Shown here: positions 1-64,000 of the stretch, piece by piece | How the letters are laid out: the number at the start of each line of letters is the position of its first letter | Position numbering within the stretch: position 1 is the first letter of the stretch | IMG/VR virus record: IMGVR_UViG_3300035034_001226 | Coordinates: 22,721-86,720 of that record | Strand: one strand, 5' to 3' | DNA length: 64,000 bases | From: a virus | Position numbers and translations under genes: made by a program | The notes under the pieces: model-generated | What the model was told of the DNA's origin: nothing | The model's database searches: none | What the model saw: only the letters and a program-made list of their open reading frames with translations

Positions 1-472
1 GTTTACACAACCCCGGTATCTGTTTAGGGTTTAAAGGTTCACTATCCGTCTTCTTAATATAAGGTTTCGGAGGATTCCCATGTAAACTTCCATTACTATG
101 ATTCCATGCTGCAAATCTATAATAAAAATCCAGACAACCACAATTGACTTTGACATCACCACTGCCGTAACCAATAGGTACAATTCTGTATGCCTGACCA
201 TCAGATGATTGAAACTGAGTTTCACCACCTTCACCATACTCAACCGATGAAAACATCATTTGAGTATCGTATACTTTTGCTGAAGATCGACTTTTAGCCT
301 TAACTTCAACTAACCCATCATTTGGATATGGGATAAAAGTTTTACTGATAATTTGTACCCTACCAGAATTACCACCCCTATTAGAGTCAAAATTACTTGT
401 TGTGTTAGTTTGTAACTTAGCAACAGAATCTTCTTCTAATAAATTGGAAATTGGTATGATAATATTATTCAT
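1..472 (-). CDS. SWIM-type zinc-finger protein, truncated by window edge
   Basis: Hand translation from ATG 470-472: MNNIIIPISNLLEE...VKVNCGCLDFYYRF...PGLCK(H), open to base 1; CxC...CxH SWIM pattern; TATAAATA at 477-484. Confidence 0.7.
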   Translation of the reverse strand, partial: MNNIIIPISNLLEEDSVAKLQTNTTSNFDSNRGGNSGRVQIISKTFIPYPNDGLVEVKAKSRSSAKVYDTQMMFSSVEYGEGGETQFQSSDGQAYRIVPIGYGSGDVKVNCGCLDFYYRFAAWNHSNGSLHGNPPKPYIKKTDSEPLNPKQIPGLCK

Positions 473-476
473 ACCC

Positions 477-484
477 TATTTATA
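477..484 (-). promoter_or_regulatory. T4-type late promoter TATAAATA
   Basis: Exact TATAAATA just upstream of the SWIM gene. Confidence 0.55.
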
Positions 485-2047
485 CTATCCCACATAAACT
501 GAATAATCTGTGCTAGAATCACCTGATTCCACTTCACCTTCAGCCGTATACCATTCATCACCATCAGCCTGTTCACTAAACTTATACAGCTTCTGATACG
601 CTCTAGGATCGTACTGAGCGATTTCTTCTAGCATCCTAAGCACTATGTATACCGCTGAGATACAATCGTCTGTAGCCCCTGTCTGTGCTTCAAATGTGTC
701 ACCTTTTCGTATATATGACTTCATTTCATTGTACAAAAAGTTAGAATATATAGTCATTTCATTACGTTCAAACATGTTTTTAAACTTTACAGCACAATCC
801 TTTTTAGATGGATTAGTTGTAACATAACCATACTTATTCTTTCCACGCTCTGACATAAAATGTGCATAAGCGGGTGGATCATCATCACGTAAATATAATG
901 CTACCAATGCCCTACCAACACCATTTGATTCAACACTGAAATATACATCATCAGAGTATTGGCTTAAAAATCCTATTATCTTCTTCAAATGTGAATACAA
1001 AAATACTTCATTCACTGAATTTGATCTGAATTCCATTACCTGTTGCATAGTTGGTACCTCAAATACCTGTATGACAGAGTAATCATTACCATTACCAGTT
1101 GATGGGTCAACACCCACCACATACATCATATCCTGTGACAATGGTTTAAAAAATTCTTGTTCATTATTTAATTCGAATGCTGCTGGCATATCACGATATT
1201 TCTTCTGCTCTGCCTGTACAATCCTAGTATCAAATAATGAGTTGTCAGATGATATGAATTCAGTTTCATATTCCTGCAACCATTTACGTTCACCAATTCT
1301 AGATATGGTTTCACGTTTAAATTCTTCATCTCTTCCCGGTGGTTGATCCCAATATATACGTGTTGCCTTGAAACCATTAACATCACTTTCTGCACCTTTC
1401 CATAATGTAGAAAATAAATTAGTATCACCATTAGGTGTTGATGTAATAATACATGAACCACCAGTAGACAATGTAGGATATACTGAATCCCAAAACTCAT
1501 TCTGGATACTTGGTTTTACGAATGCAAGCTCATCACAATATAGCAATGAAATAGCAAGACCTCGACCAGATGAATCTGTTGTTGTTCTAGCTACAATACG
1601 TGATTTATTATCAAATGCAGCAGTGTGTTTGTTCCAATCATCGTCTAATACACCCGGTTTTAACCAAAGTGGTAGTTCCTCATATTCATCTCTTATCTTT
1701 TTTATAATTTCCTTTGCTGCTTCAGAATCCTTAGAAACAACCAATATTGTTTTGTTACTATGAAAAATAGCAAACCACAATAAATATGCACATGATGTTT
1801 CTGTTTTACCTGTCTGTCTAGCAGACAATACGATATTAAAACGATTCTCATTATAATTAGTTACCAATTCTTCTTGATAATCATATAAATCAAACTTAAC
1901 ACTACCCAATTTAGGGTGTGTTACATATACATATTTTCTCATGAAATATATGGGGTCAAGCATACATTTCTTTAATTCTTCAATTTGCTCATAAGTCATT
2001 TCGACTGTAGCATGAGCACTCTTTAAGTTTGGGTTATTACGCCTCAC
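485..2047 (-). CDS. terL: Terminase large subunit (T4 gp17-like)
   Basis: Walker A SARQTGKT, Walker B LLYCDE, ITSTPNG coupling motif, RNase H nuclease VGVDPSTG and DDCISA. Confidence 0.95.
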   Translation of the reverse strand: MRRNNPNLKSAHATVEMTYEQIEELKKCMLDPIYFMRKYVYVTHPKLGSVKFDLYDYQEELVTNYNENRFNIVLSARQTGKTETSCAYLLWFAIFHSNKTILVVSKDSEAAKEIIKKIRDEYEELPLWLKPGVLDDDWNKHTAAFDNKSRIVARTTTDSSGRGLAISLLYCDELAFVKPSIQNEFWDSVYPTLSTGGSCIITSTPNGDTNLFSTLWKGAESDVNGFKATRIYWDQPPGRDEEFKRETISRIGERKWLQEYETEFISSDNSLFDTRIVQAEQKKYRDMPAAFELNNEQEFFKPLSQDMMYVVGVDPSTGNGNDYSVIQVFEVPTMQQVMEFRSNSVNEVFLYSHLKKIIGFLSQYSDDVYFSVESNGVGRALVALYLRDDDPPAYAHFMSERGKNKYGYVTTNPSKKDCAVKFKNMFERNEMTIYSNFLYNEMKSYIRKGDTFEAQTGATDDCISAVYIVLRMLEEIAQYDPRAYQKLYKFSEQADGDEWYTAEGEVESGDSSTDYSVYVG

Positions 2048-2095
2048 AATAAATCTCCTTTAAGAGTATTTATTGTAAATAAAAATTAGTGTCTC

Positions 2096-2659
2096 TTAAA
2101 TCCTTGCATCAGAACCAATACCGTAAACTATATTATCACAATATGGTAATATCATATTAGGTTGATCACCACATGACGATAAAATTGCAGTGCCCATATA
2201 TGGGCCTAATAATATATGCAATAAATCAATAGATTTGGGGTTAACCATATTCAATGAATCCGCAATGAATACATCTATGCTATTATAAACCACAATACGG
2301 TTTATAATATTGGCAGATTTAAATCTAATAATTGATCCATTACTAAATTCGGTTATATTATTCCGATAATTAGTTATGGACACACTATCATACTTCAGGG
2401 TATTATATATGTCACGCATGTGATTCTGTAAACATCTACTCATATCATGTGATGGTTCACACATGACTATAGTTACTTTTGGAGCCATAATTGCTTTCCA
2501 TATAGCGAAGAATGCATTCGTGGTTGATATTCCACATCTACGTGATGTAATAACTTTAGTTGACCCATCACAATATGATTCTAACAATTTACATTGAAAA
2601 TTAGTTAATTCTACCCTATCTCCATTAGGTAAGGCATTACTACCTTCAAAAAATAACAT
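2096..2659 (-). CDS. Degenerate terminase ATPase-domain paralog
   Basis: FQ adenine motif, SRRCGIST (Walker A without Lys), EFSNGSII, DVFIADS (Walker B without Glu); no nuclease domain. Confidence 0.6.
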   Translation of the reverse strand: MLFFEGSNALPNGDRVELTNFQCKLLESYCDGSTKVITSRRCGISTTNAFFAIWKAIMAPKVTIVMCEPSHDMSRCLQNHMRDIYNTLKYDSVSITNYRNNITEFSNGSIIRFKSANIINRIVVYNSIDVFIADSLNMVNPKSIDLLHILLGPYMGTAILSSCGDQPNMILPYCDNIVYGIGSDARI

Positions 2660-2731
2660 GGGTTTTTATATGGGTCTTTATATTGCTGTATATATTCTGC
2701 AATTGATAAGTTTTCACTACCCCCGTATATA

Positions 2732-4450
2732 TTACTTGGAAATCTCATATTCCCTATCATAATAACTTGCTCGCCATTCACCATTAATAACGTTAATCAA
2801 TGTTCTTGATCCGTCAGGATAAACTAAACAGTGTGTGTGTAACCAGCTAGATGGACCCCTCTGATATTCCAAATCTAGCCTAGCACTTAATCCAGTTTGA
2901 TAAGCACCTTCAATAATACCCGGACTATGTGAATGGCCAATAACAACTTTCGGGCCTATCTTTGAGAATGCGGCTAATCCACCACCACCACCATTAATTC
3001 GCTCATCACCATGAAATCCAATCTCAACATCAGCAACCATGAAGCTTTCATCACGTTGTAAAAACTTAGTTTGTTCAACAGATTTAAGACCCGGTTTACC
3101 TTCTGGCATTGGATTTTTACACCAAAACTCAAATGCTGAGAAGGTTTTAAATCCAGTTGCAGTAGGTTTAATATTTTTCATCTGCATATACTTCATATAA
3201 TAGAAAAACAGTGAATTCTCGGGATCATACTTAGGATCATTCTCCAATAACCATCTATCAAAAGCCTCATTATGATTTGCAGCAGTAACTAGGTTTAAAG
3301 TATCAGGTCTAGTATACTTATCAATAAAGTCTGCGGTTATTTGTAATCCCTCTTCAACATTATTGCGACCAAAATGGTGTTTACCATATGCTATAATATC
3401 ATTGCCTCTATGATGGTGATTACGACGATAAAAATCATCAGCATCTTGGTATACCATTACTTCTGGGCGTAAGACTCCAACAATGGAATCATCACCCTTA
3501 AATGTTGCATTTTCAACATCAGTATCTATGAACTCAGCATGTAGATCACCTGATATAAATGCTGCTACTCTACCATACTTAGTACGACCATGTGGTGTGT
3601 AATGATATTCCAAATCATAGAATGAACCATCATCAGCCGCATGAACATGACGTATGTGGAACTTATCATCATCAATTTCAACAATCAATGCACTGCAACT
3701 ATGATGGAATCTTCCCTTATGTCCAGCCTTGGAATCCGTATAGTTTTCTATTGTACATGCACCAGTAGTTACTTGAATTTTAGGCATCTTTTTATTAGGT
3801 GTTGCAATAGTTTTAAGTTGTACTTTGGGATGCCCAAATATACCAGAATCTGATCCTGTGAACGCTTCAAAGCCTGATAATGGCGTTGTTGCAGTTGGGG
3901 TTATTTTGATTTGTGCTAAAACATTAAGACCCTTACATACTTTAGTTTGATCGGTTACTAGATATTCCCCTAGTCCAGTAAACCACCAATCATGTTTTTT
4001 GTCAGTCCAAATTGAATTCGGATTTTTATAACGGTATGGTATAACACCAAGTTCAGCATTTCTGATTTCTTTATATTTTAGTAAGGTTGCCCAAAAGTTT
4101 TCATGAATTGGTGTTGCATTTTGGGCTGCGGTATAAACAAATACCTGTTTCTTGTTAGGGGAACTAATATCAATATTAGATGGGCCTGCTTCTTTAACTA
4201 GATACTTTTCGTATAGTAACTCGAATTTAACTAATTTATCTGGATCAATACCACCATTAAAGGTTGGATCAGTTTCTAATATTTTAAGTCTCATGCCAGT
4301 ATTTTTTTCTATAAGAAGTCTGCGCTTAATAACACTTCTTGGCAAAACATCCATATACTCTGCAAATTCTTCTCTACTAAGTTTAGATTCTATTGCTGCT
4401 CTATACTTTGCAATAAATTCTATATTTTGCTTATCTCGGTTTACTGTCAT
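2732..4450 (-). CDS. Calcineurin-like metallophosphoesterase with N-terminal extension
   Basis: GDLH, DADD, NHNE, FHGD and GHSH metal-binding motifs in order. Confidence 0.75.
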   Translation of the reverse strand: MTVNRDKQNIEFIAKYRAAIESKLSREEFAEYMDVLPRSVIKRRLLIEKNTGMRLKILETDPTFNGGIDPDKLVKFELLYEKYLVKEAGPSNIDISSPNKKQVFVYTAAQNATPIHENFWATLLKYKEIRNAELGVIPYRYKNPNSIWTDKKHDWWFTGLGEYLVTDQTKVCKGLNVLAQIKITPTATTPLSGFEAFTGSDSGIFGHPKVQLKTIATPNKKMPKIQVTTGACTIENYTDSKAGHKGRFHHSCSALIVEIDDDKFHIRHVHAADDGSFYDLEYHYTPHGRTKYGRVAAFISGDLHAEFIDTDVENATFKGDDSIVGVLRPEVMVYQDADDFYRRNHHHRGNDIIAYGKHHFGRNNVEEGLQITADFIDKYTRPDTLNLVTAANHNEAFDRWLLENDPKYDPENSLFFYYMKYMQMKNIKPTATGFKTFSAFEFWCKNPMPEGKPGLKSVEQTKFLQRDESFMVADVEIGFHGDERINGGGGGLAAFSKIGPKVVIGHSHSPGIIEGAYQTGLSARLDLEYQRGPSSWLHTHCLVYPDGSRTLINVINGEWRASYYDREYEISK

Positions 4451-4460
4451 ATGCTTCCCT

Positions 4461-5537
4461 TTAATTAAAATATTTTGTTATTTTGTTCGGCATTAAATAA
4501 ATCTTATACCTGTGTCCAGTTTTATTACTATCATAAGTTTCTTTTTTAAATCTAAGTTTAAAAATTTCATCATTATCACCATCCATTAATTTTATGGCTG
4601 GATTTGTATGTTCTGGACATCTAGCTACTAATTTGCAATTAGATATACTATTAACTAATGATTCAAAATCAAAATCTGTGTATACATCACCCTTAATAAA
4701 TAAACAGGTATTCAGATTAGTAGTTTCAAGTCCATAGCATGTTTTAAGCAATCTACATAACAATTCATATCTAAAATCATTTGTGGCATAGGTGTGGCTT
4801 CCATCGAATATATCATTTATTCTGCGACATACATCTCCATATAAATTTCTAGTCGCAACTTCGATTGTATCCACGGTGGGATTATTATTATTGTTTGCTG
4901 TGCTATAGTATATCGTATTATCAGTACCAATGTCAATGTTAAATATAGTTAATATAACATCACGATGAACATTATACCCATAATCAGTATCTAATTCTTT
5001 CTTCCCAATGCCATATGTTTTAGGAATGTGTTCATAAACAGGTGTAAATGTATACTCTCTTACACCGTAACTATTCTGCAAGTGTAAGAGTACGACGTAA
5101 TTATTCGAATTTTTCTCAACTTCAATGCATATTCTATTAAGGTCACCATTATTCGTAATTAAATCTAAGATATTTTGAATTTTACTTGAATCATTTACAT
5201 AACCTAATGTATTGTTAACAAGCATACTATGCTCTTCACCATATGATATTTTTTCTTGAAAGAAATCTATAACATCGGAATTTTTATTTGGGATTAGTGT
5301 TATTTGGTCTTCGGTACCATCATCTAAAATGGTATCAAAGTTTATTACATTCCCATTATCAACAATATAATCTTCCCATATTGTAAAAAAGTGGTCAGAT
5401 GTGATTGTACGTGTTTGTGTGTTTAATAGAAATGCACAACATATTGTGTTCGCTAGAGATAATGCTGCTGCATGATCTAACAATTCCTTTGATACTTGAT
5501 TGTTACTCTCTGTTATTATCATTTTATTCCGTTTCAA
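4461..5537 (-). CDS. Hypothetical protein
   Basis: 358-aa ORF coupled to its neighbours. Confidence 0.7.
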   Translation of the reverse strand: MKRNKMIITESNNQVSKELLDHAAALSLANTICCAFLLNTQTRTITSDHFFTIWEDYIVDNGNVINFDTILDDGTEDQITLIPNKNSDVIDFFQEKISYGEEHSMLVNNTLGYVNDSSKIQNILDLITNNGDLNRICIEVEKNSNNYVVLLHLQNSYGVREYTFTPVYEHIPKTYGIGKKELDTDYGYNVHRDVILTIFNIDIGTDNTIYYSTANNNNNPTVDTIEVATRNLYGDVCRRINDIFDGSHTYATNDFRYELLCRLLKTCYGLETTNLNTCLFIKGDVYTDFDFESLVNSISNCKLVARCPEHTNPAIKLMDGDNDEIFKLRFKKETYDSNKTGHRYKIYLMPNKITKYFN

Positions 5538-5787
5538 AAAATAGTTTAGTTACATCTTCTTCCATTACAAACCAAACACCATCACAGCAAATAATATAAT
5601 CACCTGCGGTTGCAATCATTTTCTTATTAAATGTTCGTAATATATATTCCCTACCACAGTCACGAGTGCGAACGTGTTGATAAATCCAAGTTCCAGTATT
5701 AACCCAATTATCCATCTCGACGATACCAGTTGTTGAACCATCAAATCTATGTAATTCAAATTCCCTATCGGTATTATACATCTTCAT
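5524..5787 (-). CDS. Hypothetical protein
   Basis: 87-aa ORF overlapping neighbours in operon. Confidence 0.6.
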   Translation of the reverse strand: MKMYNTDREFELHRFDGSTTGIVEMDNWVNTGTWIYQHVRTRDCGREYILRTFNKKMIATAGDYIICCDGVWFVMEEDVTKLFFETE

Positions 5788-6235
5788 CTTTTGCCCTTTT
5801 ATCGTCTAGAATTCCCTTTCTAAGTTGATCCATTAGGGCATCACGGTCACTAACTACCAAAGTATTATGATTAGTAACAGTTGATGGTGTTTTATCTTTT
5901 GACTCAAGTTTATCCTTGTGTTGTTTCATTTTAGCCTTATGTGATGCGGCATTTAATGCAACATTTAGATGCTGAACAGAAACTTCACCAATTCGGGCTT
6001 TATATTTACCCTCAACTTTATCTATTTCTTCCGATAATAAATCATACCCTTCCATCGCACTATCATATATTTCTTGATATTGTTCATCGATTTCAGAATC
6101 TTTCTCATCATAATCCTCAGATTTTATAATTTCACCTTCACGCTGATATACTTCAACTTCAGTGGTTCCAGATTCAATATCAAGAAACTCTTCCATCGGG
6201 TGATCTATAGTCTTTGTTATTTTCTTACCGCTCAT
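5774..6235 (-). CDS. Probable terminase small subunit (gp16-like)
   Basis: Helical acidic protein ending TVTNHNTLVVSDRDALMDQL, like T4-type gp16 C-termini; late promoter at 6257-6264. Confidence 0.55.
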   Translation of the reverse strand: MSGKKITKTIDHPMEEFLDIESGTTEVEVYQREGEIIKSEDYDEKDSEIDEQYQEIYDSAMEGYDLLSEEIDKVEGKYKARIGEVSVQHLNVALNAASHKAKMKQHKDKLESKDKTPSTVTNHNTLVVSDRDALMDQLRKGILDDKRAKDEDV

Positions 6236-6256
6236 GTATATACACCTCTATTAGGC

Positions 6257-6264
6257 TATTTATA
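6257..6264 (-). promoter_or_regulatory. T4-type late promoter TATAAATA
   Basis: Exact motif upstream of 6235. Confidence 0.55.
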
Positions 6265-6269
6265 CATAT

Positions 6270-6494
6270 TTAATTCATTTGATCAGAAGATTCAAGCAAT
6301 AACTCATCAATCCCACCTAATGCTTCATCCATAATATCACTAATCTCACCTGATTTATACTTGATATCATCACATCCACTTTCAGAGTATTGATGTTCTT
6401 GCCACGCTTCAAATGTCAGTATATTATCAAATTTAATATTGATATATGCTATATATTCCTTCAATTTGCTTAATGTATCTTCACTATTATTCAT
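6270..6494 (-). CDS. Hypothetical protein
   Basis: 74-aa ORF in operon. Confidence 0.55.
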   Translation of the reverse strand: MNNSEDTLSKLKEYIAYINIKFDNILTFEAWQEHQYSESGCDDIKYKSGEISDIMDEALGGIDELLLESSDQMN

Positions 6495-6744
6495 CTTCGT
6501 TTACCTCATCAGTTTTATTTACATATGCATTAACACTATCACTAAATCTTTTCAGCATGGATTCCTTCGCACATAACATAATATCAAGATCAGTCTCTAA
6601 CTGGTTGATTTGATGCACTAAATTTTCTACAGATGCTATATTTTTAGCTATTATAGGATCATCTAATAATTCTGCACGATATAATATTCGTTCTTTTCCA
6701 TTGCTATCTTTAACTCTAATTTTATTAACTATATCTTCTTGCAT
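6487..6744 (-). CDS. Hypothetical protein
   Basis: 85-aa ORF in operon. Confidence 0.55.
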   Translation of the reverse strand: MQEDIVNKIRVKDSNGKERILYRAELLDDPIIAKNIASVENLVHQINQLETDLDIMLCAKESMLKRFSDSVNAYVNKTDEVNEDE

Positions 6745-6747
6745 TGT

Positions 6748-8223
6748 TTATTCATTCCCTGTAATGTCACTCATTACACTCATTAATTCATCAACACTTT
6801 TCTCATCAACTTCATTATTCTCAAGCATACTGTTTAACTCTTGAGTGGTTTCAGTGTCATCAAAAAGACTCTCAGTAAACAAATTTTCATCTGTTTCTTT
6901 TTTTGTATCATCAAGTCCAGTTAAACCTTCAACTTCACTTAGGTCAGGATCAAATGATATCTTCCGTTTACTAGGCATAACACTAGTTTGACCACCACCA
7001 TGTGGATCGGATATTCTTAAATTATTGGGGTTAAATGCTAGTTCTGAAGTATGCCCTACTCCCTTACTCGATCTGGTTTTTAAGAATGATGCGTTCATGA
7101 CGCCCTCCATTCTCATTATTTTATCCATGTATAATGATATATAATTATCAACCGTGTTAACTTTAGAAATACCACCAGCAATAACACCCTGATCAGGATT
7201 TGCCATTCTCAATGCATCACGATTTTGTTGAGATGCAGAAACACCCATTGCATCATAGTTATGAAAAATCTCCACAACTTCTTCAGATTTACGTTTATCT
7301 TGATCAAATATACTATAATTCTTAACACCACCCATAGGGTCCATAAGGTCAAGATAATCCAAACATATAATATCAGGAACACGCTCGTATTCCATTTCAT
7401 AGTCGGCTAAATATGAATTTATGTCTGCGGCTGTTGAGTGTTGTGGTAATCGTATAAGTTGGTATGACCCACCACTAATATTATAATATTCATCTGTTAT
7501 TTTCTTTGCAATTTCATGAATATTATATCTCCACTTTGATGCGTCAAACCCTGATATGATAGATGCTAGACGTAAAAACACCATTTCAGGTACAAGTTCT
7601 AATGAAATGTATAGTACATGATAACCCTGTAATGCAATATTACGACCAATATTAGCCAACATCAGTGATTTACCACCACCAGAATTAGCAGAAAATAATG
7701 TAAATTGTTTTCTTACTAATCCACCATCTAATGGTATGTCTATGCCTGCTATCCCCGTTGGAATAGGTCTAAATGTTTCCACAAGAGCGTTTAATCGTTC
7801 TTCTGGTGCATCATATACGTTTAGACCTAAATCCTTTCTAAGAGCCACACGTGTAGCTTCTGTAACACGTTCTAACACTGCACTCATGTTATCATCTTCA
7901 ATATCCTGAAGTGAGTCATTGATTGCGAGTTTAACTGCCGATTCTCGACAAAACTTCTCAACCATATCTGATGTAGAATCCACACGATCACGAGTTATTT
8001 TAGAAGTTACCTCAAAATCAATATCAAATTCTACATTCAATTGATCAATCTGTGGAATTGCATTATACTTAATATAATAGTTATGAATAAATTCCACAAC
8101 GGGTTGATACATTTCAGAAAAATAGTCTGGTTTTAAAATACTAGCAGTATTTGTGTAAATTGCTGGTGACGAAACAATATCTTGGATCATCAAACGTTGT
8201 TTTTTCTTATTAGATGTTGACAT
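6748..8223 (-). CDS. DnaB-like replicative helicase (T4 gp41-like)
   Basis: Walker A SANSGGGKS, ISLEL, CLDYLDLM, SASQQNR, KTRS motifs. Confidence 0.92.
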   Translation of the reverse strand: MSTSNKKKQRLMIQDIVSSPAIYTNTASILKPDYFSEMYQPVVEFIHNYYIKYNAIPQIDQLNVEFDIDFEVTSKITRDRVDSTSDMVEKFCRESAVKLAINDSLQDIEDDNMSAVLERVTEATRVALRKDLGLNVYDAPEERLNALVETFRPIPTGIAGIDIPLDGGLVRKQFTLFSANSGGGKSLMLANIGRNIALQGYHVLYISLELVPEMVFLRLASIISGFDASKWRYNIHEIAKKITDEYYNISGGSYQLIRLPQHSTAADINSYLADYEMEYERVPDIICLDYLDLMDPMGGVKNYSIFDQDKRKSEEVVEIFHNYDAMGVSASQQNRDALRMANPDQGVIAGGISKVNTVDNYISLYMDKIMRMEGVMNASFLKTRSSKGVGHTSELAFNPNNLRISDPHGGGQTSVMPSKRKISFDPDLSEVEGLTGLDDTKKETDENLFTESLFDDTETTQELNSMLENNEVDEKSVDELMSVMSDITGNE

Positions 8224-8360
8224 TCAATTCCTCTTAATTGACACATTATACCACACTTTGGTCACCTGTAAATGATAATGACCATACATGACATACCATG
8301 AATAGTTTGAATTACTCATGGATCAGACATTATATCATAAACTTTTTAGTGAATCAATTA

Positions 8361-10049
8361 TTAGTTATCGTTGTTATAAAAGGCATCCTTATCAGTAGGT
8401 GATGTCACCGTTGACTGATTAGGGTCTAATTTTTCATTTACCCGAGGTTTTGCGTTCTTTATAGCCGCTCGTCTATCTGTCTCCAGATATATCCAACGGG
8501 TCTTTGCAGATGAAAATCTATGAAGCCTTGCTGGTATTCCAGAACGTATAGATGTATATGTCAGTCTGTGATAATCACCATCAGATGGCTTTGCTGGGAA
8601 TTCATCACCTTCAGTATAAGATTCACCATTTGGTGGCATTGCATCAATTCCAAACTGGGCACGTTGACGATCTATCTTTCTTGCAACATCAACACTTCCA
8701 TTTTCACTTGCAAATTCATAGAATGATTCTGGTACATCACCTAGATCAGCATAATCAATACCACGTTCTGGTACATTGGTATTATGTTCAGCTTGTATAC
8801 TTTGGGTTATATCAGACAAGTCTTGATATTTCTTATCGTTATTACCATCATTAATATCAGATACACCGTTTTCATCTATATCTGGTGTTAGTTTACCTGC
8901 AATATCTTGTGTTTCCTGTGATGCCATCATAGGACGGCATATTAATCTCTGCATAGTTGGTATCCAGTTAGGTGTGTAACTGTTAATACTCCATGCAACG
9001 TCGGTAACTTCAACAAATCGCAATACAGCTTTCAAACTTGCACTAAATTGTGTCTCTGCTGGAAGCTGTAAAATATCACCAATAACGAATGGTCTACCCA
9101 ATGAGCCAACTGTTGATGAAAAACTTACTTCTATTATCCATGCATCACTACTTACAAGTCCATTAAATCCCCACTTACTTTGGTTTGCCTGAACATCAAT
9201 AGGTTGATATGAAGCTTTCATTCTAACAGGATTCACATCATAATGTCTATCCCTATTTTCCATAAAGATTTTATCTTGAATATTACTTACCTTAGTAGAT
9301 TCAAAATCAAGCAATTGTAATGCTTGTATTTCCCATGCGTCATCTATACCACCGTTGAATATAACTGGACGCAAACGCCAGTATCTAGAGGGTACACTTC
9401 TCTTGAAGTTTATTTGCACTGTACCATCACAATCAGGAAGATCAACTACCTGAACACCATACCATTTAACACCGTCACTAGAACGCTCTATTCTCGCCCG
9501 TGTGACACGATTTTCAGACCTACAACCTTGACGTATTTTCATTGATGCTACATCCGCCTTAACAAATGTTTCAACACCATATCTACGTCTACCATTATCT
9601 AATAATATTTCACCAAAATCATAACCAATGTATGCCGTATTAATTGCTGAACCGACTTGCAGTGATCGCCATTGTGTTTTTAATAAATCAAATGCATTTG
9701 CTGTTGGGAAATTAGGGTGGTCCCCATTTGATATAGGTGCACCATTACCAGTTAAGTCTTGCAGTTTACCTTGTTCGTGAACACCCAATAACTTGTGCAC
9801 ATTGATTATAGCTCCACCAATTGTTATAACTTCACTCACATAGGAATCAAATAAGCAAGAGTCATCAACAGCATCAGTTAGTTCCCATGCTGGATTAGAC
9901 TGCTCATTCTTACAATGTAATGCTGGATTTAGCGTGTTACATAATTTTGAAACTACGTCATCATCAGGTGGTGGTAAATAATTACCATCACCGTCAACTG
10001 GACAGTTTCCACTATCAAGTAGTGATTCTAGTTGTGATGTTATACTCAT
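8361..10049 (-). CDS. Neck/head-completion protein gp14-like with inserted discoidin (F5/8C)-like domain
   Basis: IQDKIFMENRDRHYD gp14-type motif; internal YIGYDFG...VTRARIERSSDGVKW...SRYWRL...W segment. Confidence 0.65.
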   Translation of the reverse strand: MSITSQLESLLDSGNCPVDGDGNYLPPPDDDVVSKLCNTLNPALHCKNEQSNPAWELTDAVDDSCLFDSYVSEVITIGGAIINVHKLLGVHEQGKLQDLTGNGAPISNGDHPNFPTANAFDLLKTQWRSLQVGSAINTAYIGYDFGEILLDNGRRRYGVETFVKADVASMKIRQGCRSENRVTRARIERSSDGVKWYGVQVVDLPDCDGTVQINFKRSVPSRYWRLRPVIFNGGIDDAWEIQALQLLDFESTKVSNIQDKIFMENRDRHYDVNPVRMKASYQPIDVQANQSKWGFNGLVSSDAWIIEVSFSSTVGSLGRPFVIGDILQLPAETQFSASLKAVLRFVEVTDVAWSINSYTPNWIPTMQRLICRPMMASQETQDIAGKLTPDIDENGVSDINDGNNDKKYQDLSDITQSIQAEHNTNVPERGIDYADLGDVPESFYEFASENGSVDVARKIDRQRAQFGIDAMPPNGESYTEGDEFPAKPSDGDYHRLTYTSIRSGIPARLHRFSSAKTRWIYLETDRRAAIKNAKPRVNEKLDPNQSTVTSPTDKDAFYNNDN

Positions 10050-10050
10050 A

Positions 10051-13000
10051 TTATCCTATTAATATCTGTGATGATGCATCACTGTTATGATCTTGCATTG
10101 ATCTATCCTGTAGCTCAATGGTCAATTCTGACTTTTCATTCTCAGCCTGTGTAATAAGTTCTTGAGAGTTAAGAGTTGTTGAACCATTTGGACCCGGTAG
10201 AGTTTGAAACTTACCACGAACTTGTGATAGTATCATTTTAGCTTCAGCAATAGCCCATTTCTTAATCCACATTGCTAAGTGTCTATTTGTAATTAAACGT
10301 TGTTCTGGAACTTCAATAAATGCATCCAATAATATACGTTCATTATTATAAAACACTTGATGAAAATTAAGTATTCTGGTATCTTCATAAAATGTATATA
10401 CCAAATGATCTGCAAATATGTTACGCAATTCCTCAATATATGAAGATGTTAAATGATATGAAAGTAAATCAAAAGAATTACCTGAGTAAAGTTGTTGTAA
10501 TGCTGCATAACCATAAACATCATATCCGCCAAATGACCCTTGTGAAGCACCTAAGAATCCTGTTCTCATTCTATGACATGCATTAATGTTTGTGATCTTG
10601 TTAAACCCTACACATTTATTAACTAATTCATATCGTTGCTGATTTGGAAATACATCCATAAAGAATAGTACATGTTCATATGAATAACTCGAATATTTTC
10701 TTACCATCAACAATGCATTATTGATGCATTCGTCTAACTGTTGTTTGGTTAATTCTACTGTTGTGCCAACAGACCCAAGAGCAATGCGAATCTGATCTTG
10801 TAGTGCCCTTCTTTCATCTGGTGTACCGTCATCACCAACACCAAGTTCAGAATAACTTGGTCCAGCCTCATTTACACTCTTACCTGTTATTGGTGTGAAG
10901 TGTATAATACTATTTCTTAGATATGAAAAAACACCATTGCCTTTACGATCAAATTCTATTCTCTGTTCACAACCTATTCCGCATGTTTCAAAACGCAATA
11001 TATCTCTACCAAAACGATCAAAATCATTAAATGGTGAAAATAAATCAGTATTAACATCAGGTAAGTCATCCGTACATACGTTACGGTTAAAATGTAATGT
11101 TACTTTTGCCAATCCACAATCCTCAAGCCATGCTGAACCATTCCACTTGTAAAGTTCATCCTCAAATGTGTTGAAGAAATATTCATCCACACTTGGAGCT
11201 AATGATGTTAATGAAAAATCTTTCTCAACCCATGCACCTGAATCACGAAGATATAAAACGTCAGTATTGGTGTCATACCAGTGAATACCATCTGTAATGT
11301 CAAATGGGTCTATTTCACTATTAATTACATCAATTATTGTAAATGTAGAACCATCCCATACATACCATTCACCACTAGTAGTATTTTTCCACACCACACC
11401 CACTGGCAGGTTTGTAGGATCATATTGGCTACATATTGGTATAACATCAGTACAGTTAATTCCAGTAATTCTCTGCAATACATCAGTAGTAGGATTATAC
11501 CACAATGCACCAGACTCTAATGTTGATGGTAATGCAGGGTCTATTTCTGATTGAAAGAAATCTGAAACGCTGTCCCATTCATTATTAACTGCATCCCATT
11601 TAAATATTGTGTCTATTCCTGTAGATACGTTCCACCATAGATCACAGCTAGCACGATCTGTTGGATCACTTGCTGCTATTATTACATTTATGGAAGTCCA
11701 TGCATCGTTGTCAGAATTTCTCTGAAATAATAACTGCTCAGATGGTATAAACCAATAATGATTTGCCGTTGGATTATCTAACTCACCAGAAGCATTTCGT
11801 TCTTCATATCTAATATTAGTAGCTTCTTGCCACTCTGATGAGATTCTATTAAATACCTTTTCCAATTCTGTATTGTACCAAAAGTTACCATCTACTATAC
11901 TATTTGGATTAGTATCCCATACAATAGGATCAACTTCACTCCATGTAGATAATGTGATATCACGATTGAATACAATTCCATTAACTTCATCATACCAATA
12001 TGTTGAACTGTCTAATACTGGTGCCAGTAATGGATTACGTGTTTGTACAAAGAGTGGCTTCTTACACCATGTTGATACTTCCCAAGACCATGCTAATGTA
12101 TTAGAAACATCTAAGTCACCTGAACTTTCAAATGCTTTATTTAACCATACTGCACCATCAGATGGTACCGATGGGTCAGTTGCGTATTCGATTATATTAG
12201 ATACTGTAGTCCAACCAAATGATTCTCTAATTTTTAAAACCGATGTTGATGGTTTATTCCAGTATGTTCCGAGTATTGGTGTTGATGGATCAAAGTCTAA
12301 GAATACAGCATCCTGTAATACATTTTGGGTGCCATCCCATACATATACTTCTTCATCTTCAACCTTAACAAAATAGTTACCAGTGTTTGGAAACTCTACA
12401 CCTTTAGTAGAGTCTACCAGTTTTTTCATTTCTATATTAAGCAATGCTGCCATATCTTCATATGTTTGCATTTTACTTCCAGCCAGACCAGTTAATTCAT
12501 AACAAGCACCATTGATATATAACGTAAGTTTATAATTAGTTCCAACATTAAGACCAGTTGGTTCTTTTACTGTTATACCTTCAGGTGTATCTATTTGTAT
12601 ATCATGGAATGCTGGAGTTGCAGCACCTGCAACATTAGTTTCAGCCTGACCAGTTGGAATACTATATGCGTGAACTCCTTCTCGGAAGTAATTACCTTGT
12701 GCGTCTACCGCATATGCAGAAACATAATATGGTGTTTTATCTACAACATCACTAACTGTTACTGACACTGTTTCACGATCATGATAGAATGCACCAACGA
12801 CTAAAGCAACATTGATATTATCACCAGAGTGCATATCAGTGTCGAAAGTTGGATCAGCCTCATAATAGGTGCCACTTTGGGGTGATGTGGTTATATAGTT
12901 GGCAGGTTTACTACTGACTGTTATGATAATACCATCATAAATTAAGTCGTCAACATTACAACCAGCAATGTTGGGGATATTCCATTTAATAGTTGCAGTA

Positions 13001-13092
13001 CCATCACCATTTCTAACCATCTTAACGGTTATCTCTTGAGCTTCAAGTTTTAGTCTATTTGGTGAGTCAGCAAATTTATCGTATAATGCCAT
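10051..13092 (-). CDS. Neck protein gp13-like with ~750-aa N-terminal repeat extension
   Basis: C-terminal LQDQIRIALGSVGTTVELTKQQLDECINNAL...WAIAEAKMILSQVRGKFQTLPGPNGSTTLN matches gp13; Trp-rich repeats upstream. Confidence 0.8.
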   Translation of the reverse strand: MALYDKFADSPNRLKLEAQEITVKMVRNGDGTATIKWNIPNIAGCNVDDLIYDGIIITVSSKPANYITTSPQSGTYYEADPTFDTDMHSGDNINVALVVGAFYHDRETVSVTVSDVVDKTPYYVSAYAVDAQGNYFREGVHAYSIPTGQAETNVAGAATPAFHDIQIDTPEGITVKEPTGLNVGTNYKLTLYINGACYELTGLAGSKMQTYEDMAALLNIEMKKLVDSTKGVEFPNTGNYFVKVEDEEVYVWDGTQNVLQDAVFLDFDPSTPILGTYWNKPSTSVLKIRESFGWTTVSNIIEYATDPSVPSDGAVWLNKAFESSGDLDVSNTLAWSWEVSTWCKKPLFVQTRNPLLAPVLDSSTYWYDEVNGIVFNRDITLSTWSEVDPIVWDTNPNSIVDGNFWYNTELEKVFNRISSEWQEATNIRYEERNASGELDNPTANHYWFIPSEQLLFQRNSDNDAWTSINVIIAASDPTDRASCDLWWNVSTGIDTIFKWDAVNNEWDSVSDFFQSEIDPALPSTLESGALWYNPTTDVLQRITGINCTDVIPICSQYDPTNLPVGVVWKNTTSGEWYVWDGSTFTIIDVINSEIDPFDITDGIHWYDTNTDVLYLRDSGAWVEKDFSLTSLAPSVDEYFFNTFEDELYKWNGSAWLEDCGLAKVTLHFNRNVCTDDLPDVNTDLFSPFNDFDRFGRDILRFETCGIGCEQRIEFDRKGNGVFSYLRNSIIHFTPITGKSVNEAGPSYSELGVGDDGTPDERRALQDQIRIALGSVGTTVELTKQQLDECINNALLMVRKYSSYSYEHVLFFMDVFPNQQRYELVNKCVGFNKITNINACHRMRTGFLGASQGSFGGYDVYGYAALQQLYSGNSFDLLSYHLTSSYIEELRNIFADHLVYTFYEDTRILNFHQVFYNNERILLDAFIEVPEQRLITNRHLAMWIKKWAIAEAKMILSQVRGKFQTLPGPNGSTTLNSQELITQAENEKSELTIELQDRSMQDHNSDASSQILIG

Positions 13093-13136
13093 TATATATT
13101 AACCTTTATATGTATAGAGGTATTTATCAATGACAA

Positions 13137-13463
13137 CTAAAGCTTTAAAAAAACCCGTTCTTCACATTCTGCAATATATTTCTTTAATTCATCCATACAT
13201 TCAATATCACGATTCTTATACTCTAAAAGTATAGAGTCACATATGATATCGGTAAAATGATGTAGGTTCCTATTTGAATGGGGGTTAAGATATTCTCGTA
13301 AATCAGATATAATTGACACTATTACTTTAGTGTCTAATTTTGTTGATGGGATTTTTAAATACATCTCTGTACAATGGGTGAATGATTTGAAAAATTCATA
13401 GATATTATCTTCATAAGGGCAAACATTCCAATCATCAATTGATTTCGCTATTTGTTCGTTCAT
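13137..13463 (+). CDS. Hypothetical protein
   Basis: 108-aa ORF with no competing long ORF. Confidence 0.5.
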
Positions 13464-13792
13464 TATACTTCTATCGTACTATTTTCAATCCAGCTATGAA
13501 TCTTCTTATTATTCCAACATGGATATACCTTCTGACCATCTTCAGATAATAAGACAATGTACCTAGCAACTGGATAATTATCATCTTGATCACTCTTTTC
13601 CCAAAGTACTTCAATTCTATCCCTAGCTTTGAAAGCTACATATGATTTGGAATCATCATCTAATGATTCAAATACTGGAAATTTACAATACTTCGTTACT
13701 TTATATTCATTTCTAATTCTAGGAACACTTTCACATGCTTCCAATAATTTTTTCTTAGATTCGAAATAGCGTTTGAAACTTAACCTTTCCAT
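13463..13792 (-). CDS. Hypothetical protein
   Basis: 109-aa ORF coupled to the endolysin. Confidence 0.6.
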   Translation of the reverse strand: MERLSFKRYFESKKKLLEACESVPRIRNEYKVTKYCKFPVFESLDDDSKSYVAFKARDRIEVLWEKSDQDDNYPVARYIVLLSEDGQKVYPCWNNKKIHSWIENSTIEV

Positions 13793-14196
13793 TAAACATC
13801 CTCTAACACTAGTTCAAAATGTGGATAATCCATAAAATTGTGATCTGTAATATCACCATCATTATCCCAATCTATACCAGTTCTTATTTTATAACCCTTT
13901 TCATGGGCTATTCCTTTAATTACACCCATAAGATATGCAAATCTTACTAAATTATCCCAATCAATTGGATATGGTGCTACGTCTGCTGCCAATGAAGGCA
14001 GAGAATTATGTTCACTATCGGGGTATTGTACCTTACTATTACCATCATTGAAAGCTTTAGTTTGTGCTTTCTTATTACGATGTCCACATAAAACTGAAAA
14101 ATCTATATATTCGATAGCCTCATTCAGTATTTCTTGTATGATAGGATGGCAAGTTTCCAATTGTTTTTGGGAACTTTTCCCAAATCGATATGACAT
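13792..14196 (-). CDS. Endolysin, M15 family L-Ala-D-Glu peptidase
   Basis: GHR..AQ, SEH, AADV, GIDW and DYPHFEL motifs. Confidence 0.9.
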   Translation of the reverse strand: MSYRFGKSSQKQLETCHPIIQEILNEAIEYIDFSVLCGHRNKKAQTKAFNDGNSKVQYPDSEHNSLPSLAADVAPYPIDWDNLVRFAYLMGVIKGIAHEKGYKIRTGIDWDNDGDITDHNFMDYPHFELVLEDV

Positions 14197-14275
14197 AATT
14201 AATTCCTCTATGTCATATATTTATTATCATTGAAATCAATTATGTCTTTTTGTATTATAAAATGTTATTTTAGAC

Positions 14276-14304
14276 AAAAAAAAGCCCCACTAAGTGGGGC
14301 TTTT
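14276..14304 (-). terminator. Rho-independent terminator after major capsid gene
   Basis: AAAGCCCCAC-TAA-GTGGGGCTTT hairpin with U-tracts on both strands. Confidence 0.9.
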
Positions 14305-14332
14305 CTAATTACTTGTGTTACCTAAAACGGGT

Positions 14333-15736
14333 TTAGATGAACTCAAGGTTTGTTACGTTGATACGACCATAGTAGTCTGCACTGTTACCCAACGATGTAG
14401 TTGGATCAGTCATTGCAATCTTACCATAACGTGTCATCAAAGATGTAACAGGCTGGAAAGTAACTGGGTTAACAATTACACCGCTGCTCATCAATGGTAC
14501 GTAAGGTGTGTAAAAATAACCAGCATCAGTTTCACTGTTACCGCCTTTAAAACCAACTAGGATTTTGTCATCACCGTTTGGAGATGAAGAACCCGGATTA
14601 GCTTGATTCCATAGGTAGCTATACACTTTGATTGTACCGTTTAGAGTACCAACCATTTCAGTGTTGTTTGGACCTTTGAACTCACCAGATACTGCTGGTG
14701 CGAACACTGCCTTACCTGCTGACTGTAGTACAGAAACGATCATAGGTGAAACTACGATGAAGTTACCTGCGCCACGACGAGTCTTACGTGCAATTACGTT
14801 AGCTACTTCGTTAATACGAACGCCAAGGTTTGCAAAACGGTCACCTACGAATGCTGGTGCATACGATGGTCCACCTGTTGCAGAAAAGTCATAAGTACGG
14901 ATAGTACCAGCCAATGCCAATAGGTCGTTGATGATTTCCGCATCAATTTCCTGAACGATTTCAGCACTTAGTGCTTTAGTCAATTCATTTTCTAGGTCAA
15001 AACCATGCTGAGAATTCATATCCTGCATAGCTTCTGTAGTCCAACCTGCTTGTAGTCTACGAGTATTCGCTTCAGTTGCCTGAGAGATTACTTCCAAACT
15101 CATCTTACGACCACCAGAACCTTCAATGAAAGAACCAGAACCACCTAGCATTGAACCACCAACTGCAACTGAATAACCAGAGAAGTCAGAAGTACCAGAG
15201 CCGTAAGTAGTTACGTCACTAGAAGATTCCCATGCTCCACCTTCAGCAGTAGTTGCGTCGATATCAGATGGTGCAGAAGTGCCATCAGCACCTGCTGCGT
15301 CGATACCAGATGCTCCAGCATCCTGTGCAGAACCAGTGTTACCAGCATAGAACTGACGGATAGGCTTTGCGTTACCGAAAGCTTCATCACCAGATGCAAT
15401 GTCGAAACCACCAAACTGTGAGCTTGCTGAATTATGTGTTACGTTTTCTTCGTACTTGTAACGAAGGCTGTATACTAGACCAACTGGACCAGACATAGGC
15501 TGTACACCTACAAGTTCAGTAGCAATAGTACCCGGAATGATACGACGTATCATCGGTAGTACAGTCTTACGGAAGTTAGCAATATCGTGAGCCTGTGTTG
15601 AACCCGCTGCTGCTGTTTCCAATAGGTACTTCTTCTGGTTTTCCAAAAGTGGTCCTACGATTTGTTTCTGGGTTGAATCAAGACCCTCTAAAAGAGCTTC
15701 TTTTTGTACATCCCAATGTTCATTTAAATTTTCCAT
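14333..15736 (-). CDS. gp23: Major capsid protein (T4 gp23-like)
   Basis: IRRIIPGTIATELVGVQPMSGPVGLVYSLR, RRLQAGWTTEAMQD, GYFYTPYVPL, MTRYG. Confidence 0.97.
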   Translation of the reverse strand: MENLNEHWDVQKEALLEGLDSTQKQIVGPLLENQKKYLLETAAAGSTQAHDIANFRKTVLPMIRRIIPGTIATELVGVQPMSGPVGLVYSLRYKYEENVTHNSASSQFGGFDIASGDEAFGNAKPIRQFYAGNTGSAQDAGASGIDAAGADGTSAPSDIDATTAEGGAWESSSDVTTYGSGTSDFSGYSVAVGGSMLGGSGSFIEGSGGRKMSLEVISQATEANTRRLQAGWTTEAMQDMNSQHGFDLENELTKALSAEIVQEIDAEIINDLLALAGTIRTYDFSATGGPSYAPAFVGDRFANLGVRINEVANVIARKTRRGAGNFIVVSPMIVSVLQSAGKAVFAPAVSGEFKGPNNTEMVGTLNGTIKVYSYLWNQANPGSSSPNGDDKILVGFKGGNSETDAGYFYTPYVPLMSSGVIVNPVTFQPVTSLMTRYGKIAMTDPTTSLGNSADYYGRINVTNLEFI

Positions 15737-15764
15737 TATGTTTTCTCCTAACCTATGGGTAATT

Positions 15765-16817
15765 TTAAGACGATGTTAGACGCTTAAATCTTGCGATTTC
15801 TTCCTTGATATAATCAGGAACCGTGTCAACATCTTCATTTACAGATTCTTCAATCTGCTCATTTTCGTCACTGTTGCCCTCAAGAACAACGGTGTCATCG
15901 TGTGCAGTTACTTTATCGTCAGATTTGGTGTCTGCATCATCACCCTCGGCTAGTACTGATGAATTATCTTCATCCTTTTCCTTCTCCGACTCCACTACAG
16001 CTTCTGTTTCAGAGCTTTCGTGTAGAACTTTTACAATGTAATACTCATATGCTTCTTCAAGCTTATCAGTAGGGCTATTCTTTAGAACAGCTTCCATTAC
16101 TTCTCGTGAACGACCATGTAGTGTAGATAGAACTTCATCCAACTTACGTTCACGTCTTACTTTTTCTAATTCTTTTGAACTTTCTTCTAACTTAGCTGTT
16201 AGCTCAGAAAGCTTTTCTTCTTTGTCTTGCATTTCCACTTCAACTGCATTTTCATTAACAAACTTCTTGTTATATATAGATTCAAATGCTTCATAGATTT
16301 CAGAACCAAACTGTAGACGCTTAACGGTATCAATGTCTTCTTTCAATTCATTAATTTCTTCAGCAATACGCATATCAAGGAAACCATCTACTGCTTCTAC
16401 TAGTTCTTCAATATCACCTTTCAATGTTTCTTGATATTCTTCTTTAGCCTCTGCAAGCTTTTCTGCATATTCAACTTCTAAGTCACGAAAGTTTTCGATA
16501 TCATCTTTAAGTGAATCAAGTTCACCCTTAAGACCTTCTTCCAATTTAGTATCTAGTGCTTCAATCAAGGCTTCTTTATCTGCCTGATATTGTTCCTGTA
16601 GTTCTACACGAACATTAGCTTCTGCTTCGGCTTTCATTTCAACAAGTTTAGCTTTTGAGCTTTCTTCAATATGTTGTTTAAATGCTTCTACAAGCTGATC
16701 CTTAGTTTCTGGTGTTAATATTTCATTCTCCACCAACTGTTGAAATAACTCTTCCATAATAAACTCCCGTTTGTTTTTAAGTTTAGTCTTTTTATAATCT
16801 ATTTTTGACGCTTGCAA
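15765..16817 (-). CDS. gp22: Prohead core scaffold protein (gp22-like)
   Basis: Acidic coiled-coil protein directly upstream of gp23; late promoter upstream. Confidence 0.8.
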   Translation of the reverse strand: MQASKIDYKKTKLKNKREFIMEELFQQLVENEILTPETKDQLVEAFKQHIEESSKAKLVEMKAEAEANVRVELQEQYQADKEALIEALDTKLEEGLKGELDSLKDDIENFRDLEVEYAEKLAEAKEEYQETLKGDIEELVEAVDGFLDMRIAEEINELKEDIDTVKRLQFGSEIYEAFESIYNKKFVNENAVEVEMQDKEEKLSELTAKLEESSKELEKVRRERKLDEVLSTLHGRSREVMEAVLKNSPTDKLEEAYEYYIVKVLHESSETEAVVESEKEKDEDNSSVLAEGDDADTKSDDKVTAHDDTVVLEGNSDENEQIEESVNEDVDTVPDYIKEEIARFKRLTSS

Positions 16818-16830
16818 AAACGTACTTAAT

Positions 16831-16838
16831 TATTTATA
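16831..16838 (-). promoter_or_regulatory. T4-type late promoter TATAAATA
   Basis: Exact motif upstream of scaffold and capsid genes. Confidence 0.7.
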
Positions 16839-16985
16839 GTGGTTGTATTTTATCTATATAAATATAGATTGGGAATTTATAAGTTGTTGATTTAAAAGAA
16901 TAAAAAAATTAAATTAATTTCTAAAAATTTTAATTTTTTGTTCACTTAATTAATTATTTGACATATATGCATTATATATATTATA

Positions 16986-17252
16986 ATGAATTATATAAAT
17001 ATTGGAGAGTTTATGGATAATATTAAAGAAAATTCGGAAGTTGTTGATTCAATTAAAGATAAGTATTTTGTTCAGAGGTCACCTGAAGTGGAATATAAAG
17101 AACCACTTAAACAAAACCTACAAGCTGATGTATCGAAGATTGATGCTACAATAAAAAGAATCTCAGAAAAGCAAGCTGCAAGACAAGAATTGTTTCGGTT
17201 AAAGGATGCTGCACAGCGTCTAATTAGAATTATAGACATACAGCTTGATTGA
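16986..17252 (+). CDS. Hypothetical protein
   Basis: 88-aa ORF, GGAG RBS before the internal ATG. Confidence 0.55.
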   Translation: MNYINIGEFMDNIKENSEVVDSIKDKYFVQRSPEVEYKEPLKQNLQADVSKIDATIKRISEKQAARQELFRLKDAAQRLIRIIDIQLD

Positions 17253-17254
17253 AT

Positions 17255-17330
17255 TGGTAGTGGAGGTCGGACTTGAACCGACGACTTCTTCCTTATGAGG
17301 GAAGTGCTTTTCCAACTAAGCTACTCCACC
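17255..17330 (-). tRNA. tRNA-Met/Ile2 (CAU)
   Basis: Cloverleaf, CTTCC-CTCATAA-GGAAG, encoded CCA. Confidence 0.88.
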
Positions 17331-17590
17331 AATGAATCTTTATTATACCGACCTTTATATTCATAGTCAATATAATCTTTTTTTGGTTTCCAGAATTTTA
17401 TCCTATTTTCATTCCTAAATTTACCATCATCATAACTAAAATCTAGATTATCTAACTGTATATCAATTTCTATATTCTCACTAAATGACTCATATCTATT
17501 TAGAGTATAGGTTATTTCTACAGCATAATCAATATCATCAGAATATACGGTAAGTGGAAAAAACAATATAGTTAAAAATAAATACTTCAT
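17321..17590 (-). CDS. Hypothetical protein with signal-peptide-like N-terminus
   Basis: MKYLFLTILFFPLTVYS leader. Confidence 0.55.
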   Translation of the reverse strand: MKYLFLTILFFPLTVYSDDIDYAVEITYTLNRYESFSENIEIDIQLDNLDFSYDDGKFRNENRIKFWKPKKDYIDYEYKGRYNKDSLVE

Positions 17591-17598
17591 TAGTATAT

Positions 17599-18228
17599 TT
17601 ATTCCTTCAGCTTATATTGGTGTCTTCTTTTGCTATGTTTTTTCCAACTTTTTGCATGATCATATGATGCATTAGGTATGTCATCATATGCAGAGGGTAC
17701 ATTACCCTTTCTGCGTCTACCCCTTACCGTTTGAATACCATAATCAGCACAGTCTCCAACATTACGTCTAGCTTCTGGGAATGTGGACATTCTACGATAA
17801 CAACCACCAATTATATAATCGGAATTTGCACTATATGGATTGGCCTCCCGCACTTCCCAATCTGCTGTGTTATATCCACCCTTTATTTTGTTTACATTTT
17901 TTTTCCTGCAACGTACATCAGGATTACTTTCAACGTATTCATCATACGTTTCATATTCATAGTATGGTCTATTACCACCATATAATGAATAGCCATATCG
18001 ACTTCTTTTAGGTAATCTAGCAGTGCAGTCAATCTCATCATCCCAATGGTCAAGAACGATATAGCGAGGAAGTTCTTCAAACCATGTGCCTCTATAGCGA
18101 TCATTGAGTTTTTTGACAGCATTAATGATTTCCTCAAGTTTTTTAGACCTGAGAATATATTGCTTATCAACACAGTCCCAAATCTTATAGTTAAGTTTTG
18201 GGGGTTCAGTTTTGTAAGTCTTTTTCAT
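17599..18228 (-). CDS. Hypothetical protein
   Basis: 209-aa ORF with GGAG RBS. Confidence 0.7.
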   Translation of the reverse strand: MKKTYKTEPPKLNYKIWDCVDKQYILRSKKLEEIINAVKKLNDRYRGTWFEELPRYIVLDHWDDEIDCTARLPKRSRYGYSLYGGNRPYYEYETYDEYVESNPDVRCRKKNVNKIKGGYNTADWEVREANPYSANSDYIIGGCYRRMSTFPEARRNVGDCADYGIQTVRGRRRKGNVPSAYDDIPNASYDHAKSWKKHSKRRHQYKLKE

Positions 18229-18290
18229 GTATAGTTTCTCCTTAAGTTACTTAATGCATACTATACATGTTTGCCTCCATTTTAATAATT

Positions 18291-18923
18291 TCAAATTTCA
18301 TTATTGAATCCATATTTCTCTATTAGTCTATTTATATCTCCATACCTTGGTGATCTTTTAACAAGTTTAATAACTTGAAAATCACTAAAGAATTGAATCT
18401 TTGCAGATGTTTTTTGGTTCACTATCTCTTCAAGTTCTTCAAAGTGTGTACCAGTAAACTCTGATAATTTATTATAATCTATATTGTCGATATTTACAAC
18501 AACTTTATTCACATTTTCTAAAAAAGAATACCATTCTAAAATATAATCAATACATGCTTCAACTTCACTGTAATTGTTTATATATTCATTAATTATATCT
18601 TGATATGGTTTATATTCCTTATATGTAACTCTGAAAAACCCTAATTCTAAAAATGACCTTATAACTTTAAGTGGGTTACGCACTACGTGAATAATTTTTA
18701 TATGTGGATAGATGGTTTGAATATCATTTATAAATGGAGCAACTAACCAACTGCTATCAGCTACGGTAGGTGACTCTTCAATACCAGTGAGGTATTCTTC
18801 CAGAGTATGGTTCTTAACTCCGAATATACCTTCATGGTAGCATTCTATCCCATTATTAGATAATAAATGTGACATAAACCCGGTACCACTTCTAGCAGTA
18901 CCAGTTACTATGTAATCAATCAT
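18291..18923 (-). CDS. Sulfotransferase-like protein
   Basis: TGTARSGT 5'-PSB loop; IIHVVRNPLKVIRS 3'-PB motif. Confidence 0.7.
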   Translation of the reverse strand: MIDYIVTGTARSGTGFMSHLLSNNGIECYHEGIFGVKNHTLEEYLTGIEESPTVADSSWLVAPFINDIQTIYPHIKIIHVVRNPLKVIRSFLELGFFRVTYKEYKPYQDIINEYINNYSEVEACIDYILEWYSFLENVNKVVVNIDNIDYNKLSEFTGTHFEELEEIVNQKTSAKIQFFSDFQVIKLVKRSPRYGDINRLIEKYGFNNEI

Positions 18924-19513
18924 TCTTTAATATAGTTAAACTTTTCAAAATCTTCACCAGCCCAAATGTTTGCCAATTCAATTATTTCATCACTTTTAAG
19001 ATCATCCCAAGTTGCATGTTCTCGCTTTAATTCATGAGGAATTATAACATCATCATTCACGAATGGCAATGCTTTAAATTCCGCATCTATATTCTCTAAA
19101 TGTAATGGTAATACATTGTCTGGCAATCTACGATACCATCTATGTTGTGGCATCATGAGTGTGGGTGTTCTTACTTCTGGCATTGTTTCAATATGGTCTT
19201 TATGCTTCGCAGCAAATTTGCAAAATGTTAAGAAGTCATCCTTCCTAATTACAGATAGCCATGTATCACGATATGCATGGGGATCAGGTTTAGCAAACAA
19301 TAATGAATTCCATAATGCTACTAATCGTTCATAAGGATTTCTTACAGTAGAAAATACAGTATAGCCATCGATGTTTGGTGGCATTTCTGTTCTATGGAAA
19401 GCACCTTCAAGTCGCTTACCGTCATATTCTTCAACTAATAATTTGAAAAATGTATGTGATCCAGTTTTTGGGGTTGATATGAAAACGAATTTATGTTCTC
19501 TAGATAGTATCAT
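18920..19513 (-). CDS. Sulfotransferase family 2 protein
   Basis: FVFISTPKTGSHT, FSTVRNPYERLVALW, PQH, DFEKFNY. Confidence 0.8.
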   Translation of the reverse strand: MILSREHKFVFISTPKTGSHTFFKLLVEEYDGKRLEGAFHRTEMPPNIDGYTVFSTVRNPYERLVALWNSLLFAKPDPHAYRDTWLSVIRKDDFLTFCKFAAKHKDHIETMPEVRTPTLMMPQHRWYRRLPDNVLPLHLENIDAEFKALPFVNDDVIIPHELKREHATWDDLKSDEIIELANIWAGEDFEKFNYIKE

Positions 19514-19566
19514 GTTCGGTATAATTCCTCTACAATTTAATAATGGGGGTTTTACCCCCCACTAAT

Positions 19567-20040
19567 TTATGCTGCATACTTTATATCTTCAGGTTCAATG
19601 GATGCAATGGATTCCAATGCAGACACCAACATCTCCGGTGTAACAGTACCATCGAATGGTTCTAGAAATGTATCTACAATTTCTACATACATTTTCTCTA
19701 TACCATGTGTTGGTTCGTTTCCATTGTTCATTCGTATTACTGACTCTGCTCGATAATTCAAAGTCTTTGATTCATCTAACATAATTAGAAATCCAAGTTT
19801 ACCCACTTTCCATTTAGATATGGTGTAACACTTTTGTATATCATTTCCAATGAGGATATTATATACCAAATGGTGCAAACCAGTGAGTGGACTTACTGGT
19901 GTGGTATCCCTAGGATTTTTACTCTTTTGCTTTTTGGCTTTTCCAGAATTAATATAGTCTGACCATGCCTGTCTAAATGCCAAATAATGTTCTTTAGACG
20001 TAAATACTTCTTTCTTTAAATTTTCAAATTTAGTAACCAT
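19567..20040 (-). CDS. Hypothetical protein
   Basis: 157-aa ORF with GGAG RBS. Confidence 0.65.
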   Translation of the reverse strand: MVTKFENLKKEVFTSKEHYLAFRQAWSDYINSGKAKKQKSKNPRDTTPVSPLTGLHHLVYNILIGNDIQKCYTISKWKVGKLGFLIMLDESKTLNYRAESVIRMNNGNEPTHGIEKMYVEIVDTFLEPFDGTVTPEMLVSALESIASIEPEDIKYAA

Positions 20041-20231
20041 GTTAGTTTCTCCTATGATATGGTTTTATGTTTCGTTATAATACTCAAAATATAAAACCGT
20101 TATAGGAGGTCCACGGATTTTTCTTAAACTCTAATCGCCTGAAATTTTCATAATATTTTCCTTTATAAAACTATTTATGTTAATAGTAACATATTATACA
20201 CCATACAATTAATATTGTCCAGTATATTTTG

Positions 20232-20303
20232 TGTTCTTACCGAGAATTGAACTCGAAACTAGACCATACCAAAGTCTCATTTTACCACTTAAACTATAAG
20301 AGC
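20232..20303 (-). tRNA. tRNA-Thr (GGU), degenerate acceptor, no encoded CCA
   Basis: AGACT-TTGGTAT-GGTCT arm, GTTCAATT T-loop; C2-A71 mismatch. Confidence 0.55.
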
Positions 20304-20621
20304 AGATGCCTGTTCTAGCAACTCTATAACTTCCATTAACCCGACTTCCTTAATTTCTGCAACTAATGATTCGGATTCCTTTTCCAATTCATGATCATGG
20401 GGATTCTTAATATATCGTTTATTTATAGAGTCCAATCTATCTAAAATACTTGGAAGTTTCTCAGATAATTCTGGATGTTCCCTAAGAACGGTATTCAATC
20501 TATCGGTTATTTCTTCACTATTCATATAATCTCCAGTAATTCTATTTATCAGTGATGTTTCAGTATGAAATATGCATAATAAATAATGGTATGAAAACAA
20601 ATACCCATAAATCTGACTCAT
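20289..20621 (-). CDS. Hypothetical protein (probable start at MNSEE)
   Basis: GGAG RBS before the internal ATG. Confidence 0.5.
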   Translation of the reverse strand: MSQIYGYLFSYHYLLCIFHTETSLINRITGDYMNSEEITDRLNTVLREHPELSEKLPSILDRLDSINKRYIKNPHDHELEKESESLVAEIKEVGLMEVIELLEQASALIV

Positions 20622-20956
20622 TAAATACGTATGATATAACCCAAATGGAAGTAAATGTAATATGGCGAAGACTGCGAGAATCAGCTAAGAAGCGTGGTAT
20701 TCCGTTTGATCTTACACCAATGGATATAACCGATATTGGGTTTCCATTATGTTGTCCAGTTTTAAATGAACCCATATATTTCAATAAAGGAAAGCCTAGA
20801 TGGAATTCAATATCATATGATAGAATTGACTCCAATCTAGGCTATACTCGTGATAATCTAGTTGTTGTTTCATTTAAGGTGAATAGAATTAAATCTGATT
20901 ACACCCTAGACGAAATACAAAAAGTTCTAGACTACTATAAAAGCACAGAGTTCTAG
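20552..20956 (+). CDS. His-Me finger (HNH-like) endonuclease
   Basis: CPVL...SYDRIDSNLGYTRDNLVVVSFKVNRIK pattern. Confidence 0.7.
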   Translation: MMFQYEICIINNGMKTNTHKSDSLNTYDITQMEVNVIWRRLRESAKKRGIPFDLTPMDITDIGFPLCCPVLNEPIYFNKGKPRWNSISYDRIDSNLGYTRDNLVVVSFKVNRIKSDYTLDEIQKVLDYYKSTEF

Positions 20957-22087
20957 TTATTGGTACTCTGTTGCCTTAGAGCTTTTACGTAGAAGATAAT
21001 CCTCACTGACACTCTTCAACAATACTCTGCCAATAGTGTCATCTCTGCGCTCTTTCAATGGTCGTACAACAAGACCCTCTCTGATGTTTACTTCTTTACC
21101 AGAGACAGTTTCACGGCCATCTGTGTGATCCCGTAATGCACCCTCTGAGAATGGTCCACGATAAAGTTCGGGAACAATTCCAATATGGGCACCATCAAAT
21201 ACGTTATTCATATATCCAATTTGACCTATCATATCATCATATCCCATATAATCACCCTGAAAATTATCATGTGACATATAGATATCAAAAACTCGGAATC
21301 CCTTTTTATTACTAGAATCATATTTCAGGTCTTGAACACCATAAATCTCACCTAATATATAAACATTAGGTATACCACATAATAGCCGTAAGGTCTGAAG
21401 ATACTTACCAATACCCAATTCATAGAACGTCTTAACATAAACATTATCTTTATTTACATCACCCATCTGGAATGCAAATCCCTTTCCACTGTGACCTTTA
21501 CTGGTAACAATATAGTCATGACCTACCATTCCAAAGCAAGCCCAAGTACCATGAATTTTTTCGGTAAATACAACATCTTCACCGTCTTTAATTACATTAG
21601 GATGTGACTTGATATTCTCAATATCATATTTCAAGGTGGAACCAAATGGTGGAGTCCATAGAGCACCATTCATACTGGTTGGAATTTCAGGTACATACTT
21701 TTCAATACCTAGAAACTCGGCAACATCATCACCGCAAAATACTTCTTTTAGTTGATCATTCTCACCTTCCAATAATCCATCATCATTCAATGGTAAAATT
21801 AGCCCCTGTGATAGATTACCACGCAATTTAATTGCTTTAATTCTATTACCACGGGAACCGTTAAGCTTGCCCTTATCAGAATCTTCATCCCAAAATCCAA
21901 GTTTCACCCCCAGCCATTTAGGAATAAGGGATGCTTCAGGTATATATACTACCATATCACCTGATGTATAACTGCCCCGTGAGGCAATTGCATTGTATCC
22001 ATCAATTCGAACCATTTCCAAATTATCAGAGTTCTCTGCTGGAAATACATCTAATACTTTTTTTACTAAAACTTTAAAATCACTCAT
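20957..22087 (-). CDS. RNA ligase, Rnl2/DRB0094 type with N-terminal OB-like domain
   Basis: TEKIHGT adenylation motif, GEIYG, FDI, REGLVVR, LKSVSEDYL. Confidence 0.88.
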   Translation of the reverse strand: MSDFKVLVKKVLDVFPAENSDNLEMVRIDGYNAIASRGSYTSGDMVVYIPEASLIPKWLGVKLGFWDEDSDKGKLNGSRGNRIKAIKLRGNLSQGLILPLNDDGLLEGENDQLKEVFCGDDVAEFLGIEKYVPEIPTSMNGALWTPPFGSTLKYDIENIKSHPNVIKDGEDVVFTEKIHGTWACFGMVGHDYIVTSKGHSGKGFAFQMGDVNKDNVYVKTFYELGIGKYLQTLRLLCGIPNVYILGEIYGVQDLKYDSSNKKGFRVFDIYMSHDNFQGDYMGYDDMIGQIGYMNNVFDGAHIGIVPELYRGPFSEGALRDHTDGRETVSGKEVNIREGLVVRPLKERRDDTIGRVLLKSVSEDYLLRKSSKATEYQ

Positions 22088-22182
22088 TAATATTCCTTAT
22101 TCCAATGTAATTTAATATTTAAAATTATACGTACCCTTGGCAACAAGATTTCCCGCCAATTCACGATTTAAACGATTAGACA

Positions 22183-22818
22183 TTAGACATTAGACATACC
22201 ACCCATACCTGTTACATCATACCAATTTAATTTAATATAACTTACAACAAAATCGAGAACTTGTTGAGAATTATTATCGTCATATTTTTCAACCACAATA
22301 CCAGTATGCCTCGTTATATTTTTAAAATAATGCTTCATCAGATCACTACTAGCATTTACCATATGAAGTATTCTACTAGCATATACATTAAGTGTTGTTT
22401 CTGAAAGTTCTTCTTCAGAAAATCTTTTAAGTAATCTGTACATTTGGACTTTAGGATCAATATCAATATAAAAATTTGATATTTCATAATCATCAAGTTC
22501 AGGGGAGCAATTAATACTATTAACACCTTTAAGGTCTAAGATCACAACTGGAATTTTACCCAAATCCACAATTCTTTCGATTTCGTCTAAGGTGCAACCA
22601 TACCACGATTCATTAAATTCTGATTTCTCAAGCAATACTAGATTATCAAATTTACACTTAGATACAAAATAGTAATCAATGCCATGCATTTCACCTGTTC
22701 GTGTTTCACGAGTGGTGTTGGATATTACCTCTGCGAAGTTTCTAGTATCACATAACTCTTTAGTTAGGGTAGATTTACCACTACAAGTAGGTCCAGAAAT
22801 TGTTAATAATTTTTTCAT
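22183..22818 (-). CDS. gmk: Guanylate kinase-like protein
   Basis: SGPTCSGKST, TTRETRTGEMHGIDYYF, WYG. Confidence 0.85.
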   Translation of the reverse strand: MKKLLTISGPTCSGKSTLTKELCDTRNFAEVISNTTRETRTGEMHGIDYYFVSKCKFDNLVLLEKSEFNESWYGCTLDEIERIVDLGKIPVVILDLKGVNSINCSPELDDYEISNFYIDIDPKVQMYRLLKRFSEEELSETTLNVYASRILHMVNASSDLMKHYFKNITRHTGIVVEKYDDNNSQQVLDFVVSYIKLNWYDVTGMGGMSNV

Positions 22819-22868
22819 ATATACTCCAATTATAATTTAAAGCATTATAACTGAAGTATATTCTATTG

Positions 22869-23513
22869 TCAACGACTCTTAGGAACTCTTACCATATTTA
22901 GTTCACCACCTGTTCTCATCCAATGTGAATCGGTTTGAACATGACCTTCCCTAACATATTTTGCAACACATTTAGTAAAATCATTACGATGAAAACTGTC
23001 TGCGATGCGGATGACATAACCCTCATGTTTAGAATCCATATCTTCAGTATGAAGTTCCTTAATAAGAGTTTCATCATATACACCACGATATAGTACAGAT
23101 ACCATACTTAACTCTAAATCACTTGCAATCTTTAAGGTATCATTCCATGATGCACAAACATCACCTTCCCAAAAACCAAACATAAGAAAATATGATGGTA
23201 AGTCAGTATATACTATACTATGAACCCAAAACATATTTTCACCACAAATACTTTGATTTTCACTAAGTTTAAATCGTATGGTTGAATGTAGCGATTTTAC
23301 CCAAGTTCTGGATGGATGGTATTTACTATCTATTGATCTTGCATGTATATGATCATCATACATAGTAGTATTCTCACCATCCATCTTTCTAGTCACTACA
23401 ACTTCTTTACCGTCAAAAAAATCCATATCATTACGGACTTTATCATCACTAGTAATAGCTTTACTCCAAGGCACATGGAATGTTCTTGGATATTTCTTAT
23501 ATTTTGTATTCAT
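22869..23513 (-). CDS. RNA ligase family protein (Rnl2-like, short)
   Basis: KYPRTFH, TRKMDGEN, CGEN, EGYVIR, AKYVR motifs. Confidence 0.8.
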   Translation of the reverse strand: MNTKYKKYPRTFHVPWSKAITSDDKVRNDMDFFDGKEVVVTRKMDGENTTMYDDHIHARSIDSKYHPSRTWVKSLHSTIRFKLSENQSICGENMFWVHSIVYTDLPSYFLMFGFWEGDVCASWNDTLKIASDLELSMVSVLYRGVYDETLIKELHTEDMDSKHEGYVIRIADSFHRNDFTKCVAKYVREGHVQTDSHWMRTGGELNMVRVPKSR

Positions 23514-23583
23514 TGTATTTTACCATATGGTTTCGTTAAATATGGATATTATCAGATTGCTTTACGATTGTAAAGCTTTAATG

Positions 23584-23661
23584 TGGTAGCAAGGGGTGGA
23601 TTTGAACCACCGATTTCCAGTTTATGAAACTGATGAGATAGCCAGACTTCTCTACCCTGCT
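23584..23661 (-). tRNA. tRNA-Met (CAU), fMet-like D arm
   Basis: TCAGT-TTCATAA-ACTGG, AGAGAAG..TCTC D arm, CCA. Confidence 0.85.
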
Positions 23662-23729
23662 ATAATAAATGAACTCCGACCACCCACATTTATAAACAAG
23701 GAGGTCGAGGTGGTCGAAGTTCTACTCAA

Positions 23730-24338
23730 CTATTGTTTAAGTGTTGATGAAGATGAAACAATATCTGCCAATTTCTTATCAGCCTCTTCACTTGATGCAC
23801 CACTACGAAAGCTAGTTGCATACACACTAACAGCATCGTAAGAATCTGAAATGCCCCTTGAAGTCCCCCCAAATGAAAATGCTTTACCCATATCCATTCC
23901 TAGACTCTTAGCTTCACTCAATGACTTTTCATCTGATCCAATGAAAATAAATTCCCATTTATTTTCTCGCATTTCAGAAATTAAACTACTTATGGCAGAG
24001 GCATTTTTCCATTCAGTACTTCTATTCTCCTGACCATCCGTAACAACTACAAATATTTTCTTACCTGTAACATTAGAATCCTTAACTGCATTTGCAGTTC
24101 TCCCAATAGCATCAAATAATGCTGTCATACCCCTTGGGACAAGTTTATATTCTTTAAATTCCTTGATATTTACATTTTCAGCTAACATATCATAATTTTC
24201 ATCAAACTCAACAAAGGTTAGTTCCGCCTCACCAATTTCTTTTTGCTCATTAATAAATGAGTTTACACCACCTTCAGCATCCGATTTTATTAAATCCATT
24301 GACCCTGATCTATCCACAACTACTACAATTTTATCCAT
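23730..24338 (-). CDS. vWA domain protein
   Basis: DRSGSM MIDAS motif, TALFDAI, VVTDGQEN. Confidence 0.85.
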   Translation of the reverse strand: MDKIVVVVDRSGSMDLIKSDAEGGVNSFINEQKEIGEAELTFVEFDENYDMLAENVNIKEFKEYKLVPRGMTALFDAIGRTANAVKDSNVTGKKIFVVVTDGQENRSTEWKNASAISSLISEMRENKWEFIFIGSDEKSLSEAKSLGMDMGKAFSFGGTSRGISDSYDAVSVYATSFRSGASSEEADKKLADIVSSSSTLKQ

Positions 24339-24360
24339 TATTATTCCCTTTTATGTTTTT

Positions 24361-24759
24361 TTATTCTCGTACAAAGCTTATATGATATAGTGTTAATACA
24401 CTATGATCGGTACGCTCGGTTACACTCTCATATAAAAATACCTTAGCACTACACTTACCTTCACCACTGAGAATCTTATCAAGTTCAAGACCCATATCAG
24501 TATCTAATGTTTTTATACCAACATATAAAATATCATCTTCTATATATGCTCGTATAACTTTATGGCTGGCTAGTTTAACATCTAATGTTGGATCATCTAC
24601 GGTTAGATCAGTAGAATCTAACAACATTCCAACTCTAAGATCACGCTGATTAAAAAGATCAACTGCCCTTTCTAAAATATCAAGTGGGTATTGCTCGCCA
24701 ACTATATGATCACCAATTGTTAAATTGGTTTTAACTTTAATCTTATGTTTCATAAACAC
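24361..24759 (-). CDS. Prohead protease (gp21/U9)-like paralog, probably degenerate
   Basis: YPLDILERAV, ASHKV and LDTDMG match gp21 motifs; GVSSRG motif eroded. Confidence 0.45.
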   Translation of the reverse strand: MFMKHKIKVKTNLTIGDHIVGEQYPLDILERAVDLFNQRDLRVGMLLDSTDLTVDDPTLDVKLASHKVIRAYIEDDILYVGIKTLDTDMGLELDKILSGEGKCSAKVFLYESVTERTDHSVLTLYHISFVRE

Positions 24760-24774
24760 CTCACAATTTAGGTA

Positions 24775-25383
24775 TTATAAGTTTTTATAATCTTCCAAAT
24801 TTACTGGAATCTCAATACCACATGTCCAACGTAGATATGACACATAAAGTAGTGGATCAGCACCAATTCCTAACCAACTTGGGTCTGAAGGTGTTGGACA
24901 TGGTGCCCAAAGATTTTCTGCTTTGGATTCTAAAAATGACCCATCCCCCTCAATATCAACTTGGGTAAAATTATCATCTGTCAATTTTACCATAAATAAA
25001 TGGTATACTGTGTCCGATGCCTTTGACCCTCGAACTACACCTAATGATGTGATGTGAGAATTATCTTTCAGTACTATTCCTGCTTCTTCCCTTAACTCTT
25101 CAATTGCGGTGTGAAATGGTGTTTCATGCTTCTCGCGTTCCCAACCACCAGTTATTGAACTAATATGATTTCCATAGGCACTCCAAGCTGGAGTAAACTC
25201 ATTACGTACAATCATATTACCATTTATATGAACCGGCATGATTGAAACAATATGACCTTCACATCGACTCTCATGCATGTACTCGTACTTATAATTATCA
25301 GTTTCAATAGTTCTAAGATTAATGAATTTACCATCATATACATTCTTGGTAATTGGAATATCATTACATATCATATTTTCCAT
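24775..25383 (-). CDS. NUDIX hydrolase
   Basis: GGWEREKHETPFHTAIEELREEAG Nudix box. Confidence 0.85.
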   Translation of the reverse strand: MENMICNDIPITKNVYDGKFINLRTIETDNYKYEYMHESRCEGHIVSIMPVHINGNMIVRNEFTPAWSAYGNHISSITGGWEREKHETPFHTAIEELREEAGIVLKDNSHITSLGVVRGSKASDTVYHLFMVKLTDDNFTQVDIEGDGSFLESKAENLWAPCPTPSDPSWLGIGADPLLYVSYLRWTCGIEIPVNLEDYKNL

Positions 25384-25437
25384 TAATTATTCTCCATTTT
25401 TAAGTATTATATCATAGTACTGATGAGAATACAAGTA

Positions 25438-25893
25438 TTAAACTATGAGAGTTCTTAACATCTGCATAGTTCTAGTCATACTGGCATCATGTTGATTCAC
25501 ATTTAATTGTAATACAGTTGTTACGGTGGTTCGAGTTTCAGTATCATATTCTTCACGTATAGTACCTGAAGACGTACTTATTATTGGTTCACGTATAGTA
25601 CCTGAAGACGTACTTATTATTGGTTCACAAGAAAAAATAGACCGTAATTGTATTCCACCTTCCAAATCAGCATTATCTGGTAAATATTTTGAATTCTCTA
25701 TTGTTATAGATAAAATTTCAGTCCTCTCGAATGTGGTCGGTGAGATAACCGTTGAAGTTCTAATAGCCGATACTCGTATTAAGTACTGGTTCCCTAAGCC
25801 ACATGTTAGAACATAATCATATTCATCATATTCATCATATTCATCATATTCAGATATATTAGATTTTTCCAAGTATTCCTTCACCTTTAACAA
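25438..25893 (-). CDS. Hypothetical protein with internal tandem duplications
   Basis: EYD x4 and REPIISTSSGTI x2. Confidence 0.55.
   Translation of the reverse strand: MLKVKEYLEKSNISEYDEYDEYDEYDYVLTCGLGNQYLIRVSAIRTSTVISPTTFERTEILSITIENSKYLPDNADLEGGIQLRSIFSCEPIISTSSGTIREPIISTSSGTIREEYDTETRTTVTTVLQLNVNQHDASMTRTMQMLRTLIV
25552..25628. repeat. 36-bp tandem duplication
   Basis: ttcacgtatagtacctgaagacgtacttattattgg twice. Confidence 0.9.
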
Positions 25894-26143
25894 ATGTTAC
25901 ACTCTTAGAACCAATTTCATATGTTTTCTCGTGGGCCATATTCCATGCTATACGATCACCTACTTCTACGCCAGCCGTGTGGAACTTTCCTTCACTATCG
26001 TACCCACCTGATCCAACTTCCAGTACTGTGCCAATTCTAGGCTTACCTTTGATCGCTTTAGGTAGTATGATACCACCTTCACTTTCACGTTCCGTTTCTT
26101 CTCGGTTTACGATAACTACATTGTGTCTTGGTTTAATCTTCAT
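25859..26143 (-). CDS. groES: Co-chaperonin GroES
   Basis: IKPRHNVVIV...GGIILP...GTVLEVGSG...VEVGDRI. Confidence 0.9.
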   Translation of the reverse strand: MKIKPRHNVVIVNREETERESEGGIILPKAIKGKPRIGTVLEVGSGGYDSEGKFHTAGVEVGDRIAWNMAHEKTYEIGSKSVTFVKGEGILGKI

Positions 26144-26178
26144 TATTATATCCTGTTTTAATTATTTACTGTATTAAA

Positions 26179-26385
26179 TTAAGATGTTTCTTCTTTTTTA
26201 TTTACAGCTATATTAGTTGCTGGCAATGAACCAAAGATTTCATCCACATCTATTTCGTCTTTCATTGGTGATGATGGTATTAAAAAATCTAAAATCTTGC
26301 TTCCTATCACAGCTACTGTAGATATTACAAAAAGTGATATTAGTAATCCAACGCCTACCAAAAAGGTTATGATTGGTTCAAACAT
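26179..26385 (-). CDS. Small membrane protein
   Basis: Hydrophobic N-terminal segment. Confidence 0.5.
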   Translation of the reverse strand: MFEPIITFLVGVGLLISLFVISTVAVIGSKILDFLIPSSPMKDEIDVDEIFGSLPATNIAVNKKEETS

Positions 26386-26485
26386 TATGTTTCCCTTATA
26401 TAGTTGGTGGGGTGAATGGTTCGAGCCATTATCTCCAGATGTTTTATCTGGCGTTTTTCCTTTAAACTATAACCCCATTGTTTCT

Positions 26486-26749
26486 TTATATGTCATTAAT
26501 ATATTCGCTATATGTTAACATATTTCGCCTTTCAGGTAAAGTTAACTCATTATTCTTTCTAGGATTTATATGACACAAACAACTCGAACAAGTTGTTTGT
26601 GTTCTACTTAATCGTGCGCCTGCAATATCTAACCATTCTTCATCTAATTTAAATGATTGGTGATACCAATCATTACGCCTTATTTTCTTCCATTTAGCCT
26701 TTAGTCGTACATAATGACTTCTACGCACTGATCGTTTCATGTTTTTCAT
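26486..26749 (-). CDS. Hypothetical protein
   Basis: 87-aa basic ORF with CSSCLC. Confidence 0.55.
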   Translation of the reverse strand: MKNMKRSVRRSHYVRLKAKWKKIRRNDWYHQSFKLDEEWLDIAGARLSRTQTTCSSCLCHINPRKNNELTLPERRNMLTYSEYINDI

Positions 26750-26855
26750 AACAGTTTTCCCTTTGGTTATAGGATGTCATGATTATTGGGAATTACTTAA
26801 TCATGACTATCACATGAAACTGTTATACATTTGTTTATCCTCATAGTAGACCTAT

Positions 26856-27107
26856 TTATAATACTTCCTCAACGTTACCATCAATGTAAAATCTAATTTG
26901 ATGCATACCTGATTTGGTTATCCGTTTATTAACTGTGATGAATTTAGCAGCCCTTAATACTTCAAGCATTGTGGCATTAACATATACCCCCCAACTAACC
27001 TTAACAAGAGCTATTTTAAATTCATGTAACTTTTCATTATCTGAATATGATGAATATGATTCTTCGAATAATTCTAATACTTGTTTATCTGTTAGTGGCT
27101 CTTTCAT
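26856..27107 (-). CDS. Hypothetical protein
   Basis: 83-aa ORF behind a sigma70 promoter. Confidence 0.55.
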   Translation of the reverse strand: MKEPLTDKQVLELFEESYSSYSDNEKLHEFKIALVKVSWGVYVNATMLEVLRAAKFITVNKRITKSGMHQIRFYIDGNVEEVL

Positions 27108-27113
27108 TACCGA

Positions 27114-27142
27114 ATTATACTATTAAATTGGATTTATGTCAA
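27114..27142 (-). promoter_or_regulatory. sigma70 consensus promoter
   Basis: TTGACA-17-TATAAT. Confidence 0.8.
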
Positions 27143-27161
27143 CAAATTAATAAATAGTACT

Positions 27162-27641
27162 ATGAAAGTTAAAGACATAATCTTAGAACGTGCTACTATA
27201 ACTCAAGGTAAGGACAAGGCTGAAATGGCATACCTAACCAAAGTTGCTGAATTTCTATCAAATCACCTTGGAATAGATAATACTGAGCTAACTATATCAC
27301 TTGATCCACCAGTTGATCTTGATAAGAGTCAGTATGGTGTAACTGTAGGTATTGGGCATAAGCCAAAGAAAATATTCATTATGCTTGATAGTGGATTATC
27401 TACTGGTGAAAAAATTAGAACTTTAGCACATGAAATGGTTCATGCTCATCAGATTGCACGGGGTGATTTAGCTATCCTATCATTAGAAGATGGTAAGATT
27501 AAAGGTGAATGGGAAGGTGAAGAATTTAACTTTATTAGGTATAGTAGGTCGAATCCTTGGGAAGTCGAAGCATACACCAAGGAAAAGACTCTACATAAAC
27601 TGGTAATCAATAAAATTGGGAACTATCAATCATCAGACTGA
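27162..27641 (+). CDS. HExxH zinc metallopeptidase-like protein
   Basis: TLAHEMVHAHQ...NPWEVEAY; AATAAATA at 27149-27156. Confidence 0.7.
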   Translation: MKVKDIILERATITQGKDKAEMAYLTKVAEFLSNHLGIDNTELTISLDPPVDLDKSQYGVTVGIGHKPKKIFIMLDSGLSTGEKIRTLAHEMVHAHQIARGDLAILSLEDGKIKGEWEGEEFNFIRYSRSNPWEVEAYTKEKTLHKLVINKIGNYQSSD

Positions 27642-27738
27642 TCGTTATTATCATCTGGCATAAGTTTACCAACATACCACAAAAAATCGAACCATTTAAT
27701 TGTTAAATAATCTATTACCTTTTCCATTTTATATTCCT

Positions 27739-28083
27739 TTATGATTTTGTGTTTGGTAGTTGTGTGTGGGGATCATACACAACTTTACCATTATACTTAA
27801 ACTTCTCTTGTAACTCATGAACAACAGCAGCTTCAGTAGCTTTATATATCGTCCTAACTACTTCACTTTCAGTAGACTCATTTTCCACAATCCACGGTCT
27901 ACACTCTGCTCGTAATGGTTCCCCAGAAATCGTACATATTGTATCGAAAACTACCTTCACTGTAATTACATTTTCACCGATAACATCAACCGTAAAACTA
28001 TAATTTTCATATTCTAAATTACTAATAACTCTATTAACCATATCAAGAGTCATTCTTACTGAATAGTGCATGTCACCCTCCAT
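27739..28083 (-). CDS. Hypothetical protein
   Basis: 114-aa ORF. Confidence 0.6.
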   Translation of the reverse strand: MEGDMHYSVRMTLDMVNRVISNLEYENYSFTVDVIGENVITVKVVFDTICTISGEPLRAECRPWIVENESTESEVVRTIYKATEAAVVHELQEKFKYNGKVVYDPHTQLPNTKS

Positions 28084-28114
28084 TTATTCTATATTACCAC
28101 AAGCATTACATTTG

Positions 28115-28531
28115 TCAATACTTTTCTACTCCAATTGACAAATGTAATGGAAAATGTGTTGGTCGTTTGAATTCATGTCTGATATTCATTAAAAAATCAC
28201 ATTTAACTTCAACCGTCCAATAATCATCCCTAGATGACCGTTCAGGAGAAATATTATATTTAAATGGTACTACCATACCATTATATTTTTTCCACAAGTG
28301 CATTAGTTTAGGGGTTGGTTTTTCACCACGGATTATAGATATGTGTGCATCCCATGAAGGCTGTAGCATATCGTGAAGGTGAAATTCTTTCTGTAACCAC
28401 CAACGATAATATCGAGTGATTTCACGGTCAACTTCAGCCACACACCACCAGTCCACACGGTGTTTCATACCACCACGATAAGGATCATATACTATCTTTG
28501 CTTTGCTTTCCAGCCACATATCTTCATTCAT
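28115..28531 (-). CDS. 2H phosphoesterase superfamily candidate
   Basis: Two HxS motifs: AHISII and LHLSIG. Confidence 0.55.
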   Translation of the reverse strand: MNEDMWLESKAKIVYDPYRGGMKHRVDWWCVAEVDREITRYYRWWLQKEFHLHDMLQPSWDAHISIIRGEKPTPKLMHLWKKYNGMVVPFKYNISPERSSRDDYWTVEVKCDFLMNIRHEFKRPTHFPLHLSIGVEKY

Positions 28532-28578
28532 GAAAAAAGTATAACAGAAGTTAAATTCACATGCAATGTATTATTTCA

Positions 28579-28893
28579 CTAAGTCAATAATTTGCTTTTT
28601 AGAGTGGCTAATTCTTTATTGGAATTTATTTTCAAATATAAATCCGATGGGTGAAATCCGTCTTTCCAACAAGTACCAAGAGTGGTGTGATATTCTTCAG
28701 CTAGAAGGTGATGGTGAGGGCATAGGGATATTCCATTTTCTCTGACATATCCACCATTCGGCATATCATTACGATCTGTTATATGATGTGCATCTAACTC
28801 TTCAGTTATATCACAAAATACACATTTATATCCATCTCGTAAAAATACACTGTCTCTGAAATTCTGCCGTATCTGTTTCTTTTTACTACTCAT
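28579..28893 (-). CDS. HNH endonuclease (start at MSSKKK)
   Basis: RDGYKCVFC...AHHI...NGISLCPHHH; the track's longer start lies inside tRNA-Cys. Confidence 0.85.
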   Translation of the reverse strand: MSSKKKQIRQNFRDSVFLRDGYKCVFCDITEELDAHHITDRNDMPNGGYVRENGISLCPHHHLLAEEYHTTLGTCWKDGFHPSDLYLKINSNKELATLKSKLLT

Positions 28894-28894
28894 T

Positions 28895-28968
28895 TGGAGA
28901 TTGAGGTGGGATTCGAACCCACGTATGGAGGTTTGCAATCTCCTGTATAGCCACTCTACCACTCAACC
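28895..28968 (-). tRNA. tRNA-Cys (GCA)
   Basis: GGAGA-TTGCAAA-CCTCC, U73, CCA. Confidence 0.9.
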
Positions 28969-29015
28969 ATAATTATTTAAACTATTTAATTCATAATACT
29001 ATAATATTATAATAT

Positions 29016-29092
29016 TGGCGAGTCAGGAGGGATTCGAACCCCCGGCATCTAGTTTTGGAGACTAGCGTTCTACCAGACTGAACTACAGACCC
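29016..29092 (-). tRNA. tRNA-Trp (CCA)
   Basis: CTAGT-CTCCAAA-ACTAG, CCA end. Confidence 0.92.
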
Positions 29093-29115
29093 GTATATTT
29101 ATTTACTGTATTTAT

Positions 29116-29466
29116 TTACCATAATGGCAATCCACCAGTAATCTTATCAATTTCATCCTTATCATATGGTCCAACATATGCACATGTATCAGTAGGTACT
29201 CCACCAAATTCAGTTAGTCCAGCATCTGTAATTATACCAGATGGTATTCCAAGGTCATTGGCTTTAGTAACAATTTCATTAAGTTCATCATTAGATGATA
29301 CAGTAACACATATCTTAACCCACCTACCACTTCCATTATTATACTCTTGAACGTGAGGTGAATCTCTATCAAATAATGCTTTCTGGACAGCATGTCATCC
29401 TTGTGCAACAGCCTTACCTTTACGCATTCCTAAATCTTTACGCATTACTATTACTAATTTCATCAT
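29116..29466 (-). pseudogene. pth2: Peptidyl-tRNA hydrolase PTH2 with in-frame TGA at codon 24 (pseudogene or readthrough)
   Basis: MMKLVIVMRKDLGMRKGKAVAQG*HA...KICVTV...ITDAGLTEFGGVPTDTCAYVGP...IDKITGGLPLW; TGA at 29395-29397; absent from ORF track. Confidence 0.85.
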
Positions 29467-29472
29467 GAAGAT

Positions 29473-29501
29473 ATTATATATTACTAATATGTGTATGTCA
29501 A
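29473..29501 (-). promoter_or_regulatory. sigma70 consensus promoter for pth2-tRNA operon
   Basis: TTGACA-17-TATAAT. Confidence 0.8.
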
Positions 29502-29935
29502 CTGTTTAGAGGAAATAATGACCCTAAAAGAGATTCATATATTAATACGGTGTCACTATCAATACCATCACCTAAAAGTTTCCGAGCATATGCTATGTCG
29601 ATTATCTTAGGTGAATCTAAAATCACATCATCATCCCAAATAACTTCTTCAACATATCCAACTCTGGGCATAGTTCTAGTCTTAAACCATACTGCAACAA
29701 TTGGATCATCTTCATCTGCACCATCATGGCTAAGATGAGTGGTCTGTACAGTTGGTACGAACCTTCCGTAGTTAACAGATACTGCTTGATTGCCAGCTAT
29801 ACCCATCTTCTTATAGATTGGCTTAGTCTTAAGCATTCCAGATTCTAAAATTTCCTGTGCTCTACTTTTATAAGTGAAATGAAGAAATGTATCTTCACTT
29901 AAAATTACCTTTTTGTTATCGTTCATCACTGGCAC
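29498..29935 (-). CDS. ADP-ribosyltransferase-fold candidate
   Basis: FLHFT...AQEILESGML, AVS and late EEVIW resemble ART strands 1, 2 and 5. Confidence 0.45.
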   Translation of the reverse strand: MPVMNDNKKVILSEDTFLHFTYKSRAQEILESGMLKTKPIYKKMGIAGNQAVSVNYGRFVPTVQTTHLSHDGADEDDPIVAVWFKTRTMPRVGYVEEVIWDDDVILDSPKIIDIAYARKLLGDGIDSDTVLIYESLLGSLFPLNS

Positions 29936-30674
29936 CTTTATTTTTTAAATATTCTATTGTGCGTTCTAGATATTTAAATATTCTATTGTAGATTTTTTTA
30001 AAAGCCTTATTTTGCATTGCTTTAGATTCACCACCAAATACATCAATAAGATCATGATGTGATGCGGCCTGCATTATTGCTGAATTAATAGAATTACGAT
30101 CTATCTCTGTTCCACTCTTATAAAGTTTAATTAATTCACTTCTAGCCGTCAACATTGCTTCACTAGTCCTAGCATTAATCTCCGATGGATCACGATGATA
30201 TTCTGAATTATCCTCTCCAGTATCGACTGTATGACGGTTCATTTTAGTATTATCAAATGATTTACCCTTAGATAATGAATAATCCAATGCATGTCGCAAT
30301 TCGTGAACGATGGTTGAATGAATACTTTGAAATAGTCTCCTACCATATACAAGTGGGAATGTAAGAGTTATACTCTTATCTTCATAGTTATATTCACCAC
30401 CTCCAATATCATCAGAATCAGGATCAACATATATTGGAGTGGAATATATCTTAATCATACCTAAACGCCCATAAAGTGATCCAAGAACCTTAGAGTCAAC
30501 TATCTGACGTATTCTACCCACATATATTGGCTCATCATATAGGTTTTCACCCGCCTTAATTTCACGTACTACAGGCTTCATCTTAGTAAGTATTGTCTTA
30601 TTGATCTGAGTTGCTATTGCATCTAAACGGTTCTCTGCCTTAACATCCTCTGTTAAAATATCCTTGATTTTCAT
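29916..30674 (-). CDS. HExxH zinc metallopeptidase-like protein, probable internal head protein
   Basis: TIVHELRHALD...EINA; N-terminus MKIKDILTE; GATAAATA at 30681-30688. Confidence 0.65.
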   Translation of the reverse strand: MKIKDILTEDVKAENRLDAIATQINKTILTKMKPVVREIKAGENLYDEPIYVGRIRQIVDSKVLGSLYGRLGMIKIYSTPIYVDPDSDDIGGGEYNYEDKSITLTFPLVYGRRLFQSIHSTIVHELRHALDYSLSKGKSFDNTKMNRHTVDTGEDNSEYHRDPSEINARTSEAMLTARSELIKLYKSGTEIDRNSINSAIMQAASHHDLIDVFGGESKAMQNKAFKKIYNRIFKYLERTIEYLKNKGASDER

Positions 30675-30699
30675 AAAGAATATTTATCAGTTTAGACTA

Positions 30700-30888
30700 T
30701 TATGTTGGATATCCATTAAATGCCATTGTTAAAGTTGTTTCATTAATCGGCATTCTTTCATGCTTATCCGTTATTACAAACATATTACCTTGACGATCTA
30801 CATGTATTTTTTTAAATTTAAAATGTTCAGCCATTTCAGAATCAGTCAATAAATCAATTTCATCTTCAGTAATTTCCCTATATGTCAT
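30700..30888 (-). CDS. Hypothetical protein
   Basis: 62-aa ORF with GAGG RBS. Confidence 0.5.
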   Translation of the reverse strand: MTYREITEDEIDLLTDSEMAEHFKFKKIHVDRQGNMFVITDKHERMPINETTLTMAFNGYPT

Positions 30889-31086
30889 ATTATTACCCTC
30901 AGTATTTGGTATTGTTTAAATTAAGTTGAATTTATAATGCGCTATTGTGAGATTACTCTGACAATATCTCTTTTGGCTTAATCAATTGGATTTTAAAGTG
31001 CAAAGAGCTACACTTACTGTCCTTACCTTTTATTCCCGACAATTTCTTGTGGAGATGGTAACATTATATTTTATAAATTCAACCGA

Positions 31087-31115
31087 ATTATACTGCAATA
31101 ATCAGATGATGTCAA
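31087..31115 (-). promoter_or_regulatory. sigma70 consensus promoter
   Basis: TTGACA-17-TATAAT. Confidence 0.75.
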
Positions 31116-32189
31116 TTATAATGATTTACTCATTATGTCTATTCTAATTTCATCCAACCTACGGCCAATACCAGCACCTACTAGTTGATTCTTTTCCTTT
31201 TCTGATAGATACTCAAAGTTAACTTTAGATGATTCATTAATAGCATTCAGTATTGCATCAGTGTCCTCCAATCGGAGCATCCAAAGTTGAGAAACTTTAA
31301 GATATGTTTCCAACAAACTAGTATCCTGCCAAAGTCTGTATACCTTACACAAATTAAACAATTCAATAGGGTCACTAAAGTCTATTCTATTTGCAGTAAC
31401 ACCGAAACTTATAGCTTCACTAATTTCAGTTGGTATAGATTGCTTCTCAATAAAGTTATCAGCTATATCTCTTCCAACATCCATAAATGTTCCCATCCAT
31501 CTTTCAATTTCAGTTGCGTTTGATACATTGAAAAGCATCATTCGCTGGGTTAGGTCACTGAATGCGATTGATGCAAGGTCAAATATGTCATGCATTGCAT
31601 CAACATCTTTCAGAATTCTGAAAAAGTTCTGGGGATTTGGTTCCATCATTGCGCGTGAAACTTCCTTCCACACCCTTTCACTAATAAGGTGCTTCACTTC
31701 ACCAAAATCAACCATCGCTTTCATCATATCCATAGTTGAAGGGTCAACAGTAAACCCATACCGTGCTGAAAATCTAGCAACCCTAAGAATCCTAACCGGA
31801 TCGTCGGAAAATGCACTAGATACATGACGAAGTATACCATTTTTAATATCATCACGTCCACCGAAAAAATCAAAGATTTCACCAGTTTCCAAATCCTGTG
31901 CAATGGCATTAATAGTCAAATCTCTACGCTTAAGATCATCTTCAAGTGTTACGTATGGTGTGTGATTGGTAGTGAAGCCAGTATATCCATTACCAGATTT
32001 ACGCTCCGTTCGTGCGAGTGCATACTCTTCACCATCTTTCAAAAACACTGGGAATGTTTGACTTACTTGATGGTAGCCAAGAGAGTACATTTCTTCTGGT
32101 GTCGAGCCAACTACGACATAATCAATATCTTGGGGTTCTATACCCATGATTTCATCTCGTACTGCTCCACCAACTTTATAAATTTTCAT
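31116..32189 (-). CDS. cca: tRNA nucleotidyltransferase (CCA-adding enzyme)
   Basis: VGGAVRD, DIDYV, EDDLKRRDLTINA, FSDDPVRILRVARF; start moved to MKIYK. Confidence 0.92.
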   Translation of the reverse strand: MKIYKVGGAVRDEIMGIEPQDIDYVVVGSTPEEMYSLGYHQVSQTFPVFLKDGEEYALARTERKSGNGYTGFTTNHTPYVTLEDDLKRRDLTINAIAQDLETGEIFDFFGGRDDIKNGILRHVSSAFSDDPVRILRVARFSARYGFTVDPSTMDMMKAMVDFGEVKHLISERVWKEVSRAMMEPNPQNFFRILKDVDAMHDIFDLASIAFSDLTQRMMLFNVSNATEIERWMGTFMDVGRDIADNFIEKQSIPTEISEAISFGVTANRIDFSDPIELFNLCKVYRLWQDTSLLETYLKVSQLWMLRLEDTDAILNAINESSKVNFEYLSEKEKNQLVGAGIGRRLDEIRIDIMSKSL

Positions 32190-32364
32190 ATCTATCACCT
32201 TGATTAAACTATTAATACATTTAAGCATGTATTATTGTTGATGTCAAGGTTTATTTTAACCTATTAATATTTAGTAGCCTTGCCTTTAATCGCAAATGTT
32301 ACACAAGTCCTCCGAATCGAACGGTACGGAGGACATCCTAGCCCACCCGCTGCACCAGCAAACG

Positions 32365-32584
32365 CTAACCCGCACTACTATTTTTATATTCAGCTATCCA
32401 ATCAACAATTTTCTGGTTTTCTTCTTCATCACAAAGATTATCACTATAACTGAATTTCACATATAATTTATTTTCAGGAATCATTGATCCAATATTGTTT
32501 TTGTCGTCTTCATCTAATATCAACATTATAGGTTGATCATTAGAATCGTATATTGTGTATTGTGTTTCCTATTTTTACTTTCAT
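32365..32584 (-). pseudogene. Small gene frameshifted by a 7-bp tandem duplication
   Basis: tattgtg x2 at 32551-32564; removing one copy gives MKVKIGNTIYDSNDQPIMLILDEDDK... Confidence 0.65.
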
Positions 32585-32586
32585 AT

Positions 32587-32663
32587 TGGTAGCGGGAGAG
32601 GGATTCGAACCCTCGACCTTCTGGTTATGAGCCAAACGAGATACCTGCCTTCTCCACCCCGCA
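32587..32663 (-). tRNA. tRNA-fMet (CAU)
   Basis: 1-72 mismatch, TTGG-CTCATAA-CCAG, CCA. Confidence 0.9.
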
Positions 32664-32748
32664 AACTGTCGCTTCGACATCCTTGTCAAAGCATAATCTG
32701 TGTGTTGACGTTATTATAACATAACTAGTAAGCTTGTCAACTATTTAT

Positions 32749-32834
32749 TGGTGCCCCTCACAGGACTTGAACCTGTACATCCTTTCGAATACTAGCACCT
32801 AAAGCTAGCGTGTCTACCATTCCACCACAGAGGC
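32749..32834 (-). tRNA. tRNA-Leu (UAG), long variable arm
   Basis: CTAGC-TTTAGGT-GCTAG, CCA. Confidence 0.92.
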
Positions 32835-32906
32835 ATTTTTCTGTATTACTATTTATGCAGTTTACCAAACTTTTGCCATAATAGCAAGTCAACTTTTGAT
32901 TTTCCC

Positions 32907-33149
32907 CTAAATTGTATCTGTCATAATATGAAATATTTTAGTTGTATCCTCTATCATATGTAGACTTTGACGACTGAGTTCATCATACATCATTTTAACA
33001 CGTTTATGATATTCATCAGAATCCCTATCATATTCCTCAGTAAATTCATCACCATCTGACGGCCACGAATGGTAACGTCCAACACTCGGGTCCAGATATG
33101 TAATGAATTCGATTGTGTTCCCATTAACCTCATCAATATATAAATCCAT
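32907..33149 (-). CDS. Hypothetical protein
   Basis: 80-aa ORF. Confidence 0.55.
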   Translation of the reverse strand: MDLYIDEVNGNTIEFITYLDPSVGRYHSWPSDGDEFTEEYDRDSDEYHKRVKMMYDELSRQSLHMIEDTTKIFHIMTDTI

Positions 33150-33287
33150 TATTAGGCCCAGTTATCAATAAACATCCCAACCTGTAATTCATCAAACTTC
33201 ATATTAAGATTCCTTAATTTTTTCATCATTTATATTCATTTCTAAGTCTCATCAAGCTACTAAATGAACCCATAGGTTTATGTAGTA

Positions 33288-33974
33288 TTAATTACCTTTC
33301 ATGTAAATATTATTTTCATCACATAATGTGGTCAATTCGTTGTATATCTTATAATCATACTTATTAAGTGTGATTAAAAAATCAATGACCCAATTTGGAA
33401 CATTATTTCTGAAAGTTTCATCACCGGGAATTTCATGTCCTATTGGATATAAGTTCTCTCCAACACCTATCATAATACCGAATATTATCAAATCTTTTGC
33501 ATACGTTTCTTTATTAAAAATAAGTATTGGCATATTTCGCAATCTATCAAATGCAAGGTCTATCTTATCTTCGTACAATACTTCCAACTTCCCGGCTATG
33601 GATTTTGTATATGCGTTGCTAAAATGTGATTTATCGTTTACTAACTTTTCCACAATATCCACCCAGAATTGTGGTTTAGTTAATTGATCTATCTTATGTC
33701 CACCTTCTGGCCGTGTACGTAGTTCCAATAAACTTAATGCCCGTTCCACTGGATCACGCAGAATGGTAAAAAACTCATGTTTATCTTCAAGTTCATCTAA
33801 GTATATACCGGGTTCAACTTCTATTATTTTTATGCGTTCATTTCTAATAGGTTCAAATTCATTAATTCTTTCAATAATATCATTTTTACGATATGGTAAT
33901 CCGTGGGCATGGTATGCTCTACGTAATGTCGAACCCCCACAACGTTGATGATGTAAAAAAATCTTAGCCGTCAT
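33288..33974 (-). CDS. Sulfotransferase family 2-like protein
   Basis: IFLHHQRCGGST, FFTILRDPVERALS, NKYDYKIY. Confidence 0.75.
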   Translation of the reverse strand: MTAKIFLHHQRCGGSTLRRAYHAHGLPYRKNDIIERINEFEPIRNERIKIIEVEPGIYLDELEDKHEFFTILRDPVERALSLLELRTRPEGGHKIDQLTKPQFWVDIVEKLVNDKSHFSNAYTKSIAGKLEVLYEDKIDLAFDRLRNMPILIFNKETYAKDLIIFGIMIGVGENLYPIGHEIPGDETFRNNVPNWVIDFLITLNKYDYKIYNELTTLCDENNIYMKGN

Positions 33975-34450
33975 TATGTATATAACCTACTCATAAGTTC
34001 TTCATTTTTAATTGTTGTTCTTAATTTCATTAACCTACTACAAAATTCTGTTCTGGTTAATATTGTTTCAGACTTATTTGTCCTTCCAATACTGTGTGTC
34101 AATTTTGAATTATTAGATGCCATTAGAGCTTTACGTGCTTTCGAATTTTCAGTGTATAGTACAGTGAATGCTTCATCCAAAAGTTCTTGATATTCATCTG
34201 ACTTTCTTTGGTATGCTACACCATCCCACCATAATACTTGATCACGTTGCCAATTTTTATTAGCACCTGACTTCTTTGCTGCAAACCCAACCAAAGTGCA
34301 AATATGTTTTTGCATCTCAACATCTTTAAATTTTAACGACTGTAAAAACCCTTCCATAGATGCTACCTCCACACCCCTAAATGTAAACGGGTGTGGAGCA
34401 AAATTACTTAATGCACCTGCTGGGTATTTTGTCCCTGATTTTATATCCAT
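33974..34450 (-). CDS. T4 gp30.3-like NADAR-superfamily protein
   Basis: LSNFAPHPF...SMEGFLQSLKF...GFAAK...TILTRTEFC. Confidence 0.85.
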   Translation of the reverse strand: MDIKSGTKYPAGALSNFAPHPFTFRGVEVASMEGFLQSLKFKDVEMQKHICTLVGFAAKKSGANKNWQRDQVLWWDGVAYQRKSDEYQELLDEAFTVLYTENSKARKALMASNNSKLTHSIGRTNKSETILTRTEFCSRLMKLRTTIKNEELMSRLYT

Positions 34451-34453
34451 AAT

Positions 34454-34858
34454 TTATGATCTATTATTTCTCTTGGCAAGTCGTTTCATTTTTCTGTTAT
34501 GTTCTTCATGCCACTCTGGGCCTATACAACTGTCACATCTAGTAGTAAACCAACCATCTCTATCTTGTCTATTACTTTCAGTACCACATAAATCGCAATA
34601 ATTAAGTGATTGTTCTTGTAACTGATTAACAGTATTACGAATTTCTAACATAGTCGTTTCATCAATATCATTACCATCACTAAAACTAAAGTAGTATTCT
34701 AATTTACCAAATTTATCCTTTATCTGATAGATATTGTACTCTGGATCAACGGCTGATATGCATTCATCTATAGCTTGAATTATTAATTTCTAACCAGTTA
34801 AATATTCGTGAGAATTACTATATTGCATTCTACTGCATCGTTCTTTAAAAGTATTCAT
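34454..34858 (-). pseudogene. Conserved phage protein with in-frame TAG at a Trp-like position
   Basis: MNTFK...TG*KLIIQAIDEC...YQIKDKFGKLEYY...CDLCG; TAG at 34790-34792. Confidence 0.7.
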
Positions 34859-34859
34859 A

Positions 34860-35147
34860 TTACTGACATAATCCATTTATGACTCTATATGTACTTAGGT
34901 TACCAATGCCATTCACTGTCAGCATAGCCTGTGCCCATCCTAAACATCTATGGGCTTTCTCACCATCTATCTCAGAATATATAATTTGATTCAATATATT
35001 AACCTGATGTTGGATATCGTCACCATTGCCGATTGGGATATATTCAGTATCAATGTGTCGAACCATTACTTCTGCACCATCGGGAGTGTATCCACCTAAC
35101 AATTCAGCAAGTTTTAATGTTTGTTCTGCGGCCTTAATTAATTCCAT
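34860..35147 (-). CDS. Hypothetical protein (start at MELIK)
   Basis: GGAG RBS; KAHRCLGWAQAML. Confidence 0.6.
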   Translation of the reverse strand: MELIKAAEQTLKLAELLGGYTPDGAEVMVRHIDTEYIPIGNGDDIQHQVNILNQIIYSEIDGEKAHRCLGWAQAMLTVNGIGNLSTYRVINGLCQ

Positions 35148-35148
35148 A

Positions 35149-35433
35149 TTATTCTCCAAATAATTGTTGTTCATTACGTTGAATATTAACAAGTTTCAGT
35201 AATATATCACTGTGACATTTTTTAGGTTTACACCAACAACCCAATCTTTTATCATGTAACTCATGTAAACTATACATAAGTTCTGGCTGTTTTACAATCC
35301 ACGATTCATACATTTTTATGACTTCTGTACGATTACCATCCTTACCAACGGTAAATGGATTCCCCCATTTACTGGGTCTTCCAATGTATACATCATAATC
35401 ATCTGTTTTACAATTTACTATTTTTATTATAAT
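35149..35433 (-). CDS. DUF4326 domain protein lacking ATG start
   Basis: DVYIGRPSKWGNPF...LGCWCKPKKCHSDIL; frame begins ATT ATA ATA right after the tRNA CCA. Confidence 0.75.
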   Translation of the reverse strand: MIIKIVNCKTDDYDVYIGRPSKWGNPFTVGKDGNRTEVIKMYESWIVKQPELMYSLHELHDKRLGCWCKPKKCHSDILLKLVNIQRNEQQLFGE

Positions 35434-35510
35434 TGGTGGGCCGGGAAGGACTCGAACCTTCGACCGTGAAATTATGAGTTTCCTACTCTAACCAACTGAG
35501 TTACCGGCCC
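35434..35510 (-). tRNA. tRNA-Ile2 (CAU)
   Basis: GGGCCGG acceptor, GAAA-CTCATAA-TTTC, CCA. Confidence 0.88.
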
Positions 35511-35516
35511 AATGCT

Positions 35517-36665
35517 TTACATGCGGTCCTCTAAATGTAGTGCTGTAGCAACTGGTATACGAGGTTTCAATTTACCCGGTGTTCTGCCGAAGTACCTAAT
35601 TGTAGCCTCTTTGCCAACATAAGCATTACGATTTTCAAATACTTCCTTAAGGTATGTTCTATTACCACGCATACCTGCACCAGTCTCACCACACTCACCT
35701 TGGTTATTCTGAAATATTACACGCTTTGCACAACCAGACCAGTTACCTTGACCTTCTTCAATGCGTACAATAATAAATTCTTCATCTTCAAAGTCTTTAC
35801 GTTTGATAAGAGCATTACTACGCTTCTGAGAATACTCTTCATTTAAACGAATGATACCACCTTCATAACCCTGATCAACAACCATATCATACACAACATC
35901 AATCTCAGCTTCAGACATACACTTATGTGTTTTTACGATTCGAATTGGAGTGTTACAATTATCACCTTCAATTGTAACCGCATTATCAACGAGGATTTTA
36001 ACCACCGCGTCAAAACGTGCAATAAATGGTTGGTCCATAAGATATGGGTAATCATAGATGTGATATTGCATTAATCGGCTAGACTTATCAAGATCATCTT
36101 CAGTTACTTTAACACGCTTGACAATAGAAACTATCTCATTAAAGTCATCTTTGAAATCGTGGTTATAAAGTTCACCATCAAATATAGCATCAGGATTCTC
36201 ATCAAATGCTGGTTGCAGGGCTTCCATGATGTGGGGTGCTGCAACAATAGGCTTACCTGTGCGACTCCACATGCCATGACGTGTTGCAATACAACGGATA
36301 CCATCAAGTTTACCTTGAAAGTAAACAGGTTCGTTGTATTTTAACTTAGATTTACGCTTTTCCCAAGTAGAAGCCAACATAGGTGCAAATATTTTCGGAG
36401 TGTCAACATCCTCAATATTAGAATGGTAATCTACGTCAAGCTTCTTAGTGTAATGTGAAGCAACTTCGGCCTCAGCCTGTTCCTCACCAGTAGTAACATT
36501 GGATCGACCAACGTTTTTTGATTCAGCAGTAGTCCATTCGGATGTTACTTGTTGACCCTCTTGTAGACCTGCAACAGTACGATACTGATCGCCATTTAGT
36601 TGCATTCGCCATTCACGAATGTTGCCTTTACTGTCACGTTTATAGATGGTTGGAAATGTTTTCAT
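35517..36665 (-). CDS. lig: ATP-dependent DNA ligase
   Basis: PMLA, QGKLDGIRC, FDGELY, YEGGIIR, IKRK, OB domain. Confidence 0.92.
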   Translation of the reverse strand: MKTFPTIYKRDSKGNIREWRMQLNGDQYRTVAGLQEGQQVTSEWTTAESKNVGRSNVTTGEEQAEAEVASHYTKKLDVDYHSNIEDVDTPKIFAPMLASTWEKRKSKLKYNEPVYFQGKLDGIRCIATRHGMWSRTGKPIVAAPHIMEALQPAFDENPDAIFDGELYNHDFKDDFNEIVSIVKRVKVTEDDLDKSSRLMQYHIYDYPYLMDQPFIARFDAVVKILVDNAVTIEGDNCNTPIRIVKTHKCMSEAEIDVVYDMVVDQGYEGGIIRLNEEYSQKRSNALIKRKDFEDEEFIIVRIEEGQGNWSGCAKRVIFQNNQGECGETGAGMRGNRTYLKEVFENRNAYVGKEATIRYFGRTPGKLKPRIPVATALHLEDRM

Positions 36666-36729
36666 TTTATAATCCTTGTGTATTTGAATGAAGTATATAA
36701 TACTGATGATGTATTGTCAAGTATCTTAA

Positions 36730-37088
36730 GCATTAGAATATGAGTAATCGGTTAGGAACGTCTGGACATCTTTAAATCTTGCCGTTCCATTAAAGTGTTG
36801 GTATCACCTGTCTCGATAGGTCCAACGGCCAACGACACACCCGATTTCAAACATATTTTGGTGTATATGCTTCGCTCTGAACTCACCCACATATACTGCT
36901 CAAGCGTGTAATTTATCCTCAAGTCAGAGAGCGTCCGTCAGGATAATACACGCTGTGTAACGTTTCCAAAATCGATTTAGTTAGATATGTTACCCGAAGG
37001 TGGTTTAGGTCTTCGGTATGATATTTTGTGATGTTCAATTCACCTCGGTCTTACCCGTCCACATAAACCAATAACATATCTAACTAAT
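36730..37088 (-). ncRNA. Unknown ~350-nt structured RNA with its own promoter
   Basis: No ORF; 16-bp perfect inverted repeat 36977-36992/37072-37087; further long stems and loop-loop complementarity. Confidence 0.65.
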
Positions 37089-37094
37089 TTTAAA

Positions 37095-37122
37095 AGTATA
37101 ACAGTTTAAATATCAATGTCAA
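37095..37122 (-). promoter_or_regulatory. sigma70-like promoter
   Basis: TTGACA-16-TATACT directly upstream of the structured region. Confidence 0.65.
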
Positions 37123-37316
37123 GAATTTTTTTGTTTTCTATTCCACGCCTTCTTTGAGGTATAATCATGAATATTGATAGATAGCTTTGAATAATTTGTC
37201 AAGGCCATTAGTGGGTGGGCTATTATATCATGTAGCATAGCCCATCCACGATGTTCATTATAATCAATACAATGCTTTTGTGGATCAATTTTCATGAAAG
37301 AATTATACCACACCAA
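37119..37316 (-). CDS. Hypothetical protein
   Basis: 65-aa ORF. Confidence 0.5.
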   Translation of the reverse strand: MVWYNSFMKIDPQKHCIDYNEHRGWAMLHDIIAHPLMALTNYSKLSINIHDYTSKKAWNRKQKNS

Positions 37317-37344
37317 AAACTATAAGTAAATAGTGTGGTTTAAT

Positions 37345-37686
37345 TTATGCAATCATAAGTGCATATGTAACATATAGACATGTCATATGGATTGCTTGAT
37401 CGAATCCAATAGTACCAAAAAATAATCTCTGGTTACCTACTTTATTAAAATGTCCTGAGACTTTAGATGTAATGAAGTCAGTTATCCAGTGTAGTACAAA
37501 GTTTAGTAGTGCATACTGCCAACCAAACCATAGCAATGGTAATGAATAAATAAATACATGAAATGTTAACCATTTCAAACTTGATCCCTTATTCATTGCC
37601 ATCTTGTTTATTTGGCAAACAAAGTCACCAAAAAAATGCATCCAAACTAAAAGTATAATATCTGTAATCATAATATGAACCTCCAT
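37345..37686 (-). CDS. DUF3307 membrane protein
   Basis: HFFGDFVCQ, HVFIY, HWITD, IGFDQAIH. Confidence 0.8.
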   Translation of the reverse strand: MEVHIMITDIILLVWMHFFGDFVCQINKMAMNKGSSLKWLTFHVFIYSLPLLWFGWQYALLNFVLHWITDFITSKVSGHFNKVGNQRLFFGTIGFDQAIHMTCLYVTYALMIA

Positions 37687-37883
37687 TGGTCGTTGTTCAT
37701 AATACTATTTACGTATACAAGTTACTTAAGTTCTTAATAAATAAGGGGTTTTGTGAACCATGTCACATTAAGACATGGTTCAGTTCACAGTTTGAGAATT
37801 TTCTAGTTCATCTAATCTATAAGATAAGGCTGATGCTAATAAATTAGCATCAGATTTGTACATTCCTGCACTATTGATACAGT

Positions 37884-38657
37884 TCAATTCAATGACCTTA
37901 TTAATAATTTACATTCATGTAAACGTTTAAATTCCATTATACCTAATTCGTCAATCTTAGATTTTTTCCATATTTCATCCCGGTTCGGATGCTTTCGCCA
38001 AGTAGTGTGGGATATTTCAAATTCATTATCTGCATTCTGTGCAGACATCCACAGTTCACCAAATTTATCATCAACATATCCAGCATTACTAGTAATAATA
38101 CATTTTGCTCCTAGACACAACATTGGATTTATTGATTCCCAAAAATAACATGCTTGCTCTAACGATACATTTGAAAAATTATCAATATATAATAAATCTA
38201 ATGATAATCCTTTACATGAATGTGCACTTGCTTGGTTGGCATGTATAGATGAGCCATTATCAAATTTAATTTTAGTCTTATCATATGTTACTATATCTTG
38301 GCGGATAAAGTCTGGACATGATTCATGGGCTGTTCTTATAATATTTATGAAATCCCTAGCATGATCCCACTCACTACATGCAATTAATATTTTACTATTT
38401 GGTACGAACATAGCATACCACAACATGTACATTAGTGATACTGTGGTTTTCCCCATATCTTCACCCATCAAATTAATCGAATCTTTACAATCACGATAAA
38501 CATCTAACAAACAAAATTGGTGTTCATAAGGTATAAATTTAATTAAGCCTTTGTTTGGATGTTCTATGTATATAAACTCAGAAATAAAATATTCTGGACC
38601 ATATATCGGATCAGTGCATTGTGTTAATTGAACGTTTTCATTTTTAGTTAATATCAT
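37884..38657 (-). CDS. Second terminase ATPase-domain paralog, catalytically altered
   Basis: Colinear with residues ~20-265 of the gp17 at 485-2047; GEDMGKT, LLYIDNF, CIITSN. Confidence 0.8.
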   Translation of the reverse strand: MILTKNENVQLTQCTDPIYGPEYFISEFIYIEHPNKGLIKFIPYEHQFCLLDVYRDCKDSINLMGEDMGKTTVSLMYMLWYAMFVPNSKILIACSEWDHARDFINIIRTAHESCPDFIRQDIVTYDKTKIKFDNGSSIHANQASAHSCKGLSLDLLYIDNFSNVSLEQACYFWESINPMLCLGAKCIITSNAGYVDDKFGELWMSAQNADNEFEISHTTWRKHPNRDEIWKKSKIDELGIMEFKRLHECKLLIRSLN

Positions 38658-38788
38658 TTAATTTACCTTATTAAAAATAGTGTGGGTTTACGGGGTAAGC
38701 TTTATAACTTACAATTACTGTTTCTCATTCCTGAGACAAACCCACCTCTTCTCCCATCAGCATATAGAGGTCTGCTGACACTATTAAA

Positions 38789-39232
38789 TCACCCTGCCCA
38801 AGATAAAAAATTAGGGTTGGATTCCACCTTCTTTTTAGTTTCAAGAGCTTCGCTTTTTTTCACTGGGACTGTAAAATATTCAGTAAGTTCTACACCCTTA
38901 CCGTTATTTTCCTTTTCAATTTCACGTTCAATCCTTCGAGTGGCTTCACTTACCATCTCTTCATAATTTCCCTGAAATGCCTTAGATGGTTCATAGTTTT
39001 TAACACCCTCCATAGCTTTAACTAAATCTGAAATTCTATCATCCTTTGATTTTCGTGGTAATGGCTTTAGATGGTAATATAGAAACCCAACGTCAGAATA
39101 CAATCCATCAATTTGACGATTGAATGCTTTATCGCTTTCAGATTCCTTATTACCAAAGATGGTATCCCAATTATCCGACACTTGTTTGCTTGAAACTAAT
39201 GTTGGTCTACGCTTTGAACCTTTACCACTCAT
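38789..39232 (-). CDS. Hypothetical protein
   Basis: MSGKGSKRRP N-terminus, 147 aa. Confidence 0.65.
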   Translation of the reverse strand: MSGKGSKRRPTLVSSKQVSDNWDTIFGNKESESDKAFNRQIDGLYSDVGFLYYHLKPLPRKSKDDRISDLVKAMEGVKNYEPSKAFQGNYEEMVSEATRRIEREIEKENNGKGVELTEYFTVPVKKSEALETKKKVESNPNFLSWAG

Positions 39233-39663
39233 GATAAGTATCCTTTAACTACCTGAGATGCCACCTTACCGTCATACTGTCCACTGTAGTTAGTCTTTAA
39301 ATGACCCATAGCTTCACCCATATTAGATGGATTCAACGCTGATACAATCTCCAGTAACTTCTGTTCAGTAAGTTGAGCAGGTACATACTTTTCAAGTATT
39401 GCCATTTCAAACTTAATAGCATCAATCTGAACGGTTGATGTTACATTATCTAAATTAGTATCAAGATTAGAAATAAACTTCTTGACGGTTGATACAACTA
39501 ATTCATCAGTAATTGCTGTACCATTTTTTTTAGATATTAACTCAAGTTCACCATATAAAGTCGTATATACCTTGACGGCTTCACTATTACGTTCCTTTCT
39601 AGCAGTTAACATATCTGCTTTTATTGTATCTAGTAAATCAGACACTGTTGTTGTAACTAACAT
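39229..39663 (-). CDS. yqeY: GatB/YqeY domain protein
   Basis: IKADMLTARKER...EMAILEKYVPAQL...MGEAMGHLK...YDGKVAS. Confidence 0.85.
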   Translation of the reverse strand: MLVTTTVSDLLDTIKADMLTARKERNSEAVKVYTTLYGELELISKKNGTAITDELVVSTVKKFISNLDTNLDNVTSTVQIDAIKFEMAILEKYVPAQLTEQKLLEIVSALNPSNMGEAMGHLKTNYSGQYDGKVASQVVKGYLS

Positions 39664-39741
39664 TTTACTTCTCCTATGGTTTTTTCAATGTTGTATAATA
39701 TCAAATCCTATGGTATAATGCAACCAAAATAAGGATATAAT

Positions 39742-40362
39742 ATGAGTATTAAAGATAAAACAGTCATTCCAAACAAATATCATTTCTTTTGGGGTGGGAA
39801 TTATTCTCAATGGGTTCCAGCAGAATTTTCATTTCATGATGTAGATTTTAATACGGCTGAACAATTTATGATGTTGGGTAAGGCAATAGTTTCGGAAGAT
39901 TATGAAACTGCTAATAAAATTATGAAAAGTGATGATCCTAGTGTTCAAAAGAAATTGGGTCGATCAGTAAAAAACTTTGATGAATCTAAGTGGGATTTAT
40001 ATAAGTATGAAATTGTATTACTTGGTAATTTTTTAAAATCAACACAAGTTAATGAATATGCTGAACTTGTCCCTATGGATAGTGATGTTGATTTGTTTGT
40101 TGAGGCTAGTCCATATGATAAGGTCTGGGGAATTAAGATGGGTGTGAGTGACCCTGATCATACTGACCCTAAAAAATGGAAGGGTGAAAATCTATTAGGT
40201 TATGTAATAACTGATATTAGGGATTTATTAGTATTTGGCTCAGTAGATTCAAATCTTGATGATATATCCATAATGAGAAAGTTAGATACATGGTCTGAAG
40301 TTATGAGAAAGGGAATCGACAATTGGGTTCACTATAACATAATGAATCCAACTGACATATAA
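39742..40362 (+). CDS. NADAR (YbiA/DUF1768) family protein
   Basis: YSQW, TAEQFMM..KA, QKKLGRSV, VEASPYDKVWGI, GENLLG. Confidence 0.9.
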   Translation: MSIKDKTVIPNKYHFFWGGNYSQWVPAEFSFHDVDFNTAEQFMMLGKAIVSEDYETANKIMKSDDPSVQKKLGRSVKNFDESKWDLYKYEIVLLGNFLKSTQVNEYAELVPMDSDVDLFVEASPYDKVWGIKMGVSDPDHTDPKKWKGENLLGYVITDIRDLLVFGSVDSNLDDISIMRKLDTWSEVMRKGIDNWVHYNIMNPTDI

Positions 40363-40439
40363 TCCGACCGAGTTTAGGGGCTACTCCCCCAACCACCTTA
40401 TAGACGGTGGCTTCCGGTAACCTTAATATCATCATACTG

Positions 40440-40871
40440 TTATATACCACTTCCTCTATTCATTATAATATAGTGGATAATATCACTCTGTATTGACATA
40501 AGTTTAGCTTTTTCAAGAAACAATCCTGTGATGTCAATTGATTTACCAAGGGCTTGGATGTCTGATGACTTTATAGATTCTCTAATTGTAGAAGCAATAT
40601 CACTAAAATCTAGAACATCAGCATTTAATTCACGAATATTATACTCAATACTATCAATTTCTTCAATATTATTGGATAACTCTGCTTCAAGTTCACTTAA
40701 TGTTAGGCTCCGATATCTTTCATTTTTTGCATTAACAATATCATCATATGCAGTCTTCCTACATTTACCCCAATTATCTTTATCCACATCTGTCATATTT
40801 TTATATGATGGTAATTCTGTCAATTCACTACCATGACACGCGGGACAGTTAACTCTTTCACAATTATACAT
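40440..40871 (-). CDS. Hypothetical protein
   Basis: 143 aa with CPAC. Confidence 0.6.
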   Translation of the reverse strand: MYNCERVNCPACHGSELTELPSYKNMTDVDKDNWGKCRKTAYDDIVNAKNERYRSLTLSELEAELSNNIEEIDSIEYNIRELNADVLDFSDIASTIRESIKSSDIQALGKSIDITGLFLEKAKLMSIQSDIIHYIIMNRGSGI

Positions 40872-40897
40872 ATTATTTCCATTATTTTAGTTAAATT

Positions 40898-41050
40898 TGG
40901 TAGTAATGGGATGCTTGCAACACACCGACCTCCACCTCGTGGTGACGCTCTCTTCAGTTTTCTGTTGCAGTTTCTCGCTATTCAGGGTCATGACTCCCCT
41001 ACTCACTTAGCTGCTCAATCCCCCTACAATTGCTTCTGATCTACATTACC
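40898..41050 (-). ncRNA. 153-nt tRNA-like RNA with expanded central domain
   Basis: GGTAATG/CATTACT acceptor plus ACCA, T8A9 and GATC/GATT D stem, T-like arm. Confidence 0.6.
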
Positions 41051-41068
41051 CCACGCCTGTGGCGTGGT

Positions 41069-41160
41069 TGGTGGTAGGTGTGGGATTCGAACCCACGAAC
41101 CGGCTTTCGCCGGTTAACTCCTTAGCAGGGAGCCGATTTCAGCCTCTCATCCAACCTACC
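41069..41160 (-). tRNA. tRNA-Ser (GCU)
   Basis: CTCC-CTGCTAA-GGAG, long variable arm. Confidence 0.9.
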
Positions 41161-41163
41161 ATA

Positions 41164-41514
41164 TTATATTCTTTCAATAAAAATTTCTTCTAAATGTCTA
41201 GATTCATCATTATTATACAAATCCGCAACCTCTTTACGTAAATGTATTCGTAATACTAAATCCTTTTTAGTTGCGGTTATACCATAGAATCCTTTACTGG
41301 TTTCATCTGGTCTTAAACGTCTACCCCTGACAAACTTAATCTTAACCGCACTATACTCTGGATACTGTTCAGCAATTAGTTTTGCTAATGATTCCGAGAA
41401 TGTAATACGATGTAAAGTGTTTGTTGTGGGGTTTATGATTGCCCATGCTGACTCACTAGCCTTACATGATTGGCAAAAACTTGGTGCTTGTTCTTCGTTC
41501 TAACTGTTGGTCAT
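41164..41514 (-). pseudogene. Hypothetical gene with TAG at codon 5
   Basis: AGGAG RBS, ATG ACC AAC AGT TAG, then 111 sense codons to TAA. Confidence 0.7.
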
Positions 41515-41586
41515 TTTATTTCTCCTATTTATGAAATGTACTATACCAATATTTATTATAGAAGTCAAACAATATTCTTTCCATTA

Positions 41587-41805
41587 TTAATAACCTTCAG
41601 GTCTTGCTGGTATCTCTTGCCCTACATCATACTGCCAATGTGTAACATCGCCAGTTAGAAAACCTCTGTTGCCACCAAAACAGTTGCCACCATAGTATTG
41701 CCCTTTACTTACACCTGTAAATTCAAAGAAGTAAAACACATCTGAATCAACTTCAGGTAGGTTTTTTTCGTCATACATATTAAATACATTCCAATTATCT
41801 GCCAT
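41587..41805 (-). CDS. Hypothetical protein (DUF551-like)
   Basis: LP...DVTHWQY pattern. Confidence 0.55.
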   Translation of the reverse strand: MADNWNVFNMYDEKNLPEVDSDVFYFFEFTGVSKGQYYGGNCFGGNRGFLTGDVTHWQYDVGQEIPARPEGY

Positions 41806-41830
41806 ATTTTACCCCATAAATTATATTGTT

Positions 41831-41906
41831 TGGTATCCCTACACGGACTTGAACCGAGATTTTAACCTTGAAAGGGTTACGTCCTAACCAATTAGACGAT
41901 AGGGAC
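41831..41906 (-). tRNA. tRNA-Glu (UUC)
   Basis: TAACC-CTTTCAA-GGTTA. Confidence 0.9.
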
Positions 41907-41939
41907 ATTGAATGTTTATTTATTACTAGGAGGGTTAAT

Positions 41940-42790
41940 AATAAACGCTGAGATTATACGTTTTAGTAGTGACCTTTAATTCCCGTACCATATCCCTTGC
42001 GAGGATAGTTAAGAACTTATCCATATAAACGCTATTAAGCTGCCTATATATTCACTAATGCTGCCTTGTTAAAGTGTGGCGTTTCACTTGTCATAACATA
42101 CTACTCGTCCAGTCTTATTACGTCTGGTCACCCAGTTAAACTCCGCTAAAAGTCTACGTACTCTTTCTAAACAAATATCATCAGCTTGCGGCCTTTGACA
42201 CACTCCATTCCAAATGGTGGAGTATTAAGCATTTTTAGTATGCTACCGGAATGGTCTTTGCGTTTTAATCAATAGTAGGACTTGAACCTACATACGATTC
42301 CTTTTGAGGGAATTGCCTAATCCAATTTGGCTATATTGTAACCTACTAAGATGTGCCATTCCTGTCGCTACATATCTTGTTAGATACGTAATACAACACA
42401 CCTCCTATCTTTCGTCTTGCGAACTACTCGATATCCTTTCACGATTATGGCTCTTACACCAATATCGTTCAAAATGATAGCTGCCCTTTCCTGCGAAAGA
42501 TCGGACTAATCCATCTACACATTAGAATCCCACTATGGTTAGGTTGATTTGTTCAGCTTGGCTATCACACCAATTCATGTCTCGCGGAGCCGTCTGACAC
42601 TATCCTTTCGGACTAAAACCCTAACTTACAGTTTATCGCTGCCTTAACAACGCGGCTAACTTAGAACCGAAGTTCATATTGCCTATCCTGTGCTTGCATA
42701 TATAGACCCTTACGGGTGATGGCGTGTAGGACGCTCATCTTTTTAAGTGTTACCACTTATTGTCTTATTGAGGATATGCCCCCAAATTCT
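41940..42790 (-). ncRNA. Large ornate RNA, GOLLD-like, with embedded tRNA-like domain
   Basis: ~850 nt without ORF between tRNA genes; many GNRA/UUCG hairpins; promoter at 42835-42862. Confidence 0.65.
42267..42341 (-). tRNA. tRNA-like domain (CAA anticodon) inside the large RNA
   Basis: ATTCC-CTCAAAA-GGAAT arm, GTAGG-TTCAAGT-CCTAC; 5-bp acceptor, no CCA. Confidence 0.6.
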
Positions 42791-42834
42791 CATGTTACAT
42801 AAATGTTATTATTTATGTCTTAAAACTTGCGATT

Positions 42835-42862
42835 ATTATATCATAAAATGTTTTATTGTCAA
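42835..42862 (-). promoter_or_regulatory. sigma70-like promoter
   Basis: TTGACA-16-TATAAT. Confidence 0.7.
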
Positions 42863-42888
42863 CTATTTTTTTTTGAAATAATTTTACT

Positions 42889-42965
42889 TGGTGGACGTGG
42901 TAGGATTTGAACCTACGGATACCTCCTTATCAGAGAGGCTGCTTAGACCACTTGCATACACGTCC
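42889..42965 (-). tRNA. tRNA-Ile (GAU)
   Basis: CCTCT-CTGATAA-GGAGG. Confidence 0.9.
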
Positions 42966-42977
42966 ATAATTTATTAA

Positions 42978-43047
42978 CCTATATTGCAAGATTCGAACTT
43001 GCGTCTGTGGGTTCGTCCACTGTTCTATCCACTGAACTATTTATAGG
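42978..43047 (-). pseudogene. tRNA-Arg(ACG)-like pseudo-tRNA with shortened anticodon loop
   Basis: D and T arms intact; GTGG-ACGAAC-CCAC; no CCA. Confidence 0.6.
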
Positions 43048-43049
43048 GT

Positions 43050-43184
43050 TGGGTATGGTCACTACTCCATAATCTTCCAGATGTTACTCCGGTGCTTTCT
43101 CAATCAATGTATTAGTGATATAACTATTTCGAAGTTCATTATACCACCTCAATCAATCTACATAGTGAATCTTTAAGCTACCTC
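43050..43184 (-). ncRNA. Unknown RNA motif, copy 1
   Basis: Three sequence blocks shared with 58891-59059. Confidence 0.6.
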
Positions 43185-43187
43185 AAA

Positions 43188-43463
43188 TTATTCTTTTAAT
43201 CTATTATTTAATCTATTATTTAATCTATCATTAAACCTCTGTAAATGTTCTGAAGTTAGTTCCATTTCTAAGGTTAATTGCTCTAATAATAAATTAGTTT
43301 TATGTAATAGATATTCTGTACTTTCTTTATCAAGATTAGGATTTTTTTCCATCTCATCCAATTCTTCAATTATTTCACTCTTACGAGTATTGCATTTTTC
43401 TATATTATGTTTGATAGTATCATAATATACTTCTTCTAAATTGTCAAATATTTCATGTTCCAT
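43188..43463 (-). CDS. Hypothetical coiled-coil protein
   Basis: 91 aa; 12-bp repeat x3 at C-terminus. Confidence 0.55.
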   Translation of the reverse strand: MEHEIFDNLEEVYYDTIKHNIEKCNTRKSEIIEELDEMEKNPNLDKESTEYLLHKTNLLLEQLTLEMELTSEHLQRFNDRLNNRLNNRLKE

Positions 43464-43479
43464 TTTAGTTACCTATTAT

Positions 43480-43557
43480 TGGGGTGGTGGGGGGAACTCG
43501 AATCCCCATCTTCTTCGTTCACAGCAAAGAGCTTTACCTAATTAAGCTAACACCACC
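43480..43557 (-). tRNA. tRNA-His (GUG)
   Basis: G-1:C73, CTTTG-CTGTGAA-CGAAG. Confidence 0.88.
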
Positions 43558-43602
43558 ATCTCATCTATCAATTTAATCGTCATCACGTGGATATACATAC
43601 CA

Positions 43603-43848
43603 TCAGTCATTATCTTCTACAATATTATAATATAATTCAACTTTCACAATCTTTGGTACGATCAACGTTCCATCATCAGAGTATAATTGACTGAAATCCC
43701 ATTCATCAATGTTTGGTAGTGTTTTAAACATTCGTGCCTTGTTTATATCACTAGTCCATAACCCCTCTGCATATGGGTGGCTACTCTGATGTTTCTGATG
43801 ATATCCTAATTCACATTCAATAAGATAAACTTCTTTTAATTTTTCCAT
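43603..43848 (-). CDS. Hypothetical protein
   Basis: 81 aa with RBS. Confidence 0.55.
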   Translation of the reverse strand: MEKLKEVYLIECELGYHQKHQSSHPYAEGLWTSDINKARMFKTLPNIDEWDFSQLYSDDGTLIVPKIVKVELYYNIVEDND

Positions 43849-43861
43849 TATTATTCCAATT

Positions 43862-43938
43862 TGGAGACTCCGCTCGGACTTGAACCGAGATAACCCAACT
43901 TAACAGGATGGTGCTCTTACCAATTGAGCTACAGAGTC
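43862..43938 (-). tRNA. tRNA-Asn (GUU), U73
   Basis: CCATC-CTGTTAA-GTTGG. Confidence 0.85.
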
Positions 43939-43951
43939 AGATTTTGCATAT

Positions 43952-44028
43952 TGGTAGGAGCCGTGAGACTTGAACTCACTATCTTTCGCTTATAAGACGA
44001 ATGCATTTACCTGTTATGCTACGCTCCC
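43952..44028 (-). tRNA. tRNA-Ile (UAU)
   Basis: TTCGT-CTTATAA-GCGAA, A73, CCA. Confidence 0.88.
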
Positions 44029-44062
44029 ATTATAGAAGCTACGTATTTCACTTTCTAACATT

Positions 44063-44443
44063 TTATTCTCCGTATTTTGCTTTCAGTTCCAAATATTTCT
44101 TTTTAGCATTCTGAAATATTTGTTCCTCGTTTTTCTGCTTTTTCAATTTTCTAGTAGCTGCTGCCTTTTTTGATCGTTCACTATTTCGCTTGTTAGCAGC
44201 TTGACGTTTCTCATACTCTTTATCGGTTTCCATTCTTATGGCATAGCAATTTAATTCACCTTCATCATAATCATAAGATCGATAATTAAACATTACATCA
44301 TGATATCCCTGAGATTTTTCATAAATAACAGTGTCTTTAATCTTTGAAATAAATTCTTCTGATCTAAGATAACTAATATGATATAACTCAAATCCACTAA
44401 TCTCAACCCTTATTTCAATTTTATCTGTACTCTTCAAACTCAT
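44063..44443 (-). CDS. Hypothetical protein
   Basis: 126 aa. Confidence 0.6.
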   Translation of the reverse strand: MSLKSTDKIEIRVEISGFELYHISYLRSEEFISKIKDTVIYEKSQGYHDVMFNYRSYDYDEGELNCYAIRMETDKEYEKRQAANKRNSERSKKAAATRKLKKQKNEEQIFQNAKKKYLELKAKYGE

Positions 44444-44647
44444 ATCATTTCCTTTCCTATTAAATTAGTACCGCCAGTGAGTCAGAAACCTAGAATTTCT
44501 CATGTAAGTAGGGAATCGAACCCTATCGAACCCTAAATGGCTGTGCAACCAGTACACCACATAACACTTTGTCACTCACTAGCTAGCAACTCATTACCTT
44601 AACCTGCCAAGGATACACCTCATGGACGTATGATGGGGTCGAACCAT

Positions 44648-44911
44648 CTAATGAGTCGATTCTTCAATGATATCTACCATTGTCATTAAACCGTGGGGAT
44701 TATTACCTGCCACTGTCCAAGTACCTTTGATATCATTTAAATTCACTCTACCTGATAACTCATATGTCTTTCCATCATCGTACACAACTTTCATTGTACA
44801 TTTATGGTTATCAATCAGTTTCAAATCTTCAATTTCTACTGATACTGCTTCAATTTCTTTTGTTGGCACTCTTCTCTTGAACCAACTTGTTTTCCTAATC
44901 TCTAATTTCAT
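44648..44911 (-). CDS. Hypothetical protein
   Basis: 87 aa. Confidence 0.55.
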   Translation of the reverse strand: MKLEIRKTSWFKRRVPTKEIEAVSVEIEDLKLIDNHKCTMKVVYDDGKTYELSGRVNLNDIKGTWTVAGNNPHGLMTMVDIIEESTH

Positions 44912-44961
44912 GTTTCACATTATACATAGTAATTTTAATAATGCAACACTTTTTTATAAAA

Positions 44962-46227
44962 TTAATTACTCAATTCAATTAAATGTGAAATTGTGCACTG
45001 CTTACCATCATACACGATGTACTCATTATTACGTAGATCAGCACCACCTTCAGCAAACACACTATCATACCCCTCACGTTTCAAAACGCTCTTAGAGAGA
45101 GAATAACAGTCACGTGTGTGATGTTTAATACGCTTCCACTTACCAGTATGGACTTTAAATAATGCTAGGTATGCAGTATTGTCACTTCCACTCGCCCAAT
45201 ATGATCCACGTAGGGAAGTATATCCAATAGACTTCTGTGCCTTATCAGCAAAGTAGATACCATCACCAAACATAGAGCCAGTATATAAAGCACCCGCTGG
45301 ACGAATCATCAAACCAGTAGAAATAATATTCAACCAGTTTTGATTTCTTGAACCGTGAAAGAAATGTCTTACATGCTTATCATCAACCGATTTCAAATGG
45401 TTATCGAACTTCTTCTCAGTTGCCAAATGCTTTACAGTGAAAACTCTTTTGACTTGACCCTTGTTGCTACCCATCTTACTCACTGCAAAGTCATATTCTT
45501 CAGTTGATGCTGCTTCTATTTCTACACCCAACATTGTTAGAATGTCTTTATGATCAGATTTCACAGTATCATCGGTTTCATCATTAATCAAAACCTGTCC
45601 AGCCATTACATCTAATGTAGCCTGCTCTTCTGCAATTTGACTTTTAATATCATCTAATAATGCCTTATTAATTTTAGCATCCTTTTCAAATATATGATCC
45701 CTAACATCTTTCATTCGGCGTGGAATGATATGATATAGTTCAATCAATTGCTTATTAATATCATCAGTTTTCCTTCTAAGTTTTGCGGCATCTAAGATAC
45801 TATTAACCTTATCTTGGGCCTCATCAATCTGTGCTTGTGTAACTGATTTAGAACTTACTGAATAATTTTCCTGAATAGAGTTATTAGCAAAACGTTGTAA
45901 TATATCCATCAAGGATTTAACTTTACTGTCTTTAATATCTACAATGTTTGATGGTGTACTACTATCAGACTCTGCAAATAAATGGGTAACTTCAGTGTAA
46001 ATACTACCACTTTTACTCTTCTTAGACTTTATAACGGAATCCCATTTTGACATCGGATATTCTTTAATCTGTGGGGCACAATCTACTCTACCATATTCTG
46101 CAATGAATGTTGAATCATCCTGCTCATACATATTGTAGTATTTGTTGCTCTGTGCAGTTTTACCATCATCAATGGAAACACAAATTAACTTACATACTTT
46201 TTTGCCTTCTACTAATAACTCACTCAT
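44962..46227 (-). CDS. PARP-like ADP-ribosyltransferase: WGR, regulatory and catalytic domains
   Basis: NKYY...EYGRV (WGR); LYHIIPR (regulatory); FHGS, GSMFGDGIYFA, KSIGY, NNEYIVY (H-Y-E triad). Confidence 0.9.
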   Translation of the reverse strand: MSELLVEGKKVCKLICVSIDDGKTAQSNKYYNMYEQDDSTFIAEYGRVDCAPQIKEYPMSKWDSVIKSKKSKSGSIYTEVTHLFAESDSSTPSNIVDIKDSKVKSLMDILQRFANNSIQENYSVSSKSVTQAQIDEAQDKVNSILDAAKLRRKTDDINKQLIELYHIIPRRMKDVRDHIFEKDAKINKALLDDIKSQIAEEQATLDVMAGQVLINDETDDTVKSDHKDILTMLGVEIEAASTEEYDFAVSKMGSNKGQVKRVFTVKHLATEKKFDNHLKSVDDKHVRHFFHGSRNQNWLNIISTGLMIRPAGALYTGSMFGDGIYFADKAQKSIGYTSLRGSYWASGSDNTAYLALFKVHTGKWKRIKHHTRDCYSLSKSVLKREGYDSVFAEGGADLRNNEYIVYDGKQCTISHLIELSN

Positions 46228-46230
46228 AAT

Positions 46231-46836
46231 TTATCCCGTTGCTAGGCTGCTTCTGACATTATTATAGTTAACATGGAAAACATCAGCATGTGCCTGACGT
46301 GCCTGACCACGACTAATATCTTGTATAAAAAAGGCCATGTGTCCAGTTGATTGAGAAATTCTAGTTACATCTTCATCTAAACCAAAATCCAATAATTTTT
46401 TATAATCAGTAAACACATAGATATTATAACCTCTAGAATTTGTATATAATTTAGGATAATCAGCTACTGACATATTTTCCATTTTTGATATTTGTGCTCC
46501 TGTTAGTCCATCCCAACCATCACCTATTTCAAGTCCTATCTCACCATCATCATCAAGATCAGGATAATTATGATCAGTAGTAACTGATGCACTTGGTGAA
46601 GCTAATGTATAGATTCGATAATTTCCAGAATGTGGTTCTACTGTAAATTCAAGTGGCAATTCATCTGCGGCTTGTGCCATAAAATGTGAAACTTCATCTT
46701 GGTCAGCCTGATAATTAATTTGACGAAGAAGATTCTTTACTTCTAAAGTCGTAGTATTTGAATTTCGCTCTATTAATAATAGAGTGGCGTACTTTACTGC
46801 TAATGGTGTTAAATTGTTCATATTAAATTTCCTCAA
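46231..46836 (-). CDS. Hypothetical protein co-transcribed upstream of PARP
   Basis: TTTLEVKNLLR N-domain; 3-nt gap to PARP; promoter at 46846-46874. Confidence 0.7.
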   Translation of the reverse strand: MRKFNMNNLTPLAVKYATLLLIERNSNTTTLEVKNLLRQINYQADQDEVSHFMAQAADELPLEFTVEPHSGNYRIYTLASPSASVTTDHNYPDLDDDGEIGLEIGDGWDGLTGAQISKMENMSVADYPKLYTNSRGYNIYVFTDYKKLLDFGLDEDVTRISQSTGHMAFFIQDISRGQARQAHADVFHVNYNNVRSSLATG

Positions 46837-46882
46837 GTTGTAGATATAATACTACATGAATTTAAATATGTCAACTATTTTT

Positions 46883-46957
46883 TGGTGGAGCCAAAGGGAT
46901 TTGAACCCTTATCTTCTACGTGCAAGGCAGGAGTTCTTCCAATTGAACTATGGCCCC
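46883..46957 (-). tRNA. tRNA-Ala (UGC)
   Basis: G3-U70, CTTGCAC loop. Confidence 0.9.
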
Positions 46958-46964
46958 AAAAATT

Positions 46965-47039
46965 TGGCGAAACGAAAGAGATTTGAACTCTCACCACCTT
47001 CCGTGACAAGGAAGTGCTCTACCATTAAGCTACCGTTCC
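46965..47039 (-). tRNA. tRNA-Asp (GUC)
   Basis: CTTCC-TTGTCAC-GGAAG, G73. Confidence 0.9.
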
Positions 47040-47112
47040 TAACTTCGGCTTTATTCGATGGTCTTTCCCATCACCGCTCACAATGTAAGACGGAGGTTGC
47101 CGACATCCTATT

Positions 47113-47188
47113 TGGTGGGTCTAGAAGGCTTCGAACCTTCAACTTCTCGGTTAAGAGCCGAGTGCTCTGCCAGTTGAGCTATAGACCC
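47113..47188 (-). tRNA. tRNA-Lys (CUU)
   Basis: CTCGG-CTCTTAA-CCGAG. Confidence 0.92.
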
Positions 47189-47201
47189 AAAATTATCACA
47201 T

Positions 47202-47420
47202 TCAATTATCACTATCGACTATGAAACCCACACACAATCCATATATAACACCCCCACTATCAGTAACTTCAAAGTCAGCGTCATAATTCATTCTAGTTCG
47301 AACAAACTCTTCAAGTTCTACTAAACTACCAAACAATAAAATTGGTGGGTTACAACCATAGTCCTTATAATCGGTATCATTTATCCAGATACGTAACTTT
47401 CTTCTTCTAAATTTTATCAT
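47202..47420 (-). CDS. Hypothetical protein
   Basis: 72 aa with RBS. Confidence 0.55.
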   Translation of the reverse strand: MIKFRRRKLRIWINDTDYKDYGCNPPILLFGSLVELEEFVRTRMNYDADFEVTDSGGVIYGLCVGFIVDSDN

Positions 47421-47437
47421 ATATATCCACTATAATT

Positions 47438-47513
47438 TGGTGCACTTGGTAGGACTCGAACCTACACCTTCAAGCTTAGGAGGCTTGTGCCCTGTCCATT
47501 AGACTACAAGTGC
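47438..47513 (-). tRNA. tRNA-Arg (CCU)
   Basis: CAAGC-CTCCTAA-GCTTG. Confidence 0.92.
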
Positions 47514-56083: not shown

Positions 56084-56160
56084 TGGCGCGAGTAGATACC
56101 TAGCAGTACCATTTCTCCCAGTTCATTGGGAGCGTCCTTACCTATTTAGACTATACTCAC
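56084..56160 (-). tRNA. Non-canonical tRNA-like gene B (variant T loop, 8-nt anticodon loop)
   Basis: Identical T arm to gene A; CTCCC-AATGAACT-GGGAG; GCCA. Confidence 0.65.
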
Positions 56161-56182
56161 TTATTATTCACTTATTATTCAT

Positions 56183-56257
56183 TGGAGCCACATCTCGGAA
56201 TCGAACCGAGTTCTCAAGCTTACAAGGCTAGTGCATCGCCAGCAATGCTTATGCGGC
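56183..56257 (-). tRNA. tRNA-Thr (UGU)
   Basis: CTAGC-CTTGTAA-GCTTG. Confidence 0.85.
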
Positions 56258-56271
56258 TAGTATATCATTAT

Positions 56272-56646
56272 TTATTCGATAAATCCAGCTTTTTTATAAA
56301 TTTTAATTTTATCAGTATAATCATTTGATATAAATCTTGGGACTGTTGATGTTGGTTCAATATTTAAGTATGTATAATTCTCTAAAAATTCATCCATTTG
56401 ATTACCACTACAAACAGTAATCATTTCTATAATTTTTTCACCATCTGTGGTAAGTCTTTCAACCACTATATAGTAAAGCTTTTCACCAACTTGAAATCTA
56501 TTATTTACAGATTCAGTAACTTCTTCAAGTGATTAATTATCACCATGTTCTTCCATATTCTCCATCCGCCCATCAATAAGATTTTGGATAGTTTCTTCTG
56601 TAATTACCTTTGCATTCTGTTTTTCTAATAATTCAAATAGTTCCAT
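56272..56646 (-). pseudogene. Hypothetical gene split by in-frame TAA
   Basis: MELFELLE...HGDN*SLEEV... continues in frame into track ORF 56272-56466; TAA at 56533-56535. Confidence 0.6.
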
Positions 56647-56647
56647 A

Positions 56648-57346
56648 TTACTTAATCCTCAACTTATCGCTATTGAATTTAACAATAGTGGTATTTCCCT
56701 CAGTATATACTTCAATAGGTGCACTATTATGTACTGAAAAATTTGATGTAATTATCGTAAAAGTTTCAATATCATCAAAATTTAAATCATGTTCTTGTGG
56801 AATTTTTAATATCCCAATATATTCACTGCTGGCAGTTTCGTCATCATTACATAGTGAAATGCTTACCACATCAGTTGACTTCACTATAAGATCATATATG
56901 GTTAAATACGTATAATTGATAATTTGTTTTTGCATTACCGGGTCAGATGGGTCTTTACTCCTCATAGTTGCCGAAAACTTTACAATATTGGACGCATTTC
57001 CTTCACCTTCTAAACTGCCAATAAATCCATTTTCAGTAAGATTATGTTTAATTAACCCCTGCAATACTTTCCACCTACCATCAGGGTCATCTTTATAATT
57101 GGCAGTTTCTGCAAATTCTAATGCTTCTACTGGAACCTTCATATTAAGATTAATAAATAGTTTATCTTCATCATAATAAGGGAATTCTGGAAACATTTTT
57201 TCATAATCACATAAATCTGAAATATTTTGCTGTTGTTCTTTAGAAAGTAAAACTTTTATTGACTCATTTGTATATGACGACTTTATATCAATTTTATATT
57301 TCATATAATCATCAGGCATCTCAGTGTTATTCTCACTAGTATTCAT
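56648..57346 (-). CDS. Hypothetical protein, late-promoter driven
   Basis: 232 aa; TATAAATA at 57365-57372. Confidence 0.7.
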   Translation of the reverse strand: MNTSENNTEMPDDYMKYKIDIKSSYTNESIKVLLSKEQQQNISDLCDYEKMFPEFPYYDEDKLFINLNMKVPVEALEFAETANYKDDPDGRWKVLQGLIKHNLTENGFIGSLEGEGNASNIVKFSATMRSKDPSDPVMQKQIINYTYLTIYDLIVKSTDVVSISLCNDDETASSEYIGILKIPQEHDLNFDDIETFTIITSNFSVHNSAPIEVYTEGNTTIVKFNSDKLRIK

Positions 57347-57395
57347 ATTATCTCCATATTTTACTATTTATATAGTAAAAAAATGCTTGAGCTTT

Positions 57396-57470
57396 TGGCT
57401 GGCCCACTAGGTTTCGAACCTAGACTCCAAGGATCAGAACCTTGTACACTACCAGTTATGTTACAGGCCA
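57396..57470 (-). tRNA. tRNA-Gln (CUG)
   Basis: U1-A72, CAAGG-TTCTGAT-CCTTG. Confidence 0.9.
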
Positions 57471-57561
57471 ATATTTTTTTAATAATTTCATAAACTAATA
57501 AATAATACCATTGATGTGTCACATCAATGCATAAAATTCTAATAAAATAAAAGGTAAAAAA

Positions 57562-58253
57562 ATGAAAAAATTATATTAACAATCTCAATGATTGTTGTAA
57601 CAATGATGTCTTTTCAAGCATCTGCTTGGACTACCCCAATTTATGGTGGTGTACTGTGGCATTATGGTAACATTGTAAACTATAACGTACACCAATCTGG
57701 TGATTATGTAGAGGTTGATCTACAATTTCGAACACATGTTGCTGATATTGATCCGTTATTAAAGGATTGGAAACTATTGATACGACCAAATATTACCATC
57801 AATGGTGTTGTAACAACTCTTTCACAGTGGCCATTTTCTGCGTTTGAGAATCTTGAATTGCAACCGAATGGAAAATATGGATTTATTACTGCATTTAAAC
57901 CATTTAATAATCCAGAAAGGGTTTATCTACCACAGAATTCAGACCCTGTTACAATTTGTGCCAACCCTAGTGATAGCTATGTGGCATTGAATGAATTGAC
58001 AGGTAATGGATATTATGAGCATCGTAGTGGTGGTTCTACCCCTACAGTGTACGGTAATAGCGTGAATACTGTATATTGGACACAAAGTGGTTATTGTGCA
58101 ACATTTCAACGTGTTGGTTACGACGAGCCACCTGTTATTGAGCCAGAAGAACCAACTCCACCTAATGATCCATATGTGCCATCTCCACCACCACCACCAA
58201 CCCCACCATTTCCGGGTTGTGATCCAGCAAATGGACAATATGCAAGTTGTTAA
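57562..58253 (+). CDS. Secreted protein with Pro-rich C-terminus; signal peptide frameshifted at an A6 run
   Basis: ATG-A6 gives an early TAA; A7 gives MKKIILTISMIVVTMMSFQASA in frame with track ORF 57588-58253. Confidence 0.7.
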
Positions 58254-58265
58254 CTTGTAATTCTT

Positions 58266-58290
58266 AAAGGACTCTTCGGAGTCCTTTTTT
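58266..58290 (+). terminator. Rho-independent terminator
   Basis: AAAGGACTC-TTCG-GAGTCCTTTTTT. Confidence 0.9.
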
Positions 58291-58395
58291 AGCTATCAAG
58301 AAATATTTCTAATAATTAATTATGTGGGTGGTAATATTTTTGACCTTTACTCTTACAATCGGGACGGTCAGGCGAGTACCCACATACTAATTTAC

Positions 58396-58728
58396 TTATG
58401 CTGCGTAAAAAAACTTTACACCATTCACTGATGTGTTGTTATTAATAGCAACAGATATTTTCTTTACTTCAACATTAAGCGTTTCAGCGGCATGTTTTTT
58501 ATTGTCATACCTTCCAACAAAACGACCTTGTTCATCACGAACAATTAAAGGTAGAGTGTGCATAATTCTACAAAACACGCTACGATTGTATATGGCATAT
58601 TCACCGAAATCATACACCGATTCGTTTTTTGATAACTTTTCACTTACCGTTTTAAAGCGTTCTGACGCATATTCAGTCCCAATATATCTTCCTTCATCAA
58701 AGGCTTCTTTAACTAATTCTTTATACAT
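58396..58728 (-). CDS. NUMOD1-like DNA-binding protein
   Basis: GRFVGRYDNKKHAAETLNV...ISVAI...GVKFFY. Confidence 0.55.
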   Translation of the reverse strand: MYKELVKEAFDEGRYIGTEYASERFKTVSEKLSKNESVYDFGEYAIYNRSVFCRIMHTLPLIVRDEQGRFVGRYDNKKHAAETLNVEVKKISVAINNNTSVNGVKFFYAA

Positions 58729-58800
58729 TTGTATTTTTCTCTAAATTTAAAAGAAGTATTATATCACAACCTATAATATAATCAAGCATATAATGGTATT

Positions 58801-58878
58801 TGGCTACCCCGGAAGGATTCGAACCTTCAACACCCAGAATCAAAATCTGGTGCTCTACCAAGATTGAGCTACGAGGCA
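58801..58878 (-). tRNA. tRNA-Gln (UUG)
   Basis: CCAGA-TTTTGAT-TCTGG. Confidence 0.9.
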
Positions 58879-58890
58879 TCATTGTGTAAT

Positions 58891-59059
58891 TGGTGGGTGT
58901 CTGAATTTGGCATGGTTGCTACTCCATGATCTTGCCACATAGTGCGACATGTTTTCTCAGTAAGGGTTTAGTTGTTACACAGTGTGAGGTGATCAGCCAA
59001 TTTGCATAACATACCTTACCTACTTAGCAATCTTTAAACTACTCTATTCAGACTTACCC
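58891..59059 (-). ncRNA. Unknown RNA motif, copy 2, CCA-terminated
   Basis: GGGT-AA-GTCTGAAT / ATTCAGAC-ACCC-ACCA terminal stem; blocks shared with 43050-43184. Confidence 0.7.
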
Positions 59060-59062
59060 GTT

Positions 59063-59139
59063 TGGTAGCCAAGGTGGGAGTCGAACCCACAATCACCAGC
59101 TTCTAAAGCTGATAGCGATGCCAGTTTGCTTACTCGGCC
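59063..59139 (-). tRNA. tRNA-Leu (UAG), short variable loop
   Basis: TCAGC-TTTAGAA-GCTGG; same D arm as 47827 and 52306. Confidence 0.8.
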
Positions 59140-59448
59140 ATTGTTAATAAATGAATATGATTCTGTACCTTACCTTTAATGATTCAGGTTGGCTATACCC
59201 TACAGATAGGCTCTACGGTAGTCCCGTAAATTTTACCAGCTCATATTCAAAATTAATAATATAGTTCATCTATCATGTCTGATGCAATATCGGATGTGAT
59301 TTCTCCTGCTACTACTCTGTCAATAATTGATATAATTTTATCATCTCTACCTTGAGATGATGATCCATGAATATGACAATCTGGGTATTCCGCAATAAAT
59401 GGACCACCAATTTTATAACACTCACACATAATATATCCTTATTAAATT

Positions 59449-59526
59449 TGGTCAGAGTGACAGGATTCGAACCTGCATATACCTCCATCCAAGGGAGGAC
59501 GATAACCTGATTTTCGTTACACTCTG
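59449..59526 (-). tRNA. tRNA-Pro (UGG)
   Basis: C1-G72, A73, CCTCC-CTTGGAT-GGAGG. Confidence 0.9.
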
Positions 59527-59532
59527 TAATAC

Positions 59533-59790
59533 TTATTCTTTTTTAGACTGTTTATCAAACCAATCAAAAAATTCTGAATTATCTTCTAAAAAATTATTAT
59601 ATCTGCCAATTGTAGTTCGGTATTGTAGAAGAACTTTTATGGCATTAATCTGATCAATTGCCAAATTAAAATCTAATTTATGTACATTTTTATGTTGCAT
59701 TGTTTCTGATATATTAAAAAAATCTTCTAATAATGCAGCTAATCCTATTTTTTCAGATTGTGTACAATCTAAATCAATGTTGATATTCAT
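59533..59790 (-). CDS. Hypothetical protein
   Basis: 85 aa with GAGG RBS. Confidence 0.55.
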   Translation of the reverse strand: MNINIDLDCTQSEKIGLAALLEDFFNISETMQHKNVHKLDFNLAIDQINAIKVLLQYRTTIGRYNNFLEDNSEFFDWFDKQSKKE

Positions 59791-59798
59791 ATTTACCT

Positions 59799-60353
59799 CT
59801 AACGTGTTATAAGGGTTATACCCTCATCTATACCTGTTTCAAACGTCTTCTTAGCATGTGATGATGTAATGGTCTTATAATCATCCAAGTTAATATTTGG
59901 ATATCCTGCAAAACCTAACCACATGCCACCCCAAAAATTACCCATTGCCACTTCATATGTTCGCTTGTGATCAATAAATCTGCTTTGATGGTTCTCAAAT
60001 TTATTACGTCCAGCTTCCATCATTCTCTGAAGTTGAATGTATGTTTCTTGGTTTAGATTGGGATTTTGTTCCTTGATCCACTGCATTGAAGCCTGAGAAC
60101 CATCTGAACCATATCGTGCATCAAGAGAACCAGTAAATAATTCTACCAAGTCATCTGTTTGCATACCCGGAACCTGTGCAGCTTCTTTAATTTTCAAACT
60201 GTACTGTCCAAGGATATTTTGAAGGTTTTCATATTCGTATACAATACCCTTCTCACTTTTATTTCCAAGATTATGATATGTTACATAACTTGAAAAACAT
60301 ACAATCAAAATAAGTGACACAATTCCTAATGATGCTAATACTTTAATGTTCAT
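59799..60353 (-). CDS. LemA-like membrane-anchored protein
   Basis: N-terminal TM, YN-like motif, helical body, RTYEVAMGNFW...GFAGY end. Confidence 0.5.
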   Translation of the reverse strand: MNIKVLASLGIVSLILIVCFSSYVTYHNLGNKSEKGIVYEYENLQNILGQYSLKIKEAAQVPGMQTDDLVELFTGSLDARYGSDGSQASMQWIKEQNPNLNQETYIQLQRMMEAGRNKFENHQSRFIDHKRTYEVAMGNFWGGMWLGFAGYPNINLDDYKTITSSHAKKTFETGIDEGITLITR

Positions 60354-60356
60354 AGT

Positions 60357-61514
60357 TTATCTCCTATTTTTAAACTTGCGGAGATTATACCCATCAAGAT
60401 TACCAATGTCAACCCTTGTAAAGATAATAGATAATAATAGACTGCAAATAATACCCACTATGCTCATAATTACAATTGCAGTGGTTGATGGTGTTACCTG
60501 AGAACCCAAATATTCAAATTCTTTCATACTAATGCGATCAAATAATAAATCAGTATTAGCTTCCATAACTGTTGCAAGTACATCAGGATCGAATTTTTGA
60601 ACATTTAATAATGCATCACGTAGTGTGACATTATACACTTCATTCCCCATGTTACCGGCAAATGTCATAACGTCAGCCCATATGATTTTTTCACCATCTA
60701 TGCCTAAGAAAATTACAGCGTCATTTTTCTTTGCACCAATCCATTCTGATTCAACTGCATACCTATATGATGGGTCTGAAATATTAGTCACAATAACAAT
60801 AAAGTTAACTTGTTTTTTTGGTGCCAGTTCTATTAATGATACATTAAGTAACATATTCAATCTATCCCTGTCCGGTTTACTTATACCAGAATTAACATTT
60901 AGAACTCTATTTATTTTATACTTAGATCGTACTCTTGGATATGATGGAATTAACCCCTCAAAAGAATTTAATAATGTTGATGGGTTGATGATACTATCAG
61001 GAACAGCTTTAACATAATTAGTATATGTTTCTTCTTTGCTAGCTGGTTCTCCCACTATACAGTCAGTATATGATTGAGGATCAGGTTCATTATATACCCT
61101 TCTACTACCCCTATCCAAATGTTTAAATGTGATTTCTTCATTGACAAATCCATAATTGGCATCAGCTTTCCAATGAACAGTATATCTATCCTCATAACAT
61201 GTAGAACAAGTGGTAGAACAACTTCTATTTTTTCCACTACCTGAACATGTTTCGTAGCAATTACATTCATAACTTCTCGTGTATTCACCATGCACACGAT
61301 CCTTAGAGATAATTTTACCGTTCCATATTTCTGTATCATCAGTCTGGCTTGTAATACTAATATAATAACTTCCTGATACTATTAGTATCACAATCACAAT
61401 ATTAATTACAATCTCTAATATATTCAATGATTTTTGAAAAAACATTTTCATAATTAGTGGAATTGATAATGGTACCAATAACAGTAGTGCTAACGTCCCA
61501 ATACTTCCTATCAT
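60357..61514 (-). CDS. Multi-pass membrane protein with Cys-rich loop and TPM-like domain (start MIGSIG)
   Basis: Two N-terminal TMs and a C-terminal TM, CNCYETC...CSTTCSTC, WIGAKKNDAVIFLG; track start lies inside tRNA-Tyr. Confidence 0.65.
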   Translation of the reverse strand: MIGSIGTLALLLLVPLSIPLIMKMFFQKSLNILEIVINIVIVILIVSGSYYISITSQTDDTEIWNGKIISKDRVHGEYTRSYECNCYETCSGSGKNRSCSTTCSTCYEDRYTVHWKADANYGFVNEEITFKHLDRGSRRVYNEPDPQSYTDCIVGEPASKEETYTNYVKAVPDSIINPSTLLNSFEGLIPSYPRVRSKYKINRVLNVNSGISKPDRDRLNMLLNVSLIELAPKKQVNFIVIVTNISDPSYRYAVESEWIGAKKNDAVIFLGIDGEKIIWADVMTFAGNMGNEVYNVTLRDALLNVQKFDPDVLATVMEANTDLLFDRISMKEFEYLGSQVTPSTTAIVIMSIVGIICSLLLSIIFTRVDIGNLDGYNLRKFKNRR

Positions 61515-61569
61515 AATTTTACTCCTATGTAAAATTTCATTATACGATAGATTTTTAATAAAGTCAAAT

Positions 61570-61644
61570 TGGTGGGGGCCGTAGGATTCGAACCTACATG
61601 TCTCTGATTTACAGTCAGATGCTTCCCAATCACGCCACACCCCC
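61570..61644 (-). tRNA. tRNA-Tyr (GUA), short variable loop
   Basis: TCTGA-CTGTAAA-TCAGA, 5-nt variable loop, A73. Confidence 0.8.
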
Positions 61645-61665
61645 GATATTCTTTTAATTTAATAT

Positions 61666-61965
61666 TTAACTGTTATAGTTAATAGTTTTTCTATCTCTGC
61701 ATAAATTGCGTTCTTGAACTGTTACACCTACATGCTTTTCTGCTATTAACATAGCCTCGTCTAAAGAACGTGTAGCGTTGACGTGTTCACGCTCTTGGCG
61801 ATAAAAGTCATCTGAATCATCATATTTAAAAACTACATTTGAATTAGTCAGTGCATCTGTGATGATACGAGCTATTGCAGATTTACCTGAACCTGAACTG
61901 CCAGCAATTACTACCAGTACCTGACCCCTTTTCATACCTACATTATTTCCCATGATATTCTCCAA
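61666..61965 (-). CDS. Small P-loop-containing protein
   Basis: VVIAGSSGSGKS. Confidence 0.6.
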   Translation of the reverse strand: MENIMGNNVGMKRGQVLVVIAGSSGSGKSAIARIITDALTNSNVVFKYDDSDDFYRQEREHVNATRSLDEAMLIAEKHVGVTVQERNLCRDRKTINYNS

Positions 61966-62019
61966 TAAAAATTAAGTATACACGATATAATGAGTTATTA
62001 CAACATGAATTACATTATT

Positions 62020-62111
62020 TGGAGCCGAGGGTAGGAATCGAACCTACATTGTGCGACAGGCATCACCCAACACTATTATGGATTCTAGAGTACCAATACT
62101 CATCTCTCGAC
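62020..62111 (-). pseudogene. tRNA-like gene with scrambled anticodon arm
   Basis: Acceptor + TCCA, GAGT/ACTC D stem and GTAGG-TTCGATT-CCTAC intact; no canonical anticodon stem. Confidence 0.6.
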
Positions 62112-62150
62112 ATAAAAACCTAATTACTGCATTACATGATAACCTAAAAT

Positions 62151-62227
62151 TGGTGCATCCAGTTGGATTCGAACCAACGTCTTCAGGGCTTCAACCTAAC
62201 GCTAAACCAGAACTCAGCTATGGATGC
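62151..62227 (-). tRNA. tRNA-Phe (GAA)
   Basis: TTAGG-TTGAAGC-CCTGA. Confidence 0.88.
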
Positions 62228-62451
62228 AAATGAATGGTGATTTATTTCACTGACCATCGGCAGATACCTTTTTGGTGAAAGGTATTTTTTCAGAGGCGAC
62301 AGTGTTAGCTGATGTTCCCTCGTGGCTGGCGACAGCATTACCACATACTGTCGAGTTCCGTTATATGAGTTGGGGCATTTCAGCACTTGCACCACCGTTT
62401 GGTTTTGGTGGGGAACTCGTGGTTCCATTTCATATAACCCAATTTTAAAGC

Positions 62452-62479
62452 AAAAAAAAGCGGCTTTATTAGCCGCTTT
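62452..62479 (-). terminator. Rho-independent terminator
   Basis: AAAGCGGCT-AATA-AAGCCGCTTTTTTTT. Confidence 0.85.
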
Positions 62480-62800
62480 CTTTGGAATTTCTTACTGGTC
62501 CTTGTATCTAAATTGGACCTACTCCTTTGAAAGCGGATGAGATACTATCATAATTATTCGGCACAATAGTAGCCCGTTGCGAGAGTATCTCTGTCGCAAT
62601 GTGTGCTAATCTAAATTGTTTCGAACTTACTGCTGTATTCATCATTTTTCTCTTTTAATTTTATTTGACAGTATAAACTGTCTGTTTCATTTATTTATTT
62701 ATACATCTTACAATATTTTTTTTATTAAGTCAACAAATATTGTAAAACTATTTATATCTCTTGTTGAGATGTGCGTAGTATACCACTTATTTATACAGTG

Positions 62801-63817
62801 TCAACTACTTTTTAATTTATTATTTACATATGGTTTGGTTGATGTATGGGTATCATATTCCGCCACTTCAGCTTTATCACCATAACCATAATAATCAGGG
62901 TGAAATTCTGAAACTTTATGATTGGTTACATCTTCAGGAATTTCTGTACCCTGCTTCACCAAGGAACCAACTCGATCTAATGATTCTGATCTATCAAGCC
63001 CCATCACATATATAAGTATAACTAGTTCTTTAATATGTGCATATGAATAGCCTTCAGTATATTGGGCTAATTCTTCTAGTTCCTTATCAGGTACAACTTC
63101 ACCTGTTGATACCATGATATTTACCAAAAAATCATACCTTGCTTTGACATCTGGAACATCTATAAGTTTAACTATATCAAATCTACTTGGCCTATTTGTA
63201 ATTCTATCACTCAACCTATCTATATAATTGGTAGTAGCGACATATATAATATTATCAAATTGTCGTTGGCCATCAAGTAAATCCAATAAAACTTCTTCAT
63301 ATCCCTGTCGTTCTAACATATCCACGTCTTCAATTGTGACCATAATTGTTCGATTGGGTTCTTGTTGCCTAAATGCCTTAATTATCTGTGGTAGAGCACC
63401 AAAGCTTTCACAATTAAAACTTATACCGTTGTATTTCTTAGTAAATAATTCCAATATTGTACTAAGAATTGTACTTTTACCTGAACCCGGTGGCCCGTAT
63501 AATAAAATTCCACGTTTCCAAATAAAATTAAAACGATTGTATACATCCTTTGAATTAAGGAATTTTTCAACATCGTTCATTATTTCAACACATACTGGGT
63601 CATCATTTTTCACTAATCCATCAGATACTTTTTCCTGCTTTGAAAACATCCACAAGTTATTAAACTCATCATATGTGGTGCTATATATTCCCGATGGTAA
63701 TTCTGAATACATATCTTCATTCGGTGGTAGATTCAATGGTGAATAAAAAATACCATCATTATCTAAATCTTGCCATTTTACGTTTAAATTTTCAGTAATT
63801 TTAGTTTTATTTGTCAT
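62801..63817 (-). CDS. AAA+ ATPase
   Basis: LLYGPPGSGKS, IEDVD, ATTNYIDRL, NRPSRFD. Confidence 0.9.
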   Translation of the reverse strand: MTNKTKITENLNVKWQDLDNDGIFYSPLNLPPNEDMYSELPSGIYSTTYDEFNNLWMFSKQEKVSDGLVKNDDPVCVEIMNDVEKFLNSKDVYNRFNFIWKRGILLYGPPGSGKSTILSTILELFTKKYNGISFNCESFGALPQIIKAFRQQEPNRTIMVTIEDVDMLERQGYEEVLLDLLDGQRQFDNIIYVATTNYIDRLSDRITNRPSRFDIVKLIDVPDVKARYDFLVNIMVSTGEVVPDKELEELAQYTEGYSYAHIKELVILIYVMGLDRSESLDRVGSLVKQGTEIPEDVTNHKVSEFHPDYYGYGDKAEVAEYDTHTSTKPYVNNKLKSS

Positions 63818-63887
63818 ATATCCTCATATTTGATTCAAGAGTTGCATTATATAATAAATAGAGTAACAAGTCAAAGGAATTTAAACT

Positions 63888-64000: not shown

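Follow-up and report, generated by a model that had tools for sequence, protein, structure and literature searches.

The 64-kb window studied here, meaning the whole stretch of DNA that was analysed, is part of a 105-kb IMG/VR virus record that is ~30% complete. The record encodes a T4-type major capsid protein and a large terminase, and its source is a T4-like lake jumbo phage. Using Rfam models at gathering thresholds, we found ~39 tRNA genes and one GOLLD RNA in the window, all on the minus strand. The folded stretch described below (36730-37090) lies in this tRNA/RNA island, and the order is promoter P1, folded stretch, promoter P2, ligase gene and tRNA-Met. A terminase-ATPase paralog gene without the nuclease is found ~800 nt upstream. 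The GC content over most of the folded stretch is 0.40-0.44, as against ~0.31 in the upstream small-gene flank, and is similar to that of the ligase gene (0.35-0.45). In T4-type phages, variable genes are gathered in hyperplastic regions in which orphan units between early promoters are shuffled (PMC2839356, PMC4122927). The features of the locus are as follows:

41945-42404, minus strand: GOLLD RNA (Rfam match), 5 kb from the folded stretch
37686-37345, minus strand: DUF3307 gene, upstream of the orphan frame
37330-37302, minus strand: promoter P0, preceding the 58-codon orphan frame
37316-37119 (58-codon form 37295-37119), minus strand: 58/65-codon orphan frame, between the DUF3307 gene and the folded stretch
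37122-37095, minus strand: promoter P1 (TTGACA, 16-nt spacer with extended TG, TATACT; 11 of 12 consensus matches)
36720-36692, minus strand: promoter P2 (TTGACA, 17-nt spacer, TATACT), directly ahead of the ligase gene and at the downstream edge of the cassette
36665-35517, minus strand: ATP-dependent DNA ligase gene, directly downstream of the folded stretch
35510-35434, minus strand: tRNA-Met (ARAGORN), right after the ligase gene

P1 belongs to a strongly strand-biased set of promoters. At a cut-off of at least 11 of 12 consensus matches, the window contains 22 near-consensus sigma-70 promoters on the coding (minus) strand and 2 on the plus strand. Many of the 22 directly follow a tRNA gene or precede a ribosome-binding site; one, of the same type as P1, is found just upstream of the GOLLD region. 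Because of these positions we take them as real early promoters. The initial annotation had called the RNA promoter-driven, which the membership of P1 in this set makes credible. The predicted start of the P1 transcript, at ~37088, falls about 1-3 nt before the foot of a 17-bp helix. The promoters lying directly behind tRNA genes also imply that many short early transcription units are spread across the tRNA island.

Between positions 36000 and 38000, a scan for minus-strand terminator-like sites recovered none 3' of the folded stretch and none adjoining P0, P1 or P2, so that transcription from P1 would continue into the ligase gene. The sole minus-strand site in this interval is a 10-bp terminator-like hairpin at 37853-37830, directly 3' of the terminase-ATPase paralog gene. 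On the plus strand, the CCGAAG/CTTCGG hairpin (36994-37016) with its T-rich tail scores as terminator-like; no plus-strand gene ends there.

Folded as minus-strand RNA, the whole 361 nt have a predicted energy of -99.4 kcal/mol (z = -2.86), with the following elements:

37090-36974, minus strand: domain 1 (z = -5.28; 0 of 200 shuffles fold as well)
37087-37071 / 36993-36977, minus strand: closing helix of domain 1, 17 bp (16-bp perfect repeat plus a G-U pair)
37057-37046 (CGG/CCG), 37043-37028 (GUGA/UCAC) and 37016-36994 (CCGAAG/CUUCGG), minus strand: small hairpins of domain 1
37007-37001 (loop UAAACCA) and 37070-37064 (UGGUUUA), minus strand: candidate pseudoknot of domain 1, 7 bp
36972-36856, minus strand: domain 2 (z = -3.08; 3 of 200 shuffles fold as well)
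36971-36966 / 36861-36856, minus strand: closing helix of domain 2 (UUUUGG/CCAAAA)
36954-36903, minus strand: hairpin of domain 2, 15 bp with a 2-nt bulge (loop CGCUCU, 36933-36928)
36896-36863, minus strand: hairpin of domain 2, 8 bp (loop AGAGCG, 36878-36873)
36860-36735, minus strand: 3' stretch (z = -0.88; 35 of 200 shuffles fold as well), overlapping a 46/56-codon frame

When overlapping 120-nt windows along the minus strand were ranked by GC-corrected stability, domain 1 came fifth of 2,130. The windows placed second and third are close by on the upstream side (37360-37241 and 37870-37751); the latter contains the terminator-like hairpin of the terminase-ATPase paralog gene. The arms of the closing helix (37087-37072 / 36992-36977) are separated by a 79-bp spacer and form one of only two perfect 16-bp inverted repeats in 64 kb. 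They correspond to the perfect 16-bp helix that had been described at the 5' end, and an additional G-U pair makes it 17 bp. The second long hairpin, with its CGCTCT loop, and the GTATATG/CATATAC hairpin, with its AGAGCG loop, were both located as described, and their loops are complementary. The proposed extent of ~350 nt is not borne out: the last third folds no better than shuffles, no minus-strand terminator-like site follows the RNA within 36000-38000, and the well-supported folded part is ~235 nt (37088-36856). The sequences of the three pairings reported in the 3' domain (GCCGTT/AACGGC, TGGAC/GTCCA and GGAACG/CGTTCC) are present, but they lie in the stretch with z = -0.88 and are partly exclusive, since GGAACG overlaps AACGGC by four bases and two of the three therefore cannot coexist.

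The match between GGTTTA and TAAACC in the loop of the CCGAAG/CTTCGG hairpin is likewise present, and a 7-bp match of this kind arises by chance in 1.5% of loop shuffles (p ~0.015). The minimum-energy fold of domain 1 instead nests the GGUUUA/UAAACC pairing, which extends the long helix and competes with the CCGAAG hairpin; as modelled, the pseudoknot and the alternative nested fold are indistinguishable. The 6-bp match between the two loops of domain 2 (duplex of -7.8 kcal/mol) arises in 4.3% of loop shuffles (p ~0.043). The label "multi-pseudoknot" claims more than these matches bear, as they are complementarities within a single sequence and of marginal significance (p ~0.015 and ~0.04). 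The plus strand folds as well, with z = -4.89 for domain 1, z = -1.77 for domain 2 and z = -2.19 for the 3' part. Since the stems are almost purely Watson-Crick and the plus strand also folds, the fold alone cannot separate an RNA from palindromes at the DNA level.

All six reading frames are closed in the folded stretch except one, a 56-codon TTG (46-codon ATG) frame at 36922-36752 on the minus strand. The earlier statement that no ORF exists is thus nearly right, apart from this frame: it was called by a gene caller on an independent assembly, as was the 58-codon frame upstream. The frame at 36922-36752 has no Shine-Dalgarno sequence, and its ATG, as read from the sequence, is part of a hairpin stem. 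Searched exhaustively against 1.8 billion representative proteins, it matched itself and, by chance, 19 residues that are repeated 18 times in a tandem-repeat protein, and nothing else. The idea of a pseudogene was discarded after tblastn with the neighbouring ORFs of relatives and a six-frame reading recovered no relic. For the 58/65-codon upstream frame, no homolog was found among 5.8 billion proteins; its 58-codon form lacks a Shine-Dalgarno sequence, and only a few bases separate its first codon from the predicted P0 start. The RNA of the 58-codon frame is predicted to fold into a domain of its own at 37297-37165, closed by a helix and including a 13-bp hairpin (z = -2.99), and the whole 573 nt from 37297 to 36725 reach z = -4.36. 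In these models, 37119-37330 may encode a second RNA behind its own promoter instead of a protein, and the non-coding folded tract may be larger, with two promoter-headed units.

The comparison with Rfam that the initial annotation had proposed gave no family match, so no known class is assigned, in agreement with its description of the RNA as of unknown class. We used the 4,227 models of Rfam 15, which include GOLLD, ROOL, raiA, OLE, HEARO, manA, pRNA, RNase P and 6S, as well as group I/II introns, self-cleaving ribozymes and riboswitches. At gathering thresholds across the whole window, no family was found at 36730-37090. With permissive filters and E up to 10, positions 36400-37500 returned two chance matches, both outside the RNA body. 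ARAGORN and the Rfam tRNA model detect no tRNA or tmRNA in the folded stretch; ARAGORN reports only the tRNA-Met at 35434-35510. For a riboswitch or cis-regulatory leader, no expression platform coupled to the fold was seen: within 36000-38000 no minus-strand terminator-like site follows the RNA, and P2, a promoter in its own right, separates the fold from the start of the ligase gene. The folded stretch fails every family test that could be run. We class it with the orphan structured RNA candidates of phages; a one-off RNA gene is plausible but unproven.

The search for homologs that had been suggested as a further check yielded none in GenBank phages, IMG/VR, JGI metagenomes or GTDB genomes, and the fold is therefore without covariation support from these collections. 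Queries of 441 and 656 nt had no blastn match among 50,697 GenBank phages, and nhmmer and blastn recovered nothing from 24 ligase loci and 3 DUF3307 loci. In 18 whole IMG/VR records whose capsid proteins are 55-87% identical, BLAST recovered only 14-nt chance matches. Single-sequence covariance models of domains 1 and 2 (R1 and R2) match only themselves in the phage's own genome, in 30 loci and in 40 virus records (18 with capsid relatives and 22 with ligase relatives). Motif scans of IMG/VR, JGI metagenomes and GTDB genomes returned chance matches only, in unrelated and apparently coding DNA. Among the matches rejected, one (L027) lies within an apparent coding stretch, one (L070) is a helicase Walker-A codon run, and five (L060-L064) have only a 20-mer in common and come from two unrelated groups of near-identical contigs. 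The gap between rIII and the gene-30 cluster in the T4-type phage RB69 was also rejected, being unrelated by R1 and folding no better than shuffles. The same phage was also assembled as an ENA contig and as a Logan contig; both match the region at 100% identity, and by sequence comparison 37340-36690 is unique to this phage genotype.

The folded stretch is single-copy in the 105-kb record. The best repeat in the phage's own genome (E = 0.007 in that genome) is a 19/20 copy of RNA positions 12-31 (ATATGTTATTGGTTTATGTG) at G000:C1:9965-9984, outside the window and inverted in its genomic orientation. It is found on the plus strand inside an ORF (9792-10262). The copy is same-sense and was therefore rejected as an antisense target; it may be a chance match or a recombination scar.

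The neighbourhood of the folded stretch differs in related phages. Ligase homologs at 78, 66, 62 and 60% identity all have different neighbours, the gene in front of the ligase being one of 61 codons, an EF-Tu-like gene, or one of 272 or 99 residues. Homologs of DUF3307 at 81, 78, 69 and 67% identity are followed by a kinase-like ORF or by other genes. The kinase-like ORF (L067:432-917) belongs to the relative with the 81% identical DUF3307 and takes the position that the orphan frame and the RNA occupy in the studied phage; its product resembles protein kinases and has the glycine-loop motif GSGNFGSV. In a related phage (Logan ERR10503196), the ligase gene is directly preceded by a gene for a 395-aa EF-Tu-like protein with all three EF-Tu domains and is followed by PTH2. 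The IMG/VR scans gave no relatives of the terminase-ATPase paralog or of YqeY. The closest ligase relative has an ORF-free spacer without such a fold (z = -0.25), and two relatives whose ligase is 51% identical carry tRNAs and ORF-poor gaps upstream of the ligase gene.

Several known phage RNAs invite comparison. The species 1 and 2 RNAs of T4 (rnaC and rnaD) are stable non-tRNA RNAs of the tRNA cluster, processed from longer transcripts and of unknown function. The folded stretch resembles them as a candidate non-tRNA RNA encoded in a T4-type tRNA region; it differs in having its own promoter, in being larger and in showing no similarity to any GenBank phage searched. The phi29 pRNA (RF00044) is a packaging RNA that oligomerises through two complementary loops. 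Here, too, neighbouring hairpin loops are mutually complementary, and the terminase-ATPase paralog gene is close by; however, the folded stretch has no match to the pRNA model, and the ATPase paralog is without an IMG/VR relative. No T4-type packaging motor is known to employ an RNA.

A parallel in setting is provided by GOLLD (RF02032) and ROOL (RF03087), which are large and ornate, occur in the tRNA regions of phages and prophages and form RNA-only homo-oligomers (PMC12286853). The folded stretch lies in a tRNA/RNA island, 5 kb from the phage's own GOLLD and behind its own promoter of the same type, and it shares with these RNAs multi-domain, helix-closed folds, complementary loops able to join copies and the lack of a known function. 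It differs in that no covariance model matches it at E up to 10 and in its much smaller well-folded part of ~235 nt. GOLLD and ROOL are widespread families, whereas the folded stretch is a singleton, and the collections and 40 virus records searched revealed no conserved family with covariation. To set against homo-oligomers, its sequence offers only the 6-bp loop-loop complementarity (p ~0.04). The surroundings also recall PeSLs, short repeated promoter-terminator motifs flanking protein ORFans (PMC2839356, PMC4122927). Here, too, an orphan unit that varies from one related phage to another is flanked by near-consensus sigma-70 promoters of the early type and stands in a hyperplastic region beside variable units, and such a setting accounts for a folded stretch without synteny. 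The bracketed unit differs from those flanked by PeSLs in being ORF-free and folded. In the listed flanks of the 22 promoters, nothing beyond the hexamers was seen to be shared, whether as sequence or as the repeated terminator-like stem-loop that PeSLs join to their promoter.

We tentatively rank first the reading that the stretch is a one-off, cassette-borne, early-transcribed structured RNA in a variable tRNA/RNA island. Several observations speak for it: P1 is part of a strand-biased promoter set (22 versus 2) with one member near GOLLD; the predicted start falls at the foot of the closing helix; both domains fold above chance, domain 1 being fifth of 2,130; the GC content exceeds that of the upstream small-gene flank; the frames are closed except for one short frame without a ribosome-binding site or homologs; and the island holds ~39 tRNAs and a GOLLD RNA, while the ligase region of a relative has tRNAs and ORF-poor gaps. 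Other observations speak against it. The sequence comparisons recovered no homolog, and hence no covariation or sign of selection. The long helices contain almost nothing but Watson-Crick pairs, and the plus strand of domain 1 folds just as well (z = -4.89); a DNA-level element or a recent inverted repeat would look no different. There is no terminator or defined 3' end, and the last third is not significantly folded.

Two other explanations are nearly as likely as an RNA cassette and have to be treated as serious rivals. One, for which we see a real if doubtful case, is that the stretch is transcribed filler, a young and fast-evolving hyperplastic spacer that was introduced or scrambled when early-promoter cassettes recombined, in which replication template switching made the perfect inverted repeats and the fold follows from the palindromes, not from selection. 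The folded stretch and the neighbouring orphan frame are both singletons, homologs of the flanking genes (78-60% identity for the ligase, 81-67% for DUF3307) have other neighbours, and the perfect stems contain almost no G-U pairs, with domain 1 folding equally on both strands; in the hyperplastic regions of T4-type phages, shuffling of orphan cassettes between promoter motifs is also known (PMC4122927, PMC2839356). However, accident would have to account for three or four separate long helices, for two closing helices and for a start at a helix foot, which is asking much; the GC content is above that of the neighbouring small genes, and the ORF-free spacer of the closest ligase relative, with its z of -0.25, has no such fold. 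The other rival, which we consider rather doubtful, makes the P1 transcript a long structured 5' leader of the ligase gene and tRNA-Met. Its 5' helix would stabilise the message, and its long duplexes (17 + 7 bp stacked, and 15 bp) would be RNase III-type processing or insulation sites. In T7 early RNA, intercistronic hairpins serve as RNase III-type processing sites, and the duplexes here would come near the length that RNase III requires. The order of P1, RNA, P2, ligase and tRNA-Met and the lack of a terminator-like site between the RNA and the ligase gene fit such a leader. It is harder to reconcile with P2, a near-consensus promoter that the ligase gene has immediately upstream, with the ligase genes of relatives, which are without any such leader, and with the sequence as read by eye, in which no pairing with the ligase ribosome-binding site was noticed.

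A function of the palindromes in the DNA itself appears improbable. They would be sites where proteins of recombination, homing or a replication origin bind or cut, or else they would mark both ends of a miniature mobile element, and the RNA fold would be a by-product. The perfect 16-bp arms with their 79-bp spacer, the equal folding of domain 1 on both strands and the location in a variable region are what such an element might look like. Against this, it is present in a single copy in the 105-kb record and was found nowhere else, no flanking target duplication was noticed on reading the sequence, the neighbouring genes scanned include no nuclease or transposase, and domain 2 is strand-asymmetric (z = -3.08 versus -1.77). 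We consider it very improbable that the 46/56-codon frame and the 58-codon upstream frame are real orphan genes with incidental folds. Although both were called on the independent assembly, neither has the Shine-Dalgarno sequence seen in the phage's other genes, the ATG of the 46-codon frame is buried in a hairpin stem, and the searches of 5.8 billion and 1.8 billion proteins gave no homologs; by a rough estimate, chance alone would give about one frame this long in every two such stretches.

For the RNA cassette that we rank first, we infer transcription, processing, stability and any function in trans. Host RNA polymerase would transcribe the cassette early, from P1. The 17-bp 5' helix, 1-3 nt from the start, could shield the RNA from 5'-end-dependent decay; in E. 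coli, 5'-terminal stem-loops reportedly protect RNA against decay, as work by Emory, Bouvet and Belasco in 1992 is said to have found. The first ~235 nt, with their two helix-closed domains, would be the functional body of a stable non-coding RNA. Its 3' end might be made by processing of a read-through transcript, as in the stable RNAs of the T4 tRNA cluster; we propose processing because no minus-strand terminator-like site lies downstream between 36000 and 38000. The RNA could then act in trans by offering a folded binding surface to a protein or another RNA, and the CGCUCU and AGAGCG loops may bring both hairpins of domain 2 together or link one copy to another. A bolder version, in which the RNA would be the founding and so far sole member of a new phage RNA class whose complementary loops join copies into rings or higher assemblies, on the model of phi29 pRNA or of the cages of GOLLD and ROOL, and which may work with the terminase-ATPase paralog, seems to us highly unlikely.

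Should the RNA prove real, the RNA islands of jumbo phages, which already hold GOLLD, tRNA look-alikes and other orphan RNAs, would gain a further uncatalogued folded member, and it would follow that RNAs of this sort, as is the case for orphan protein genes, can be carried on cassettes and be specific to a strain. At present its main value is as a flagged single-sequence candidate, with the models R1 and R2 available for future closer relatives. Other ORF-poor sequence was seen in a relative (record G002), where two stretches (L058:83-508 and L058:1258-1380) lie between tRNA genes upstream of the ligase gene. They were rejected as counterparts of the folded stretch on account of their different architecture. 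They carry several T-arm-like GGTTCGAATCC hairpins, the 426-nt one (83-508) has z = -2.61, and they look like oversized or composite tRNA-like RNAs.

Follow-up and report, generated by a model that had tools for sequence, protein, structure and literature searches.

The 64,000-nt stretch of DNA analyzed here (the window; positions 22,721 to 86,720 of IMG/VR virus record IMGVR_UViG_3300035034_001226) is part of a viral contig of 105 kb, estimated to represent about 30% of the genome of a lake jumbo phage. The contig encodes a T4-type Gp23 capsid protein. Among cultured phages, its closest relatives are XacN1 (70% capsid identity) and Xoo-sp13, both Xanthomonas jumbo phages, as well as the Stenotrophomonas phages CM1 and RAS14. 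XacN1 possesses 56 tRNA genes (PMC5852040). In the window, ARAGORN finds 38 tRNA genes, all located on the minus strand, and the genes around the locus under study likewise all lie on this strand. Inside this tRNA island, several further degenerate tRNA-like sequences are visible. The locus comprises the following features, with coordinates referring to the window:

40440..40871, minus strand: downstream orphan gene encoding 143 aa, starting 26 nt past the CCA of the element
40898..41050, minus strand: 153-nt element
41051..41067, minus strand: spacer hairpin CCACGCC-ACA-GGCGUGG of 7 bp, read from the sequence, a putative 5' leader adjoining position 1 of the element
41069..41160, minus strand: tRNA-Ser(GCU), canonical class II with encoded CCA (ARAGORN; Rfam tRNA, 54.7 bits)
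41945-42404: GOLLD RNA (Rfam)
42862-42835: candidate consensus promoter ahead of GOLLD

As originally predicted, the distance between tRNA-Ser(GCU), ending at 41069, and the element amounts to 18 nt, consisting of a single A followed by the 7-bp hairpin. Between the candidate promoter and the 143-aa gene, a terminator-like site was not found, which makes co-transcription of the element likely, judging by the sequence of the region. The 143-aa gene is probably co-transcribed with the element as well, as the gap of 26 nt is too short for a promoter of its own. Its gene product has no relatives in IMG/VR and retrieved only itself among 5.8 billion proteins, and a close relative was not found for the neighboring YqeY protein either. 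The 197-nt gap harboring the element is the most G+C-rich ORF-free gap of the window (46% versus about 34%). The element itself has a G+C content of 49% and its insertion (see below) of 46%, compared to 34% for the genome. On the plus strand, an ORF of 68 codons extends over 40833-41039, for which searches of the Pfam and PHROG families gave no match.

Anatomy of the Element

Positions within the element are counted along the minus strand, with position 1 corresponding to window coordinate 41050. From 5' to 3', the following parts can be assigned:

41044..41050, minus strand: 5' strand of the acceptor stem, GGUAAUG (1-7), pairing with 143-149; 7.4 bits in the scan described below
41036..41043, minus strand: U8 and A9, 5' strand of the D stem GAUC (10-13), A14 and G15 (model R1 and scan)
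40952..41035, minus strand: D-loop insertion of 84 nt (16-99), boundaries from the scan
40946..40951, minus strand: A21, 3' strand of the D stem GAGC (101-104) and G26 (105) (R1, scan)
40932..40945, minus strand: remnant of the anticodon arm, stem UCACC/GGUGG (106-110/115-119) with loop ACGA (folding, R1, scan)
40927..40931, minus strand: variable loop AGGUC (tRNA positions 44-48), matching the tRNA consensus with 6.0 bits
40909..40926, minus strand: T-like arm GGUGU-GUUGCAA-GCAUC (125-141) plus an extra C142 (sequence, folding)
40898..40908, minus strand: 3' strand of the acceptor stem CAUUACU (143-149), discriminator A and encoded CCA (sequence, folding, scan)

The acceptor stem, the terminal ACCA (150-153), T8A9 and all stems and hairpins listed in the original prediction are indeed present on the minus strand, as established from sequence and folding. 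The acceptor GGUAAUG/CAUUACU forms six Watson-Crick pairs plus G1.U (G1.U72), and the segment from U8 to G15 is aligned by model R1 and the scan with the tRNA consensus UAGCUCAG. In the D stem GAUC/GAGC (10-13/101-104), G10-C25, U12-A23 and C13-G22 are paired, while A11.G24 is mismatched. The nucleotides that would presumably establish the tRNA core, as taken from textbook tRNA structure, are in place for the core triples and the Levitt pair, namely U8-A14, A9 with U12-A23, G45 with G10-C25, G46 with C13-G22, G15-C48 and G26-A44. At the variable loop AGGUC, model R1 aligns AGGUU or GGGUC of real tRNAs.

The remaining parts are less regular. The anticodon-type loop ACGA comprises only 4 nt, or up to 6 nt if the inner C-G pair opens, and is neither of the 7-nt type nor provided with U33. 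The T-like arm had been recognized in the original prediction, albeit without mention of the extra C142; its loop deviates at positions 54, 56 and 58, it includes two G.U pairs, its non-canonical loop is closed by U.G (53-61), and GUUGCAA scores -10.5 bits against the phage's own T loops. In total, 4 of the 21 pairs of the element are G.U. For the insertion, constrained folding alone predicts a first hairpin CAAUU-GUAGGGG-GAUUG (19-35), an irregular long arm (37-84) with the tip UAGGG-GAGUCAUGA-CCCUG and a third hairpin CAG-AAAA-CUG (87-96). The pairing CAAUU/GAUUG (19-23/31-35) is favored with a probability of 0.7 when the acceptor and T arms are constrained. These hairpins are without covariation, and the folding energy of the insertion is not distinguishable from that of shuffled sequences (z = -0.26). 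Of the two 4-bp stems formerly proposed for the branched domain, GCAG/CUGC (37-40/81-84) and CUA/UAG (41-43/71-73) are present; however, both claim G40, so that only one of them can form at full length. The tip of the long arm includes UCAUGA, which recalls a CAU anticodon loop but lies within a loop of 9 nt.

Recognition as tRNA and Tests Against Chance

Neither gene finder nor family models classify the element as tRNA. ARAGORN made no call, Rfam gave no match to any family even at E ≤ 10, and a model built from the 29 class-I tRNAs of the window (R2) yielded at most 3.4 bits with filters off, compared to 38-84 bits for real tRNAs. This is in line with the original prediction of a CCA-ending, tRNA-shaped RNA within a tRNA cluster that is itself not a tRNA. 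In all 29 class-I tRNAs of the window, the anticodon loop comprises 7 nt and includes U33, and T54, T55, C56 and A58 are invariant, whereas the T loop of the element with G54, U56 and C58 departs at three of these four T-loop positions. Accordingly, of the characteristics of a tRNA, the 7-bp acceptor stem, the discriminator, the 3' CCA and a D arm together with U8, A14, R15, A21, G26 and Y48 are found, while recognition by model or gene finder, a 7-nt anticodon loop with U33 and a T loop of the type T54-Psi55-C56-R57-A58 with G53-C61 are missing. Lacking a usable anticodon loop as well as a usable T loop, the element is unable to decode.

A model built from the element alone (R1) was used for searching 400 kb of the source phage and its relatives. 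Of the 14 non-self matches obtained, 12 are tRNAs or tRNA-like genes, every one aligned end to end, and all four matches in the 385 kb of XacN1 are tRNAs. In the alignments displayed, 18 nt at the 5' end and 57 nt at the 3' end (97-153) of the element align with tRNA, which places the branched domain within the D loop, flanked by G15 and A21. For a non-circular test of this placement, the whole contig was scanned on both strands with a split-tRNA scanner employing generic pair scores together with column profiles derived from the 29 real tRNAs, and tolerating a D-loop insert of 0-150 nt, 3-9 nt in the anticodon loop and 0-1 nt before the acceptor 3' strand. The scanner returned exactly 40898-41050 at 27.7 bits, just under the genuine tRNAs and over all controls, and parsed the element with an insertion of 84 nt, 4 nt in the anticodon loop, 5 nt in the variable loop and one nucleotide in excess. 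When the 197-nt gap was shuffled 1500 times with dinucleotides preserved, the maximum was 9.1 bits. Control sequences of about 650 kb reached up to 13.5 bits on the tRNA-free plus strand, 16.9 bits in a tRNA-free related contig and up to 21.2 bits in four block-shuffled genomes. Moreover, the block formed by A21, the closure of the D stem, G26, the following stem and AGGUC scores 14.8 bits, a value attained in none of 5000 interior shuffles (maximum 11.4 bits). Hence, the anticodon arm is truncated and not replaced, and the CCAC/GUGG hairpin of the original prediction represents its stem. The folding energy of the whole element is ordinary when compared with shuffles (z = -0.42). The tRNA frame of the element, however, is far beyond chance.

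Strain Variation

Two other assemblies of the source phage are identical to the window across the element. A close variant is found in contigs of three salt-lake runs, showing two differences, both inside the element. One is the substitution A11 to C (41040 T>G on the plus strand), which converts the A11.G24 mismatch into a C-G pair, giving the consensus D stem GCUC/GAGC with four of four pairs. The other is the loss of one G from the run at 27-31, that is, in the loop of the predicted hairpin 19-23/31-35. When considering DNA contigs from four runs, these are the only two differences over about 385 nt. The evidence from the variant is modest, as it relates to a single substitution and the three runs may share one campaign.

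Search for Homologues

Beyond near-identical strains, homologues of the element were not found in GenBank phages, in IMG/VR relatives or in pattern scans of metagenomes and genomes. In a blastn search in distant mode against 50,697 phage records, only the tRNA-Ser part was matched, whereas the element by itself gave no match. With nhmmer, the element matched only itself in the whole contig and four related contigs, and model R1 did not find any match in RAS14, RsoM2USA and 20 IMG/VR capsid relatives. Likewise, a scan for the paralogue T-arm pattern gave no match, and a pattern derived from the 3' half was found only in the lineage of contig G001 (see below) among viral contigs and metagenomes and not at all in bacterial genomes.

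Several apparent relationships could be discarded. A 138-nt match of R1 in Xoo-sp13 is a normal tRNA-Met, lengthened upstream by a chance repeat of its own first bases, and a match to the split pattern turned out to be a false positive consisting of adjacent ordinary tRNAs (Asp and Gly). The 5' 16-mer common to the element and XacN1 30282-30390 is accounted for by an acceptor and D arm of the tRNA-Phe type. An origin from tRNA-Arg(UCG) or tRNA-Gly(GCC) was considered on account of suggestive stem similarities, but the element is not more identical to these two than to other tRNAs. The insertion resembles the long tRNA-like genes of XacN1 and Xoo-sp13 no more than expected by chance. An intron in the D loop can be dismissed, too, as the boundaries do not form a bulge-helix-bulge, a length of 84 nt falls short of a group I intron, and splicing would leave the defect of the anticodon loop in place.

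Analogous Genes in Related Phages

Two analogues are encoded on IMGVR_UViG_3300039191_000223 (G001), a related lake phage contig with 84% capsid identity. A tRNA-like gene of 102 nt at 68842-68943 has a 31-nt D-loop insertion with a hairpin, the T loop CUCGCAA and an ACCA end, thus sharing with the element the CCACC/GGUGG stem, the ACCA, the insertion in the D loop and the off-consensus GCA T loop. The adjoining Gln-like gene of 124 nt (about 68974-69064) bears a 25-nt D-loop insertion with a hairpin and the T loop UUUCGCAC. In contrast to the element, both genes possess 7-nt anticodon loops (GAUCGAA with A33 in the 102-nt gene and CUCUGAA in the Gln-like gene), their insertions are much shorter, and they reside in another gene neighborhood. 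In G001 and G002, a GroES-like gene and not the element follows tRNA-Ser(GCU), and a GOLLD match is absent from G001. The spliced core of the element shares 72% identity with the 102-nt gene, compared to 70-75% with ordinary tRNAs of the phage group; hence, orthology is unproven, as core identity is no higher than with ordinary tRNAs. The combination of a D-loop insertion with a ..GCA.. T loop is found in all three inserted genes, i.e., the element and the two in G001, but is absent from all 29 canonical tRNAs of the window and also from one canonical tRNA-Arg of G001. This recurring pairing hints at a jointly remodeled elbow.

In the cultured phages XacN1 and Xoo-sp13, the scanner detects several long, unannotated CCA-ending tRNA-like genes, none of them with a similar insertion. 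Among the unannotated genes of this type is a conserved one of 125 nt that is common to both phages.

Comparison With Known RNAs

With canonical class-I tRNA (RF00005), the element shares the acceptor, CCA, U8, A9, the D stem, A14, R15, A21, G26, the 5-bp stems and AGGUC. It differs in the 84-nt D-loop insert, the 4-nt loop without U33, the T loop GUUGCAA in place of UUCRANN and the extra C142.

The original prediction had pointed to the stable RNAs of T4 and T5. In T4, RNAC and RNAD originate as transcripts of the tRNA region and have unknown roles (PMC3014915; see also PMC12685909). With respect to function, these two are the nearest known counterparts of the element. These RNAs (species 1 and 2; NC_000866 70908-71171) are non-coding, have a size of 119-139 nt and are encoded directly behind a tRNA gene like the element, and RNAC combines a tRNA-type T arm with an enlarged 5' domain. 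However, RNAC has the canonical T loop UUCGAAU and CCA is not encoded, in contrast to GUUGCAA and the encoded CCA of the element. Homology to rnaC and rnaD was not detected, since R1 finds no match in the T4 locus (L049), the folds differ and the scanner fits only a part of RNAC with other ends (20 bits). The likeness to the T4/T5 RNAs thus stands by analogy only.

Within the window, tRNA-like RNAs of about 140-170 nt are found at 58879-59062 and 43047-43190, in the same island and on the same strand as the element. The copy at 58879 is also located directly behind a tRNA gene and has a closing stem and ACCA, and both copies show a hairpin, with 7 bp and a 3-nt loop in the 58879 copy, followed by a 5-bp arm with the loops AGUAGCAA and AGUAGUGA, respectively, resembling GUUGCAA of the element. 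Membership of the element in this family can be rejected, as nhmmer connects both copies with one another and leaves out the element, local alignment scores equal the shuffle mean, and R1, when run without filters, reaches 5.5 bits in a sub-part that is unrelated. Both copies are absent among the listed matches of the tRNA-frame scan.

The tRNA-like domain of tmRNA and the Y-RNA-like mimics of the YrlA type are non-decoding as well, with mimicry of acceptor and T arm and a large domain replacing another part of the tRNA. Unlike tmRNA, the element does not have G3.U70, the pair 3-70 being U-A, and ARAGORN does not report any tmRNA. Y RNAs differ from the element, in which the ends lie in the acceptor stem and the D loop is expanded.

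Discussion

The element is an RNA gene that descends from a tRNA, does not decode and resides in a phage tRNA cluster; it is set apart by its D-loop insertion. Its anatomy is well supported and unusual, and by the sequences searched it is so far a singleton. While the element is real and derived from a class-I tRNA, a tRNA mimic and a pseudogene are close rivals for explaining it. We give about an even chance to what we consider the best explanation, that the gene is matured to a stable RNA acting as a tRNA mimic. In this case, the element would be transcribed together with tRNA-Ser as part of a long transcript of the tRNA/GOLLD island. RNase P would then cleave at G1, and trimming of the 3' end would halt at the encoded CCA, resulting in a stable RNA of about 153 nt. 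The working part would be the remodeled elbow, made up of the D-loop domain and the altered T loop, and the RNA might occupy or recruit a tRNA-binding factor. Such a mimic would most likely be active where the phage and tRNA-cutting defenses of the host contend for tRNA. A specific role as decoy, however, is pure inference on our part and falls well short of an even chance. RNase P and the CCA enzyme may also recognize the RNA less well on account of its altered T loop and elbow.

Alternatively, the locus might be a decaying pseudogene, an appreciable but rather unlikely outcome in our judgment. A class-I tRNA gene would have received the 84-nt insertion in its D loop, lost nucleotides from its anticodon loop and undergone drift of its T loop, and would now be transcribed with the operon without any function. 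In line with decay, everything required for decoding is damaged, namely the loops of the anticodon and T arms as well as a D loop carrying G18/G19 where they normally lie. The A.G mismatch in the D stem, the G.U share of 4 in 21 pairs and the extra C before the acceptor 3' strand fit this picture, and so do the failure to find a homologue in databases, relatives and metagenomes and the location of both strain differences in about 385 nt within the element. Moreover, other degenerate tRNA-like sequences in the island are expected if tRNA genes arise and decay there, and a tRNA pseudogene has been reported for XacN1 (PMC5852040). On the other hand, the G+C content is elevated to 46-49% in core and insertion alike, against 34% for the genome, and all four stems as well as the encoded CCA are retained although the gene has been hit by three independent lesions. 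Space is scarce in phage genomes, and the gap of about 190 nt is the window's only G+C-rich one of its kind. The coupling of D-loop insertion and ..GCA.. T loop in three of three inserted elements versus 0 of 29 canonical tRNAs of the window likewise speaks against mere decay, as does the re-formation of a pair by one of the two changes between strains.

A different anatomy was laid out in the original prediction, according to which a D arm GAUC/GAUU with a 17-nt loop (given there as 16 nt) is followed by a branched domain replacing the anticodon arm, with CCAC-GAG-GUGG resembling a variable arm and the T arm next to it. We regard this arrangement as improbable. GAUC (10-13) can pair with GAUU (31-34) and in the present strain even scores slightly above GAUC/GAGC (3.8 versus 1.7). 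Relatives do have tRNA-like genes with an expanded anticodon arm, e.g., XacN1 30282-30390 and G001 77711-77805, and the UCAUGA at the tip of the long arm could be taken as a CAU anticodon loop, although the loop has 9 nt. However, model R1 and the scan put the branched domain in the D loop, and the former arrangement leaves unexplained the run A-GAGC-G-stem-AGGUC adjoining the T stem, which fits the tRNA frame and is not matched by any of the 5000 shuffles. Furthermore, the natural change of A11 to C destroys A11-U33 of the proposed D stem while making C11-G103 and thus perfecting 10-13/101-104. The stem 10-13/31-34 is therefore probably not the native one, and constrained folding favors the competing CAAUU/GAUUG pairing.

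Highly improbable, in our view, is a purely cis-acting role as processing or leader element, in which a tRNA-shaped punctuation mark would free or stabilize the downstream orphan mRNA without any function in trans. In T4-type phages, co-transcripts of tRNA and mRNA are common, and here the ORF starts 26 nt past the CCA with no space for a promoter and no upstream terminator. However, tRNA-Ser 18 nt upstream already provides a processing site, punctuation does not require an 84-nt insertion, and the downstream gene is an orphan, leaving the linkage without comparison. That the pairings are accidental, whether within an intergenic spacer or a coding region of the opposite strand, has practically no probability left, since none of the 1500 locus shuffles comes near the tRNA-frame score and the 68-codon plus-strand ORF lacks Pfam and PHROG matches amid genes all on the minus strand, even if this ORF and a folding energy no better than that of shuffles would be compatible with it.

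Returning to the tRNA mimic, the findings might be extended to the XacN1 lineage. Lake jumbo phages of this lineage could make a hitherto undescribed class of 'elbow-remodeled' tRNA mimics, a generalization we put forward as clearly unlikely. In such RNAs, the tRNA body, acceptor and CCA would be kept for maturation and perhaps for charging, the D-loop domain would have co-evolved with a T loop of the type N-U-Y-G-C-A, and the anticodon would be dispensable. The elbow would serve as handle for a partner, and the RNA itself would be a decoy or an adaptor where phage and host contend for tRNA.

Stable non-tRNA RNAs have been known from phage tRNA clusters since T4, and their function has been unsolved for fifty years. 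The element demonstrates a route from a tRNA to such an RNA, with frame and CCA kept, the elbow rebuilt and the anticodon lost. The long CCA-ending tRNA-like genes of related jumbo phages, including those of cultured XacN1 (e.g., at 36856-36980) and Xoo-sp13, represent a tractable system for studying function. If they are decoys against tRNA-directed defenses, phage counter-defense would gain a further layer made of RNA. If the element is a pseudogene, it would instead record the birth and death of genes in viral tRNA arrays and call for caution against counting such loci as tRNAs.

Transcription Context of the tRNA-Derived Element

Upstream of the 153-nt CCA-ending element (40898-41050, minus strand) and its neighboring tRNA-Ser(GCU), two features were found on the same strand:

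42835-42862, minus strand: promoter, perfect TTGACA-16-TATAAT with TG extension, a short way upstream of the GOLLD RNA
41164-41499, minus strand: open frame of 111 codons, flanked by the upstream gene and tRNA-Ser

After this promoter, no terminator-like site is present until past the element. The open frame shows a weak match to the PHROG family phrog_29342 and lacks any ATG, GTG or TTG start before its last 19 codons; an unusual start codon may be in use or the gene may be broken. Two further assemblies of this phage differ from the contig by a 12-nt indel at 43195-43206. The indel is located about 5 nt upstream of 43047-43190, the stretch used for one copy of the tRNA-like RNA family.

Aberrant tRNA-Like Genes in the Phage and Its Relatives

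The tRNA set of the whole 105-kb contig covers 19 amino acids, with tRNA-Gly missing, and includes an amber suppressor. The suppressor gene is located outside the window:

65227-65300 (window numbering): amber-suppressor tRNA(CUA)

The related lake phage contig G001 (IMGVR_UViG_3300039191_000223) is devoid of tRNAs for Gly and Tyr. Besides its regular tRNAs, the window carries several genes of deviating architecture and one stretch with T-arm-like motifs:

52917-53034, minus strand: tRNA gene with a 50-nt anticodon-loop insertion and without encoded CCA (Rfam, 34 bits)
55999-56074 and 56090-56165, minus strand: tandem pair of tRNA-like genes whose T loop, UGCUAG(G), is unusual
26405-26476, minus strand: tRNA-like gene ending in CCA; anticodon loop unusual, T loop CUCGAAC (33.8 bits with R2, a tRNA model built from 29 class-I tRNAs of the window)
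44444-44720, minus strand: ORF-poor, G+C-rich stretch in which several motifs resemble T arms (GGUUCGACCCC; GGGUUCGAUAGGGUUCGAUUCCC)

ARAGORN called neither the gene at 52917-53034 nor either member of the tandem pair, the first of which is Pro-like (UGG) and is scored at 39 bits by R2. The gene at 26405-26476 was likewise missed by ARAGORN and by Rfam at gathering score, and the stretch at 44444-44720 did not result in a tRNA call by any tool.

Behind tRNA-Arg(UCG) of G001, a series of aberrant tRNA-like genes occupies positions 68560-69160 on the minus strand (8560-9160 of locus L033), and a further element is encoded on the same strand:

Within 68560-69160, minus strand: Gln(CUG)-like gene of 124 nt with a D-loop insertion of 25 nt
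Within 68560-69160, minus strand: 102-nt tRNA-like gene with A33
Within 68560-69160, minus strand: element of about 150 nt, one closing stem enclosing two canonical T arms
67772-67925, minus strand: 154-nt element (34.8 bits in the split-tRNA scan)

The latter, directly preceded by an ORF stop codon, possesses a canonical T arm, the closing stem CGCUG/CAGCG and an ACCA end.

CCA-ending long tRNA-like genes are also encoded in two of the nearest cultured relatives, the Xanthomonas jumbo phages XacN1 and Xoo-sp13:

XacN1 (AP018399) 30282-30390, 36856-36980 and 45296-45445: genes of 109-150 nt
Xoo-sp13 (MN047793) about 38349-38472: one gene

Comparison of the XacN1 genes at 30282-30390 and 36856-36980 with the annotation of the record revealed that both are unannotated. 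Of these genes, the one of 125 nt is conserved in both XacN1 and Xoo-sp13; the two versions are 71% identical, and changes on both strands preserve the T stem.

Follow-up and report, generated by a model that had tools for sequence, protein, structure and literature searches.

The DNA analyzed here is a 64,000-nt window of the IMG/VR virus record IMGVR_UViG_3300035034_001226, and all coordinates below refer to this whole window. The record is 105 kb long and its completeness is estimated at about 30%, which points to a jumbo phage as its origin. Its proteins include a T4-type Gp23 capsid protein, a DnaB-like helicase, an RNA ligase, a DNA ligase and a PARP-like protein, and ARAGORN identifies 38 tRNA genes in the window, every one of them on the minus strand. 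A sequencing-run search found the window sequence in lake and salt-lake DNA metagenome runs only, and in no RNA run. The host element is a fragment of an uncultivated, T4-like jumbo phage of lake origin. The locus under study, which is read on the minus strand, consists of a GOLLD RNA gene and its immediate neighbors; these features, together with one enzyme gene encoded elsewhere in the window, are as follows.

42889-42965, minus strand: tRNA-Ile(GAU) gene, directly upstream of the GOLLD promoter.
42835-42862, minus strand: putative sigma70-type promoter, with TTGACA at 42862-42857, a 16-nt spacer containing TG, and TATAAT at 42840-42835.
42405-42828, minus strand: GOLLD 5' domain, with conserved blocks in 68 relatives, outside the Rfam model.
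42348-42404, minus strand: long hairpin closing the 5' part, aligned by cmscan to positions 1-62 of the RF02032 model.
42341-42347, minus strand: junction (A)GUAGG-U, directly 5' of the tRNA-like module.
42267-42340, minus strand: tRNA-like module, called tRNA-Leu(CAA) by ARAGORN and scoring 49.2 bits against the Rfam tRNA model.
41945-42266, minus strand: GOLLD 3' domain, matched by RF02032 and ending in UAAUCUCAGCGU.
41831-41906, minus strand: tRNA-Glu(UUC) gene, 38 nt downstream of GOLLD.
31116-32228: nucleotidyltransferase of the CCA-adding / poly(A) polymerase family.

An earlier note, made from the sequence alone, had described this region as the longest ORF-free stretch, with its own sigma70 promoter and with flanking tRNA genes, and each of these observations holds. 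The longest part of the window without an ORF of at least 60 aa spans 41806-43187 (1382 nt), and no ORF longer than 57 aa was found on either strand within 41940-42830. The flanking genes are those for tRNA-Ile(GAU) and tRNA-Glu(UUC). The promoter matches the consensus at 12 of 12 positions and has an extended -10 TG in addition. It places the predicted transcription start near 42828, i.e., about 40 nt beyond the upper boundary of 42790 that had been proposed earlier; the conserved GOLLD sequence itself starts near 42790. Promoter-like sites that match at 10 or more of the 12 positions, no more than 110 nt upstream of the conserved 5' block, were also found in 24 of 68 relatives among the matches listed, many of them approximately 30-50 nt from that block.

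From its predicted start, the GOLLD RNA would be about 884 nt long (42828-41945). No terminator was found between GOLLD and the tRNA-Glu gene. The tRNA is probably co-transcribed with GOLLD, and the GOLLD 3' end is probably set in part by RNase P cleavage at the tRNA-Glu 5' end; at other GOLLD loci, too, a tRNA often begins 11-50 nt past the GOLLD 3' end. Because the sequence is known from DNA metagenomes only, we infer the ends of the transcript, its lack of processing and its assembly.

The GOLLD RNA family was reportedly described by Weinberg et al. in 2009. Genes for GOLLD RNAs are found in phages and prophages, close to tRNA islands, and the RNAs form RNA-only cages of 12 or 14 subunits (PMC12286853, PMC12990946). 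Two have been solved, namely env-38, a 14-mer (PDB 9MEE; Kretsch et al. 2025, PMC12286853), and the 12-mer from Streptococcus agalactiae (9L0R, as reviewed in PMC12990946). In these structures the linker is unresolved and points into the interior of the cage (PMC12286853 and its preprint, PMC12990946).

The earlier note had named GOLLD as its first option, and had proposed a search with the Rfam GOLLD and ROOL models. When this search was run, the ROOL model had no match in the window, and the GOLLD model RF02032 aligned from end to end (model positions 1-416 of 416) at 42404-41945 on the minus strand, with E = 8.1e-42 and 156.1 bits against a gathering score of 150, i.e., only 6 bits over the cut-off. 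Repeating the search on the whole 105-kb record showed this to be its only GOLLD copy. The RF02032 model extends from the final hairpin of the 5' part, across the linker, through the conserved 3' domain, which is the universally conserved half of the family; approximately 420 nt upstream lie outside it. The hairpin at 42348-42404 bears the branch-specific motif TGTGTTGTAT...GCACATC. The 5' part of about 420 nt is conserved among 68 relatives (matches listed), and when it was folded with RNAalifold on 33 relatives among the matches listed, 48 of the 55 predicted pairs were accompanied by compensatory changes. Since the 5' part is conserved and covarying, and is joined to a complete RF02032 match, the whole unit of about 884 nt is a GOLLD RNA. 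That is, the window encodes a GOLLD RNA at 42828-41945 on the minus strand, and the first option of the earlier note is borne out in both halves of the molecule.

The remaining properties of the locus agree with this assignment. It is non-coding, virus-encoded and set in a tRNA array, as expected of GOLLD, and it has the length typical of the family (about 800 nt or more) along with a large structured 5' domain. The minimum free energy of the whole RNA is -236.2 kcal/mol, against -213.5 +/- 5.3 kcal/mol for shuffled sequences (z = -4.27). The region had also been described as packed with tetraloop hairpins. Those quoted are indeed present on the minus strand (ACCC-GTAA-GGGT, GAAC-TTCG-GTTC, a GAAA hairpin and CTC-GCAA-GGG), but strict GNRA and UUCG hairpins number 6, where mononucleotide shuffles have 2.7 +/- 1.6. 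Taken alone, the number of tetraloops is therefore only modestly in excess, and the folding energy and the covariation are the stronger evidence.

Within the family, the GOLLD of the window is a divergent member on a long branch. Its nearest relative, among the matches listed, is 60% identical to it, and its Rfam score of 156 bits compares with 185-204 bits for its relatives. Similar DNA in deposited phage genomes was limited to three weak matches. One of them, at about 33533-34001 of PV764938.1 (Sinorhizobium phage Phosso, a phage of S. meliloti), is a GOLLD that belongs to this branch and has a similar insert; it carries no annotation in the GenBank record. Among cellular genomes, three MAG contigs matched and no others, and these gave no clue to the host; this branch of GOLLD is essentially absent from cellular genomes.

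The tRNA-like module occupies the GOLLD linker, between RF02032 positions 62 and about 134. Both ARAGORN and the Rfam tRNA alignment confirm what the earlier note had seen there, i.e., full D, anticodon and T arms, a frayed acceptor, no CCA, and the anticodon CAA. The Rfam score of 49.2 bits, against a threshold of 29, comes from a local alignment that spans model positions 3-68 only. The D, anticodon and T arms are intact, with G18 and G19 in the D arm and a T arm of the form GUAGG-UUCAAGU-CCUAC. The anticodon stem (42313-42309 paired with 42301-42297) closes the loop CUCAAAA, whose anticodon is at 42306-42304; U33 and A37 are present, and the variable loop, of 5 nt, is of class I. The acceptor stem, by contrast with these intact arms, has 5 base pairs and two terminal mismatches, at 1-72 (U.U) and 2-71 (A.A). 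U73, at 42267, is followed by AAAAC, and not by CCA.

Measured against a tRNA-Leu, then, the module has the core of the cloverleaf, U33 and the elbow formed by G18G19 and the T loop, but it lacks the seven-pair acceptor, A73, an encoded CCA, the class II arm and a conserved anticodon. The comparison with the phage's own tRNAs is direct. CCA is encoded by 36 of the 37 free tRNA genes of the window, and A73 is present in 5 of its 5 free Leu tRNAs, whereas the module has U73; the discriminator A73 is the major identity element for LeuRS. The module is thus defective, relative to the tRNAs of the same phage, at the acceptor end, the discriminator and the CCA; a CCA might still be added post-transcriptionally if the module were excised. 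Little weight can be put on the missing class II arm, because free Leu tRNAs of class I length, with A73 and CCA, occur in the phage as well. In addition, a separate, free tRNA-Leu(CAA) gene is found in the window at 52382-52310. In sequence, the module shares 72-75% identity with its counterparts in other GOLLDs, but no more than 64% with any of the tRNAs encoded by the same genome. That it is closer to other GOLLD inserts than to its own tRNAs indicates that it is inherited, or travels, with GOLLD.

Two scans of viral contigs served to survey the linkers of related GOLLDs. With a pattern from the GOLLD 3' end, the first gave at least 117 loci, a number expected to include chance matches, although motif checks suggest that most are real GOLLDs; at 12 of these loci, ARAGORN finds a tRNA at an offset like that in the window. 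The second used a pattern in the upstream hairpin, and is thus blind to the content of the linker. It gave at least 120 viral contigs, many of them 200-420 kb long. Eight of the second-scan loci, two of them without a cloverleaf, were sampled with Rfam, and all proved to be GOLLDs, at 185-204 bits.

Among the matches listed there are 95 distinct linkers, of which 86 (69-81 nt) align as a single cloverleaf; five long linkers (87-104 nt) contain a cloverleaf plus extras, and four short ones (45-59 nt) have none. GOLLD remains intact in those four, so its core fold does not depend on the module. At the junction, GTAGG is invariant and the TT that follows is nearly invariant in the 86 aligned relatives (matches listed); GTAGG is part of the search pattern, and so only the TT counts as independent evidence. 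Across the 86 modules among the matches listed, 96.5% of cells in the inner acceptor, D, anticodon and T helices form pairs, and double-sided changes number 422. Their covariation score is 0.764, compared with 0.216 for shuffled alignments and 0.07-0.18 for slid controls. The anticodon arm of these listed modules is 99.3% paired and covaries strongly, and both G18G19 and the T-loop sequence GGTTCRA are nearly invariant in the same set. The linker of this branch of GOLLD is a conserved, tRNA-derived domain that has been selected as a structure.

The frayed acceptor and the absence of CCA, which the earlier note had recorded for the window, turn out to be the norm of the branch. Among the 86 listed modules, 67 have an uninterrupted acceptor stem of 4-5 bp, and only eight have seven acceptor pairs, even with G-U pairs included; CCA is missing from all but one, L106, which is followed by ACCA. 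Because of these eight modules and L106, we consider that some members may still yield tRNAs. A comparison of ARAGORN genes at the loci listed makes the same point: positions 2 and 71 fail to pair in 44 of 70 embedded modules (63%) and in 6 of 1045 free tRNAs (0.6%), and all seven acceptor pairs are formed in 11% of the 70 embedded modules and 86% of the 1045 free tRNAs. Among the matches listed, every embedded module with a Ser or Leu anticodon has a length of 71-74 nt, versus 84-94 nt for free tRNA-Ser. Lastly, in two relatives among the matches listed, the cloverleaf is circularly permuted and its acceptor end is capped by a loop; what is kept, therefore, is the body of the tRNA, and not a free acceptor end.

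The part of the module that changes most is the anticodon. Among the matches listed, 79 of the 86 modules have anticodon loops of seven nucleotides, with 20 different anticodons between them; the remaining seven have loops of 6, 8 or 9 nt. The most frequent anticodons in these 79 listed modules are GUU (31), UUU (11), CUU (7) and UCU (5), and the CAA of the window is one of many singletons. Stop anticodons, three different ones, occur in four of the 79 seven-nt loops among the matches listed. Within clusters of near-identical modules, again among the matches listed, the anticodon columns are the fastest in the module, with 5.3 changes per column, compared with 0.4-1.0 changes per column for the stems, the D loop and the variable loop; U33 is unchanged throughout the same clusters. 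The 3' tail of the module, which is the sole neutral yardstick among these listed sequences, has 3.3 changes per column, versus 5.3 for the anticodon.

The history of the anticodon was followed on a tree of 68 GOLLD backbones among the matches listed, from which the module columns had been excluded. On this 68-tip tree, at least 34 changes of anticodon label are required, compared with 41.3 +/- 1.2 (minimum 37) for shuffled labels. The GOLLD of the window falls into a clade of 21 members (68-tip tree, matches listed), nearly every one of which has a different anticodon. In addition, two GOLLDs among the matches listed have backbones that differ at 1 of about 840 columns (99.9% identity) and modules that differ at 30 of 73 positions. 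Near-identical backbones with diverged modules indicate cassette replacement, i.e., that the modules are swappable as cassettes. A partner for the anticodon loop elsewhere in GOLLD, with which it could form a kissing-loop interaction, was also sought, across the well-occupied columns of the 68-sequence full-length alignment (matches listed); the best non-self site was 58% paired, within the range of 58-61% for the maximum of the permuted-loop null, and no segment of GOLLD was seen to covary with the loop. A partner of this kind thus finds no support, with the proviso that an alignment-based scan can miss one.

Taken together, these results lead us to a structural interpretation that we consider very probable: the locus encodes a GOLLD RNA of about 884 nt, with a promoter of its own, which by homology would form cages and in which the linker is a tethered, non-decoding, tRNA-shaped domain. 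The RNA would be transcribed from its own sigma70-type promoter. Its 5' and 3' domains would fold separately, and, judging by homology with the two solved GOLLDs, 12-14 copies would self-assemble into an RNA-only cage, with the linker between the two domains facing the interior. Within this cage, the module would keep the core of the L-shape, i.e., the D and T arms, the G18G19/T-loop elbow and a seven-nt loop with U33. Given that it lacks two acceptor pairs, A73 and an encoded CCA, the module is most likely tethered and non-decoding; it would remain covalently attached, neither excised nor charged, so that each cage might show 12-14 tRNA-shaped domains to some tRNA-binding partner.

As to what that partner might be, we can offer a tentative and, in our judgment, unlikely suggestion, namely that the swappable, fast-evolving module acts as bait: tethered 12-14 times per cage, it would offer the tRNA shape, with its anticodon loop exposed, to a factor that targets tRNAs, most attractively a host anticodon nuclease or another tRNA-directed defence, which the cage would soak up or sequester; an alternative partner would be a tRNA-repair or tRNA-modification enzyme of the phage. 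An arms race over the presented triplet would account for a hypervariable anticodon next to a conserved U33, for the 34 or more switches, and for the exchange of modules in a 99.9%-identical backbone, as well as for the proximity of tRNA arrays, an RNA ligase and a CCA-adding-type enzyme. A decoy, as the earlier note had suggested, would fit the non-decoding features of the module, the hypervariability of its anticodon, the swapping of cassettes and the context of tRNA-repair genes. A loop that merely has to be there, and drifts neutrally, would fit equally or almost equally well, however, because the rate of change in the module's unconstrained 3' tail comes close to that of the anticodon.

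A different role for the tRNA shape would be that of a processing signal, by which RNase P, and possibly RNase Z, splits GOLLD into separate 5'- and 3'-domain RNAs that then assemble non-covalently. The tRNA elbow and the stack of the T arm on the acceptor are the main determinants recognized by RNase P, and they are also the best-conserved parts of the module. In the cage, the 5' domain and the 3' domain form structural units of their own; GOLLD genes lie within tRNA operons that are processed by RNase P anyway; and tRNA-like punctuation is known from other systems, e.g., from mitochondrial transcripts and from the mascRNA of MALAT1. RNase P is able to cut substrates with imperfect acceptor stems, and cleavage at the module is accordingly possible. 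A processing signal would nevertheless be expected to keep pairs 1-72 and 2-71, at the cleavage site, and precisely these are lost. It would not need an anticodon arm with U33, yet this arm covaries strongly and is 99.3% paired; and the permuted modules would be cut in their capping loop and not between the domains. Considering also that full-length GOLLD RNAs assemble uncleaved in vitro (PMC12990946, PMC12286853), we regard this explanation as quite improbable.

It is also very unlikely, in our assessment, that the module is a genuine tRNA, of Leu(CAA) or other identity, for which GOLLD serves as precursor or store, and which is excised by RNase P and a 3' nuclease, completed by the CCA-adding enzyme of the phage and used to decode UUG. 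This possibility does have a basis, in that the cloverleaf core is complete (U33, A37 and the elbow) and scores above the Rfam tRNA threshold, the phage has a gene for a CCA-adding / poly(A) polymerase-type nucleotidyltransferase, free tRNA-Leu genes of class I length exist in the same phage, and an "inhibited storage" of the embedded tRNA has been proposed (PMC12990946). Against it stand the two acceptor mismatches, the U73 and the missing CCA of the module, as compared with the free tRNAs of the window, which already include a tRNA-Leu(CAA). Across the listed homologs, moreover, the acceptor end is systematically degraded and the anticodon is the least conserved part of the module, loops of 6, 8 or 9 nt occur, and modules with Ser anticodons are without the long arm of every free tRNA-Ser in the loci listed. 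In Mycobacterium aubagnense, where a pseudo-tRNA lies inside GOLLD, Northern blots revealed no separate transcript of it (Behra et al. 2019, PMC6582537).

Finally, we give next to no credence to the idea that the module is the decaying, non-functional relic of a captured tRNA gene, tolerated in an unconstrained linker: the acceptor end, CCA and anticodon have decayed, four linkers among the matches listed have lost the cloverleaf with GOLLD intact, and the anticodon and the unconstrained tail change at similar rates (5.3 versus 3.3 changes per column), but a relic would not show 96.5% pairing with 422 compensatory cells over 86 diverged copies among the matches listed, an invariant U33 within clusters and a conserved elbow, nor would it be kept in about nine of ten distinct linkers among the matches listed and, when swapped, be replaced by another intact module.

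The interpretation that we favor, that of a GOLLD RNA with a tethered, tRNA-shaped linker domain, can be set against systems already described. Other RNAs use a tRNA shape within a larger molecule for purposes beyond ordinary decoding, namely the 3' TLS of plant viruses, the mascRNA of MALAT1 and the tRNA-like domain of tmRNA. In these, the acceptor end is functional, and is aminoacylated or cut by RNase P; in the GOLLD module, which is internal, the acceptor end has been lost. ROOL, which forms an octameric cage (PDB 9MDS), is likewise a large RNA encoded close to tRNA islands by phages or prophages, and its internal linker is disordered, but it is unrelated to GOLLD in sequence and fold; in the ROOL/GOLLD cage literature, we found no report of a tRNA in the ROOL linker. 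The closest comparison is with the solved GOLLDs. The GOLLD of the window resembles them in its length of about 880 nt, its conserved 3' domain, variable 5' domain and central linker, its phage tRNA array and its lake origin. All that is said of the env-38 linker is that it is variable and disordered, whereas that of the window is a structured, tRNA-like domain; conversely, a cage has been seen for env-38 and for the S. agalactiae GOLLD, and the member studied here is known from its sequence alone.

It had been cautioned in the earlier note that a full-length GOLLD match would reduce the novelty of the locus to its embedded module, and this is so. In fact, neither the GOLLD class nor the existence of a tRNA-like insert is new, because tRNAs, or a pseudo-tRNA, have already been published in the GOLLD linker: tRNAs are sometimes present there (PMC12286853, PMC12990946), as is the pseudo-tRNA of M. 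aubagnense (PMC6582537), and a mycobacterial GOLLD with an embedded tRNA-Phe is attributed to Morgado et al. 2020, as cited in PMC12990946. The mycobacterial GOLLD shares with ours the tRNA-shaped gene in the linker, in a tRNA cluster that was horizontally acquired; it differs in host range and in branch, ours being that of a lake jumbo phage. What is new is the branch-wide comparison of the insert, over at least 120 related viral contigs. In the part of the GOLLD literature covered, we found no branch-wide account of the truncated acceptor, the hypervariable anticodon, the exchange of cassettes or the permuted forms.

The locus itself is thus an ordinary, somewhat divergent member of GOLLD, a family that is among the largest non-coding RNAs of bacteria and phages, and it is the comparison made from it that provides a handle on function. 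A linker that is selected, non-decoding and tRNA-shaped, and whose anticodon turns over rapidly, narrows the functional hypotheses for GOLLD to partners that bind tRNA. Sinorhizobium phage Phosso, which is cultivated and carries the same kind of insert, offers a direct test system for processing, assembly and fitness. If the module does prove to be bait, this would be the first function for GOLLD.

Comparison of the viral loci that carry the same branch of GOLLD RNA as the window indicates that the tRNA-like module in the central linker is swapped between these RNAs as a cassette. The GOLLD backbones of loci L129 and L211 are 99.9% identical, with one difference in about 840 columns; their modules are only 59% identical, with 30 differences. 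Locus L178, compared with L195/L199, provides a further case of module exchange. The sequences on either side of the module, GCACATC...GTAGG and AAAAGCAAAGAC, are conserved and would be candidate arms for recombination.

Among the matches listed, a few branch members (L183, L167, L217 and L037/L086) have short linkers of 45-59 nt without a cloverleaf, although that of L167 retains an apparent T-arm remnant. The two short-linker loci run against Rfam, L183 and L037, lack the cloverleaf yet score 191-197 bits as GOLLD; therefore, the module can be lost.

Also among the matches listed, two related GOLLDs carry a circularly permuted cloverleaf in linkers of 100-102 nt:

L145:4697-5183 (IMGVR_UViG_3300044512_003283), permuted-module GOLLD, linker part
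L172:7545-8034 (IMGVR_UViG_3300009154_000117), permuted-module GOLLD, linker part

Both loci are GOLLD by Rfam, at 188-199 bits. Their linkers begin with the T arm, followed by the 3' strand of the acceptor, ACCA and a capping loop of 6-8 nt, after which come the 5' strand of the acceptor, the D arm and the anticodon arm. The acceptor stem comprises 7-8 perfect pairs, the anticodons are CUU and GAU, and the permuted layout is recovered in minimum-free-energy folds. Elsewhere, permuted tRNA genes are known chiefly in a few algae and archaea. Contig L145 also contains a permuted tmRNA gene (8196-8535, 150.3 bits); because this gene is of the alphaproteobacterial type, it hints at an alphaproteobacterial host for the phage.

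A GOLLD RNA is also present in a cultivated jumbo phage, the 469-kb Sinorhizobium phage Phosso (PV764938.1, about 33533-34001, i.e., L234:1324-1792; 186.6 bits), where the record carries no annotation for it. Its embedded module, with anticodon UCU, scores 54.1 bits against the Rfam tRNA model; its acceptor stem has only three uninterrupted pairs, CCA is absent, and ARAGORN makes no call there.

Within the window, three free-standing tRNAs with leucine anticodons were found:

47903-47831, minus strand, anticodon UAA, 73 nt before CCA
52382-52310, minus strand, anticodon CAA, 73 nt before CCA
59139-59067, minus strand, anticodon UAG, 73 nt before CCA

At just 73 nt, they have no long variable arm, but each retains A73 and encodes its CCA. 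Ordinary long-arm tRNA-Leu genes (UAG, 82 nt; GAG, 83 nt) adjoin them, and short-type leucine tRNAs of 77 nt recur in related jumbo-phage loci.

Calls in the window by the Rfam tRNA model (cmscan) and by ARAGORN were compared, and differed as follows:

42978-43046, minus strand, Rfam match without ARAGORN call, 39.8 bits
50715-50780, minus strand, Rfam match without ARAGORN call, 39.1 bits
52917-53034, minus strand, Rfam match without ARAGORN call, 34.1 bits, 118 nt
49910-49985, ARAGORN call, none listed by cmscan
53041-53117, ARAGORN call, none listed by cmscan

The 118-nt span of the third match suggests an insert or intron.

Three protein genes on the minus strand of the phage fragment are interspersed with the tRNA genes. 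The gene at 20957-22087 encodes an RNA ligase (RNA_ligase and PHA02142 OB domains), that at 31116-32228 a nucleotidyltransferase of the CCA-adding/poly(A)-polymerase family, and that at 44962-46227 a protein whose catalytic domain is of the PARP type; the ligase and the nucleotidyltransferase look like a kit for tRNA maintenance and repair.

What the first reader, a model, noticed from the sequence alone, without database searches (positions are those of the whole stretch)
43050..59059. Two paralogous copies of an unrecognised structured RNA, 16 kb apart, with covariation
Seen: 43050-43184 and 58891-59059 share three ordered blocks. A: GAG(G)TAGYTTAAAGATT(C)RCTAWGTAG. B: TGAGAAARCA. C: AAGATYATGGAGTAGYRACCATRCC. 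In block C, TATGG/CCATA versus CATGG/CCATG is a compensatory pair change. Copy 2 has a 12-bp terminal stem ending in ACCA, directly after a tRNA. I do not recognise the motif. Duplication with covariation argues for a selected RNA function.
Basis: seen in the sequence. Interest (0 to 1): 0.75.

Follow-up and report, generated by a model that had tools for sequence, protein, structure and literature searches.

The report
New tRNA-like RNA in phage tRNA arrays
Two copies of a previously undescribed, well-folded small RNA of about 140-170 bases sit among the transfer-RNA genes of a lake jumbo phage; related phages carry it too, its pairing is kept by compensating mutations, and its job is unknown.

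Summary
Both elements lie on the minus strand inside a 38-gene tRNA array of a lake-water jumbo-phage fragment related to Xanthomonas phage XacN1. They share the reported blocks A, B and C. They also share one fold: a terminal helix P1, a small hairpin P2, a long variable hairpin P3, a variable hairpin P4 and a 5-bp hairpin P5, around invariant purine-rich joining strands.

A covariance model built from copy 2 alone finds copy 1 (36 bits, E 2e-9). No Rfam family matches, even at E up to 10.

I found a third member in a metagenome contig, between two tRNA-His genes (54 bits, E 3e-12). A fourth, more divergent, probable member lies just upstream of tRNA-Gln(UUG) in another related phage fragment. 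Across three sequences 14 base pairs change on both sides and 99% of cells stay paired.

The layout and some local features resemble an expanded class II tRNA: a UAGCUUAAA start, a T-arm-like P5 and an A(A)CC(A) tail after P1. tRNA and tmRNA detectors reject it.

Best reading: a new family of tRNA-operon-embedded, tRNA-like stable RNAs released by tRNA-processing enzymes, comparable in setting to T4 RNAC/RNAD. Function is unknown. The scan has not noted a look-alike on other DNA.

The parts
58891..59059 (-). Copy 2, full RNA (169 nt): P1 12 bp with AA bulge, P2 to P5, ACCA tail
   Evidence: lies between tRNA-Leu(UAG) 59139..59063 and tRNA-Gln(UUG) 58878..58801
43047..43186 (-). Copy 1, full RNA (about 140 nt): short P1, P2 to P5, tail CC abutting the next tRNA-like gene
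59046..59059 (-). Copy 2, P1 5' strand (GGGU-AA-GUCUGAAU)
58891..58906 (-). Copy 2, P1 3' strand (58906..58895) and ACCA tail (58894..58891)
59020..59045 (-). Copy 2, block A: J1/2 AGAG, P2 UAG/CUA with loop UUUAAAGAUUG, J2/3 AGUAG; begins like tRNA positions 7-16
   Evidence: conserved in 4 sequences
58960..59019 (-). Copy 2, P3: long variable hairpin (outer 6 bp, inner 8 bp, 23-nt loop)
58950..58959 (-). Copy 2, block B = J3/4 UGAGAAAACA
58933..58949 (-). Copy 2, P4: variable 7-bp hairpin
58907..58932 (-). Copy 2, block C: J4/5 AGAU, P5 CAUGG/CCAUG with loop AGUAGCAA, J5/1 CCAA
43158..43186 (-). Copy 1, P1 5' strand UUG(A)GG plus block A (P2 UAG/CUA, loop CUUAAAGAUUCA, J2/3 UGUAG)
43103..43157 (-). 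Copy 1, P3 (outer AUUGAU/AUUGAU, inner 11 bp, 13-nt loop)
43093..43102 (-). Copy 1, block B = J3/4 UGAGAAAGCA
43077..43092 (-). Copy 1, P4 (CCGGA/UCUGG)
43047..43076 (-). Copy 1, block C: AAGAU, P5 UAUGG/CCAUA with loop AGUAGUGA, P1 3' strand CCCAA, tail CC
42978..43046 (-). Odd tRNA-like gene abutting copy 1. RNase P cutting at its 5' end would make the 3' end of copy 1 (inferred).
   Evidence: Rfam tRNA 39.8 bits; 2 non-standard acceptor pairs and a 6-nt anticodon loop; not called by ARAGORN
43419..43447 (-). Sigma-70-like promoter (TTGACA-17-TATGAT, 11 of 12) upstream of copy 1
   Evidence: consensus match only

Best explanation
This is a new family of small structured non-coding RNAs (about 140-170 nt) carried inside the tRNA gene arrays of lake jumbo phages of the XacN1-like lineage.

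Shown: the RNA folds into five helices around a junction. The helices P3 and P4 keep only their pairing. The joining strands (A/U)GUAG, UGAGAAARCA and AAGAU, the UUAAA start of the P2 loop and the P5 loop AGUAGYRA keep their sequence.

Inferred: the genes are co-transcribed with the flanking tRNAs, and the host tRNA-processing enzymes cut them out. RNase P at the following tRNA, or at P1 itself, would set one end; 3' trimming of the preceding tRNA would set the other.

Inferred: the helix order is that of a class II tRNA (acceptor-like P1, D-arm-like P2, long P3 in place of the anticodon arm, P4 as extra arm, T-arm-like P5, then an A(A)CC(A) tail). The family is therefore most likely a much-expanded tRNA derivative. 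In copy 2, P1 has grown to 12 bp plus ACCA, the length of the stacked acceptor and T helices of a tRNA. That should make it a good substrate for RNase P and for the phage's own CCA-adding enzyme.

Speculative: the conserved junction is the working part and binds a protein or RNA of tRNA metabolism in trans, for example as a decoy or regulator.
For: - Fold and paralogy: a model built from copy 2 alone finds copy 1 at E 2.4e-9. Between the two copies 10 pairs change on both sides and 100% of cells pair. With the third sequence, 14 pairs change on both sides, 99% of cells pair, 0 of 500 shuffles reach this, and slid controls give 34-43% paired. RNAalifold on a plain MAFFT alignment independently recovers P2, outer P3, P4 and P5.
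- Conservation elsewhere: L055 259..118 scores 54.4 bits, E 3e-12, and lies between two tRNA-His genes on the same strand. Its neighbouring ORFs are 46-58% identical to window proteins. L096 2884-3048 (identical in L097) scores 15.8 bits, E 0.004-0.006, and ends 1 nt before a tRNA-Gln(UUG) gene; copy 2 also lies just upstream of one. Of 76 columns shared by the four sequences, 43 are invariant.
- Not coding: no ORF over 31 aa overlaps either copy.
- Co-transcription: same strand as all 38 tRNAs. No terminator-like site on that strand near either copy. A sigma-70-like promoter lies upstream of copy 1.
- tRNA-like traits, read directly from the sequence: block A begins G-UA-G(C/U)UU-AAA. P5 is 5 bp, closed by G-C in three of four. 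The tail after P1 is ACCA in copy 2, AACC at the junction with the next tRNA-like gene in copy 1, and AACCA in L096.
- The phage encodes a tRNA nucleotidyltransferase and RNA ligases.
- Precedent: T4 makes two small RNAs of unknown role from its tRNA cluster (PMC3014915, PMC9697503).
Against: - No transcript data exist, so expression, ends and stability are all inferred.
- Only four distinct sequences are known, two of them paralogs, and the fourth is a weak hit.
- Alignments made by the model lean towards its structure.
- tRNA detectors reject the sequences: the Rfam tRNA model gives no hit at E up to 10, and ARAGORN finds nothing with relaxed scores and introns allowed. The D loop has no GG and the P5 loop is not a T loop, so descent from a tRNA is only a plausible reading.
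- P2 has two mutually exclusive pairings (UAG/CUA or GYUU/AWGU), and no covariation decides between them.
- The closest available relative with a full tRNA array (G001, capsid about 84% identical) has no copy, even with filters off. The RNA is therefore not essential to the lineage.
- L055 has no CCA-like tail.
Confidence: 0.6

Rival explanations
1. A self-cleaving ribozyme or other cis-acting processing element that helps cut the long tRNA-array transcript. The invariant junction strands would form the catalytic core.
For: A conserved junction with variable helices is the usual look of small ribozymes (general knowledge). The elements sit only 3 nt (copy 2, L055) or 0-1 nt (copy 1, L096) from tRNA ends. 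No known family matches, so it would be a new class.
Against: No match to hammerhead, twister, twister-sister, pistol, hatchet or HDV-like models at E up to 10. tRNA arrays are already resolved by RNase P and 3' trimming, so a ribozyme is not needed. The ACCA-like tails and the 12-bp P1 point to a product that is kept, not a spacer that is discarded. Most tRNA spacers in this array lack the element.
Confidence: 0.08
2. A ligand-sensing (riboswitch-like) or other cis-regulatory leader that controls what lies downstream.
For: Multi-helix junctions with invariant unpaired purines are typical of aptamers (general knowledge). Copy 1 lies in a transcript that probably starts at a promoter about 230 nt upstream.
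Against: In all four cases the next gene downstream is a tRNA or tRNA-like gene, not a coding gene. No terminator or ribosome-binding-site sequestering stem follows. Copy 2 and L055 start 3 nt after a tRNA, so they are internal to a polycistron.
Confidence: 0.05
3. A distant homolog of the T4 species 1 / species 2 RNAs (RNAC, RNAD), that is, one old family shared by T4-like and XacN1-like phages.
For: Same setting (inside a phage tRNA cluster, same strand), similar size (139 and 119 nt against 140-169 nt), and tRNA-like ends. T4 RNAC carries GAGUAGCGU twice, once as a GUAGCG hairpin loop. This family carries GAGUAG twice, and L055 has the same GUAGCG inside its P5 loop.
Against: Model R2 finds nothing in the T4 tRNA region. 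T4 RNAC has a canonical GGUUCGAAUCC T arm, which this family lacks. A hexamer such as GAGUAG is expected about 30 times by chance in 64 kb, both strands (my arithmetic). The helix order could not be matched.
Confidence: 0.07
4. Decaying duplicates of a tRNA gene or a DNA-level repeat with no RNA function. The resemblance would be recent common descent only.
For: Phage tRNA arrays hold pseudo-tRNAs; one abuts copy 1. The family is missing from the nearest relatives examined.
Against: The two copies differ at a third of aligned positions, yet every pair in P3, P4 and P5 is kept, with 10 double changes. The core is near-identical in a phage whose neighbouring proteins are about 50% identical. Neutral decay would not preserve this.
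Confidence: 0.03

Closest known systems
Bacteriophage T4 RNAC and RNAD (species 1 and species 2 stable RNAs; T4 record NC_000866, 70908-71046 and 71053-71171)
   Same: Small non-coding RNAs of 119-139 nt encoded inside a phage tRNA gene cluster, on the tRNA strand, next to a tRNA. Two paralog-like genes per phage. Role unknown after decades (PMC3014915; PMC9697503). Both carry a repeated GAGUAG-type motif.
   Different: The covariance model detects no homology. T4 RNAC keeps a canonical T arm, which this family does not. The conserved junction strands UGAGAAARCA and AAGAU are not seen in the T4 RNAs.
Class II (long extra arm) tRNA, Rfam RF00005
   Same: Same order of helices: terminal helix, small hairpin with a large loop, long hairpin, extra hairpin, 5-bp hairpin, return strand, then an NCCA-like tail. 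Block A begins like tRNA positions 7-16 (UAGCUUAAA). Sits in a tRNA array and can be released by the same enzymes.
   Different: Not detected by the Rfam tRNA model at E up to 10, nor by ARAGORN with relaxed settings. No 7-nt anticodon loop, no GG in the D loop, no UUCRANY T loop. Joining strands are 4-10 nt where a tRNA has 0-2. P1 is 3-12 bp instead of 7.
GOLLD RNA (RF02032) and other phage RNAs found next to tRNA genes
   Same: Structured RNA of unknown role, phage-borne, lake-derived, next to tRNA genes. A GOLLD copy lies in the same array at 41945-42404.
   Different: About 150 nt against 400-900 nt. No sequence or model match.
The 153-nt tRNA mimic in the same window
   Same: Same array and strand, ACCA tail. 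It has an AGUAG-helix-UGAA module like the (A/U)GUAG-P3-UGAG module here. It contains GAGAAA.
   Different: Not found by models R1 or R2, even with filters off. It keeps a 7-bp acceptor stem and a 7-nt T-like loop.

Membership tests
tRNA (RF00005) | Recognised by tRNA covariance model or ARAGORN | tested here: not met
   No tRNA hit over either copy at E up to 10. ARAGORN at 50-70% score thresholds with introns allowed finds nothing in the four sequences.
tRNA (RF00005) | Terminal helix followed by single-stranded NCCA | tested here: inconclusive
   Copy 2: 12 bp plus ACCA. L096: 5-7 bp plus AACCA. Copy 1: about 5 bp plus CC up to the next tRNA-like gene. L055: no CCA.
tRNA (RF00005) | 7-nt T loop UUCRANY, GG in the D loop, 7-nt anticodon loop | tested here: not met
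   The P5 loop is AGUAGYRA (8 nt) or AUAGCAA. The P2 loop has no GG. P3 ends in 13-23-nt loops.
T4 RNAC / RNAD | Encoded within a phage tRNA cluster on the tRNA strand | tested here: met
T4 RNAC / RNAD | Detectable sequence and structure homology to the T4 RNAs | tested here: not met
   Model R2 has no hit in the T4 region L001.
T4 RNAC / RNAD | Accumulates as a discrete stable RNA during infection | not testable with these tools
   No RNA run holds the sequence.
Any Rfam 15 family (including GOLLD, ROOL, HEARO, Y RNA/YrlA, 6S, T-box, small self-cleaving ribozymes) | Covariance-model match | tested here: not met
   Gathering-score scan of the whole window. Scans at E up to 10 of both loci. Gathering-score scan of L055.
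tmRNA | tRNA-like domain plus tag reading frame | tested here: not met
   ARAGORN tmRNA mode finds nothing.
Bacterial Y RNA (YrlA) | Partner Ro/Rsr (TROVE) gene nearby | tested here: not met
   No PF05731 match in the 105-kb contig, although the contig is only about 30% of the genome.

The most novel reading that the evidence does not exclude
The family is a new functional class of tRNA-derived RNA. It would be a CCA-tailed molecule whose anticodon arm is replaced by a conserved purine-rich junction, made by jumbo phages to bind and disable a host factor that targets tRNAs (an anticodon nuclease or other tRNA-directed defence) or to steer the phage's own tRNA repair and CCA enzymes. Less likely, the junction is the core of a new small ribozyme.
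Probability: 0.15. Interest if true: 0.8.

Novelty: new variant of a known kind. Interest (0 to 1): 0.55.

Why it matters
Large phages carry big tRNA arrays, and recent work links phage tRNAs to escape from host defences that cut tRNAs. Small non-tRNA RNAs hidden in such arrays have been known since T4 (RNAC, RNAD), but none has a function. This family has a clear, covariation-supported fold and a sharply conserved junction. It also has a natural pair of variants, a short terminal helix and a 12-bp helix with ACCA. That makes it a tractable model for asking what such passenger RNAs do. If it binds a tRNA-directed enzyme, it would add an RNA-based layer to phage control of translation or defence. 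If it does nothing detectable, it still documents how tRNA genes can be remodelled into new folds.

Tried and rejected
- Rfam at gathering score and at E up to 10: only the flanking tRNAs; the weak hits (SodC thermometer, tymovirus tRNA-like element over tRNA-Leu) are noise.
- blastn and megablast against 50,697 phage records: no match.
- Exact-pattern scans of IMG/VR: four patterns, no true hit; the single hit, L077, failed the model.
- Pattern scan of GTDB genome contigs: 15 hits, all rejected by the model.
- Pattern scan of JGI metagenomes: 22 hits, 1 true.
- Model searches with no hit: XacN1, Xoo-sp13, Stenotrophomonas CM1 and Ralstonia RsoM2USA; 13 IMG/VR relatives chosen by capsid similarity; the full tRNA array of relative G001 with filters off, best 8.9 bits, E 1.2, judged noise.
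- Neighbouring proteins 60357-61640 and 44962-46227 have no homolog in the five closest relatives, so synteny could not be used there. A single-protein locus search found nothing either.
- Homolog searches with the 110-aa ORF next to copy 2 and the 134-aa ORF next to the L096 element returned only themselves.
- Sequencing runs: no RNA holder listed. Contigs from four other lake and salt-lake DNA runs hold scattered pieces of the same phage. One 266-nt contig covers most of copy 2 without a difference, so they add no new variants.
- The tRNA mimic at 41050..40898 was considered as a third paralog and rejected: no model hit.
- Y RNA reading: no TROVE gene. tmRNA reading: none found.
- I looked by eye for a T-box-like specifier (a codon in the P3 loops matching the neighbouring tRNA) and for loop-loop pseudoknots. 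Nothing was consistent across members.
- One Pfam call failed on a wrong frame and was not repeated.

Full report
**Setting**

The window is part of a 105-kb IMG/VR virus record from lake water, about 30% complete. Its major capsid protein is 70% identical to that of Xanthomonas jumbo phage XacN1 and 64-67% identical to those of Xoo-sp13 and Stenotrophomonas phages CM1 and RAS14. XacN1 is known for its very large tRNA complement (PMC5852040).

The window carries 38 ARAGORN tRNA genes, all on the minus strand. It also has a few extra odd tRNA-like hits and a GOLLD RNA at 41945-42404. It encodes a tRNA nucleotidyltransferase, two RNA ligase-like proteins and a DNA ligase.

**The observation**

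Both elements lie on the minus strand. Copy 1 runs from about 43186 down to 43047. Copy 2 runs from 59059 down to 58891. The degenerate block C pattern occurs only at these two places, with none expected by chance.

Copy 2 begins 3 nt after the encoded CCA of tRNA-Leu(UAG) and ends 12 nt before tRNA-Gln(UUG). Its ends form a 12-bp helix with an AA bulge, followed by ACCA. Copy 1 begins 1 nt after the stop codon of a 91-codon ORF (43188-43463) and runs without a spacer into an odd tRNA-like gene at 43046..42978. No ORF longer than 31 codons overlaps either copy.

**Fold**

I wrote a structure for copy 2 from its minimum-free-energy fold and the conserved blocks:
- P1, the terminal helix.
- P2, UAG/CUA with a 10-12-nt loop that starts UUAAA.
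- J2/3, (A/U)GUAG.
- P3, a long irregular hairpin.
- J3/4, UGAGAAARCA.
- P4, a 5-7-bp hairpin.
- J4/5, AAGAU.
- P5, 5 bp with loop AGUAGYRA.
- J5/1, CC(A)AA.

A covariance model made from copy 2 alone (R1) finds copy 1 at 36.3 bits, E 2.4e-9, and nothing else real in the window or the contig. In the resulting alignment all 71 pair cells are standard pairs. Ten pairs differ on both sides: four in outer P3, three in inner P3, and one each in P1, P4 and P5. Sliding the 3' partners by 1-3 columns drops pairing to 32-43%. That alignment is fitted to the model. As a check, RNAalifold on a plain MAFFT alignment of three sequences independently recovers P2, outer P3, P4 and P5, with 10 pairs showing double changes.

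**Relatives**

There is no Rfam match at gathering score or at E up to 10, and no blastn match in phage records. Exact patterns found nothing true in IMG/VR or in GTDB genome contigs.

A pattern joining block B to block C gave 22 hits in JGI metagenome contigs. The two-copy model R2 accepts one of them: L055 (2,247 bp) at 259..118, minus strand, 54.4 bits, E 3e-12. It lies between two tRNA-His genes on the same strand and starts 3 nt after the first. ORFs on L055 are 46-58% identical to window proteins, so it is a related but well-diverged phage. Yet blocks A, B and C are almost unchanged. P5 carries a third version of its first pair (G-C, against C-G and U-A). With three sequences, 14 pairs change on both sides, 99% of cells pair, and no shuffle in 500 reaches any of the five measures.

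Homologs of the window ORF 44648-44911 led to more short contigs. With filters off, R2 scores L096 2884-3048 (identical in L097) at 15.8 bits, E 0.004-0.006. It shows the following, in family order:
- GUAGCUUAAA.
- CUAAAGUAG.
- A long P3.
- GAAUAGAGCA in place of block B.
- A 5-bp P4.
- AAGAU.
- A 5-bp P5 with loop AUAGCAA.
- A 5-7-bp P1 followed by AACCA.

It ends 1 nt before a tRNA-Gln(UUG) gene; copy 2 also lies just upstream of one, 12 nt before it. I count it as a probable, more divergent member. Across the four sequences, 43 of 76 shared columns are invariant, 26 of them unpaired.

The family is patchy. Thirteen IMG/VR relatives and four isolated jumbo phages give no hit. That includes G001, whose full tRNA array was searched with filters off.

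**Expression context**

All members lie on the tRNA strand inside tRNA arrays. Near copy 1 and copy 2 there is no terminator-like site on that strand. An 11-of-12 sigma-70-like promoter lies at 43447-43419, upstream of copy 1. These are consensus matches only.

No RNA run holds the sequence. Contigs from other lake DNA runs hold the same phage without differences over copy 2. Expression and processing are therefore inferred, not shown.

**What it resembles**

The helix order matches a class II tRNA: terminal helix, small hairpin with a big loop, long hairpin, extra hairpin, 5-bp hairpin, return strand, single-stranded tail.

Block A begins G-UA-G(C/U)UU-AAA, which is the usual sequence of tRNA positions 7-16. 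An alternative D-stem-like pairing GYUU/AWGU, followed by a single A and then P3, fits all four sequences except one cell. It excludes the UAG/CUA pairing, and no covariation decides between the two.

P5 is closed by G-C in three of four sequences, as T stems are. The G before UA can pair with the base just after P5 (G-C in three, G-U in one), as pair 7-66 does in tRNA. The tail after P1 is ACCA (copy 2), AACCA (L096) or AACC ending exactly at the next tRNA-like gene (copy 1). L055 has no such tail. The 12 bp of copy 2's P1 equal the stacked acceptor plus T helices of a tRNA; this comparison is from general knowledge, not tested here.

Against membership: the tRNA model and ARAGORN reject all four sequences, even with relaxed thresholds. 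The D-loop GG and the T-loop consensus are absent. The junction strands are much longer than in any tRNA.

The (A/U)GUAG-helix-UGAG arrangement at the base of P3 resembles a loop E / bulged-G module (AGUA opposite GAA). L096 and the neighbouring tRNA mimic at 41050..40898 have the canonical form, AGUA(G)-helix-(U/C)GAA. This reading is from memory of the motif and is not tested.

**Closest known by setting**

T4 RNAC and RNAD are small RNAs of 139 and 119 nt in the T4 tRNA cluster, next to tRNA-Arg. They are expressed late and their roles are unknown (PMC3014915, PMC9697503). R2 finds nothing in that T4 region, so I claim analogy, not homology. T4 RNAC carries GAGUAGCGU twice. This family carries GAGUAG twice, and L055 has the same GUAGCG in its P5 loop. 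This may be chance.

**Conclusion**

The element is a new RNA family (no Rfam entry) of the kind 'tRNA-cluster passenger RNA with tRNA-like ends'.

The fold and the selection on it are well supported. Release by tRNA-processing enzymes is a reasonable inference from position. The biological role is open. I rate a trans-acting tRNA-like RNA as most likely, ahead of a ribozyme, a riboswitch-like leader, T4 RNAC homology or neutral decay.

Noticed in passing
window 43020-43084 and 59024-59044 versus 58916-58932 (minus strand): Mirror arrangement inside each RNA. Block A reads GAGUAG-N4-AAGAU and block C reads AAGAU-N4-GAGUAG, with the same 4-nt spacing in copy 1, copy 2 and (partly) L055. The two are not complementary. 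The meaning is unknown.
   Followed up: partly
window 42978-43046 (-): tRNA-like gene with two mismatched acceptor pairs, a 6-nt anticodon loop and no encoded CCA. Rfam scores it 39.8 bits, but ARAGORN does not call it. It abuts copy 1 with no spacer.
   Followed up: partly
window 43188-43463 (-): A 91-codon ORF between tRNA-His and copy 1. A near-consensus sigma-70-like promoter (43447-43419) lies inside its first codons, and its C-terminus is coded by 11-nt tandem repeats (43190-43225). It may not be a real gene as drawn.
   Followed up: no
window 42835-42862 (-): Perfect TTGACA-16-TATAAT promoter with a TG extension, just downstream of tRNA-Ile and upstream of the GOLLD region.
   Followed up: no
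window 41945-42404 (-): GOLLD RNA (RF02032, 156 bits) with an embedded tRNA-Leu(CAA)-like hit at 42267-42340.
   Followed up: no
window 52917-53034 (-) and 50715-50780 (-): Rfam tRNA hits that ARAGORN does not call. One is 118 nt long, so it carries a large insert.
   Followed up: no
window 40898-41050 (-): A 153-nt tRNA mimic with a canonical AGUAG-helix-UGAA loop E-like module and a GAGAAA strand. It shares building blocks with this family but is not detected by its models.
   Followed up: partly
L053 7310-7753 (+) (relative G005); L040 5642-5717 (-) and L039 19597-19670 (-) (relative G001): Related phage fragments carry a permuted tmRNA, a CUA-anticodon suppressor tRNA (called 'Pyl') and a tRNA with a 2-nt 'anticodon'. 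None of these was called in the window itself.
   Followed up: no
L001 2909-3047 (-) (T4 rnaC): T4 RNAC contains the 9-mer GAGUAGCGU twice, once as the loop of a UUGA/UCAA hairpin.
   Followed up: partly
L096 2935-2990 (+): The divergent member has a near-tandem repeat, AAUAGAGAAACC / GAAUAGAGCACC, where the other members have block B once.
   Followed up: no

Follow-up and report, generated by a model that had tools for sequence, protein, structure and literature searches.

A PARP gene and its conserved winged-helix companion in a predicted early operon of a T4-like jumbo phage

The DNA analyzed here, referred to as the window, is a stretch of 64,000 nucleotides (positions 22,721 to 86,720 of IMG/VR record IMGVR_UViG_3300035034_001226). 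The 105-kb record around it is about 30% complete according to CheckV. The window has a G+C content of 35%, carries nearly all of its genes on the minus strand, and contains 38 tRNA genes. T4-type hallmarks are present (Gp23 capsid protein, T4-type terminase, DnaB-like helicase, RNA ligase, CCA-adding enzyme, and ATP-dependent DNA ligase), and the source is therefore a T4-like jumbo phage. The sole sequencing run that contains the whole stretch is a lake-water metagenome, possibly the one from which it came; no RNA sequencing run containing it is listed, and no near-identical DNA was found in the phage collection searched.

Two tightly coupled minus-strand genes occupy the locus, as the initial annotation had proposed. 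The upstream gene, hereafter the partner (46231 to 46821, minus strand), encodes 196 residues plus a stop. The downstream gene (44962 to 46227, minus strand) encodes a PARP of 421 residues plus a stop and begins 3 nt past the partner stop (TAA ATT ATG). The existence of the upstream gene was predicted correctly, its length of 201 residues was not. Homologues start at the position of ATG 46821, which is served by a GAGGAAA ribosome-binding site, giving a protein of 196 residues, and the TTG at 46836 is unlikely to be a start since it lies only 9 nt past the -10 hexamer. A sigma70 promoter had also been claimed ahead of the pair. The site in question, TTGACA-17 nt-TATTAT (46846 to 46874, minus strand), scores 11 of 12 against the consensus, is the top match within the 2.8-kb region searched, and sits between tRNA-Ala (46883 to 46957) and the partner start. 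The two genes form a tight operon, which is read as early and as transcribed by the RNA polymerase of the host.

The 421-residue protein matches the Pfam PARP catalytic domain PF00644 (E 1e-23; 84.3 bits, with the cut-off at 26.7), as do all 40 homologues scanned, and it matches PHROG 23333 with E 4e-55. Three domains follow one another on the minus strand: a WGR domain (approximately residues 8-84; 45976 to 46206), a helical regulatory or PARP_reg-like domain (HD; approximately residues 96-232; 45532 to 45942), and the ART catalytic domain recognized by PF00644 (approximately residues 235-420; 44968 to 45525). The Pfam scores of the first two are weak, with WGR reaching 14.4 bits in the window protein, below its cut-off of 22, and PARP_reg matched in only one of 40 family members. 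The WGR-HD-ART layout is clear despite these scores. Residues 1-421 of the structural model align to PARP1 531-1007, and the family profile aligns along the PARP1 HD, including LyhiIPr against FYTLIPH of PARP1. In the WGR region the family displays the motifs NKFY, (W/Y/F)GRV, and KGY; the second of these reads YGRVD in the window protein (Y45-G46-R47), where G46 and R47 are invariant among the 40 homologues. Model and profile alignment thereby bear out the PARP1/2/3-like C-terminal architecture first suggested for this gene.

The catalytic residues are equally well preserved. H291 (FHGSR), Y325 (GIYFAD), and E402 (NEYIVY) correspond in alignments to the PARP1/2 triad H-Y-E, which had been reported as intact, while K332, S333, and Y336 align with K903, S904, and Y907 of PARP1, and all six are invariant across the 40 homologues. 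The WGR, the HD, the PF00644 domain, and the H-Y-E triad that define membership of the PARP clade are thus all present, and the protein is predicted with high confidence to be an active ADP-ribosyltransferase. The triad itself is no proof of chain formation, given that PARP3 possesses it and is mainly a mono-transferase. Moreover, the position of PARP1 Y986, a residue that affects elongation and branching, is occupied in the window family by an invariant asparagine (Asn400; 40 homologues). With this substitution, and with no PARG found, the formation of chains and the attachment of single units appear about equally probable.

Non-eukaryotic PARPs have been known for some twenty years, and two bacterial ones make PAR in vitro. 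Bacterial PARPs have been catalogued (Perina et al., 2014; PMC4245714), and phage PARPs were noted in publications from 2005 and 2014 onward (PMC1266365; PMC4245714; PMC7824862). Annotated examples are found in Aeromonas phage Aeh1, Cellulophaga phage phi4:1, and the Xanthomonas jumbo phages XacN1 and Xoo-sp13. No functional assay of any phage PARP was found in the full-text literature searched, which covers few of the subscription journals. Bacterial PARPs usually contain YGR instead of WGR, with Y or F often replacing the W (PMC5966428), and the enzymes of H. aurantiacus and C. difficile (HaPARP and CdPARP) PARylate in vitro only with DNA (PMC8120803; PMC5966428).

Judged by sequence comparison, the window PARP belongs to this known bacterial and phage family, and the description "eukaryote-style" in the initial annotation does not hold. 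A scan of prokaryote genomes returned 112 PARP loci, the best 80 of which show 35-45% identity to the window protein over the full length and derive mostly from Bacteroidota contigs and chromosomes. Carriers include Saprospiraceae, Cytophagales, Flexithrix dorotheae, Flavilitoribacter nigricans, and a complete Bernardetia chromosome, with a minority of the loci in Firmicutes and Treponema. The family is also abundant in environmental DNA: metagenomes yielded 2652 matches, more than 120 of them full length at 48% identity or above, and 286 PARP-seeded loci were retrieved from IMG/VR.

The partner matched nothing in Pfam, PHROG, or the PDB sequences. Its AF2 model (pLDDT 87) consists of two folded domains joined by a flexible segment, all encoded on the minus strand. 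Residues 1-79 (46585 to 46821) adopt a winged-helix (WH) fold with the conserved signature TTTLEVK..LR....A.Q..VS, and define a PARP-associated WH family that is apparently undescribed. A disordered acidic linker follows (approximately residues 80-104; 46510 to 46584), with the sequence DLDDDGEIGLEIGDGWDG and pLDDT values under 50 at residues 82-96. Linker length in relatives ranges from 14 to 81 aa; a D/E run of at least three residues occurs in 19 of 43 relatives, and K/R are nearly absent. The WH domain is likewise net acidic, with a charge of -4 in the window; the phage median is -3 and the bacterial median -1. Since this is unusual for a DNA binder, DNA binding is not to be assumed from the fold.

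The C-terminal alpha/beta domain (approximately residues 105-196; 46234 to 46509) is modelled with pLDDT 87-97 in the order b-b-a-b-b-a-b and is specific to the window's phage clade. It contains the conserved motifs Y..R.G, W.V, YF, (T/S)RD.VR.AYA, and RA/RS. None of its 43 members matched Pfam, its profile found no counterpart in the PDB, and a word-index protein search with its alignment returned no match; fold searches with the whole partner model gave results filled by the WH domain. A WGR identity was rejected, as hhalign against the family WGR profile gave a probability of 0.4%, equal to that of the controls. NFACT-R (PF05670 / PF18297) resembles the low-confidence ESM Atlas model of the partner (pLDDT 0.57) with TM values of 0.5-0.63, a likeness that may be treated only as a lead for the C-terminal domain. 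Stand-alone small ORFs of this domain lie near the PARP in two IMG/VR phages, and the domain is, as far as the compared homologues indicate, an addition made by the window's phage clade.

Homologues of the partner were collected by exhaustive HMMER search, whereas a word-index search matched only the partner itself. Co-conservation of the two genes had been named beforehand as a test of the initial annotation, and the WH domain proves to be kept beside the PARP in phages and in Bacteroidota. In phages, the partner is adjacent to the PARP in 11 of 85 loci and lies within 1-5 kb in six more. It is found immediately upstream of the enzyme, at 39-41% identity, in loci L002-L005, and a WH gene is immediately downstream in locus L057. 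Within the window's own PARP clade (support 99) all six rows have the partner directly upstream, and the same arrangement occurs in three lineages beyond it. A WH-only form of 105 aa is encoded 7 nt upstream of another PARP. The reverse search agrees: PARP is adjacent or within 3 kb in six of seven partner-seeded loci, one of which has a 385-aa nucleoside-deoxyribosyltransferase-like gene between the two. A locus search with an 11-row partner alignment gave two loci.

The PARP loci that lack the partner fall mostly into one derived phage clade of 56 rows (support 99), which is taken to have lost it. Four large records of this clade, including a 100%-complete genome of 362 kb, contain no partner, and the enzyme can therefore function without it. 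Outside this clade the partner accompanies 19 of 30 rows, and such rows occur on either side of the root when the PARP tree is midpoint-rooted. Neither the Xanthomonas phages nor LR756500/LR756511 showed a WH match within 3-4 kb of the PARP.

A more distant relative was retrieved by a fold search of viral proteins, which returned a protein of 154 aa from Cellulophaga phage phi4:1. In that phage a gene of identical length, gp030, is located directly downstream of the PARP gp031 and is followed by the DNA ligase gp029; the WH profile matches gp030 with E 1e-13. Bacteria show the same downstream arrangement: of the 74 loci that could be assessed, 50 encode a WH protein immediately behind the PARP in the same orientation (E 1e-18 to 1e-28). 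These bacterial partners are mostly about 100 aa long, and about a dozen reach 290-360 aa. Among eight long ones scanned, four carry a Pfam WGR behind the WH domain, constituting WH-WGR fusions. Because it recurs beside the PARP in phages as well as in bacteria, the WH domain is a constant companion of the PARP family, and a functional coupling of the two proteins is strongly suggested. Complex prediction for PARP and partner from two alignments scored 0.00 and carries no weight either way. No publication on the WH-PARP pairing was found in the full-text literature, within the same restricted reach into subscription journals.

Ligase genes are found near the PARP in relatives. The order in phi4:1 is CCA-adding enzyme, PARP, WH protein, and DNA ligase, and an RNA ligase precedes the PARP in 26 IMG/VR loci, though this company may reflect no more than gene order shared by related phages. 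With respect to the removal of ADP-ribose, no match to Macro, PARG, ARH, or NAMPT was found in the 105-kb record, itself about 30% complete. A NADAR gene (39742 to 40362, plus strand; E 1e-35) is located 4.6 kb from the PARP. Five related near-complete phage genomes contain NADAR in three cases, Macro in one, and bacterial-type PARG in none, and in two of them NADAR is tens of kb from the PARP. With no PARG or macrodomain in the 105-kb fragment and no PARG in the five genomes, a polymer cycle is not evidently encoded.

Comparison with characterized systems places the window enzyme closest to the bacterial PARPs, with which it shares a length of about 420-450 aa, the succession of WGR, helical, and ART domains, and the H-Y-E triad. 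HaPARP and CdPARP, compared here by their published description (the identity figures given above refer to Bacteroidota PARPs), are accompanied by a bacterial-type PARG, whereas none was found with the phage PARP. The window enzyme further differs from the bacterial ones in being phage-borne and placed behind an early promoter. Bacterial WH partners are encoded downstream and are mostly about 100 aa, while the upstream position of the partner and its extra C-terminal domain set the window pair apart from them. Among phage enzymes, phi4:1 gp031 is 32% identical to the window PARP over 94% of its length and the Xoo-sp13 PARP 23%. Like the window, phi4:1 has a WH-domain gene adjoining the PARP; however, gp030 lies downstream and its C-terminal half has no sequence match to the window C-terminal domain.

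The C-terminal module of human PARP1, together with PARP2 and PARP3, shares H, Y, and E and the K-S-x-x-Y residues of the NAD site with the window PARP at about 20% identity. The phage protein lacks the zinc fingers, the BRCT domain, and the N-terminal tail, and carries Asn where human PARP1 has Y986. Unlike the human enzymes, it has no known HPF1 homologue, its conserved neighbour being the WH protein instead. Similar to Alt, ModA, and ModB of T4, the window PARP is a phage-encoded enzyme of the ART fold, predicted to be NAD+-dependent like them; ModA and ModB are produced early, and Alt enters with the virion. The T4 enzymes are mono-transferases of the R-S-E clade without WGR or HD (PMC9503650), and homology to them is limited to the ART fold.

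Taken together, these features are consistent with a nucleic-acid end-responsive enzyme and a dedicated companion. The WGR domain of the compact PARP would sense nucleic-acid ends or nicks, and binding would loosen the autoinhibitory helical domain. The H-Y-E ART domain would then use NAD+ to ADP-ribosylate the enzyme itself and proteins close by, probably with chains, whether short or long. An end-activated ADP-ribosyltransferase is the natural reading because of the homology to the DNA-dependent HaPARP and CdPARP, and activation of the window PARP by nucleic acid is favoured, if not strongly. The 196-aa partner would most likely bind either the PARP or the nucleic-acid site that the PARP occupies, and act as a regulator or a preferred acceptor. 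Its flexible acidic linker is a candidate for the stretch that accepts ADP-ribose, and a phage-specific contact would come from the C-terminal domain of this clade. Since ligases accompany the PARP genes of relatives, the setting is presumed to be the DNA or RNA ends that arise in infection, such as replication or recombination intermediates, the breakdown of host DNA, or nuclease damage. As a complete chain of events, from early operon and end-activated PARP through ADP-ribosylation of itself and its surroundings to a WH regulator or acceptor in an end-handling setting, this proposal has slightly less than an even chance of being correct.

In a bolder version, non-eukaryotic PARPs would have the WH protein as an obligate accessory subunit, equivalent in function to HPF1 or to the automodification region of PARP1. 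Docked on the enzyme, the WH protein would either determine which targets are modified or itself be the chief acceptor of ADP-ribose, and the C-terminal domain added in the phage form would tie the pair to a phage-specific nucleic acid or protein. This extension is tentative and rather doubtful.

The PARP could alternatively serve host take-over or counter-defence in the manner of T4 Alt, ModA, and ModB, with early ADP-ribosylation of host proteins (RNA polymerase, translation factors, or defence proteins) to which the WH protein would direct it, and with ends not the main trigger. Phage PARPs have been proposed to act on host proteins like other phage ARTs (Iyer et al.; PMC7824862). The early host-type promoter, the placement of the PARP gene among small early genes and tRNAs, and an acidic WH domain that would fit a protein-protein adaptor all agree with such a role. 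However, the PARP and WH pair is chromosomal in many Bacteroidota, where take-over would be senseless; the pair therefore has its own function, one that was borrowed by the phage. The WGR and the autoinhibitory HD are also fully retained, which argues for regulated and not constitutive activity. Host take-over is regarded as unlikely.

A further possibility is that the substrate is the nucleic acid itself, ADP-ribose on terminal DNA or RNA phosphates shielding or marking the ends and NADAR acting as the eraser. PARP1-3 reportedly ADP-ribosylate DNA and RNA ends in vitro, an activity said to be the subject of a review, and the window enzyme has the WGR-HD-ART layout of PARP2/3. The ligases and the CCA-adding enzyme nearby, the NADAR gene 4.6 kb off, and the prevalence of NADAR over bacterial-type PARG in the related genomes (three of five against none) point in this direction. 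Yet NADAR is common in phages anyway and is far from the PARP in the two genomes mentioned above, and its known activity is on guanine adducts, not on terminal phosphates. Modification of ends as the principal function is given a low probability.

A toxin-antitoxin-like or NAD+-depleting module, in which a growth-arresting PARP is held by the WH protein as antitoxin or repressor for superinfection exclusion or addiction, would account for the close coupling of an enzyme with the ART fold to a small gene ahead of it and for a WH fold plus second domain that recalls type II antitoxins, and ART toxins with cognate antitoxins such as DarTG are known (PMC9503650), but it is very improbable and is rejected as the main explanation, because the obligate pairing and fixed order of a DarTG-like system are contradicted by PARPs without the partner in the 56-row clade and its complete 362-kb genome, by an order that flips from upstream in the window to downstream in phi4:1 and bacteria with variable spacing and intervening genes, and by an enzyme that keeps its own autoinhibitory HD.

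The end-activated PARP with its WH companion thus remains the preferred reading. Whereas the PARP itself is a further member of a catalogued family, its WH pairing is the part for which no publication was found, and a WH gene that stays beside the PARP both in phages and in a bacterial phylum offers a concrete experimental handle on non-eukaryotic PARPs. A culturable system with the pair (gp031/gp030) exists in Cellulophaga baltica and its phage phi4:1. Should the pair sense nucleic-acid ends, the break-signalling logic of the eukaryotic PARP1-3 would already be at work when phages infect; should it modify host proteins instead, a polymer-forming enzyme would join the phage take-over toolkit.

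At four Bacteroidota loci, L131 (5233-6195), L125 (3511-4470), L144 (5082-6161) and L167 (964-2043), PARP is directly followed by a gene fusing the winged-helix (WH) domain to a WGR domain. The fusion proteins measure ∼320-360 aa, and Pfam WGR scores above the cut-off in three of the four. The fusion is a second WGR protein adjoining a PARP that itself bears WGR. The C-domain of the partner also occurs as a separate small protein, since ORFs of 86-91 aa near PARP in two IMG/VR phages match its profile with E-values of about 1e-7 (L062, 752-1027, and L063, 2311-2571, both on the minus strand). In a single relative, L088, a 385-aa gene (1283-2440, plus strand) separates partner and PARP; its product has a domain resembling nucleoside 2-deoxyribosyltransferase (PF15891, E 5e-10), and by eye its C-terminal half looks Nudix-like.

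Within the derived phage clade whose PARP loci lack the WH partner, here loci L006-L081, other neighbors recur. A conserved protein without a Pfam match follows PARP in 47 loci; it is ∼237 aa long by start-codon ORFs, the longest reaching up to 324 aa. An RNA ligase precedes PARP in 26 loci. Some loci carry HNH-like or GIY-YIG-like insertions right behind PARP, assigned either by visual inspection or from Pfam marks precomputed for the contig.

In the window, the next gene downstream of PARP encodes 87 aa of unknown function (44648-44911, minus strand). It seems to have its own TATAAT-type promoter immediately past the PARP stop (region 44932-44911), and PARP has no terminator-like site behind it. 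A 206-aa NADAR-domain protein (39742-40362, plus strand; Pfam E 1e-35) is encoded 4.6 kb from PARP, on the strand opposite to almost every other gene. NADAR is present in three of five related, near-complete PARP-bearing phage genomes, including G005, where it lies ∼5 kb from PARP.

Phage-type PARP and partner also occur on two contigs, L102 (JBBACR010000001.1, 425 kb) and L161, from public MAGs labeled 'Candidatus Pacearchaeota archaeon' and 'Candidatus Micrarchaeota archaeon'. L102 probably represents a phage genome that was placed in an archaeal bin, because its sequence is identical to that of the IMG/VR jumbo-phage record L026. Cellulophaga phage phi4:1 (L094; KC821632.1, 14919-22025) encodes, in order, a CCA-adding enzyme, PARP, a WH protein, a DNA ligase and a DNA methylase. 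This phage can be cultured, which makes it a system where the PARP-WH pair could be put to the test.
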